DNA from: a virus
Lineage: Duplodnaviria > Caudoviricetes
Virus record (IMG/VR): IMGVR_UViG_3300048577_000431
Location: 1-33,033 of that record
Direction: 5' to 3' (one strand)
Length of the DNA stretch: 33,033 nucleotides
The notes under the pieces were generated by a model. That model did no database searches. It had not been told where the DNA came from and saw only the letters and a program-made list of their open reading frames with translations. This document shows positions 1 through 33,033 of the stretch, piece after piece; position 1 is the first letter of the stretch; each line of letters starts with the position of its first letter. The translations under genes were made by a program, and so were the position numbers.

Positions 1-393
1 CTACGCGGTTCCCAGCTGACGACTCTGAACGTCAACCAATTGCCTCATCCGATCAAGAAGCTCGCGAGAGATTTCCTTATTCTCAGCTTCCAGTGCTCGT
101 ATTGTGTCTTCCATTTCAGCGATCTCTTTTTTTAAGGCCTCGACCTCGGGGTCTTCTTTCGGCTGCGCGCCTTCAATCGAGCCCACGCCGAGGAGAAGCC
201 AGTCCAGGCTGACGCCATATTTCCGGGCAACGGCGACCATGACCTTCCTGGACGGCTCGCGACCGCCGCGCTCTATCTCGGCGATGACCGTATGGGATAG
301 GTCGATGGACGTGGCGAAGTCCTTTTGGCTCAAGCCTGTCTTTGCGCGGAGTTCGCGGAATCGATCTGCTATCTCCTCGTTTTCACTATCCAC
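1..393 (-). CDS. Phage immunity repressor, XRE/Cro-C1 HTH with C-terminal coiled coil
   Basis: RFRELRAKTGLSQKDFATSIDLSHTVIAEIERGGREPS...YGVSLDWLLLG is an XRE HTH. GTG start with GAGGTG RBS on the - strand. Divergent from the early operon, as Mu c. Confidence 0.88.
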   Translation of the reverse strand: MDSENEEIADRFRELRAKTGLSQKDFATSIDLSHTVIAEIERGGREPSRKVMVAVARKYGVSLDWLLLGVGSIEGAQPKEDPEVEALKKEIAEMEDTIRALEAENKEISRELLDRMRQLVDVQSRQLGTA

Positions 394-420
394 CAGTCAC
401 CTCTACGTTAACAATAGAAA

Positions 421-500
421 CATTATGTGACAATTATTCTACTCGCACAAGCATAATGTTGCTTGACAGTCTCATTATGTTGCCGTATAGTCTCCTTATG
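421..500. promoter_or_regulatory. Putative repressor operator repeats CATWATG(TTGC)
   Basis: cattatgt at 421, cataatgttgc at 452, cattatgttgc at 473, ccttatg at 494. The last three are spaced 21 bp apart and flank the -35/-10 boxes. Confidence 0.55.
463..491 (+). promoter_or_regulatory. Sigma70-type early promoter (Pe equivalent)
   Basis: TTGACA (463-468), 17 nt, TATAGT (486-491), upstream of the ner-like gene. Confidence 0.8.
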
Positions 501-576
501 CGAGGGTGAAGAATCACCCGGTTAAACAAATTGCGAAGGTTATTCGCAATTTCAATGCAAAGGAGCCTTTTCGAGT

Positions 577-843
577 ATGGACCAAGCGGCGGCAAAAATC
601 AAGCCGGAGAAGGACAACTGGGAGTACAAGGACTGGGATCGCCACGCCCGCGTCCTCTACCTCCTCCAGAGGAAGCGGAAAACCATCACCGAAATGTCCG
701 AGGACATCGGCGAGCGGATCCAGCACGTGTCCACCTGCATCTGGGGAATACCCGGACGGCGCATCCCCCGTATAGAAGAAAAGATCGCGGCCTACCTCGG
801 CACGACCCGAGACGAACTCTTCGGGAAAGAGAAGGTCGCATGA
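577..843 (+). CDS. Ner/Nlp-like HTH DNA-binding protein
   Basis: 88 aa; ...TITEMSEDIG...IPRIEEKIAAYLGTTRDELF resembles the Ner family. First early gene; ATGA overlap with the transposase. Confidence 0.7.
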   Translation: MDQAAAKIKPEKDNWEYKDWDRHARVLYLLQRKRKTITEMSEDIGERIQHVSTCIWGIPGRRIPRIEEKIAAYLGTTRDELFGKEKVA

Positions 844-2843
844 CATTCGACCGGTGGCCTACTGCTGACGATATAGCGGCAGCTCTATCAATCACGCCTC
901 GCGGAGCGCGTAAGCGGGCGGCCCTTGAGAAATGGCCGTTCAAGAAGACGACGCTCCGGGGCGGGAAGCAGTACCGCTACCGCCTGGCCGACCTGCCGGA
1001 AGATGTGCAGGTCGCCTACGCCGCCAGCTTGCAAACCTCCCTTGAAGACCTTCGGGAGCAGCTTAAACCCGCTTCTAAAGCCGAAAAGAAGATCGCTATC
1101 CCGCGCTACTGTGGCCGCGCCACCAAGACCAAGGACGTGAAGCCCCTGGAGGAAACGCCGGAAGCCCGCCTCCAAATCGCCGCCCTCCGCATGCAGGTCA
1201 TCAAGGCCTGGTCGGCCTCGGGCCTCACCGTGCAGGACTTCGTGAAAGCCTACAACGCGGGCGTGGCCGTGAGCGACCTCCGGGAGAAGCTCGGCCCCCA
1301 CGGCGACATATCGACCTTCCAGAGCTTCTACCGCTGGCTCGCCAGCTACGAGAAGCACGGACTGGCGGGCCTCGCCCCGCAGTACGCCGTCCGGCGCGGC
1401 GGCAACGGCGCCACCCTCTCCGAGGAGGAGAAGGAATACGTGCGCGCCCTGTACCTGGACGAAAGCCGCCCGAGCTGCCGCACCGTGGAGCGCGACCTCC
1501 CGCAGTTCATCGGCCACGACGTGAGCTACTGGATCATCTATCGCTACCTGAAAGAGGAAATCCCCGCGTCGGTCAAGGCCTTCTACCGCGAAGGCGAGAA
1601 GAAGTACCACGACCGCTTCGACCCCTATATCTCCCGCGACTACTCCCTGTTCCGTTCCATGGAATGGGGCGTCTCCGACCACCACATGTTCGACTTCATG
1701 GTCGAGCACGGAGGCCGCATCTTCCGCCCCTGGCTCACCGCCTTCATCGATATGCGGAGCCGCCTCGTGACCGGCTGGCACATCGACGTGATCCCGTCGA
1801 GCCTCACCATCCTCCGCGCCCTCGATCCGACCCTCCGGGACTACGGCCCCTTCGAGAACCTCCTGATCGACAACGGCAAGGACTTCAAGTGTATGTGGCT
1901 CGCCGGTACCACCTGGAAGGAGCGGCGCACGAAGCCCGACGAGGATTTCCTCTCCCTGGCCGAGGGCGTCTACCACGACTGCGGCTTCAACCTGCATTTC
2001 ACCCAGCCCTATCGCGGCCAGAGTAAGCCCATCGAGCGCTTCTTCGGCACCGTGATCGAGCTGTTCTCCAAGCGCATGGAGACCTACGTGGGCTCCAACA
2101 CTGCCACCCGCCCGGACGAGGCCAAGCTCTACTGGGGCCGGATCGACGGCCGGGACAAGGTGCCCGTCACCCTCACCCTTGAGGACGTGCGCCGGGAGTT
2201 CGCCTCCTTCGTCGCCTGGTACAACGCCCAGTGGCAGCACTCCGGCGACGGCATGGACGGCAAGAGCCCGCTCCGCGTCTTCCAGGAGAACCTGACCGTC
2301 CGCCGCGTCATGCCCGAGCCCTTCCGGCTCTACGTGATGACCCGGCGCGAGAAGCGAACCATCCAGCGCAACGGCGTCACCATCGACGGCGTGGAGTACT
2401 TCACCCCCGAGATGATCCAGCACACCGGCGACCAGGTGGAAGTCCGGCGCGGCCTGGACGACGTGGGCAAGGTGAGCGTCTGGAAGCTCCCGGAGCGCAC
2501 GTTCCTCTACTACGCCTACAACGACATCCTGCGCGACATGGGCGTCCCCGAGGAGAACGTCCGGCGCGCCAAGCAGGTCACCAAGGAGCAGCGGAAGCTC
2601 GTCAAGCAGGACGCCGAGATCCGGGAGACCGTCCGCAAGATCAGGAAGCGGCCCGACCAGCTCCTGGCCGACGAGGCCCTGGCCGCCGCGCCCGCCTACC
2701 CCGAGGGACAGATCCTCCAGGTGGTCAACGGCGACGTGGCCCTCCCCGATGAGCAGGGGCGCGTCCCGCGCGGCGGCGTCCTCCAGCTGCACCCCGACCG
2801 GCCCGAGAAGCGGCGGCTCCGGCTCCCCACGGACCCGGACTAG
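840..2843 (+). CDS. MuA-like DDE transposase (about 667 aa)
   Basis: Likely start is ATG 840, coupled to the ner stop. N-terminal Mu DNA-binding domain (W.TADDIA...RGGKQYRYRLADLP). DDE motifs VSDHH, IDNGKDF and SKPIERFF. Mu C-terminal domain (NGVTIDGVEY). Confidence 0.95.
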   Translation: MTFDRWPTADDIAAALSITPRGARKRAALEKWPFKKTTLRGGKQYRYRLADLPEDVQVAYAASLQTSLEDLREQLKPASKAEKKIAIPRYCGRATKTKDVKPLEETPEARLQIAALRMQVIKAWSASGLTVQDFVKAYNAGVAVSDLREKLGPHGDISTFQSFYRWLASYEKHGLAGLAPQYAVRRGGNGATLSEEEKEYVRALYLDESRPSCRTVERDLPQFIGHDVSYWIIYRYLKEEIPASVKAFYREGEKKYHDRFDPYISRDYSLFRSMEWGVSDHHMFDFMVEHGGRIFRPWLTAFIDMRSRLVTGWHIDVIPSSLTILRALDPTLRDYGPFENLLIDNGKDFKCMWLAGTTWKERRTKPDEDFLSLAEGVYHDCGFNLHFTQPYRGQSKPIERFFGTVIELFSKRMETYVGSNTATRPDEAKLYWGRIDGRDKVPVTLTLEDVRREFASFVAWYNAQWQHSGDGMDGKSPLRVFQENLTVRRVMPEPFRLYVMTRREKRTIQRNGVTIDGVEYFTPEMIQHTGDQVEVRRGLDDVGKVSVWKLPERTFLYYAYNDILRDMGVPEENVRRAKQVTKEQRKLVKQDAEIRETVRKIRKRPDQLLADEALAAAPAYPEGQILQVVNGDVALPDEQGRVPRGGVLQLHPDRPEKRRLRLPTDPD

Positions 2844-2903
2844 ACACGGCAATCCCCGCCCCGTGTGGGCGGTTTAGAACGACGGCATAAGGAGCGAACG
2901 AGT

Positions 2904-3830
2904 ATGGAAAAGAAGGAGACCGAGTACAACGAGGAGCTGTACGCGCGGTTCTTCGAGCTGGTGGGAACGCCGGAAGAGAAGAAGCGCATCAGCCAGGCCA
3001 AGGCGGCGGCCGCCCTGGGCTACTCCTCGGGCGTCGTCAGCGCCTACAAGAGCCGGAGCTACAACGGCAACGTGAAGACCCTGGAGGAGAAGATCGAGGC
3101 GTGGCTCAAGCGCGAGGCGCGCCGCCTTGAAAAGGTGGACATCCCCACCGCCGAGACCTCCGTCATGGACCAGGTGCGCAAGGCCGCGACCATCGCCCAG
3201 GACGACGCGGACATCGCCGTGATCGTCGGCGACGCGGGCACCGGCAAGACCACGGCCCTCCGGCGCTACGAGGCGGAAAGCCACTCGGCCTTCCTGGTGG
3301 AGGTTGACCCGAGCTTCACGAAGAACGTGCTCGTGTCCGAGATCGCCCGCGTGATCGGCGTGGACCAGAAGGGCGGCATGACCGTCGTGATCGGCCGCAT
3401 CGTGGAAGCCCTGCGCGAGCGGGACGCCGTCCTCATCATCGACGAGGCCGACTACCTCTCCGACAGCTCCCTGGAGCTGGTGCGCCGCATTATTAACGAC
3501 AAGGCCCGCACCGGCATCGTGCTCGCCGGGCTCCCGCGCCTGGAGTACAAGCTCCGCAACCTCCGCAACGACCACGAACAGCTCGCCAGCCGCGTCGGCG
3601 TCCTCCTGAAGGTCGGCCGCATGAAGCGGACGGACGCGGTGAAGATCCTCGGCGGCGTCTGGAAGGATCTCTCCAAGGAGACGGTGGACGCCTTCGTGAA
3701 CGTGGCGGGCGGCTCCGTGCGCACGCTTACCAAGCTCATTGGCCGCGTGCACCAGGTCATGGGACTCAACCGGCTGGATGCCCCCGACGCCGACGTGGTC
3801 GCGGCGGCGGGCGAACTCTTGATGCGATAG
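2904..3830 (+). CDS. MuB-like AAA+ transposition ATPase
   Basis: N-terminal HTH (SQAKAAAALGYS), Walker A GDAGTGKT, Walker B IIDEAD. Follows MuA. ATG 2904 has an AAGGAG RBS. Confidence 0.93.
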   Translation: MEKKETEYNEELYARFFELVGTPEEKKRISQAKAAAALGYSSGVVSAYKSRSYNGNVKTLEEKIEAWLKREARRLEKVDIPTAETSVMDQVRKAATIAQDDADIAVIVGDAGTGKTTALRRYEAESHSAFLVEVDPSFTKNVLVSEIARVIGVDQKGGMTVVIGRIVEALRERDAVLIIDEADYLSDSSLELVRRIINDKARTGIVLAGLPRLEYKLRNLRNDHEQLASRVGVLLKVGRMKRTDAVKILGGVWKDLSKETVDAFVNVAGGSVRTLTKLIGRVHQVMGLNRLDAPDADVVAAAGELLMR

Positions 3831-3842
3831 GGAGGGAAAGCG

Positions 3843-3974
3843 ATGCAGGGAATGATCTACCGGGCGGCCATCGCCGTCAAGGAAGCCGGGGAGCGCTGGG
3901 GAAGCTCGACGCTCATCCGGGTGGGGCTCGCCCTCGGCGACTTCGCGCGCTCGCTCAGGATCAAGCGGTCATGA
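3843..3974 (+). CDS. Small hypothetical protein (43 aa, not in ORF track)
   Basis: GGGAGG RBS; MQGMIYRAAIAVKEAGERWG...; ATGA overlap with the next ORF. Confidence 0.55.
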   Translation: MQGMIYRAAIAVKEAGERWGSSTLIRVGLALGDFARSLRIKRS

Positions 3975-4156
3975 GCATGGGCGCCCCGAGGATGGAGCGA
4001 CGCATGAACCGCCGCAAGGCCAAGCAGGCGATCCGGGAGCTTTCCTCCTGGAACCGCCGGGCCGAAAACGAAGCGGCCGGGAATCCCTGGCAGGCCCCGG
4101 CCGCTGAAAAGATCGAGCTCAGACAAGGTACCAAGCGGACGCGGTTCTGTCCATAA
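3971..4156 (+). CDS. Small basic hypothetical protein
   Basis: ATGA-coupled to the previous ORF; fills the gap before gam. Confidence 0.45.
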   Translation: MSMGAPRMERRMNRRKAKQAIRELSSWNRRAENEAAGNPWQAPAAEKIELRQGTKRTRFCP

Positions 4157-4195
4157 CCGCCCGCGAACAAACGAACGAGCGCAAGGAGGATTTTC

Positions 4196-4708
4196 ATGGC
4201 GCGACTGAAACCGAAGGTAGGGAAGATCGACACGCTGGAGGACGCGAACCTCGTCCTGAAGGAGATCGGCATCCTGGAACGGGAGCTGGAGGCCATCGAC
4301 GCCGAAGCTCACAAGCAGATGGCCGAGATTAAGAGTGAGGCCGTCAAGGCCGGGGAGCCGATCCGCAAGCGGATCACCGACCTCTCCGCCCTGCTCGGCG
4401 CCTTCGCCGAGTACAACAAGGCCGACCTGTTCAAGGACAAGAAGACCGTGGAGCTGACTTTCGGCATCTTCGGCTATCGCAAGAGCACGTCCATCACCGT
4501 CCGCAAGACCACGGTGGACCTGCTCAAGAAGCTGAACCTGGTCCAGTACATCCGCATCAAGGAAGAGCCGGACAAGGAGGCCATGGCGAACATGGAGGAC
4601 GAGCAGCTCGCCCAGGTGGACGCCGTGCGGAAGGTCAAGGACGACTTCTTCTGCGAGGCGGACAAGGAAGAGGTGAACAAGGACATGCTCAAGGAGCAGA
4701 TCGCCTAG
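4196..4708 (+). CDS. gam: Mu Gam-like host-nuclease inhibitor (DNA end protection)
   Basis: Coiled N-terminus plus KKTVELTFGIFGYRKS and IRIKEEPDKEAM motifs; AAGGAGG RBS; Mu early-region position. Confidence 0.9.
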   Translation: MARLKPKVGKIDTLEDANLVLKEIGILERELEAIDAEAHKQMAEIKSEAVKAGEPIRKRITDLSALLGAFAEYNKADLFKDKKTVELTFGIFGYRKSTSITVRKTTVDLLKKLNLVQYIRIKEEPDKEAMANMEDEQLAQVDAVRKVKDDFFCEADKEEVNKDMLKEQIA

Positions 4709-4724
4709 GCGGTCTAGAATCGAA

Positions 4725-4795
4725 GCGAAACGGCGGGCCGCGCGTGCGGCCCTGTCCGTCGTCCGGGGGCGGAGCCTCGGGCCTGATGAGCAGCC
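4725..4795 (+). ncRNA. Type II hammerhead ribozyme; predicted cleavage after GUC at 4760
   Basis: C-GAAA (4726-4730); stem III ACGG/CCGU plus GGGCCGC/GCGGCCC; GUC (4758-4760); stem I GUCCGGGG/CCUCGGGC; CUGAUGA (4783-4789); 2-bp stem II. Confidence 0.85.
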
Positions 4796-4811
4796 AAAGG
4801 AGCAAAGCGCG

Positions 4812-4949
4812 ATGCAGATAGTCGGGGCCATTCTCGGGATCCTGTTTCTCTCGGCCGTCATGGTGGCGCTCGCCGTGCTGGCCTTCGGGCCGTTCGTCCT
4901 GGACGAGCTGGCGGAGCGGAAGAAGCGCGCCGGGAAGGCCGCCGAATGA
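4812..4949 (+). CDS. Small single-pass membrane protein (45 aa, not in ORF track)
   Basis: AAGGAG RBS; MQIVGAILGILFLSAVMVALAVLAFGPFVLDELAERKKRAGKAAE; ATGA-coupled to the next ORF. Confidence 0.6.
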   Translation: MQIVGAILGILFLSAVMVALAVLAFGPFVLDELAERKKRAGKAAE

Positions 4950-5071
4950 CCGGCCTCCTCGTCGCCATCGGCGTCGGCCTCTACGCGATTGCGCTGTTTT
5001 TCGCCTGGGCGCTCGTGCGCGTGGGCTCGCGCCCGATGCCCAAGCCCGACGGGGCAGAGCGTGAGGACTGA
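4946..5071 (+). CDS. Small single-pass membrane protein (41 aa, not in ORF track)
   Basis: MTGLLVAIGVGLYAIALFFAWALVRVGSRPMPKPDGAERED; ATGA overlap. Confidence 0.55.
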   Translation: MTGLLVAIGVGLYAIALFFAWALVRVGSRPMPKPDGAERED

Positions 5072-5264
5072 CCTTTTGCTCCAGGTGGAGGCGGTGGGGA
5101 CCGCCGACGCCCGAGAGCTGACAAGGGAAATCGCCGAGGCCATCGAGGGCCTTGGCGGGATCCGGAGCGTGAAGCTCCTGGCGTCGCGGCCGCATACCGC
5201 GCCGCCGGGAGAGGCCCGGCCGCCGATGAGCGAACGGCGGCCGGGCTACGACATTACGAAATAA
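5061..5264 (+). CDS. Hypothetical protein (67 aa)
   Basis: GTG start overlapping the previous stop; same frame as track ORF 4989..5264. Confidence 0.5.
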   Translation: MRTDLLLQVEAVGTADARELTREIAEAIEGLGGIRSVKLLASRPHTAPPGEARPPMSERRPGYDITK

Positions 5265-5275
5265 GGAGCGAACCT

Positions 5276-5770
5276 ATGGGAGAGGACGCGGTGCAAAGGA
5301 CGCCGAAAGTCATGATCACGAACAAACGGAGCAAGATGAGCCTGATCCATATCGCCAAGGAAAAGTGCGGTCTGGATGAGGAGTCCTACCGCGCCTTGCT
5401 TTCCGGCGCGGCAGGCATCGAGAGCGCCAAGGATATGGAGTGGGAAGACCAGTTCAGCGCCATCATGGACGCCTTCGAGAAGCTGGGATTCCAGAGCTGG
5501 AAGAAGGAAGGGAAGACCAATTCCCGCCCCCGGTGGACGGACGAATGGGCATGCAAACCGGGCCAGCGGGCCAAGATCGAAGTCATGTGGAAGACCTGCG
5601 CCCGCAACAAGGACGAGGCCGCGCTGCGCGCTTTCATCCGCCGGATCGCGCACGTCGATTCCCCGCGCTTCCTGAATCCCGCCCTCGCGCGGAAGGTGAT
5701 TCTCGCGCTGGAGAAGATGATGCTCGCCGAGGGCTACGACCCGGTATCGGGCGGGAGGCTCGCGAAATGA
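5276..5770 (+). CDS. gemA: GemA / Mu gp16-like regulatory protein (DUF1018)
   Basis: LIHIAKEKCGLDEESYRALL...SAKDM and AL(R)AFIRRIAHVD...KVILALEKM motifs; upstream of mor. Confidence 0.85.
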   Translation: MGEDAVQRTPKVMITNKRSKMSLIHIAKEKCGLDEESYRALLSGAAGIESAKDMEWEDQFSAIMDAFEKLGFQSWKKEGKTNSRPRWTDEWACKPGQRAKIEVMWKTCARNKDEAALRAFIRRIAHVDSPRFLNPALARKVILALEKMMLAEGYDPVSGGRLAK

Positions 5771-6000
5771 GGCGTTCCCGTTTTACCCCCCCCCCGCAGG
5801 TGCGGCAGATGGTCTTGATTGAGGAAACGACCTGCGGCCGCGCCCTTGAGCTGGCCGCCTGGCTCAAGGGAGAGATCGGCGCGCTGCGCGTCCGTGTTGA
5901 TGCTCAGCGCGCCGCCATCCGCGAGGCCGAGGATTGCCTGTTCCAGGCGCGGGACATCCTCGCCCAGGCGCGACAAGAAGAGTTATTTAAGGACGCATAA
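5767..6000 (+). CDS. Hypothetical coiled-coil protein containing a C10 tract
   Basis: ATGA-coupled to gemA and TAATG-coupled to mor; 77 aa. Confidence 0.55.
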   Translation: MRRSRFTPPPQVRQMVLIEETTCGRALELAAWLKGEIGALRVRVDAQRAAIREAEDCLFQARDILAQARQEELFKDA

Positions 6001-6263
6001 TGGACGATAGAAACGACGCCTTCGAGCTGTTGAAAGAGCTTCTCGGCCCCGAGCTGGCCCTCCGCGTGGCCGACTCCTTTGCCGGGACAGCTCTCTACAT
6101 ACCCAAGAACATCATCACCGCCGAGCGTCACCGGGCCATCCGGAAAGAGTTCCAGGACGGCGCCGACTATCGCGCGCTGGCTATCCGCTACGGATACACC
6201 CAGAGCCACATCCGCAAGATCGTCCACGAGAAGAAGGAGCGAATCAATAATGGCAAAGCGTGA
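6000..6263 (+). CDS. mor: Mor/C-family transcription activator
   Basis: LGPELALRVADSFAGTALYIPK...RHRAIRKEF...YRALAIRYGYTQSHIRKIV. Confidence 0.88.
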   Translation: MDDRNDAFELLKELLGPELALRVADSFAGTALYIPKNIITAERHRAIRKEFQDGADYRALAIRYGYTQSHIRKIVHEKKERINNGKA

Positions 6264-6537
6264 ACCGGCGGCCGTCCGGAAATGGAAGAAGGAATGGGCG
6301 GAGGCCAAGGCGAAGCGGACCCGCGAGAACAAGAAGAAAGCCTTCGACGACGCCATGGCGAAGGAGAAAGTGGAGACCCTGGGCGACGTACTGGGAATCT
6401 TCTACGGGCTGTCCCGCGCGGCCGTTGAGGCCGCCGCCTACGGGAGGATCCACGAGCTGGCCGCCTGCGGCCTCACGCCCGCCGAGATCGTCCAGCGAAT
6501 GGAACCGCCGAAGAGGAAGAAGGAGTCGACGATATGA
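6250..6537 (+). CDS. Hypothetical protein (95 aa)
   Basis: ATG 6250 with AAGGAG RBS; ATGA-coupled to the next gene. Confidence 0.6.
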   Translation: MAKREPAAVRKWKKEWAEAKAKRTRENKKKAFDDAMAKEKVETLGDVLGIFYGLSRAAVEAAAYGRIHELAACGLTPAEIVQRMEPPKRKKESTI

Positions 6538-7568
6538 CAGAGCGCGAGAAGGTATTCAGCAAGATCCGGAAACTCCTCTCTCTGTCCCGTAGCCCCGTGC
6601 AGGCGGAGGCCGAGGAGGCCGCGCGCAAGGCGCACGCGCTCTTGCTTAAGTACAACCTGTCCATGCAGGACGTGTCCGGAGAGGCCCCCGAAGTCAAGGA
6701 AGAGGTATACTCCGACGGGTACCGCCGGAAGAAGTGGCGTAACGCGCTCCTGACGGCCATCGCCGACGTGAATTTCTGCGCCATGGTCACCCACTGCTAC
6801 GATGGCGGGTACTATCGATACATGCTCGTCGGCAAGGAACACAACATCCAGGCCGCGAAGTGGATGGGTGAATACCTGGTCGGCGTGGTGGATCGGATTA
6901 GCAGGCGCGAGATCCCGAAGAACGCGAAGGCCAAGTACCGCGAGGATTATCGCTACGGCATGGCCATGGGCATCGCCCGCAACCTTCGCGACCTCAAGAA
7001 GCAGGAAGCCGCCGCACCGGAGAGCCGCGCGCTGGTGGTCACCGAGGGGAAGCTCGTGGAGGAGCACCTGAAGAAGTCCGGCACCATGAAGCCGATCACC
7101 GAAGGCCAGAGGAAAGGGGGACGTGTGGCGGTATTTATTTTCGGGCTGTTATTCTTCATTCTGGCCGTCTCACTGACCCCGTCCAACGGTCACGACAAGT
7201 TTACCGTCGAAGGCAAGCAGATCGACTTCACCGAGCTGGGACTCGACAAGGCGAAGGTCATAGCCTGCGAGTCGGTGCTCAGAGATTCTTCCTTCGCCGG
7301 TCGTGCGCGCGTCGCCGTTGATATCGTGGTCCCTAAGTCGAGCGACGGCCCGACCGTCCTCGCGACGGCGTTGAACACCGCGTTCTCAGCGTACATAGCG
7401 GCCTCCAAGAATAATATCTACAACCTCGGGTCGGTACGGGTGTATGTCTGGACGAGCAAGGCGGAGATCGGAAAGACGGAAGCGCCGCTCGGGCACATCG
7501 TCGTCGGGCAGTGGATGCCGGGCGATCCCGTGTTCGTGAATAACCTGGTCGTGGCGCCTGCGCACTGA
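6534..7568 (+). CDS. DUF2786-family protein fused in frame to a TM helix and an exported domain
   Basis: KIRKLLSLSRSP..AEAEEAARKAHALLLKYNLS is the DUF2786 motif. Hydrophobic VAVFIFGLLFFILAVSL near aa 197-213, followed by an unrelated-looking domain. Confidence 0.7.
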   Translation: MTEREKVFSKIRKLLSLSRSPVQAEAEEAARKAHALLLKYNLSMQDVSGEAPEVKEEVYSDGYRRKKWRNALLTAIADVNFCAMVTHCYDGGYYRYMLVGKEHNIQAAKWMGEYLVGVVDRISRREIPKNAKAKYREDYRYGMAMGIARNLRDLKKQEAAAPESRALVVTEGKLVEEHLKKSGTMKPITEGQRKGGRVAVFIFGLLFFILAVSLTPSNGHDKFTVEGKQIDFTELGLDKAKVIACESVLRDSSFAGRARVAVDIVVPKSSDGPTVLATALNTAFSAYIAASKNNIYNLGSVRVYVWTSKAEIGKTEAPLGHIVVGQWMPGDPVFVNNLVVAPAH

Positions 7569-7588
7569 CCGGACGAGATTGACCCGCG

Positions 7589-7617
7589 AAGCCCTCCGCC
7601 CGGAGGGCTTTTTCTTT
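7589..7617 (+). terminator. Intrinsic terminator closing the early/middle region
   Basis: AAGCCCTCC-gccc-GGAGGGCTT followed by TTTCTTT. Confidence 0.85.
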
Positions 7618-7639
7618 CTCCGCGCGCTACTACTTTATT

Positions 7640-7691
7640 CAAATTTGCGGTGCAAATAGTTTCCTCAAATAACTTCCTCAAATAGTTTCTT
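7640..7691. repeat. 13-bp tandem repeats in the presumptive late promoter
   Basis: CAAATAGTTTCCT / CAAATAACTTCCT / CAAATAGTTTCTT at 7653, 7666 and 7679, plus a degenerate CAAAT unit at 7640. Confidence 0.85.
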
Positions 7692-7826
7692 TGATTATAA
7701 GTATTTACTGGCGGCATACTCCCTCTTGAACAAGCCGTTGTTCGGTTCGTGATCCGGCGGGAGGAAGGTTTGACGCTCCTTTCCTTCCTCCCGCCGCCCT
7801 TTTGAACAACGCCTACGGGAGGACGC

Positions 7827-8348
7827 ATGTCTCATAAAACGCTCTGGATTCTTATCGCCTGGCTCGTGTTTCTCGCCGGTACCATCGCCCTGCAGGCGGT
7901 GACCGGCCCTCAGCTTCCCACCACCATCATCGTCAATCTCGCGGGGTACATCACCCTCGCCTATGTCGGCGTCTCCAAGGCGGCGAACATCGTCAAGGCC
8001 CTCAAGGCCCCCGCCGGGGAATTCGGCTTCGAGTACGTCCAGCCCATCAAGGACCGCATGCTCTGGATCACCATCGTCTGGCTCCTCTTCATCGTCGAGG
8101 TGCTTATCGTCCGCGCCCTGGTGCCGGATGGCACCGCGCTCCCTGTGGAGGAGGTGATCGGCTTCGCCGGGACCCTCTCCGCCGTCTACGTCGGCATGAA
8201 CAAGGGCGAGCAGGTAGCCGCCGCGTCGGGCAAGACCACGGGAGGCGAGGCGTTAAAAACCTTGAGCAGTACTTCCGCGACGCCCTCAAGAATCCGCTCG
8301 GCATCGACCACAACGTCCGCGCCCGGCTCGACGAGAATGGCGCCGTGA
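7827..8348 (+). CDS. Multi-TM membrane protein, putative holin; natural stop probably at 8253-8255
   Basis: GGGAGG RBS; four hydrophobic segments in two similar halves; first late gene. The C-terminal ~31 aa look like read-through. Confidence 0.6.
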   Translation: MSHKTLWILIAWLVFLAGTIALQAVTGPQLPTTIIVNLAGYITLAYVGVSKAANIVKALKAPAGEFGFEYVQPIKDRMLWITIVWLLFIVEVLIVRALVPDGTALPVEEVIGFAGTLSAVYVGMNKGEQVAAASGKTTGGEALKTLSSTSATPSRIRSASTTTSAPGSTRMAP

Positions 8349-8431
8349 TCATCTACATCCACCCCGCCAATGTGAGCGGGGACACCCTCGACTTCAAGGT
8401 CGAGGGAAACGAGCTGGAGGCCTTGCGATGA
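8252..8431 (+). pseudogene. 59-codon phage protein whose start codon appears mutated (GTG to GTT)
   Basis: Open frame (V)KNLEQYFRDALKNPLGIDHNVRARLDENGAVIIYIHPANVSGDTLDFKVEGNELEALR* with genome-like codon usage, GGAGG at 8241-8245, and ATGA coupling to 8428. Confidence 0.65.
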
Positions 8432-8730
8432 TCCAGGCGCTCCTGGTGCTCGTCCTGGTCCTCGCCGCCGCCTGCGCCGTGTCGGTGCTCGTGGCCAAGG
8501 CCCAGGCGAAGCGGGCCGCGAAGGCCGAGGCGGAGGCCAAGCGCCTCCACGACGCCTTCTGGGAAGTCGAGCAGCGCGCCGAGCGCCTGCAGAAAGCCTT
8601 GGACGGAAATCTCAAGGCGGAGGAAGAGGCGGATGAAAAACGGAAAGACCTGGCCGCTACGGCTGATTCCGATCTTGCTGGTCGCGCTAATGGCCTTTTC
8701 GGCGTGCGCGACGGTAAAAAGCGCTCCTGA
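8428..8730 (+). CDS. Putative inner-membrane spanin (Rz-like)
   Basis: N-terminal TM followed by an Ala/Glu/Lys coiled coil; overlaps the downstream lipoprotein gene. Confidence 0.55.
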   Translation: MIQALLVLVLVLAAACAVSVLVAKAQAKRAAKAEAEAKRLHDAFWEVEQRAERLQKALDGNLKAEEEADEKRKDLAATADSDLAGRANGLFGVRDGKKRS

Positions 8731-8932
8731 CGCGGAGCTTGAAAAAGTGGAGGCGGCCCTGGTGCCGCCCATGCCGAAGGCGCCGGACATGGAGCCGGTT
8801 TCCTTCGAGGACCGCGACGGCGGCCTGTGGCTGTCCTACGACGACTACCGGGCGCTGGAGCGAAACGTGATAGCCCTGCGGGAATACGCCGCGCGGCTGG
8901 AAGTCATCATCGGTTTTTATAAGGGGGAGTAG
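8633..8932 (+). CDS. Putative lipoprotein / outer-membrane spanin (Rz1-like)
   Basis: Signal peptide with lipobox-like FSA-C; Pro-rich linker; starts inside the previous gene in another frame. Confidence 0.55.
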   Translation: MKNGKTWPLRLIPILLVALMAFSACATVKSAPDAELEKVEAALVPPMPKAPDMEPVSFEDRDGGLWLSYDDYRALERNVIALREYAARLEVIIGFYKGE

Positions 8933-9339
8933 TGGCAGCGAGACGAACGGCGCATACCGGACAACCACAAGATAATGAATCGCGGAATGGCGCCACGGCT
9001 CCTTGCCCTATGAACCCCGAGTGCGCGGCGGAGTTCGCCGCCATAGCTACGAACTACGAGAATCTGCGGGACCGCTTTGACCGCCTGGAGGATACCTTCG
9101 CCGAGGGCATCGAAAGCCTCAGGCGCTACCTCAAGGAAGAGTACGCCCAGTCCATCGAGTTCCGCATGTCCGCCCTGACCTCCCGCCTCGAATCGGCGGA
9201 GAAGCAGATCGGCGTCATGCAAAAGACCCTCTCCGAAGTATCCAAGAAGATCGTCTACGCCACGGGCGGCATCGCCATGCTGGCCTTCCTCATCGGCCTC
9301 GCGGTCTCCCTGTTGCCGAAGCTCCTGGGAGGTAAATAG
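8932..9339 (+). CDS. Coiled-coil protein with C-terminal TM helix (lysis/packaging junction)
   Basis: Heptad region followed by IVYATGGIAMLAFLIGLAVSLL; start codon uncertain. Confidence 0.6.
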   Translation: MAARRTAHTGQPQDNESRNGATAPCPMNPECAAEFAAIATNYENLRDRFDRLEDTFAEGIESLRRYLKEEYAQSIEFRMSALTSRLESAEKQIGVMQKTLSEVSKKIVYATGGIAMLAFLIGLAVSLLPKLLGGK

Positions 9340-9818
9340 TGGCCCTCCCCGATAAGCGCGACGAAGCCGAGCGCCTGTACGTTCGCCTCTCCATGACCTG
9401 CCCCGCCATCGCGGAGGAGCTTGGCGTCAACGAGGGCACCGTCTACCGCTGGAAGGCCGAGGCCGCCGAGAAAGGCGAGTCCCTGGACTGGGACGTGCAG
9501 CGCCGCATCTACAACATGAGCCCCCGCGAGATGGTGGCCATGTACGCCGAAAGCGTCAAAGCCTGGCTCGTGAAGATCAAGACGGACCCGGAGCTGCTCT
9601 CCGATCCGAAGATCGCCGACGCCATCGCCAAGCACATTTCCGTCATGCAGAAGATCGACGCCCGCAGTCAGTACCTCGGCGTCGCCATCGACCTGATCAA
9701 GGTCGCCAATAGCTGGCTGGCCGAACACCAGCCGGATATGAAGGCCAAGATGGAGCCCTTCTGGGACGCCATCTATCAAGAGCTGGTTTCCTACTCGACC
9801 AGGAAGGGGATGTTTTAA
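9339..9818 (+). CDS. Terminase small subunit-like HTH protein (DUF1804-like)
   Basis: AERLYV...IAEELGVNEGTVYRWK...WD; directly upstream of the large terminase. Confidence 0.75.
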   Translation: MALPDKRDEAERLYVRLSMTCPAIAEELGVNEGTVYRWKAEAAEKGESLDWDVQRRIYNMSPREMVAMYAESVKAWLVKIKTDPELLSDPKIADAIAKHISVMQKIDARSQYLGVAIDLIKVANSWLAEHQPDMKAKMEPFWDAIYQELVSYSTRKGMF

Positions 9819-11347
9819 TGCGCGAGATACGCACGTTAAAGCAGCTTGAAACCGCCTGGAACGAGCTGAAGGAAGAGATACTCTCCCGGCCGCTGTTCCT
9901 CGACAATTCAGCCAAGGAAGAGCGGAAGAAGCGCTGCGAGGGCAGCGTCCTTGAGTTCGGGCGCACCTACTTCCCGGACTATGTCCCGGCCGAGTACTCG
10001 AAGATCCACAAAGACTGGGAGAAGGTCCGCGTCATCGAGAACGAGCCGGTGCTCTTGGAGGCCTTCCGTGGCTGCGGAAAGTCCACCTACTTCTCGCTCC
10101 TGGATCCGATCCACGAGATCGCCTACGGCAAGCGCTCGTTCATGATCTTCTCCAGCTACAACGAGGAGAAGAGCGCCGTCTTCACGGGCCGCATCCTCCT
10201 GGAGCTGATGTTCAACCAGCGCCTGAAGAACGACTTCGGCGAGTTCATCCTTCCGGGGAAGAGCCCCGGCGTCCGCCACTTCACCGCCGACATCCCCGGA
10301 TCCGGCGGAAAGACCGTCGGCGTCCGTGCCGTGTCCATCGGCCAGGACCCGCGCGGTTTCGTCCACGGCCCGAACCGGCCGGACTACGTGCGCCTGGACG
10401 ACATCCAGAGCCGCAAGCGGGCCAAGAGCCGCAAGTTCGTCCGCGAGGCCGTCGAGTGGATCACCCAGGACTTGCTCCCCGCTCTGGCCGAGCACTACTC
10501 CTGCGTGGTCGTCGCCACGCCGCTCAATACGCAGTGCGTAGCCAGCACTCTGGAAAAGGGAAGCGACGACGTGGGCGCCGTCCGGACGTTCAAGTTCCCG
10601 GCGGAGGAGCGCGGCCGCCCGACCTGGAAGGACGCCTTCCCGGCCGCCCGCCTGGCCAAGATCAAGAAGACCATCGGTTCCACGGCCTACGCGCAGGAGT
10701 ACCTCCTGATCCCGCAGGCCCTGGACGAGAAGATATTCCGCGAGGAGTGCATCAAGAACTACGAGCCGGAGGAACTGATCGGCATCCGTTTCGCCTACGT
10801 GTTCAGCTGGACCGATCCGTCCGTGAAGCACGAGGAGAAGCACTGCTACAAGGCGACCATCTGCGCGGGCATCACCGACGAGGGGACGATCTACGTCCTC
10901 AAGGCGCGGATCCGCAAGGAGTCCGTCTCCCGGATGGTGGACAGCATGTACCTCATCTACACCGCCTGCAATCCGTCGTGGATGTTTTACGAGGACAACG
11001 GCGGCCAGGCGCTCCTGGCCGAGGTGCTGGACGCCAAGGCCGAGCAGGAGGGATACCACATCCCGCGCCGCGCCGAGACCAACACGATCCACAAGGACAC
11101 CCGCATCGAGGGGACGCTCTCCGCCCCCATCGAGAACGGCGTAATCCGTTTTCACAAGGCCGACCCGGACCAGAAGGAGCTGATCGACCAGCTCCTGCAG
11201 TTCCCCGACGGGGAATACAAGGACGGCCCCGACGCCCTGGAGGGCGTGGTCCGCAAGCTCCAGGAGTACGCCCGCAAGCGCCGCGCGGGGATGCCCACCA
11301 CGGGCCGCCCGCGCTCCTCGGCTCGGGTACTGCGGGGGTATGAATGA
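9818..11347 (+). CDS. Terminase large subunit
   Basis: Walker A AFRGCGKST, RPDYVRLDD, nuclease-domain WTDPS and DGPDALE. Confidence 0.92.
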   Translation: MREIRTLKQLETAWNELKEEILSRPLFLDNSAKEERKKRCEGSVLEFGRTYFPDYVPAEYSKIHKDWEKVRVIENEPVLLEAFRGCGKSTYFSLLDPIHEIAYGKRSFMIFSSYNEEKSAVFTGRILLELMFNQRLKNDFGEFILPGKSPGVRHFTADIPGSGGKTVGVRAVSIGQDPRGFVHGPNRPDYVRLDDIQSRKRAKSRKFVREAVEWITQDLLPALAEHYSCVVVATPLNTQCVASTLEKGSDDVGAVRTFKFPAEERGRPTWKDAFPAARLAKIKKTIGSTAYAQEYLLIPQALDEKIFREECIKNYEPEELIGIRFAYVFSWTDPSVKHEEKHCYKATICAGITDEGTIYVLKARIRKESVSRMVDSMYLIYTACNPSWMFYEDNGGQALLAEVLDAKAEQEGYHIPRRAETNTIHKDTRIEGTLSAPIENGVIRFHKADPDQKELIDQLLQFPDGEYKDGPDALEGVVRKLQEYARKRRAGMPTTGRPRSSARVLRGYE

Positions 11348-12990
11348 GCCGCAAGCATCGGAATTACCAGAACTGGGGACCGGGCACCAAGACCGATAAG
11401 GTCGCGGAAGGGCTCGCCGACCGGCCCGAGGTGAACCTCGCGGGCGGCGACCACTTCGCCACCCGCGCCCGCGCCAACGACTTCGTGCGCCTCATGCGCA
11501 CGCTCCCCGACCCCGATCCGGTCCTCAAGAAGATGGGCCGGGGCATCACCGCCCTGCAGGAGCTTCTGACCGATAGCCACCTGGAAAGCGTGTGGAGCGT
11601 CCGCTGTTCGGCCGCCTCCGGCGCCGAGTGGTTCATGGCCGCCGGGGCAGACGGCAAGCGCGAGCAGGAGGCCGCCGACGCCTTCGCCGAGCAGCTCTCC
11701 GCCCTGGACGTTCCGCTCATCATCGAGGAGATGATGAACGCCGTCGCCTACGGCTATTCGCCGCTGGAGGTGCTCTGGGAACTGGACGGCGCCCGCTGGG
11801 GAATCGGCGGCATCGTCGGCAAGCCGCCGCAGTGGTTCGAGTTCGACCAGGACAACCGCCTGGTGTTCCGCACCGGCGCCGTGGGCATCGAGGAGATCCC
11901 GGAGAACCGCTTCCTCCTCGTGCGCCATCGCCCGAGCTACGCCAACCCCTACGGGGACAAGGTGTTCTCCAAGTGCTTCTGGCCGGTGACCTTCAAGAAG
12001 AACGGCTTCCGCTGGTGGACCGTGTTCGTGGAGAAGTACGGCGGCGCGTTCATGTACGGCAAGTACCCGAACAACGCCGGGGAAGAATACAAGGCCGAGC
12101 TGCTCGGCGCCCTGGAGAAGATGATATCCGACGCGGTCGCCATAGCGCCCGAAGGCGCGGACATCACCATCGAGGCCCTGGCCAACAAGGGCAGCGTGTC
12201 CAGCGTGCACGCCGAGTACATCGCCATGGCGAACGCCGAGATTTCCAAGGCCGTCCTCGGCCAGACCCTGACCACCGAGATCGGCGACAAGGGCAGCTAC
12301 GCCGCGTCCAAGACCCACAACATGGTCCGCGAGGATCTGGCCGCCGCCGACCGCCGCCGGATCGCGGCCGCCTTCAATCGGCTGGCCTCGGTCTTCACGT
12401 TCTACAACTTCGGCGCCGAGGTGGTCCCCCCGGTCTTCTCCTTCGTGAAGGACGAAGACCTCCAGCCCGCCCGCGCCAAGCGCGACGTGGACCTCTACTC
12501 CATCGGCTGGCGACCGAAGAAGAGCTACATCGCCCGCGAGTACGGGATACCCGAAGACGACTTCGACCTGGCGAGCGCCCAGCCCGCCGGATTCAAGCGC
12601 GCCGCATCGGCGCTGATACCCGAGCGCGAGCACCCGGAGGACTGTTCCTGCGGATGCCGCGACGACGCGGACGAGCGCCGACCGGCCAAGAAGAGCCCCG
12701 GCCTGTTCGCCCGGCTCGCCTCCCTGTTCTCCAAGACCAAGGAGGACAAGGAGCGGGAGAAAGACGACCGACTCGTCGGCGACTTCGAGAAGTCGGCGAT
12801 GAAGGCGGCCCAGGAGGAAACGGATGAAGCCGTCGACGCCCTTATCGGGGCCGCAGGCTCGGCGGAGACTTTTGAAGATGCGCTTGCGGCTATTACGACT
12901 GCGTATGGTCGCCGCTCTCCTGCGCGGTGCGCGGCTCTGCTTGACGAGGTTCGATATGCGGCAAGCCAGGTAGGTGCCCGCCGTGGCTGA
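11344..12990 (+). CDS. Portal protein (Mu gp29/DUF935-like)
   Basis: AYGYSPLEVLW, WTVFVEKYG...GKY, ISKAVLGQTLTT...GSYAASKTH. Confidence 0.92.
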   Translation: MSRKHRNYQNWGPGTKTDKVAEGLADRPEVNLAGGDHFATRARANDFVRLMRTLPDPDPVLKKMGRGITALQELLTDSHLESVWSVRCSAASGAEWFMAAGADGKREQEAADAFAEQLSALDVPLIIEEMMNAVAYGYSPLEVLWELDGARWGIGGIVGKPPQWFEFDQDNRLVFRTGAVGIEEIPENRFLLVRHRPSYANPYGDKVFSKCFWPVTFKKNGFRWWTVFVEKYGGAFMYGKYPNNAGEEYKAELLGALEKMISDAVAIAPEGADITIEALANKGSVSSVHAEYIAMANAEISKAVLGQTLTTEIGDKGSYAASKTHNMVREDLAAADRRRIAAAFNRLASVFTFYNFGAEVVPPVFSFVKDEDLQPARAKRDVDLYSIGWRPKKSYIAREYGIPEDDFDLASAQPAGFKRAASALIPEREHPEDCSCGCRDDADERRPAKKSPGLFARLASLFSKTKEDKEREKDDRLVGDFEKSAMKAAQEETDEAVDALIGAAGSAETFEDALAAITTAYGRRSPARCAALLDEVRYAASQVGARRG

Positions 12991-14224
12991 TCGCATCCCC
13001 GATCCGGCCGAGGCCAAGCGCTACCTCTCGCGCAAGGCTGTGGTGGAGACCGAAGACTGGGACGACCTGAAGTGGGGCGAGCACGCCCACGCCTTCACCG
13101 TCGCCCACTCTCGGGACGCCGCCGTGCTGGACGACATCTTCGGGCTCCTCAATGACGCCATGGCTAATGGCGAGAGCTACGAGACCTTCCGCAAGGGCCT
13201 GCGCGGCCTCATGGAGGACAAGGGCTGGTACGGCAGGCAGGACAAGGGACCGGAGGACGAGGAGTACATCAACTGGCGGACGAAGCTCATTTACCACGTC
13301 AACCAGCGCACCGCCTACGAGGCGGGCCGGTATCGCCAGCAACTGCGCGGCGCCGCGCTCCGGCCGATCTGGGTCTACAAGTCCAAGCTCGTCGGAAGCA
13401 ACCGGCGCCAGGACCACGTGGCCATGCACGACAAGGCGCTTCGGTACGACGATCCCTTCTGGGACACGCATCGTCCGCCGAACGGCTGGGGCTGCGAGTG
13501 CTCCGTGGTGACCTTGAGCGAGTCAGGCGCCGAGCGTGATGGGATCGAGGTGATCTCTTCCGGATCCGACGGCCAGCCTCCGGCGCTCATGGGGCCGGAC
13601 GGCCGCATGGTCGACTGGGACGAGTTTACGCCCGAGGAGTGGCGGTACAACCCCGGCCGAGAGGCTCTGGCGCCGAACTTCGGCCGCTACGAGAACCTCG
13701 CGCGCGCCCGGATGCCGGACGGCCGCACCGCCCTGCGCCACGTGGTGGACCGCTACCGCGCCGACATGGACGGAACGCGGATGACCGAGGGCGAGTTCAA
13801 GAAGACCCTGGACCGCATGGTCAAGAAGGACTACGCGCCCCAGGAGATTCTCTACCAGGTGGGGAACCTGGACGCCGACCGCTTCGCCGCCATGGAGAAG
13901 GCCGGGGTCGGCGACTCGAAGATCATGGCCACCGACGCCGAGCTGTATCACGGCACGGCCGACAAGGTGGCCCGTCAGAAGATCCCGAGCGGACGCTTTG
14001 AAGAGCTGTACAAGACCCTTCAAAGCCCCGAGCGAATATACGAAAACGGCCGCCCGGATCACCCGGAGCAGGGCCGCGAGTTCCACTTCGTTAAGGATAC
14101 CGGAGACGGGAAGGTCTTGAAGGTGGTGCTCAAACAGGCGTCTCCGGAAACCGCGCTGCGGATCCGGACGATGGGGCTGGTGGAGGATCAGTACGCGGGA
14201 GGGCAGTTTGAAAAGGTGTGGTAG
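12983..14224 (+). CDS. MuF (gp30) head morphogenesis protein with a C-terminal extension
   Basis: HAHAFTVAH, R..H...DDPFWDTHRPPNGWGCECSV, W.YNPG, then about 180 extra aa. GTG 12983 is the probable start. Confidence 0.88.
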   Translation: MADRIPDPAEAKRYLSRKAVVETEDWDDLKWGEHAHAFTVAHSRDAAVLDDIFGLLNDAMANGESYETFRKGLRGLMEDKGWYGRQDKGPEDEEYINWRTKLIYHVNQRTAYEAGRYRQQLRGAALRPIWVYKSKLVGSNRRQDHVAMHDKALRYDDPFWDTHRPPNGWGCECSVVTLSESGAERDGIEVISSGSDGQPPALMGPDGRMVDWDEFTPEEWRYNPGREALAPNFGRYENLARARMPDGRTALRHVVDRYRADMDGTRMTEGEFKKTLDRMVKKDYAPQEILYQVGNLDADRFAAMEKAGVGDSKIMATDAELYHGTADKVARQKIPSGRFEELYKTLQSPERIYENGRPDHPEQGREFHFVKDTGDGKVLKVVLKQASPETALRIRTMGLVEDQYAGGQFEKVW

Positions 14225-14356
14225 CCGCCGGGCGGAATTTGCGTCCGCTGCATCCCCGGCCGGATCGCTCCGGCAAGGCCGTGCTCTGGATATGGTCCTC
14301 AACGGCCACCAGTTCAAGTATAGCGCCGCTTCGCGCGGCGATCAAGGAGGAAGCCG

Positions 14357-14968
14357 GTGAGCATCAAGGGCGCGCGGTTCTGGAACGACCGGGACCATTA
14401 CTATACGCAGACGAACAACCCGACCGAGGAGATTCTCCGCAAGCGGTCGGACGGTAACTGGCTGGTTTCCTGCGGCCCCTCGGCGGCGGTCTCCTGCCTG
14501 TCGGCCATGGGCCACGACGTGGCGGTCAAGTGCCCCGGCTCCTACGCCCCCCAGCCGGAAGAGGTCTTTATGGACTTCTTCAACGACCCGAGGAACTACG
14601 ACGCGCTCCGCGTCGCTCGCCCGGAGACCGACCCGAAGGACTGGCACGGGAACGAGATTCCCCAGTTCTACCCGGTCGCGGTCCCGGCCGTCTTCGGCGT
14701 TCGTGCGGACTTCTCCTGGTGCAACGACATCGACCGGGTGGCCGCGAGCCTGCGGGAGGGGAAGGCCGTCCAGCTGTGCCTGGTCAAGCCGGGTCACTAC
14801 GTGGCGGCCGTCGCTTGGGACGAAGAAGCACGGGAGCTGATCTTCAACGATCCGTGGCCCGGCCGCTTCGCCGACAAGGATGGCTTCAACCGGAGGATGG
14901 GGGAAGCGGAATACCGCGCGAACGTGAAGCCGTTCGTGATCGTGTATGGAGACAGAATCGGTGCGTAA
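14357..14968 (+). CDS. C39-like papain-fold cysteine peptidase, possible endolysin
   Basis: YTQTNN, SCGPSAAVSCL (Cys), PGHYVAAVAWD (His), IFNDPW (Asp); AAGGAGG RBS. Confidence 0.7.
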   Translation: MSIKGARFWNDRDHYYTQTNNPTEEILRKRSDGNWLVSCGPSAAVSCLSAMGHDVAVKCPGSYAPQPEEVFMDFFNDPRNYDALRVARPETDPKDWHGNEIPQFYPVAVPAVFGVRADFSWCNDIDRVAASLREGKAVQLCLVKPGHYVAAVAWDEEARELIFNDPWPGRFADKDGFNRRMGEAEYRANVKPFVIVYGDRIGA

Positions 14969-15070
14969 GGCGGCCAAATATAGCGGAAAGGCTATACACG
15001 CGAGAAAGGCCGTAAACGGGCGCGAAACGGGAAAAGGGTATCCAACTGCCACTAGGGCGGGGTCAATCGA

Positions 15071-15099
15071 AATTAAAGGCGAATTAAAGCCAATTAAAG
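15071..15099. repeat. AATTAAAG x3, helically phased, upstream of the protease gene
   Basis: Copies at 15071, 15082 and 15092. Confidence 0.75.
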
Positions 15100-15159
15100 G
15101 GTATTCCCGCCGATTGCCAGGAGCCGCTTTCCCGTTTTTTGCCCCGAAAGGGAGGGCGT

Positions 15160-16140
15160 ATGCCTGAGATCATGATTTTCAAGACCGGGAAATACCCGCA
15201 GGGCGACTGGCCCAAGGAGCGGGTGCAGCGGATGGTCGACGCCTACGATCCGGACAAGGGCATCGAGGCGGCGGTGGTGATAGGCCACAGATTCTACGCC
15301 GACACCGACGAGGCGCAGTTCGCCCATGGGTGGGTCAAGAGCCTGCGCATGGACGGCTCCGGGAAGGTCTACGCGGACATCCCCGAGTTCTCCTCGGACG
15401 CCAAGAAGGCGATGGCGGAGAAGAAGCTCCGCTACGTGTCCTCGGAGATCTTCGAGTTCGACAAGCTCGACCCAGACCAGCCGCCGTACCTGCGCGCCGT
15501 CGCGCTCCTGGGCCGGGACACCCCGGCCATTTCCACCACCCGGCTCCCGAGCCTCTTCGGCCTTCTGGGCGACGGGGCGATGAGCACGGTGGATGAGAAG
15601 CAGCATATCGCGGCCTTCACCCGCAAGGTGAGCGCCGAAGAAATGAGCACCCTGTCGTCGGAAGGACGGCAAGAGGAAACCCAGAACCTACAGGAGGAAG
15701 ACATGGGTGATGTTGAGAAACTGCAAGCCGAGCTTGCGAAGAACAACGAGCAGCTCGCCGCCTTCCGCAGGGAGAACGAAGAGCTGAAGTCCGCCGGGAA
15801 AAAGAACGACGCGACCGCTTTCTTCGGGAAGCTGCGGGACGAGGGCAAGCTCGCACCGGCGCTGTTCGACCGCGCCGTGGCGCTGGACGCCAAGCTCGGC
15901 GACGAGGACCGCAAGGAATTGCGCGCCCTCTTCGGCGAGCTTTCCACCACGGTCGACTTGACCGGCGCGCACGCGGCGGACAAGAAGCGGGCCGGAAGCC
16001 CCCAGGCTGGAAGCGCTTCGCTCACCGCCAAGATCAGGGCCTTCCAGGCGGAAAAGAAGATGGCCACCTTCGCCGACGCGGCCGCCGCGCTCTACGCGGA
16101 GAAACCCGAACTTTTCGATGAGGAAGGAGTAGAGGCATGA
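15160..16140 (+). CDS. Prohead protease/scaffold (Mu gpI/gp32-like)
   Basis: IFKTGKY, VIGH, AHGWVKSL, RYVSSE, LRAVALLG..PAI motifs; ATG 15160 with GGAGG; directly upstream of the capsid genes. Confidence 0.85.
   Translation: MPEIMIFKTGKYPQGDWPKERVQRMVDAYDPDKGIEAAVVIGHRFYADTDEAQFAHGWVKSLRMDGSGKVYADIPEFSSDAKKAMAEKKLRYVSSEIFEFDKLDPDQPPYLRAVALLGRDTPAISTTRLPSLFGLLGDGAMSTVDEKQHIAAFTRKVSAEEMSTLSSEGRQEETQNLQEEDMGDVEKLQAELAKNNEQLAAFRRENEELKSAGKKNDATAFFGKLRDEGKLAPALFDRAVALDAKLGDEDRKELRALFGELSTTVDLTGAHAADKKRAGSPQAGSASLTAKIRAFQAEKKMATFADAAAALYAEKPELFDEEGVEA
15703..16140 (+). CDS. Putative nested in-frame scaffolding protein (Mu gpZ-like)
   Basis: Internal AGGAGG (15692-15697) then in-frame ATG 15703 starting the coiled-coil half. 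Confidence 0.6.
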   Translation: MGDVEKLQAELAKNNEQLAAFRRENEELKSAGKKNDATAFFGKLRDEGKLAPALFDRAVALDAKLGDEDRKELRALFGELSTTVDLTGAHAADKKRAGSPQAGSASLTAKIRAFQAEKKMATFADAAAALYAEKPELFDEEGVEA

Positions 16141-16523
16141 GCAATCGCAGACCGTACATCGCCGAGTCGGCCATCGCCCCCGGTACCGGAGTGGTCCAGG
16201 GGACGGCCGAGACCCAGGTCAAGGCTCCGGGCTCCGGCGGCTCGGGCGACTTCATCGGGGTATGCCCCTTCGAGGCCAACGAGGCCAAGGCCGCCGGAGA
16301 CTCCGTCGGCATCGAGCTTGACGGCGTGGTCAAGGTGCTGGCGGGCGGTTCCGTTACCGCCGGGAAGAAGGCGGCCCTCAAGGCCGATACCTCCGGCGCC
16401 TTCGTCAACGTGGCCACCGCCGCCGGCAAATACGCCACCTGCGGCACGTTCCTCCAGTCCGGCTCGGCCGGGGAGTACGTGGACATGATCGTGGAACGCG
16501 GAAGCGTTACCGTCCCGGCGTAA
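16137..16523 (+). CDS. Capsid cement/decoration protein (DUF2190-like)
   Basis: Small Gly/Ala-rich beta protein between protease and major capsid. Confidence 0.7.
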   Translation: MSNRRPYIAESAIAPGTGVVQGTAETQVKAPGSGGSGDFIGVCPFEANEAKAAGDSVGIELDGVVKVLAGGSVTAGKKAALKADTSGAFVNVATAAGKYATCGTFLQSGSAGEYVDMIVERGSVTVPA

Positions 16524-16543
16524 GCCAAGGAGGAGAGTGAATT

Positions 16544-17512
16544 ATGGGCAGAGAAAAAGGATTCGTCAGTCCGCTCCTGAGCAATCTCGCGAGCGATCAT
16601 TCGACCAAAGCGCGGGAGGGCCTCGTCGGCCCCATCATCTTCCCGCGCATCCCGGTGGGCAAGCCCTCCGGCAAGTACGCGACCTTCAGCGCGGAGACCG
16701 CCTTCAAGGTCCCCGATACCACCATGGCCGGGGAACGCGCCCGCGCGGCTGAGTTCGCCGCCGCTGGCGAGATGGTCTCCTTCGCGACCAGCGCCCACGG
16801 CCTGAAGAGCTTCATAGACGAGGCCGACCTGGAGTTCATGGACGGCCCGTTCAAGCTCTGGGAGCGCCGCAAGGTGGAACTCCTCACGGCTAAGTTGGAG
16901 TTGGCCCAGGAGAAACGAATCGCCGACACGATCCTCGCCCTCGTGGGTCGCTCGGCCACCCTTTCCGGGACCGGCACGGCCAAGACCAACAAGTGGGCCA
17001 ACGCTTCCGACACTCTCGGCGGCGACCCCTACGCGGCCATCGTCGACGCCATCGCCGCCCTGTTCTACAGGCCAAACCTGATGGTGATCCCCGAGGCCGT
17101 CTACGACGCCATCGAGTTCCACCCCCGGCTCATCAGCAAGCTCGGCGAGGCGAACCTCGTGAAGAAGGTGGACGAGGCCAACCTCTCCAAGCTCTTCCGG
17201 ATCGACCGCGTCGTCATCGCCAAGGGCAAGGCGGACTTCGGCAAGCGCAACAGCTCCAAGACCGTCACCCTCTCCGGGCTCTGGGGCAACAACGTGGTGC
17301 TCGCCTACGCCAGCGACGTGTGGGACGAGCCCTGCGCGGGAAAGACCGTTTCGGTCAACTACCCGCAGGCCGACAACAACGGCTTCGTAGTCCGCACCTG
17401 GGACGAGGAAGACGGCGGCGTGCTGGGCGGCGAGTACGTCCAGGTCGCGCACGACACGGCGGAGCTCGTGGTCGCCCCCGAGCTGATCTACAGCATCAAG
17501 GACGTGCTCTGA
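16544..17512 (+). CDS. Major capsid protein
   Basis: 322 aa; SPLLSNLA, IFPRIPV, RPNLMVI; AAGGAGG RBS; position in head module. Confidence 0.85.
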   Translation: MGREKGFVSPLLSNLASDHSTKAREGLVGPIIFPRIPVGKPSGKYATFSAETAFKVPDTTMAGERARAAEFAAAGEMVSFATSAHGLKSFIDEADLEFMDGPFKLWERRKVELLTAKLELAQEKRIADTILALVGRSATLSGTGTAKTNKWANASDTLGGDPYAAIVDAIAALFYRPNLMVIPEAVYDAIEFHPRLISKLGEANLVKKVDEANLSKLFRIDRVVIAKGKADFGKRNSSKTVTLSGLWGNNVVLAYASDVWDEPCAGKTVSVNYPQADNNGFVVRTWDEEDGGVLGGEYVQVAHDTAELVVAPELIYSIKDVL

Positions 17513-17560
17513 TCGCCTGAATAGGGCGAGGAAGAGCGGCGCAAGGAAAGGAGTCGAGCT

Positions 17561-17980
17561 ATGGCCTACTGCACCATCACCGATCTGCAATCCGCCTACG
17601 GCGAGGACAAGATCAGCGCCTGGAGCCGCATGGATCCCGACGCGGTGGACAGGGCCATAGCGGACGCCGGGGCCGAGATCGACGGGTATCTGCTTTCAGG
17701 CGGATACCCGGTCCCTCTCGAAGGCCCGCCCGCGAACGTCAAGAAGTATTGCATCGACATCGCCGCCGCCAACCTCATCGTGGGCGTCGGCGTCTTGAAA
17801 GACGATCCAGGCGGTACCGCCGTTGTCGAGCAGGCCAAGGCGGCCCGGCGCTACCTGGAGAAGGTGGCGGAGGGCAAATTCCGGATTCCCGGATACGCCC
17901 AGGAAGGTGAAACCTCGCGGCCCCCGTCGGGGAACGTGCAGGTGTCGTCCAGTCCTCGGCTTGATCTTCGGGGGTACTGA
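17561..17980 (+). CDS. Mu gp36-like head-tail connector (DUF1320)
   Basis: MAYCTITDL...AIADAGAEIDGYL..GYPVPL...CIDIA...YLEKVAEGK. Confidence 0.88.
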   Translation: MAYCTITDLQSAYGEDKISAWSRMDPDAVDRAIADAGAEIDGYLLSGGYPVPLEGPPANVKKYCIDIAAANLIVGVGVLKDDPGGTAVVEQAKAARRYLEKVAEGKFRIPGYAQEGETSRPPSGNVQVSSSPRLDLRGY

Positions 17981-18441
17981 TGGCCGGGGCGGGAATAGGG
18001 GTCCGGTTCGACGAGCGGGAGTTCCAGGCGATTCTGACTGCCCTCTCGCGCGCCGCCATGCCGGACCTGAAGGCCATCGCCGACTTCGCGGGCGGCGAGC
18101 TTGACTACATCGCCAAGCAGGCCTTCGAGAAAGAACAGGACCCCGTCACCGGGGCGGCGTGGAGGCAGCTGAAAAGGCCGCGCAAAGACGGGTCGACACG
18201 GCCCATCCTGAACGCGGGCGGGCAGCTCAAGCGCTCCCTGGTGTGGGAATCATTTCCGGACGGATCGGTGATCTACGGATCGAACATGATCTACGCCCGG
18301 ATTCATCTGAAGGGCGGCCGAGCGGGACGTGGCCAGAAGGTCATCATCCCCGCGCGGCCGTACATGGGAGTACCGGCGGACTTCGACCGCCGCATACTGA
18401 ACGACCCGGCGATCCAGGAACTGCTCGGGCTGGGAGGCTGA
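17980..18441 (+). CDS. Virion morphogenesis protein (Mu gpG-like)
   Basis: F..EQDP.TG..W..L, L...GQLKRS, YGSNMIYARIH..GG, IPARPYMG. Confidence 0.88.
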   Translation: MAGAGIGVRFDEREFQAILTALSRAAMPDLKAIADFAGGELDYIAKQAFEKEQDPVTGAAWRQLKRPRKDGSTRPILNAGGQLKRSLVWESFPDGSVIYGSNMIYARIHLKGGRAGRGQKVIIPARPYMGVPADFDRRILNDPAIQELLGLGG

Positions 18442-18442
18442 C

Positions 18443-18961
18443 ATGATTAAAGAGGCCAAGGACCTGCTCGCGGCGGTGGTCGCGTCCCGCGCTCCGGACG
18501 CCACGGTGGTCCGCTCGGCGAAGGAAGAGGCTCAGGCTGTCATGGCCCGCAAGTGGCCGCTGGTGTCGCTGATTACCAACCCCGGCGCCTTCGACGAATC
18601 GGAGGCGCGGACGGTCAAGTACTACGACGACGTGGCCAAGACCTGGAAGCAGCGCTACGTGCGCGGCAATCGGGTTCTGCCGGTTCTGGTGCGGTGCTGG
18701 GCCGAGGGAGAGGAAGCCGCCGACTCCCTGTTCAGCCGGATCATCCCGGCGATTCCCAGCCGGTGGGAGCATGACGACTTCGCGGGATCGATAGAGATCG
18801 CGGCGGAGGAGCATTCGGACCATACGGGCAACACGGCGAAGCTGTACCTATCCGTCGCCGAAGTGCGGTTCAGCATCCCGGCGGCCATGGAGCCGACCGT
18901 GGTGCCGACCATCGACGAGATAGACATCGCGCCCGGAGAGGTCGCGAGTCCCCAAGTCTAA
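18443..18961 (+). CDS. Putative tail terminator/completion protein
   Basis: Position between G and the sheath; GGAGG RBS. Confidence 0.55.
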   Translation: MIKEAKDLLAAVVASRAPDATVVRSAKEEAQAVMARKWPLVSLITNPGAFDESEARTVKYYDDVAKTWKQRYVRGNRVLPVLVRCWAEGEEAADSLFSRIIPAIPSRWEHDDFAGSIEIAAEEHSDHTGNTAKLYLSVAEVRFSIPAAMEPTVVPTIDEIDIAPGEVASPQV

Positions 18962-18970
18962 GGAGGGCTT

Positions 18971-19195
18971 ATGTCGAACGAAACCAAGGACGGCCAGGAA
19001 AAGGCCGCCGACACGAAGAAAGGGCCGGTGCTCCTTACGGTCGAGGAGCACTCCAAGCGGCAGAAGCTGACCGCCCCGATCTTCGCCGCCGTCATGCAGT
19101 CCAAGGGCTGGGCGAGCGGCAAGAAGGTCACGAAGAGCGAGTTTGAAGAGGCTATAAAGGCCTTTCTCGGTTCGCCCATGGGAGGTAGAAAGTAA
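18971..19195 (+). CDS. Small hypothetical protein preceding the sheath
   Basis: AAGGAGG RBS; TAATG coupling to the sheath gene. Confidence 0.65.
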   Translation: MSNETKDGQEKAADTKKGPVLLTVEEHSKRQKLTAPIFAAVMQSKGWASGKKVTKSEFEEAIKAFLGSPMGGRK

Positions 19196-20607
19196 TGTTA
19201 CCCGGCGTAAAGAACACCATTAAAGACGGCGCCATGGGCGTCCTCGGTGCCGATGCCACCGGCATCTTCGCCGCCGTCGGCGTCGCCGCCGTGCATGGCC
19301 AGGGCATCCTGACCTTCACCGATCCCGGCAAGGTCGACGAGGCGCTCGGCGACGGCCCCCTGCGGGACCTGATCGTCAGCGCCCTGTCCATCGCCAAGAC
19401 CACGGTCTTCGCCGTGGCCCTCGAAGGGTCCACCCCCGGCACGCTCTCGGCGGTCACGCCCGGATCCGGTAATACCGGAACCGGCTCCCTTACCGTATCG
19501 GGTGCCCCTCGGAACGAGTACGACGTTTCGGTGGAGATCGTTTCCGGCGGCGCCCTCAACGAAGCGACGTTCCGCGTCACCGTAGACGGCCTGGCCGGGA
19601 AGCGGATCACCGTCCCCGACACCCCGGCCACCTACGATATTCCGGGCACCGGCATCAAGCTGACGTTCGCCCTGACCTCCGGCCAGTTTGCCGAGGGAGA
19701 TACCTTCTCCTTCACGTCGACCGCCCCGGCGGCCACCAACGGCGAGGTGCTCGCGGCCATCGACACCATCCTCGCGGCGAAACTCGACATCGAGTGGATC
19801 GCCGTCGCCGGAATCTCCGACGCCGCCCTCTGGGCAGCGCTGGCGACCAAGGCCGAGGGTGCGACCGAAATATACCAGTACCTCTTCTTCGTCGCTCAGG
19901 CGCGGTACAAGACCAGCGCGGAAAGCGTCGATCAGTGGGTGACGGCCCTCGCGGGAACCGAGCGCGGTACCGTGGCCTCCACGCGCCTTCAGGTGTGCGC
20001 GGGCTGGATCGAGGAAGCCGACCCGAGCGGCCAGGTGGACGTGCGCGGGCTCATCGGAACCTACTGCGGAAAGCTCGCCGCGCGGAACGTGCATCAGGGG
20101 CCGGACGCCGTCCGGTACGGCGCCGTCACCGCCGCGACCGCACTCGCCCCGGCGGGGATCAACGACGGCCACATCGAGACCCTCAAGAACGCCGGGTACG
20201 TGACCGCGCGGACCATCATCGGACTGACCGGGATCTACGTGACCTCCGGCGAGATGATGAGCGAGGAAGGCAGCGACTTCGACCTGGTCGAGCGCCGCCG
20301 GGTCATGGACAAGGCCTGCCGCCAGGTGCGCGCCGCCCAGCTCGTCTGGGTGAACGACGCGGTCAAGGTCGGCGCCGACGGCTCCCCCGAGGGCATCGAG
20401 ATGCTCGTGGCCCAGAGCGAGAGCCCGCTCAAAACCATGATCACGAACGGGGAAATCTCCTCGGGCGAAGTGGTGGTTCCGGACGGCCAGAACATCCTGT
20501 CCACCAAGAAGATCAACACCAAGGTGCGCATCGTGCCGCTCGGCAAGGTCGCGTACATCGAGAACGAGATCGCGTTCTCCAACCCCGCTCTGGGAGGTGA
20601 GGCATGA
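19195..20607 (+). CDS. Tail sheath protein (DUF2586-like)
   Basis: MLPGVKNTIKDG, GPLRD, SDFDLVERRRVMDKACR; 470 aa; precedes the tube gene. Confidence 0.85.
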   Translation: MLPGVKNTIKDGAMGVLGADATGIFAAVGVAAVHGQGILTFTDPGKVDEALGDGPLRDLIVSALSIAKTTVFAVALEGSTPGTLSAVTPGSGNTGTGSLTVSGAPRNEYDVSVEIVSGGALNEATFRVTVDGLAGKRITVPDTPATYDIPGTGIKLTFALTSGQFAEGDTFSFTSTAPAATNGEVLAAIDTILAAKLDIEWIAVAGISDAALWAALATKAEGATEIYQYLFFVAQARYKTSAESVDQWVTALAGTERGTVASTRLQVCAGWIEEADPSGQVDVRGLIGTYCGKLAARNVHQGPDAVRYGAVTAATALAPAGINDGHIETLKNAGYVTARTIIGLTGIYVTSGEMMSEEGSDFDLVERRRVMDKACRQVRAAQLVWVNDAVKVGADGSPEGIEMLVAQSESPLKTMITNGEISSGEVVVPDGQNILSTKKINTKVRIVPLGKVAYIENEIAFSNPALGGEA

Positions 20608-21038
20608 TAAACGGAAACGTCTACGACTTCGAGTCGATCAAGGTCCAGCTGCCGACCGGCATGGTGGTGATGCTCGAAAGCATCTCCTACAAGGACAAGA
20701 AGGACGACGAGGTCATCACGGGAGTGCACAACCTCCCGGTGGGCATCGGCCGGGGCGAGTACTCCGGCGAGTGCGAGATCGAGGCGTCCCGCCACGAGTT
20801 CGACAAGCTGGACGCCTACGCCGCCGCGACCGGCGGGTTCTACAACATGGGACCCATCCCGGTCATCGCGAGCTACGGGCACCTGGGCCAGCCCATCATC
20901 ACGGACTCGCTCGTCGTCCATTTCACCGAGCGCGACTTCTCCGCCTCCAAGGGCGACAAGAACCTCAATGTCTCGCTGAAGGGCTCCCTCGCGGCTCCGA
21001 TCATCACCAACGGCCGCCCGGCCTACGTCGAAGCGTAA
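20604..21038 (+). CDS. Tail tube protein
   Basis: INGNVYDFESI...ISYKD...PVGIGRGEY; follows the sheath. Confidence 0.8.
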   Translation: MINGNVYDFESIKVQLPTGMVVMLESISYKDKKDDEVITGVHNLPVGIGRGEYSGECEIEASRHEFDKLDAYAAATGGFYNMGPIPVIASYGHLGQPIITDSLVVHFTERDFSASKGDKNLNVSLKGSLAAPIITNGRPAYVEA

Positions 21039-21059
21039 TCGGGCAAAAAGGAGAATTGC

Positions 21060-21401
21060 ATGAAGATTGAGAAAGAACAGCTTGAGCAGCTGAAGAAGGA
21101 CCACCCCGCAGGCATCTACGAGGGCTCGGTCTCCTTCAACGACGAGGCCGACACCCTCCACGAGGTGGAGTTCCTTTACCGGAAGCCGACCACGGCCGAC
21201 ATAGAGTCCCACTCCAAGGCGGCCCAGCGGAATCCGCTGGTGGCGAACCTGAACATCCTGCAGTCCCTGATCGTCTACCCCGAGTCCGGGCCGATCATCG
21301 ACAAGGTGCGGGACTATCCGGCCGCCTATGGCCGCTTCGTGGATGAAGCGATCAGCCCTTTCTTCGGGGCCAACGTTACGGTCAAGAGCCGGAAGCTGTA
21401 A
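21060..21401 (+). CDS. Tail assembly chaperone (G-like)
   Basis: Between tube and tape measure; FLYRKPT motif; slippery heptamer near the 3' end. Confidence 0.75.
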   Translation: MKIEKEQLEQLKKDHPAGIYEGSVSFNDEADTLHEVEFLYRKPTTADIESHSKAAQRNPLVANLNILQSLIVYPESGPIIDKVRDYPAAYGRFVDEAISPFFGANVTVKSRKL

Positions 21402-21574
21402 GCGGCGTCACCCGGATCCGCCTGTTCATCAGGCGGTTCCTGGGTGATGACGTTTCAGGGGTCGACCTCGACGGGCTGATGGGCAAGTACGAGGAGGCCA
21501 GGGTCATGCGGGAGTTCGAGGTAGGCGTCATGCATGACGCCATCGTCAAGGCGTTTGGGGGCGGGAAGCGGTGA
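21356..21574 (+). CDS. -1 frameshift extension of the tail chaperone (GT-like product)
   Basis: C CCT TTC at 21356-21362; the -1 frame stays open for 72 codons to TGA 21572-21574, overlapping the tape-measure GTG. Confidence 0.65.
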   Translation, partial: PFLRGQRYGQEPEAVSGVTRIRLFIRRFLGDDVSGVDLDGLMGKYEEARVMREFEVGVMHDAIVKAFGGGKR

Positions 21575-23943
21575 ATTTCACCAGTTCGATCACACTGATG
21601 TTCAAGGATGCGTTCTCCTCCGGATTCACGCAGGCAAAGAATAGCTTTGCCGGGATGAAGGACGCCCTTGGCGAGATCAACCAGAACCAGGAAATGAACC
21701 GCATGGCCGCCGACCTCTCGATGATGACGTCCATGACCGAGCCGATGCGCCAGGCGCTCTCCGGAGCCCTGGACGAACCGTCCAGGATCGCGGCGACCCT
21801 GGATTCATCGCTCAAGAACATCCAGGCCGTCACCGGCAACACCGCCCAGGAGATGGCAGGGCTCCGCCAGGAGCTGCTCGCCGTCGGCGGCAAGGCAATC
21901 GCCGGGCCGGAAGCGGTCACCGCCGCGTACTACGACGTGGCGGGCGGTGTCGCTGACGTTTCCGCCCGCATGGCTACCCTGAAAGCCTCCGTAGCGTTGG
22001 CCGAAGCGGGACAAGCGGATCTCGGATCCGCGACGAACGGCCTTATCAAGGTAATGAACGCCTACGGCTTCTCGGCCGATCAGGCTGATTTCGCGGCCGA
22101 CGTGTTCACCCAGACCGTCGGCAAGGGCGTCGGCTCGATGGACGAGTTCGTCGCCGCCATGAGCCCTATAGCGGGCCTCACGGCATCGGTGGGCGTCGGC
22201 TTCGATGAGGTCGGCTCGGCGATGGCGTTCATGACCAGCAAGGGACAGACGGCGGGCGTCGCCGGGAATCAGCTGAAGGCGGCGATTACGTCGCTGCTCA
22301 ATCCGAACGAAACCCTGAACAAGCTCCTTCAGTCCATGGGGATCGCCTCCGGCTCGGCCATGCTCAAGCAGTACGGCCTGGCCGAATCGCTCAACATGAT
22401 CCAGTCTGCGGCGGGGGGCAGCCAGGACGCCATGGCCAAGGCCCTCGGGTCCACCGAGGCACTGCAGGGCGCCATCGCCCTGACGCAGGATTCCTTCAAC
22501 AGCTTCGCTACGGATTTCGGCGACGGCGTCGACGGCATCACCGCCAAGGCGCGGGCTGTTCAGCTCGAATCCATCGAAGCGAAGATGAAGCGCCTTGAGG
22601 CCGCTTCCAGCTCTCTACAAGCGCAAATCGGCGGGGACGTGAACGAGATCAAGGGCTTCTTCATGGACGTGAAGATAGGCTTCCTTGAGAACTTCGCGGC
22701 GCCGCTCATGAATAGTCCGGTCGGCCCGGCAATGTCCAAGATCACCGCCTACGTCGGCATGGGCGCAAAGGCTGTGCTCGATATGGGCTCCGGCGCCCTC
22801 AATACCGCCGCCCAGCTTTCGGTGCTCACCGCGAACATCCAGAACGCGGGCGGCATCGCGAAGCTCTTCAAGGGTACGCTCGGTCTGCTCGGGGCGCCGT
22901 TCAAGTCGGTGATCTCCCTCGCGGGCGGATTCGTCACCAAGCTCTTCGGCATCGGCGCGTCCTCGGCGACGGCCGCAGGCGGAACGGGCGCCTTCGGAGC
23001 GGCCAGCGCCGGAGCTTCCGGCGGCATCGGCGTCGCGACCGGAGCGACCACCGCCTTCGGCGCGAGCATGTGGGCGGCCGTCCTGCCGGTCCTTGCCGTC
23101 GTTGCGGCCATCGCCCTGGTGGCGGGCGGCGTGTACCTCCTCGTAAAGAACTGGGACGCGGTTTCCGGGTTCTTCGTCGGGCTGTGGGAGGGCGTCAAGG
23201 GGATATTCTCGGCCGCGTGGGATTGGCTTGTGAACCTATTCCGGAGCGGGGTCGAATGGATCAAGGGCGTCATCTTCGGCGCGTCCGACTGGATCCTTGC
23301 GGCGGTCGCCTTGTTCCTGCCGTTCATCGGGATCCCGGCGCTCGTGATAAAGCACTGGGACGGCATCAAGACCTTCTTCGTCGAACTATGGGGCAACGTG
23401 AAGACCTCCTTCACGAACTTCCTCTCCTGGATCGGCGGCGCCGTCGAGGCGTTCATAGCCCCGTTCAAGAAGATCGCGGGCGGCATATCCGACTTCTTCG
23501 GGAAGCTCTTCGGAGAGGCGAAGGACTCGGGGGCGAAGCTCACCGATACCTTCGCGCAGGGAATCCAGGGCAACGCGGGCGCGCCGTCCGCCGCCTTCGG
23601 CTCTTCCCTGCAGGGGATCGGTTCCCAGATGCCGCACTCCGATGCCGACGAAGGGCCGCTTTCGCGCCTCTCCGAGTCCGGCCGCGCCCTGACCGACACC
23701 TTCGCCGCTGGAATGGATCCGGCGACGCTGGAGCAGCGGGCGACGCTCGCATTCCAGGCGGCCGCGCCCGGCGGGGAGATTTCCCTGGGCGCAGCGAACG
23801 CGGAGTCGGCCGGTGCGGCCGCAGGTCCGCAGACGTTCCATATCGAGAATCTCTACTTGCAGGCCGATGACTGCCGGACCTTGCTCGACTTCCTGCGCCA
23901 GATCCAGCACGCGGTCTATAGGCCCGAGGAGGTCCCCGTATGA
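21571..23943 (+). CDS. Tail tape measure protein (TP901-type core)
   Basis: 790 aa, Ala/Gly-rich; ALAEAGQADL, AADVFTQTVGKG, KNWD/KHWD Trp repeats, PHSDADEGPLS. Confidence 0.92.
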   Translation: MNFTSSITLMFKDAFSSGFTQAKNSFAGMKDALGEINQNQEMNRMAADLSMMTSMTEPMRQALSGALDEPSRIAATLDSSLKNIQAVTGNTAQEMAGLRQELLAVGGKAIAGPEAVTAAYYDVAGGVADVSARMATLKASVALAEAGQADLGSATNGLIKVMNAYGFSADQADFAADVFTQTVGKGVGSMDEFVAAMSPIAGLTASVGVGFDEVGSAMAFMTSKGQTAGVAGNQLKAAITSLLNPNETLNKLLQSMGIASGSAMLKQYGLAESLNMIQSAAGGSQDAMAKALGSTEALQGAIALTQDSFNSFATDFGDGVDGITAKARAVQLESIEAKMKRLEAASSSLQAQIGGDVNEIKGFFMDVKIGFLENFAAPLMNSPVGPAMSKITAYVGMGAKAVLDMGSGALNTAAQLSVLTANIQNAGGIAKLFKGTLGLLGAPFKSVISLAGGFVTKLFGIGASSATAAGGTGAFGAASAGASGGIGVATGATTAFGASMWAAVLPVLAVVAAIALVAGGVYLLVKNWDAVSGFFVGLWEGVKGIFSAAWDWLVNLFRSGVEWIKGVIFGASDWILAAVALFLPFIGIPALVIKHWDGIKTFFVELWGNVKTSFTNFLSWIGGAVEAFIAPFKKIAGGISDFFGKLFGEAKDSGAKLTDTFAQGIQGNAGAPSAAFGSSLQGIGSQMPHSDADEGPLSRLSESGRALTDTFAAGMDPATLEQRATLAFQAAAPGGEISLGAANAESAGAAAGPQTFHIENLYLQADDCRTLLDFLRQIQHAVYRPEEVPV

Positions 23944-24503
23944 TGCTTTCCGTCGACTCCACGCAGGGCATCATCAAGGTCGGCTCTCCGCCCAAGAAGA
24001 TGCCGGGCATCCTGGAATCCATCGAGGTCGGCGGATCGCTGATTGTCGAGAACGCCCAGATGCAAGGCCAGTCGGGAACCACGCGGACGGTGCACGGCTG
24101 GAACGATTCCGACGTGTCGATCACGATTTCCTTGATCGACGACACCGCTAGGAAGAAAACCCGCTTTGACCTTCTCGCGGAGATCGTGGCGGTCTTCAAG
24201 ACCGTGTCCAGTTCGGGAAGCCCCGAGGTGTTCACCTTGAGCCATCCGATGACGACCGCGTGGGGCATCAAGAAGCTCCTCTTTTCCGACCTCAAGACCT
24301 CCGAGTCGCGGGGCCGGAAGAAGATTTCAGTGAAGCTGGAGTTCAAGGAACACGAGATCACTGTGGGCGTGAGCCAGGAGCGGCAAGACGCGGCCGCGCG
24401 AGCTACCACGCAGACCAGCGCGGCCAGCAAGGAAGCCGTCGCCGTGCCGGATAGCGCCGCCCGACGGCTGGCGCAGAAGGAGAAGCAGCTTGGCTACATC
24501 TGA
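23940..24503 (+). CDS. Tail/baseplate initiator-like protein
   Basis: ATGA-coupled directly after the tape measure gene; call from synteny. Confidence 0.55.
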   Translation: MMLSVDSTQGIIKVGSPPKKMPGILESIEVGGSLIVENAQMQGQSGTTRTVHGWNDSDVSITISLIDDTARKKTRFDLLAEIVAVFKTVSSSGSPEVFTLSHPMTTAWGIKKLLFSDLKTSESRGRKKISVKLEFKEHEITVGVSQERQDAAARATTQTSAASKEAVAVPDSAARRLAQKEKQLGYI

Positions 24504-25245
24504 CCGCCTGCAGCACCCTATCCTCGAAGTCTCCATCGGCGGTTCAGTCGTGACCAGGCGCCCTGCGGCGTTCGAGCTAATCACCGACCAGGGCTTCCCG
24601 TCCGTCATGGCGCGGCTCGCGTACCCGGTCCAGGCCGCCGCCGGGGCGAAGGGCGACAAGATCGCCGTGTCGCTCTCTTCGGGCGGAGCGAAGTCTGTCC
24701 TCTTCACCGGCGAGGTGTTTGACGCCAAGGAGCGCGGAGCGCTGCGCGAGCTGGCGCTGACGGATGGATACAAGAAGCTCTGGGACACGGCGGTCACGCC
24801 CGCCTACCGCAAGGAGATGGCCGCGATGATCCTGCAGGACGCCCTGGACGCGGCCGGGGTCGAGTCCAGGGCGATCACCTGCCCGTCCGTTGAGCTTGCC
24901 CGCTTCTCGTCGGCCAGCCTTCCGGCAAGCTCGTGCCTCTCCCTGCTCGTCAAGGCGCTGGAGGATCACGGGCATTTCGGGCTCCGGTTCTTCTTCGACG
25001 CGAAGAACGTCTTCCGGTTCGGCACGCTCGACGACACCGGGATCAACGAGGGCGCGGCGGTTGCGCTGGAGTCCGGGAAGAACATCATCCGGAGAGGCCC
25101 CGGATGGGTGGAGGTGCTGCCGATGGCGGTACGCCACTCCCAGGCGGTAACGGTGGACGGCGTTCGGGTCGTTCCAGTCCGCACTGCCCTGGCGGTCTCG
25201 CGCCAAGGGTCGCGTCTCACGCTTTGGATCAAGGAGGCCGCATAG
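24490..25245 (+). CDS. Baseplate hub protein (Mu gp44/P2 D-like)
   Basis: LFTGEV motif and synteny. Confidence 0.6.
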   Translation: MATSDRLQHPILEVSIGGSVVTRRPAAFELITDQGFPSVMARLAYPVQAAAGAKGDKIAVSLSSGGAKSVLFTGEVFDAKERGALRELALTDGYKKLWDTAVTPAYRKEMAAMILQDALDAAGVESRAITCPSVELARFSSASLPASSCLSLLVKALEDHGHFGLRFFFDAKNVFRFGTLDDTGINEGAAVALESGKNIIRRGPGWVEVLPMAVRHSQAVTVDGVRVVPVRTALAVSRQGSRLTLWIKEAA

Positions 25246-25815
25246 ATGGACTCCGGAGCCGAGCTGATGAAAAACCTCCTGGACGCGCTCCTTCCGAACC
25301 GGGCGGCCCCGGTGCTCGCTCGCGTCGTCAAGGCCCATGAGGGGCCGGGGAAGACCGCCTACTCCGTGGACGTTCGGGTCGTCACGGCCGGAACGCTCGA
25401 AGAGACTGACCAGGTCATCGCCGAGGTGCCGATCTCTCCGATATGGTCCGGGAAAAGCGGAAAAGGCCTCTACGCCATCCCGCCCGAAGACGCGCTCGTG
25501 ATCGTTGAGTTCATCGGCTGGAACCCAGCCTATCCCTACGTTTCGGGCGTGTGGTCCGACGAGTACCAGGCCGGGGAGTTTTCAAAGGGTCAGCTGGTCA
25601 TCACCGACGGCGAGGGTTTGAAGCTCGGCGTCGATGTTGACTCGCTGTTCATGTTCGAGACCAAGAGCCAGAGCCTGAAGGCGATCCTAGAGAAGCTGAT
25701 CGACGAGATCACGGGTATGCAGACGATGGGTCCGCCACCGAAGCACAAGGTTTCGCCGGACTCGGTGGCCAAGATTCTGGCCATCAAGCAGGACCTCGCG
25801 GGCCTGTTGAAGTGA
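25246..25815 (+). CDS. Baseplate spike protein (gpV/gp45-like)
   Basis: OB-fold-like ARVVK...VP...GLYAIPPEDALVIVEF..W.P.YPYV. Confidence 0.7.
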   Translation: MDSGAELMKNLLDALLPNRAAPVLARVVKAHEGPGKTAYSVDVRVVTAGTLEETDQVIAEVPISPIWSGKSGKGLYAIPPEDALVIVEFIGWNPAYPYVSGVWSDEYQAGEFSKGQLVITDGEGLKLGVDVDSLFMFETKSQSLKAILEKLIDEITGMQTMGPPPKHKVSPDSVAKILAIKQDLAGLLK

Positions 25816-25822
25816 GGTTTTT

Positions 25823-26059
25823 ATGATGGATGCGATGGTCTTAAAAGGCGAGTTAAAGCCCGCCCTAATCGCCTTCTGGGAGACGACCGACCAGGGCGAC
25901 GCGGGAATGTCCATAGAAGAGTACGCCGACAAGTTCTCCCAGATCATCGCGGAGAAAGTGGTGGCGCATATCACCGCCAACGCCTTGGTGTCCACGACCG
26001 TGACGGGTACCGCAGGGCCGTATCCCGTGGCGGGCGCCGGTACGGGGAGCGTGAGCTGA
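25823..26059 (+). CDS. Small baseplate-region protein, possibly spike tip
   Basis: GAGG RBS; TGATG coupling to the next gene. Confidence 0.55.
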   Translation: MMDAMVLKGELKPALIAFWETTDQGDAGMSIEEYADKFSQIIAEKVVAHITANALVSTTVTGTAGPYPVAGAGTGSVS

Positions 26060-26430
26060 TGGACTACGGAACCGACCTGCTCTTGACGGATGACGATATC
26101 GGCTTCACGGCAGACGGCGATGTGGAAACCGTTTCCGGCCCGGCCTGCATAGCCCAGGATATCGATCAGGAACTGAAGATCACCCCCGGCGCCTTGCCGT
26201 GGGACAAGGAAGCCGGGAGCACGGTCTTGCTCATGCTGAACGACGCGGAGAGCGACCCCGCGTCCGTTATGGCGGAGCTGGAGCGGGTAGCGATAGCCGA
26301 TCCGAGGGTGGACCCGGCGACCGTGAAGGCGAGCGAGCTTTCCGGCGCCGCGAAGTACCGCCTGGAGTTCACGCCGGTGGCGGCGGTCGAGCCGGAGACG
26401 CTCGACTTCGATCTGGCGAAGGGAGACTAG
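26059..26430 (+). CDS. Baseplate wedge protein (gp25/W/gp46-like)
   Basis: GTDLLL...GDVETVSG..CIAQDI...G.LPWD..AGS...DPRVD. Confidence 0.75.
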   Translation: MDYGTDLLLTDDDIGFTADGDVETVSGPACIAQDIDQELKITPGALPWDKEAGSTVLLMLNDAESDPASVMAELERVAIADPRVDPATVKASELSGAAKYRLEFTPVAAVEPETLDFDLAKGD

Positions 26431-26433
26431 CCT

Positions 26434-27486
26434 ATGTCCGATAGCTGGATAGAAAAGACCGAAGACGAAATCAGGGACGAGGTATTCTCCTGGGGCAAGG
26501 AGGAGACCGGGCTCACGAACCTCAAGAGCGTCGGCGTTCTTCGCGGGTTCCTTGAGGTGCTCGTCCTGACGGCCGTGAAGGCCTATACGGGATACATCAA
26601 TCCCATCTACAAGCAGGCGAACCTCGACAACGCCACAGGGCTCTGGCTCTCGCTCTGGGGCCTGCTCGTCGGGGTGACCAGGAAGAAGGCCGTCAAGGCG
26701 GCGGGCTCGCTCGCCGGGGCAGCCTACGACGACGGGAAGCTGCAGAAGGGCACCTGGATCGTAACCGACGGAACCGCGCTTCGCTTCAAGGTGACTGCCG
26801 ACGTGTCGTTCTACTCCGGGGCGCTTTCCATTCCGGTCGAAGCAGAGCTTGCCGGGAGCGCATACAACCTAGTGCCGGGCACGTCGATCAGGGCCACCCG
26901 CGTGGTCCAGGGCCTCGAATCTGTGAGCGTGCCTTCCTCGTGGATCTCGACGCTCGGCACCGACGACGAGCTTGACGACGCCTATCGTGCCCGGATCAAG
27001 GATAAGTGGAAGAGCATCGGCGAGGGCAACCCGCCGTCGAAATACGAGTACGTCGCGGCGAGCGTTGACGGGGTGGTGAGCGCCAAGGTCATCAGGACCC
27101 CGCGTGGATACGGGTCCACCGACGTGCTCATCACGTCCGTGGAGGGCCTGCCTTCTGCGGAGCTTCTTCAAGCCGTCCGCGCAGCTCTCGATTCCTATGG
27201 CCTCGTATGCCGCGACCTTCTCGTCCGCGCCCCCGGCGCCGTCACCTGTGACGTGAACATCGAGTACGAAGGCAGCGCTACCGCCGAAGCCGTGGGCCTG
27301 GCCGCAAGACAGTACATCCTTTCCCTCGGCATCGCGGGGAAGCTGGAGGTCCGGAAGTTCTATACCGACCCCTGGGCCGCCTTCGCCTTCGATTCGCTGG
27401 AAATCCTCGCGCCAACCCGCGACGTGGTCGCCGGAGCGAACGAGCTGATCGTTCCCGGAACGGTAACCGTCTCGAAGGTAGGCTGA
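26434..27486 (+). CDS. Baseplate J-like protein (Mu gp47)
   Basis: ATGLWL...GVTRKKA, GSAYN, GTDDELDDAYRARI, PRGYGSTDV. Confidence 0.9.
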   Translation: MSDSWIEKTEDEIRDEVFSWGKEETGLTNLKSVGVLRGFLEVLVLTAVKAYTGYINPIYKQANLDNATGLWLSLWGLLVGVTRKKAVKAAGSLAGAAYDDGKLQKGTWIVTDGTALRFKVTADVSFYSGALSIPVEAELAGSAYNLVPGTSIRATRVVQGLESVSVPSSWISTLGTDDELDDAYRARIKDKWKSIGEGNPPSKYEYVAASVDGVVSAKVIRTPRGYGSTDVLITSVEGLPSAELLQAVRAALDSYGLVCRDLLVRAPGAVTCDVNIEYEGSATAEAVGLAARQYILSLGIAGKLEVRKFYTDPWAAFAFDSLEILAPTRDVVAGANELIVPGTVTVSKVG

Positions 27487-27487
27487 T

Positions 27488-28267
27488 ATGCGGGAAGTGA
27501 TCGAGCAGCTCAAACCGCCGGGATACCAGAAGAAGAACCGAGGGGCGATCTATCGAGTCATCGCGCGGGTGACCGAACGGATGGCAAACGACGGCCAAAA
27601 GGCCCTCGAAGCCTTTTTCCCGTTCTTGGCCGACTCGTCTACCGTTGCCCTGCATGGGAAGGCGCTTGAAATACCGCGCTTTCCCTTTGATACAGACGAG
27701 GCGTACCAGGAGCGGGTGGCGTCCGCCGCCTTCTACATCGAGCGGCAGGGAATGCGCAGCTTCGTCGGCGAGTTCCTGGAGCAGCTCGTGCCCGGCCGGT
27801 ACAAGCTGCTCGAATATCCGAAGATAGGCTTTCGGGTCGGCTATTCGCCCCTCGGATCGTCGCCCTTGGGCGGCGGGTCCCGCCTGTTCGTGAAGGTGCG
27901 CAATCTTACGGAACAGGAGGAGTCCTGGATCTATTCGTTCCTGGACGCATCGCTCGACCCTGACGTGGAAATTCACGTCGTTCAGTGGGTGCATAACCCC
28001 GTATCGCCCGCAGGCATCGACCTGGTGCGCAAGCTCGGGGGCGCCACCTGGATCGCCAAGCAGCTAGAAGACATCTGTACGGCGACCGTGGAGTTGATCC
28101 CGGACGATTGCATGCGTCTGGGCTATACCCGCCTCGGCGCCGCGCGCCTGATTCCTCGCACCGAGCCGCTCGTCCTCGTGAAGGTCGGAAGCTCCGCGTG
28201 CATACCAGCCATCCAGGCCCGCCTCGGCGAGGTGCTGGACGATTCGATTGATAGGAGGTGTTCATAG
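27488..28267 (+). CDS. Baseplate/tail protein (gp48/P2 I-like)
   Basis: Follows J; LHG..LEIPRFPFDTDEAYQERV motif. Confidence 0.65.
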   Translation: MREVIEQLKPPGYQKKNRGAIYRVIARVTERMANDGQKALEAFFPFLADSSTVALHGKALEIPRFPFDTDEAYQERVASAAFYIERQGMRSFVGEFLEQLVPGRYKLLEYPKIGFRVGYSPLGSSPLGGGSRLFVKVRNLTEQEESWIYSFLDASLDPDVEIHVVQWVHNPVSPAGIDLVRKLGGATWIAKQLEDICTATVELIPDDCMRLGYTRLGAARLIPRTEPLVLVKVGSSACIPAIQARLGEVLDDSIDRRCS

Positions 28268-29121
28268 TGGACAAGATCCAGTTCGTCCAGGGCATGTACC
28301 CCGACGATACGCATCTGAACGGGGTGCAGAACGCGGCGGAGGAGGCCGACAAGCGCCTGACGCTCGCGGTGGCTGGCCAGGGCATCGTCGCCGGGTTCGA
28401 CCTGTCCATAGCCGGAGCTGTGGCTACGGTCTCGGCCGGGTCCGGGTTCGACGGTCTCGGGAGGGCGGTACACTCCGATGATCCAGTGACGCTCGATCTG
28501 TCGACGATCACGCGCCCGTCGTCCGGCCAGTACAAGTGGGTGGCGATTTATGCCGCCTTCGCCCGCAACAACTATGGCGACGTGTACGACGACAATAATC
28601 AGCGCCACGATCTCTATCAGGACGAGTCCATAGCGCTCGGCTTGGTGCAGGGAGCGGCGGGCAGTCAGTCGGGGGCGGAGCGGCCTTCGGTCGGGACGAA
28701 TATCCTGGTGGCTGACTTGCTCGTAGATGCCTCGACCCCGCTGGAGTCGATCATCCCGAGCCTGACTCGCCGCTCGAAGATCGTCACGCTCTTGAGCCTC
28801 AAGAGCCGCGAGGCCGTCGCCCGCGTATCCATCGATGTGGCGGCCGCCAAGACGGTCACCTTCGCGTCCCTCGGGCTTCCGGACGGCTCTTACTCCGTCC
28901 GCACCCAGCTCGTCGGCTCCGCGCCGTTCGTGCGGAACCTCGGCGTCGAGGCGAGCGGCACCGGCGTCACGCTGTACCTCTATCACGACGCCTTCCCCTA
29001 CAAGGTGCCCGTGCTCGGAGTTCCGGCCATCAAGGTCGGTGCCGCGCGCGTCGGCACGTTCAAAGTCGGCGGCCGGGCCTCGGTCCTGGTCGATCTATTC
29101 ATACGCAAGGAGGGTTTGTAA
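28267..29121 (+). CDS. Tail-fibre proximal/anchor protein
   Basis: GIVAGF.....TVSAGSGFDGLGR fibre N-terminal motif; AGGAGG 28253-28258 favours GTG 28267. Confidence 0.6.
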   Translation: MDKIQFVQGMYPDDTHLNGVQNAAEEADKRLTLAVAGQGIVAGFDLSIAGAVATVSAGSGFDGLGRAVHSDDPVTLDLSTITRPSSGQYKWVAIYAAFARNNYGDVYDDNNQRHDLYQDESIALGLVQGAAGSQSGAERPSVGTNILVADLLVDASTPLESIIPSLTRRSKIVTLLSLKSREAVARVSIDVAAAKTVTFASLGLPDGSYSVRTQLVGSAPFVRNLGVEASGTGVTLYLYHDAFPYKVPVLGVPAIKVGAARVGTFKVGGRASVLVDLFIRKEGL

Positions 29122-29402
29122 TGAGAGGCATTCCGACCGTGTTCAACACGAAGCAGGACTGGCTGAACGCCCACCAGTACGCCCTGGTGGAAGGCGACGG
29201 CCCGCACAAGGCCGTATTCAAGGAGCGCCTGCGCGCGCTCAAGGGCTCGGGGACGATGCTCGTCCTGAAGGATGGCGCCCCGGAGGATCCCGAGGATCAG
29301 ACCCCGGCCGATTTCGAGGCCGTCGATGATCCGGCGTCGCCGCTCGCCCGCTCGGGGCTGACCGTCGCCGAGATCGACCTCATGATTTCCCAGCTCGGGT
29401 AA
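29121..29402 (+). CDS. Hypothetical tail-associated protein
   Basis: TAATG-coupled; 93 aa. Confidence 0.65.
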   Translation: MRGIPTVFNTKQDWLNAHQYALVEGDGPHKAVFKERLRALKGSGTMLVLKDGAPEDPEDQTPADFEAVDDPASPLARSGLTVAEIDLMISQLG

Positions 29403-29412
29403 GGAGAAGAGC

Positions 29413-30606
29413 ATGCTGCAGAAACTGATACAGGACAACTTGACCGACGCCGATGCCGGGCTTTTTTCCGGCATGATGGACGTACTCGTCCGTCACGACC
29501 GCATCCTCGAAAAGAAGAATCCCTACGCCTACGCCTCCAACGTGATCGTGGTTAAGTCGGGAACCGTCCTCACTATCCTCAACGCCGCGTGGAAGAGCTT
29601 CCGCCTGAGCGCCGACGTGGAGCTGACGGAGGCGAATCTCGACGCCGGAGCGGCCTTCGAGGTCGGGAAAGACTACTACGTCTATCTCGTCGACGACGGG
29701 GCTGACGGCCAGTTCATCATCAGCCTGAACACCACCTTCCCGGCTGGGCATAGCGCTGACGATAGCCGCAAGATCGGCGGCTTCCACTTCGGCTACGTCC
29801 GCAAGGTCTCTTCGGACGGCCTGTGGGTTCCCGTCGACTCCGAGGGCACCAAGTTCGGCGTCGGATCGGTCGGCTGGAAGGACAACGTGACCACCGGGAT
29901 CGTTCCGAACTCTGTGTGGGATCTCGTGAACCGTCCCAAGTGCAGCCCCGAGGGCATGGTCAAGGTCGGCCATATCTGGGTGGACATCTACATGGCCAGC
30001 GCGGCCGAGTCCATCACCCTGGAGGGCGGAACGAACGGCCTCCACGTCGCGTCTGGCCGCCTGCAGTCGAAGTATGGCCAGGTCCCGGTCTCTGGCTCGG
30101 AAGGCTTGAACTGGTACAGCTTCAACGAGCTGGCCACCCGCTCGAACAAGCGGCTCCTGTCCTACGGCGAATGGGTCAAGTCGGCCTACGGCAACCCGCA
30201 GGGCCTCGATGCCGCCGACACCTACGGGTGGACGAAGACGACCAACTCCGCGCGCACGCGCACCGGATGCCGCGTTAACGCGTCCACCGGAGAGCACGAC
30301 GCGGCCGCCGGGATCAAGCCCGCCGCCATCAGCGCGTTCAACATCGTCGACGCGGTCGGGAATCTCTACGAGTGGCTGGACGAGCTGTCCAACCGGCACG
30401 ACTCCACGGCGTTTGCCTGGCAGGATGTTCTCGGCTCCGGAAAAGGGCAGGCTTACCTCCCTAACAACGTCGGAATGGTCGCGTACATCGCTGGCGCGAA
30501 CTGGGCTGAGGGCGTCCACGCGGGTCCCCGTGCCGTCCGCGTGGACAGCTACCCGTGGTACGTGGGCGCGAACATCGGGTCGCGCCTGGCCTGTGACAAT
30601 CTGTAA
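29413..30606 (+). CDS. mtd: DGR target: Mtd-like receptor-binding protein with C-terminal C-type-lectin (FGE-like) fold
   Basis: GKDYYVYL, RKIGGFHF, SVWDLVNRP..SPEGM..VGHIWVDIY, KRLLSYGEW, AVGNLYEW and G.NW...G.R...GSRLACD parallel Bordetella BPP-1 Mtd; VR at the 3' end. Confidence 0.9.
   Translation: MLQKLIQDNLTDADAGLFSGMMDVLVRHDRILEKKNPYAYASNVIVVKSGTVLTILNAAWKSFRLSADVELTEANLDAGAAFEVGKDYYVYLVDDGADGQFIISLNTTFPAGHSADDSRKIGGFHFGYVRKVSSDGLWVPVDSEGTKFGVGSVGWKDNVTTGIVPNSVWDLVNRPKCSPEGMVKVGHIWVDIYMASAAESITLEGGTNGLHVASGRLQSKYGQVPVSGSEGLNWYSFNELATRSNKRLLSYGEWVKSAYGNPQGLDAADTYGWTKTTNSARTRTGCRVNASTGEHDAAAGIKPAAISAFNIVDAVGNLYEWLDELSNRHDSTAFAWQDVLGSGKGQAYLPNNVGMVAYIAGANWAEGVHAGPRAVRVDSYPWYVGANIGSRLACDNL
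30490..30596 (+). repeat. DGR variable repeat (VR)
   Basis: 107-nt copy of TR (offset 482) with 10 mismatches, all opposite TR adenines. Confidence 0.97.
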
Positions 30607-30626
30607 TCTGTAATCTGGAGATCTGT
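30598..30626 (+). repeat. ATCTG-core tandem repeat at IMH/target stop
   Basis: AATCTGT AATCTGT AATCTGG AGATCTGT; ATCTG at 30599, 30606, 30613 and 30621. Confidence 0.8.
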
Positions 30627-30627
30627 C

Positions 30628-30966
30628 TTGTCTGGTACACGTGGATTTGTCTTGTGGCAAAAGGCCGAGGATTTTACTGAATATCTGTTCCCGATAATCG
30701 ACCGATTCCCGAAGCATGAGAAATTTGCTCTGTGCAGTCAGATCAAAAACACGTGCTACGAGATCCTGAAGCTGATCATCCGGACGAACAAGTCGAGGCA
30801 AAAAGCTCCGGGGCTGTACGAAATCGATACCCAGCTGGAAATGCTGCGGTGGCTGATCCGACACAGCCTCCGGAGGAAATATCTCAGCCACCAAAGCTAT
30901 GAAACAGCTGCGAAGATGGTGGATGAGCTGGGCCGCATTATAGGCGGCCTACTAAAAGGAGTGTGA
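30628..30966 (+). CDS. avd: DGR accessory variability determinant (four-helix bundle)
   Basis: FPKHEKFALCSQI...L...IR......YLS...YE......ELGRIIGG; TTG start after GGAG; sits between VR and TR. Confidence 0.92.
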   Translation: MSGTRGFVLWQKAEDFTEYLFPIIDRFPKHEKFALCSQIKNTCYEILKLIIRTNKSRQKAPGLYEIDTQLEMLRWLIRHSLRRKYLSHQSYETAAKMVDELGRIIGGLLKGV

Positions 30967-30971
30967 TGCAA

Positions 30972-31078
30972 GCTGGCGCGAACTGGAATGAGGGCGTCCA
31001 CGCGGGTCCCCGTGCCGTCAACGTGAACAACTACCCGTGGAACGTGAACACGAACATCGGGTCGCGCCTGGCCTGTGA
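30972..31078 (+). repeat. DGR template repeat (TR)
   Basis: Intergenic copy of VR with 8 AAC/AAT codons and 22 adenines; lies between avd and RT. Confidence 0.97.
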
Positions 31079-31205
31079 GAATCGATTAAAACCAGACGAC
31101 ATGGCATTACGGTGCCGGTCGCAGTGACAGATTGTCAGATCATTACTCCTTGCCGTAAGGCAAAACTATGTTGGCGCCCCGCCTGCGGGCTGGGCGCTCT
31201 TTTTT
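31079..31205 (+). ncRNA. DGR spacer RNA: antisense-to-IMH segment, GNRA hairpin and terminator-like hairpin
   Basis: ACAGATTGTCA 31127-31137; TTGCC-GTAA-GGCAA 31150-31163; GC stem 31173-31198 followed by a T run. Confidence 0.65.
31173..31205 (+). terminator. Terminator-like hairpin between TR/spacer and RT
   Basis: GCGCCC-c-GCC-tgcg-GGC-t-GGGCGC then TCTTTTTT. Confidence 0.6.
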
Positions 31206-31224
31206 CATCAAGGAGGTGTTTCTC

Positions 31225-32208
31225 GTGTTCGAGCGGGTATACGACTACCGCAATCTCTATGAGGCGTACATCAAGGCCCGGAAGCAAAAGCGCTACCGTG
31301 GCGAAGTTCTGCAGTTCTCGTATGCCCTTGAAGAAAATCTCATCGCGCTACAGAACGAACTGATATGGAAGACGTACAAGGTCGGCGTTTATCGCCCTTT
31401 TGTGATCTACGAGCCGAAGAAAAGGCAGATCGTGGCGCTTCCTTTCCGTGACCGCGTCGTCCAGCACGCGCTGAACGCGGTCATAGAACCGATGTTCGAG
31501 CGGCGCATGATCCACGATTCCTACGCCTGCAGAGTGGGCAAGGGGACGCATCAAGCGGCCTGGCGCGTGGCTTATTTCCTGGGCAAGCCGGGGAATTACT
31601 ACTATTTGAAGGCGGACGTGAAGTCCTTTTTCGCCTCGGTAAACCGCACAATCCTCCGGTCGATCCTTGCGGAGCGAATAGAAGATGAAGGCCTCATGTG
31701 GCTTGTAGACGAGGTCCTGAACAGCACGCCGGGGACGGGGCTCCCAATCGGAAATCTTATGAGCCAGCTTTTCGCCAACGTCTACCTGCACGAGCTTGAT
31801 CACTACGTCAAGAACGTTCGAGGGGTGAAGTTTTATGTTCGCTATATGGACGATTTTCTCATTCTCCACGAAAGCAAGGCTTTTCTATGGAGCCTTCTGG
31901 CCGACATCGAGGAGCTTCTAAGGACGCGCCTAGCCCTCACGTTGAACGCGAAGACCAGGATCGGGAAAACCTCGGAGGGAATCGAGTTCGTCGGCTATCG
32001 AATATGGAGCAGGAACAAGCTCATCAAGAAGCAATCCATGGCGCCATGCGCAAGAAGGCGCGCGCATGGCGCCATGGAAAGATCAGCGACGGCCGCTTCC
32101 TGGCCTCGCTCGGCTCATGGATGGGCCACTCCGCAGACACCGCAAGTCACCAGGCCGTCGAGAAGATCATGCTGGACAGCCTGCATCATCTATATCGCAA
32201 ATCTATGA
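31225..32208 (+). CDS. DGR reverse transcriptase; frameshifted near 32044, with the thumb domain continuing in another frame to 32312
   Basis: YEPKKRQI.ALPFRDRVVQ, GKGTH, YLKADVKSFF, GLPIGNLMSQ (DGR-type GxxxSQ), RYMDD, GIEFVGY. AAGGAGG 31210-31216 favours GTG 31225 over ATG 31168. Confidence 0.95.
   Translation: MFERVYDYRNLYEAYIKARKQKRYRGEVLQFSYALEENLIALQNELIWKTYKVGVYRPFVIYEPKKRQIVALPFRDRVVQHALNAVIEPMFERRMIHDSYACRVGKGTHQAAWRVAYFLGKPGNYYYLKADVKSFFASVNRTILRSILAERIEDEGLMWLVDEVLNSTPGTGLPIGNLMSQLFANVYLHELDHYVKNVRGVKFYVRYMDDFLILHESKAFLWSLLADIEELLRTRLALTLNAKTRIGKTSEGIEFVGYRIWSRNKLIKKQSMAPCARRRAHGAMERSATAASWPRSAHGWATPQTPQVTRPSRRSCWTACIIYIANL
32035..32078. repeat. Perfect 17-bp inverted repeat at the RT frameshift
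   Basis: TCCATGGCGCCATGCGC (32035-32051), 10 nt, GCGCATGGCGCCATGGA (32062-32078). Confidence 0.9.
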
Positions 32209-32223
32209 ACAAGGAGGCCGACC

Positions 32224-33033
32224 ATGAAAACGCCGCTGACCTATTACGGCGGGAAGCAACAGCTCGCCAAGAGGATCATCAGCCTGATCCCGGAGCACAA
32301 GCTCTACTGTGAGCCTTTCGTAGGCGGCGGGGCCGTCTTTTTCCAGAAACCGGCCTCCAAGGTTGAGGTCATAAACGACATCAACAACGAGCTGGCGAAC
32401 TTTTACGAGGTCTGTCAAAGGGATTTTACCTCCCTTGAAAAGGAGGTTTTAATCAGCCTTCACAGCCGGGACTTGCATCGCAGGGCGATGGCGATCTATC
32501 AGAATCCCGACATGTTCGACAAGATCAAGCGCGCCTGGGCCGTTTGGGTGCTTTCCAGCCAGTCGTTCGGCGCCATGCTGGACGGCTCGTTCGGCTATGA
32601 CCGATCCGGTACGACCTCGAAGAAGGTTACCAAGAAGCGGGAGGAGTTCACCTACGAGTACGCCGTGCGGCTCCAAAACGTGCAGATCGAGTGCGCCGAC
32701 GCCCTGCGGATTATACGGAGCCGGGATACTCGGGAGTCGTTCTTCTACTGCGACCCGCCCTACATCGGCACCGACATGGGGCATTACGACGGGTATACGG
32801 AGGATGATTTCGACGCTCTGATAGCCGTCCTGGAGCGAATAGAGGGCAAATTCCTGCTCAGTTCGTTCCGGAATAAGCCCCTCCAGGAAGCGGTCAAGCG
32901 CAATGGATGGAGTTCATTCGAGATCCGGATGAGCAAGCCAATGTCGCGGAATGGGGAAAACAAGCGAGGAACGAAGGTAGAGGTCTTGACGGCAAACTAC
33001 CCGATCTCGGCCGGGGAAGATTCGCAAACTTGA
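32224..33033 (+). CDS. DNA adenine methyltransferase (D12/Dam-like N6A MTase), in the position of Mu mom
   Basis: YYGGKQ, EPFVGGGAVF, NDIN, YCDPPY; AAGGAGG RBS. Confidence 0.92.
   Translation: MKTPLTYYGGKQQLAKRIISLIPEHKLYCEPFVGGGAVFFQKPASKVEVINDINNELANFYEVCQRDFTSLEKEVLISLHSRDLHRRAMAIYQNPDMFDKIKRAWAVWVLSSQSFGAMLDGSFGYDRSGTTSKKVTKKREEFTYEYAVRLQNVQIECADALRIIRSRDTRESFFYCDPPYIGTDMGHYDGYTEDDFDALIAVLERIEGKFLLSSFRNKPLQEAVKRNGWSSFEIRMSKPMSRNGENKRGTKVEVLTANYPISAGEDSQT

What the first reader, a model, noticed from the sequence alone, without database searches (positions are those of the whole stretch)
31127..31137. Spacer segment exactly antisense to the VR 3' end: candidate cis-primer that also encodes homing direction
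Seen: ACAGATTGTCA (31127-31137) is the perfect 11-nt reverse complement of TGACAATCTGT at the VR end/IMH (30594-30604). Against the TR end (TGAGAATC, 31076-31083) it pairs 7 of 8 with a G:G mismatch exactly at the IMH/IMH* difference. Known: in BPP-1, cDNA is primed in cis from a spacer adenosine (Sp A56) and stays linked to the RNA. Inference: A31137, about 55 nt past TR, folds back onto the TR 3' end and primes at about 31075. The RNA-cDNA chimera (ACAGAUUGUCA-caggccaggcgcg...) would then be continuously complementary to VR+IMH but not to TR+IMH*, a simple base-pairing explanation for one-way homing. The same segment can form a TGACA-gat-TGTCA mini-hairpin that would mask it.
Basis: partly seen in the sequence, partly recalled or inferred. 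Interest (0 to 1): 0.8.

Follow-up and report, generated by a model that had tools for sequence, protein, structure and literature searches.

The report
DGR primer antisense to homing site
An 11-base piece of this phage's hypermutation element is the exact complement of the end of the gene it rewrites but mismatches its own template, and the same bias recurs in many related elements; it likely primes the mutated DNA copy and likely helps steer it to the target, as was proposed but not tested for the Bordetella phage prototype.

Summary
Observation confirmed: 31127-31137 is the exact complement of the VR end and pairs 7 of 8 with the TR end, G:G at the first TR/VR difference (3 of 3000 shuffles reach 11). 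It is the counterpart of the BPP-1 cis-primer (Sp47-56). A caller that never reads VR bases returns BPP-1 A56 and window A31137, and the other BPP-1 spacer elements lie in register. The homing idea is already published as a hypothesis (Naorem 2017 Discussion). Added here: in 229 related loci, where the primer mispairs with TR at the first TR/VR difference, it pairs with VR in 147 of 159 (controls 37-45%); two relatives keep 10-11 perfect pairs through double-sided changes. Limits: the general signal covers pairs 3-5 only; the primer follows TR in 18 of 73 RT clusters (14 of 37 at 60%); 34 clusters share one sequence type. So pairing is likely one layer of directionality, not all of it. This RT copy is frameshifted; relatives are intact. 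The scan noted similar primer/target complementarity on other DNA before (three notes).

The parts
29413..30606 (+). DGR target gene, Mtd-like tail protein, VR at its 3' end
   Evidence: Pfam mtd_2nd E 3.7e-26, weak FGE-sulfatase; PHROG tail protein
30490..30604 (+). Variable repeat (VR) with GC-rich 3' stretch
   Evidence: 112-nt direct repeat, 90%; 12 mismatches at TR adenines, 1 other
30594..30604 (+). IMH-like segment, exact complement of the primer; C30597 is the first non-A difference from TR
30600..30634 (+). Tract of five TCTG units after the VR (30600, 30607, 30614, 30622, 30631); the first unit forms pairs 7-10 of the primer match; no BPP-1-type GC hairpin seen here
30628..30966 (+). 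avd (start codon uncertain)
   Evidence: Pfam bAvd E 7.6e-31 for 30646-30963
30956..30967 (+). Upstream strand of the predicted cPRT-stop duplex, spanning the avd stop codon
   Evidence: duplex -17.8 kcal/mol versus -19.4 for BPP-1; register read from the sequence
30972..31083 (+). Template repeat (TR); G31075 predicted first templated base (BPP-1 G117); 31076-31083 IMH*-like template strand
31097..31121 (+). Predicted Avd-binding-type stem-loop with UACG (UNCG) tetraloop
   Evidence: double-sided changes at 5 of its 11 pairs in 8 relatives
31125..31137 (+). TGACA/TGTCA mini-hairpin, alternative to the template:primer duplex
31127..31137 (+). Predicted RNA primer strand; A31137 predicted priming base (BPP-1 Sp A56), followed by G31138 (BPP-1 G57)
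31139..31165 (+). Spacer strand of predicted cPRT stop (12 bp, one bulged U), short GTAA stem-loop, then AAAA
   Evidence: compared with Handa et al.
31173..31198 (+). 3' spacer stem-loop, likely the RT-binding element
31225..32208 (+). DGR reverse transcriptase (YMDD), frame lost near 32035-32051 in this copy
   Evidence: Pfam RVT_1; 8 relatives intact; 4 of 4 runs one base longer at 32044

Best explanation
The segment is exactly complementary to the end of the variable repeat and mismatched to the template repeat at pair 4; it is likely the RNA primer strand of a BPP-1-type diversity-generating retroelement and likely also helps the primer-linked cDNA settle on the target gene rather than on the template gene. 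Steps. (1, inferred from homology) avd-TR-spacer RNA is folded by RT-Avd so that 31130-31137 pairs with TR 31076-31083, G31138 faces G31075, and 31139-31151 pairs with the avd end. (2, inferred) A31137 primes cDNA from G31075. (3, sequence shown, function inferred) the RNA-cDNA chimera is complementary to the VR sense strand across the junction for 11 more bases, but to TR DNA for only 3 before a G:G clash and nothing past pair 8. (4, inferred) the junction-proximal pairs (1-5) are the conserved discriminator; the distal pairs are a lineage-specific extension into the first TCTG unit; a signal downstream of VR (TCTG tract here, hairpin in BPP-1) likely supplies a second layer. (5, weakest) the mini-hairpin would hold the free primer until loading or ease its hand-over from TR to VR.
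For: BPP-1 itself shows the same pattern: 9 Watson-Crick pairs with VR, TR mismatch at pair 3. VR-blind caller returns BPP-1 A56 and window A31137 with or without demanding the flanking G/G. RNAalifold on 8 relatives predicts the TR:spacer duplex in this register. G:G is native: TR has G, VR C and primer G at pair 4 in all 11 variants listed. In 229 called loci: VR 147, TR 58, neither 12, no difference 12; 147 of 159 (92%) versus 43 of 115 shuffled and 62 of 139 swapped. Where TR is unpaired and differs, VR pairs at 1.00, 0.80, 0.93 for pairs 3, 4, 5. Tree-independent pairs with a primer change at pair 3: 15 pairs, VR-only kept 8.9, TR-only 0. L084 keeps 11 of 11 (pair 6 A:U to G:C, with G:U intermediates in L005, L083, L197), L027 10 of 10 (pairs 4 and 7 changed on both sides), L165 11 of 11 (pairs 5, 6). 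In GAA-type primers the VR codon at pair 3 starts with T in all 43 cluster-codon entries; Leu is TTA/TTG in 6 of 6 although those genes use CTN 297 to TTR 94. Energies as RNA proxies: TR -6.4, VR -15.6, hairpin -2.4.
Against: Primer follows TR at the first difference in 18 of 73 clusters (70% RT identity) and 14 of 37 (60%). Beyond pair 5 VR pairing is near chance (0.29-0.49) and runs of 9 or more hold about 3 of 73 cluster weights. At pair 4 independent pairs give 3.7 VR-only versus 2.7 TR-only; at pairs 5-9 TR dominates, partly by design of the caller. 34 clusters share one type (TR C, VR T, primer A), so counts overstate independence. In the window the discriminating base is non-synonymous (GAC/GAG), so protein constraint could hold it. 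L082 breaks pair 9; L087, L208 and L089 keep TCTG at pairs 7-10 with incomplete primer pairing. In BPP-1 pair 4 of the TR duplex is described as required, whereas here it is G:G. About a third of shuffled trials pass the caller's threshold (418 of 1270). No RNA, cDNA or homing data for this element.
Confidence: 0.68

Rival explanations
1. The segment is only the primer. The TR mismatch is kept because RT needs a weak or kinked template:primer duplex; VR still matches the primer because it keeps the ancestral base under protein-coding constraint. No primer:VR pairing occurs.
For: Most discriminating sites are non-synonymous, including GAC/GAG here; one ancient type accounts for 34 clusters; BPP-1 has non-standard pairs in this duplex; general VR match is only 4-6 nt.
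Against: Leu at that codon is TTR in 6 of 6 entries against CTN-favouring usage; several different mismatch types (TR C/VR T, G/C, C/A, C/G, T/G, T/A) resolve toward VR; VR-only double-sided changes at distal pairs in L027 and L165.
Confidence: 0.2
2. VR mirrors the primer because the primer sequence is written into the VR end during integration or when a new target is born; the match is a product of homing, not a recognition step.
For: Perfect 10-11 nt matches in several lineages are what copying would give.
Against: VR departs from the primer by G:U-compatible A-to-G changes in 4 of 11 close variants and by a mismatch in L082; BPP-1 co-conversion boundary lies upstream, TR107-112; most DGRs match only 4-6 nt.
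Confidence: 0.08
3. Chance complementarity in an unrelated spacer position.
For: Only 3 positions are VR-specific in this locus.
Against: 3 of 3000 shuffles; exact register with every other BPP-1 spacer element; recovered blind.
Confidence: 0.04

Closest known systems
Bordetella phage BPP-1 DGR cis-primer, Sp47-56 with priming A56, G57, TR G117 (Naorem 2017 PMC5703328; Handa 2018 PMC6182149; Handa bioRxiv 10.1101/2023.10.23.563531)
   Same: Gene order target-avd-TR-spacer-RT; G before and G after the duplex; primer begins 3'-ACTG; TR mismatch at the first IMH/IMH* difference; cPRT-stop duplex over the avd stop with a bulged U; UNCG stem-loop upstream.
   Different: RT only 36% identical; mismatch at pair 4 (G:G) rather than pair 3 (C:U); 11 rather than 9 Watson-Crick pairs with VR; 62 rather than 73 nt from first templated base to priming base; TCTG tract in place of the GC hairpin after VR; RT frameshifted in this copy.
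Primer:IMH pairing model of homing directionality (Naorem 2017, Discussion and Fig. 6C; figure not seen)
   Different: Stated there for one element without a VR-side compensation test in the passages I read; here tested across related DGRs, which supports pairs 3-5 and shows exceptions.
BPP-1 target hairpin/cruciform with GRNA loop (Guo 2011 PMC3240598)
   Same: A VR-only signal just downstream of IMH.
   Different: Not found in the 40 nt between the target gene and avd; five TCTG units instead.

Membership tests
Diversity-generating retroelement | TR/VR pair differing at TR adenines | tested here: met
   12 A mismatches, 1 other; VRs differ among close variants at TR adenines
Diversity-generating retroelement | DGR-type RT next to TR | tested here: met
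   RVT_1, YMDD; relatives carry VR/TR pairs in 266 of 354 loci
Diversity-generating retroelement | RT reading frame intact | tested here: not met
   Frame lost near 32035-32051 in this copy; intact in 8 of 8 relatives shown and one base longer in 4 of 4 runs; mutation or assembly error
Diversity-generating retroelement | Avd accessory gene; VR at 3' end of a ligand-binding gene | tested here: met
   bAvd and mtd_2nd
BPP-1-type cis-primer (Sp47-56) | Spacer strand pairs with TR just after a G, priming base followed by G | tested here: met
BPP-1-type cis-primer (Sp47-56) | cPRT-stop duplex, short stem-loop and adenosines follow; UNCG stem-loop precedes | tested here: met
   predicted only:
BPP-1-type cis-primer (Sp47-56) | Four junction-proximal TR pairs functionally required | tested here: inconclusive
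   Pairs 1-3 Watson-Crick, pair 4 G:G; BPP-1's own pair 3 is C:U
BPP-1-type cis-primer (Sp47-56) | Covalent RNA-cDNA junction at the priming base | not testable with these tools
   only assembled contigs were available
BPP-1-type target site (IMH plus hairpin) | IMH differs from IMH* and matches the primer better | tested here: met
   11 versus 3 consecutive pairs
BPP-1-type target site (IMH plus hairpin) | GC-rich 7-10 bp hairpin with GRNA loop after VR | tested here: not met
   none in the fold of 30580-30660; TCTG tract instead
BPP-1-type target site (IMH plus hairpin) | IMH sets homing direction | not testable with these tools
   needs a homing assay

The most novel reading that the evidence does not exclude
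The DGR primer is a three-state RNA switch (self-hairpin, deliberately mismatched duplex on TR, perfect hybrid on VR). The mismatch at pairs 3-5 is a conserved, rewritable self/target code across DGRs, and in this large group a tract of TCTG units replaces the BPP-1 hairpin as second target mark, its first unit read directly by the primer. Swapping primer and IMH bases together would retarget homing.
Probability: 0.35. Interest if true: 0.75.

Novelty: new member of a known kind. Interest (0 to 1): 0.5.

Why it matters
How DGR cDNA integrates, and why only into VR, is still described as unresolved in 2026 (PMC12875486). The primer:IMH idea dates from 2017 but I found no cross-family test of it in print. 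The comparison narrows it to a testable rule (primer matches VR and mismatches TR at pairs 3-5), supplies natural compensated variants, and shows where it fails. If right, it gives a design rule for native DGR retargeting without added recombineering.

Tried and rejected
Second contact between the spacer 5' part (CAGA/CAGT motifs) and the TCTG tract: cognate -22.8 versus swapped -22.1 kcal/mol, mean rank 0.47, and no clear TCTG/CAGA versus ACTG/CAGT sorting in 57 clusters: no support. Mini-hairpin as a general DGR feature: mean stem 3.29 versus 3.07 in controls: rejected; kept only for a subset. G:G as a lesion of a decaying element: rejected, it is conserved in relatives with intact RT. Longest-match search without an anchor mostly hit chance sites and was replaced by the anchored caller. 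First caller placed the site from the VR/TR divergence point and was replaced by a VR-blind one. Rfam: two sub-threshold hits (E 0.33, 0.45), ignored. Several pair probabilities probed for the long RNA were mis-indexed and are not used. Contig runs cannot show RNA ends or junctions; no change in the primer, IMH or IMH* is listed among the rows shown, but 182 rows were not shown. A 15-nt antisense match of 31185-31199 to 12573-12587 is GC-rich and was not pursued. One search fetched the wrong end of BPP-1 and was dropped.

Full report
Observation. The 11-mer at 31127-31137 is the exact reverse complement of 30594-30604, and each occurs once in the window. TR (30972-31083) and VR (30490-30601) form a 112-nt repeat with 12 mismatches at TR adenines and one other, G31079/C30597. 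Laid antiparallel from A31137, the segment pairs with VR for 11 bases and with TR for 3, then G:G, then 4 more. Three of 3000 spacer shuffles reach 11. Only pairs 4, 9 and 10 are VR-specific, so the locus alone is modest evidence.

Context. The element is a target-avd-TR-spacer-RT DGR at the end of a Mu-like phage. The RT frame is lost near 32035-32051, where an inverted repeat is perfect in this copy and imperfect in 8 relatives with intact frames; 4 of 4 runs are one base longer there.

What is known. Naorem 2017 (PMC5703328; passages and whole Discussion read) mapped priming to Sp A56 and first template base TR G117, and wrote that the primer pairs more extensively with IMH than IMH* and that this likely explains directionality. 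Handa 2018 (PMC6182149; passages) confirmed the site and argued for 2'-OH priming. The cryo-EM preprint (10.1101/2023.10.23.563531; parts 1-4 of 5) defines the Avd-binding UNCG stem-loop, the template:primer duplex, G57, and the cPRT-stop duplex with its stem-loop and adenosines, and predicts the first and last of these in 207 of 278 DGRs; I saw no cross-DGR primer:VR analysis in the parts read, and its supplements were not seen. Unlu 2026 (PMC12875486; passages) still calls integration unresolved and favours annealing to the lagging-strand template. Guo 2011 (PMC3240598; passages) describes the downstream hairpin. I also saw single passages of PMC8632793 and 10.1101/2025.03.24.644984. Searches for a covariation test and for TCTG repeats listed none; the library lacks most subscription papers.

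Primer identity. From the BPP-1 record the primer gives 9 Watson-Crick pairs with VR and a TR mismatch at pair 3. The window matches in register: G31075, duplex from 31076, A31137, G31138, a 12-bp duplex of 31139-31151 with the avd end (-17.8 versus -19.4 kcal/mol in BPP-1), a short stem-loop and AAAA. A UACG-capped stem-loop precedes the primer. RNAalifold on 8 relatives predicts the TR duplex in this register and shows double-sided changes in the flanking stems.

Comparative test. Six scans (several returned only their best 80 of many more) plus window and BPP-1 gave 354 loci, some duplicated; 266 had a VR/TR pair and an RT, 254 were usable, 252 called and 229 passed the threshold. The caller scores TR pairing, the upstream duplex and flanking G/G; VR is used only to locate the TR end roughly, so it leans toward TR. 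It returns BPP-1 A56 and window A31137; without the G/G demand it picks the same two sites, the same site in 165 of 254 loci, and G/G appears in 53% of cluster weight. At the first TR/VR difference the primer matches VR in 147, TR in 58, neither in 12, with no difference in 12. Given a TR mismatch, VR matches in 147 of 159, against 43 of 115 for shuffled and 62 of 139 for swapped spacers. By RT cluster: 45 VR, 18 TR, 3 neither, 7 other of 73 (70%); 17, 14, 2, 4 of 37 (60%). The signal sits at pairs 3-5 (1.00, 0.80, 0.93) and falls to 0.29-0.49 beyond. On a FastTree of 139 RTs, 15 independent pairs with a primer change at pair 3 kept VR pairing alone 8.9 times and TR alone 0; pair 4 gave 3.7 versus 2.7; pairs 5-9 favoured TR. 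Many pair-3 contrasts are switches of the whole motif, and 34 clusters share one type, so independence is limited. A codon test argues against protein constraint alone (Leu TTR 6 of 6 versus 94 of 391 upstream), but the window's own site is non-synonymous.

Extended match. Among 11 close variants the G:G/C:G contrast is fixed; VR changes inside the duplex are A-to-G at pair 6 (3 variants) or pair 3 (1), all G:U-compatible, and L082 breaks pair 9. L084 and L027, which my pipeline had excluded, were examined by hand: 11 of 11 and 10 of 10 pairs with VR through double-sided changes (L027's spacing of 103 nt is outside the caller's range). L165 has 11 of 11. Others of the same primer type (L087, L208, L011, L015, L285) match VR for 3-5 bases only. 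Pairs 7-10 fall on the first of five TCTG units, a motif common after VRs with or without primer pairing.

Mini-hairpin. Weak (-2.4 kcal/mol) and not general. Among 15 clusters with AC-type primers, all 8 that carry the C[AT]GTG motif form 4-6 pairs from it, with double-sided changes in L278, L089 and L223; two of the pairs come free from the motif, and 7 clusters lack the motif. It is plausible for this subgroup and its role is untested.

Mechanism and verdict. Most likely the segment primes cDNA as in BPP-1 (my odds about 0.9), and the primer-linked cDNA then anneals to the exposed VR sense strand, where unbroken pairing across the junction allows processing while the clash on TR DNA hinders it (about 0.7). 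Because many elements show no VR bias at the first difference, a second VR-only signal is likely needed. The segment is a new member of a known kind; the value lies in comparative support, and limits, for a published but untested model. The scan reported related complementarities on other DNA; these are unchecked notes, consulted after I had formed my reading, and not counted as support. Interest 0.5.

Noticed in passing
window 30600-30634 and related loci: TCTG repeats follow the VR: 131 copies versus 13.8 expected, and 45 of 57 RT clusters have two or more TCTG/ACTG units within 60 nt, often followed by a hairpin with a GCGATAGC-like loop. One search found no paper; earlier scan notes describe similar tracts. 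Five units beside a pentameric Avd is a speculation only.
   Followed up: partly
window 32035-32078: The RT frameshift coincides with a perfect 17-nt inverted repeat that is imperfect in relatives: a quasi-palindrome made perfect, by template switching or by misassembly. Four runs lack the frameshift.
   Followed up: partly
window 531-33033: The window is a Mu-like transposable phage: transposase, transposition protein, terminase, portal, contractile tail, then DGR and a Dam-type methylase at the end. Nearest genome-resident relatives are in Spirochaetales assemblies (78% RT identity); holders are digester, landfill and wastewater metagenomes.
   Followed up: partly
L081: A 97% identical RT locus sits in an assembly labelled Woesearchaeota; probably a mis-binned phage contig.
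   Followed up: no
L180-L193: In this family the primer follows TR at pair 5 but pairs with VR over 6-11 or 12, with double-sided changes at pairs 8 and 10: a second way to favour VR that my first-difference count scores as TR.
   Followed up: partly
L107, L113, L114, L139: Chloroflexota DGRs with TR downstream of RT show 8-9 nt perfect matches between a segment 92-122 nt past TR and the VR end.
   Followed up: no
related loci: The predicted priming base is G in 132 of 196 strict calls and A in 57, so an adenosine primer seems not to be the rule.
   Followed up: no
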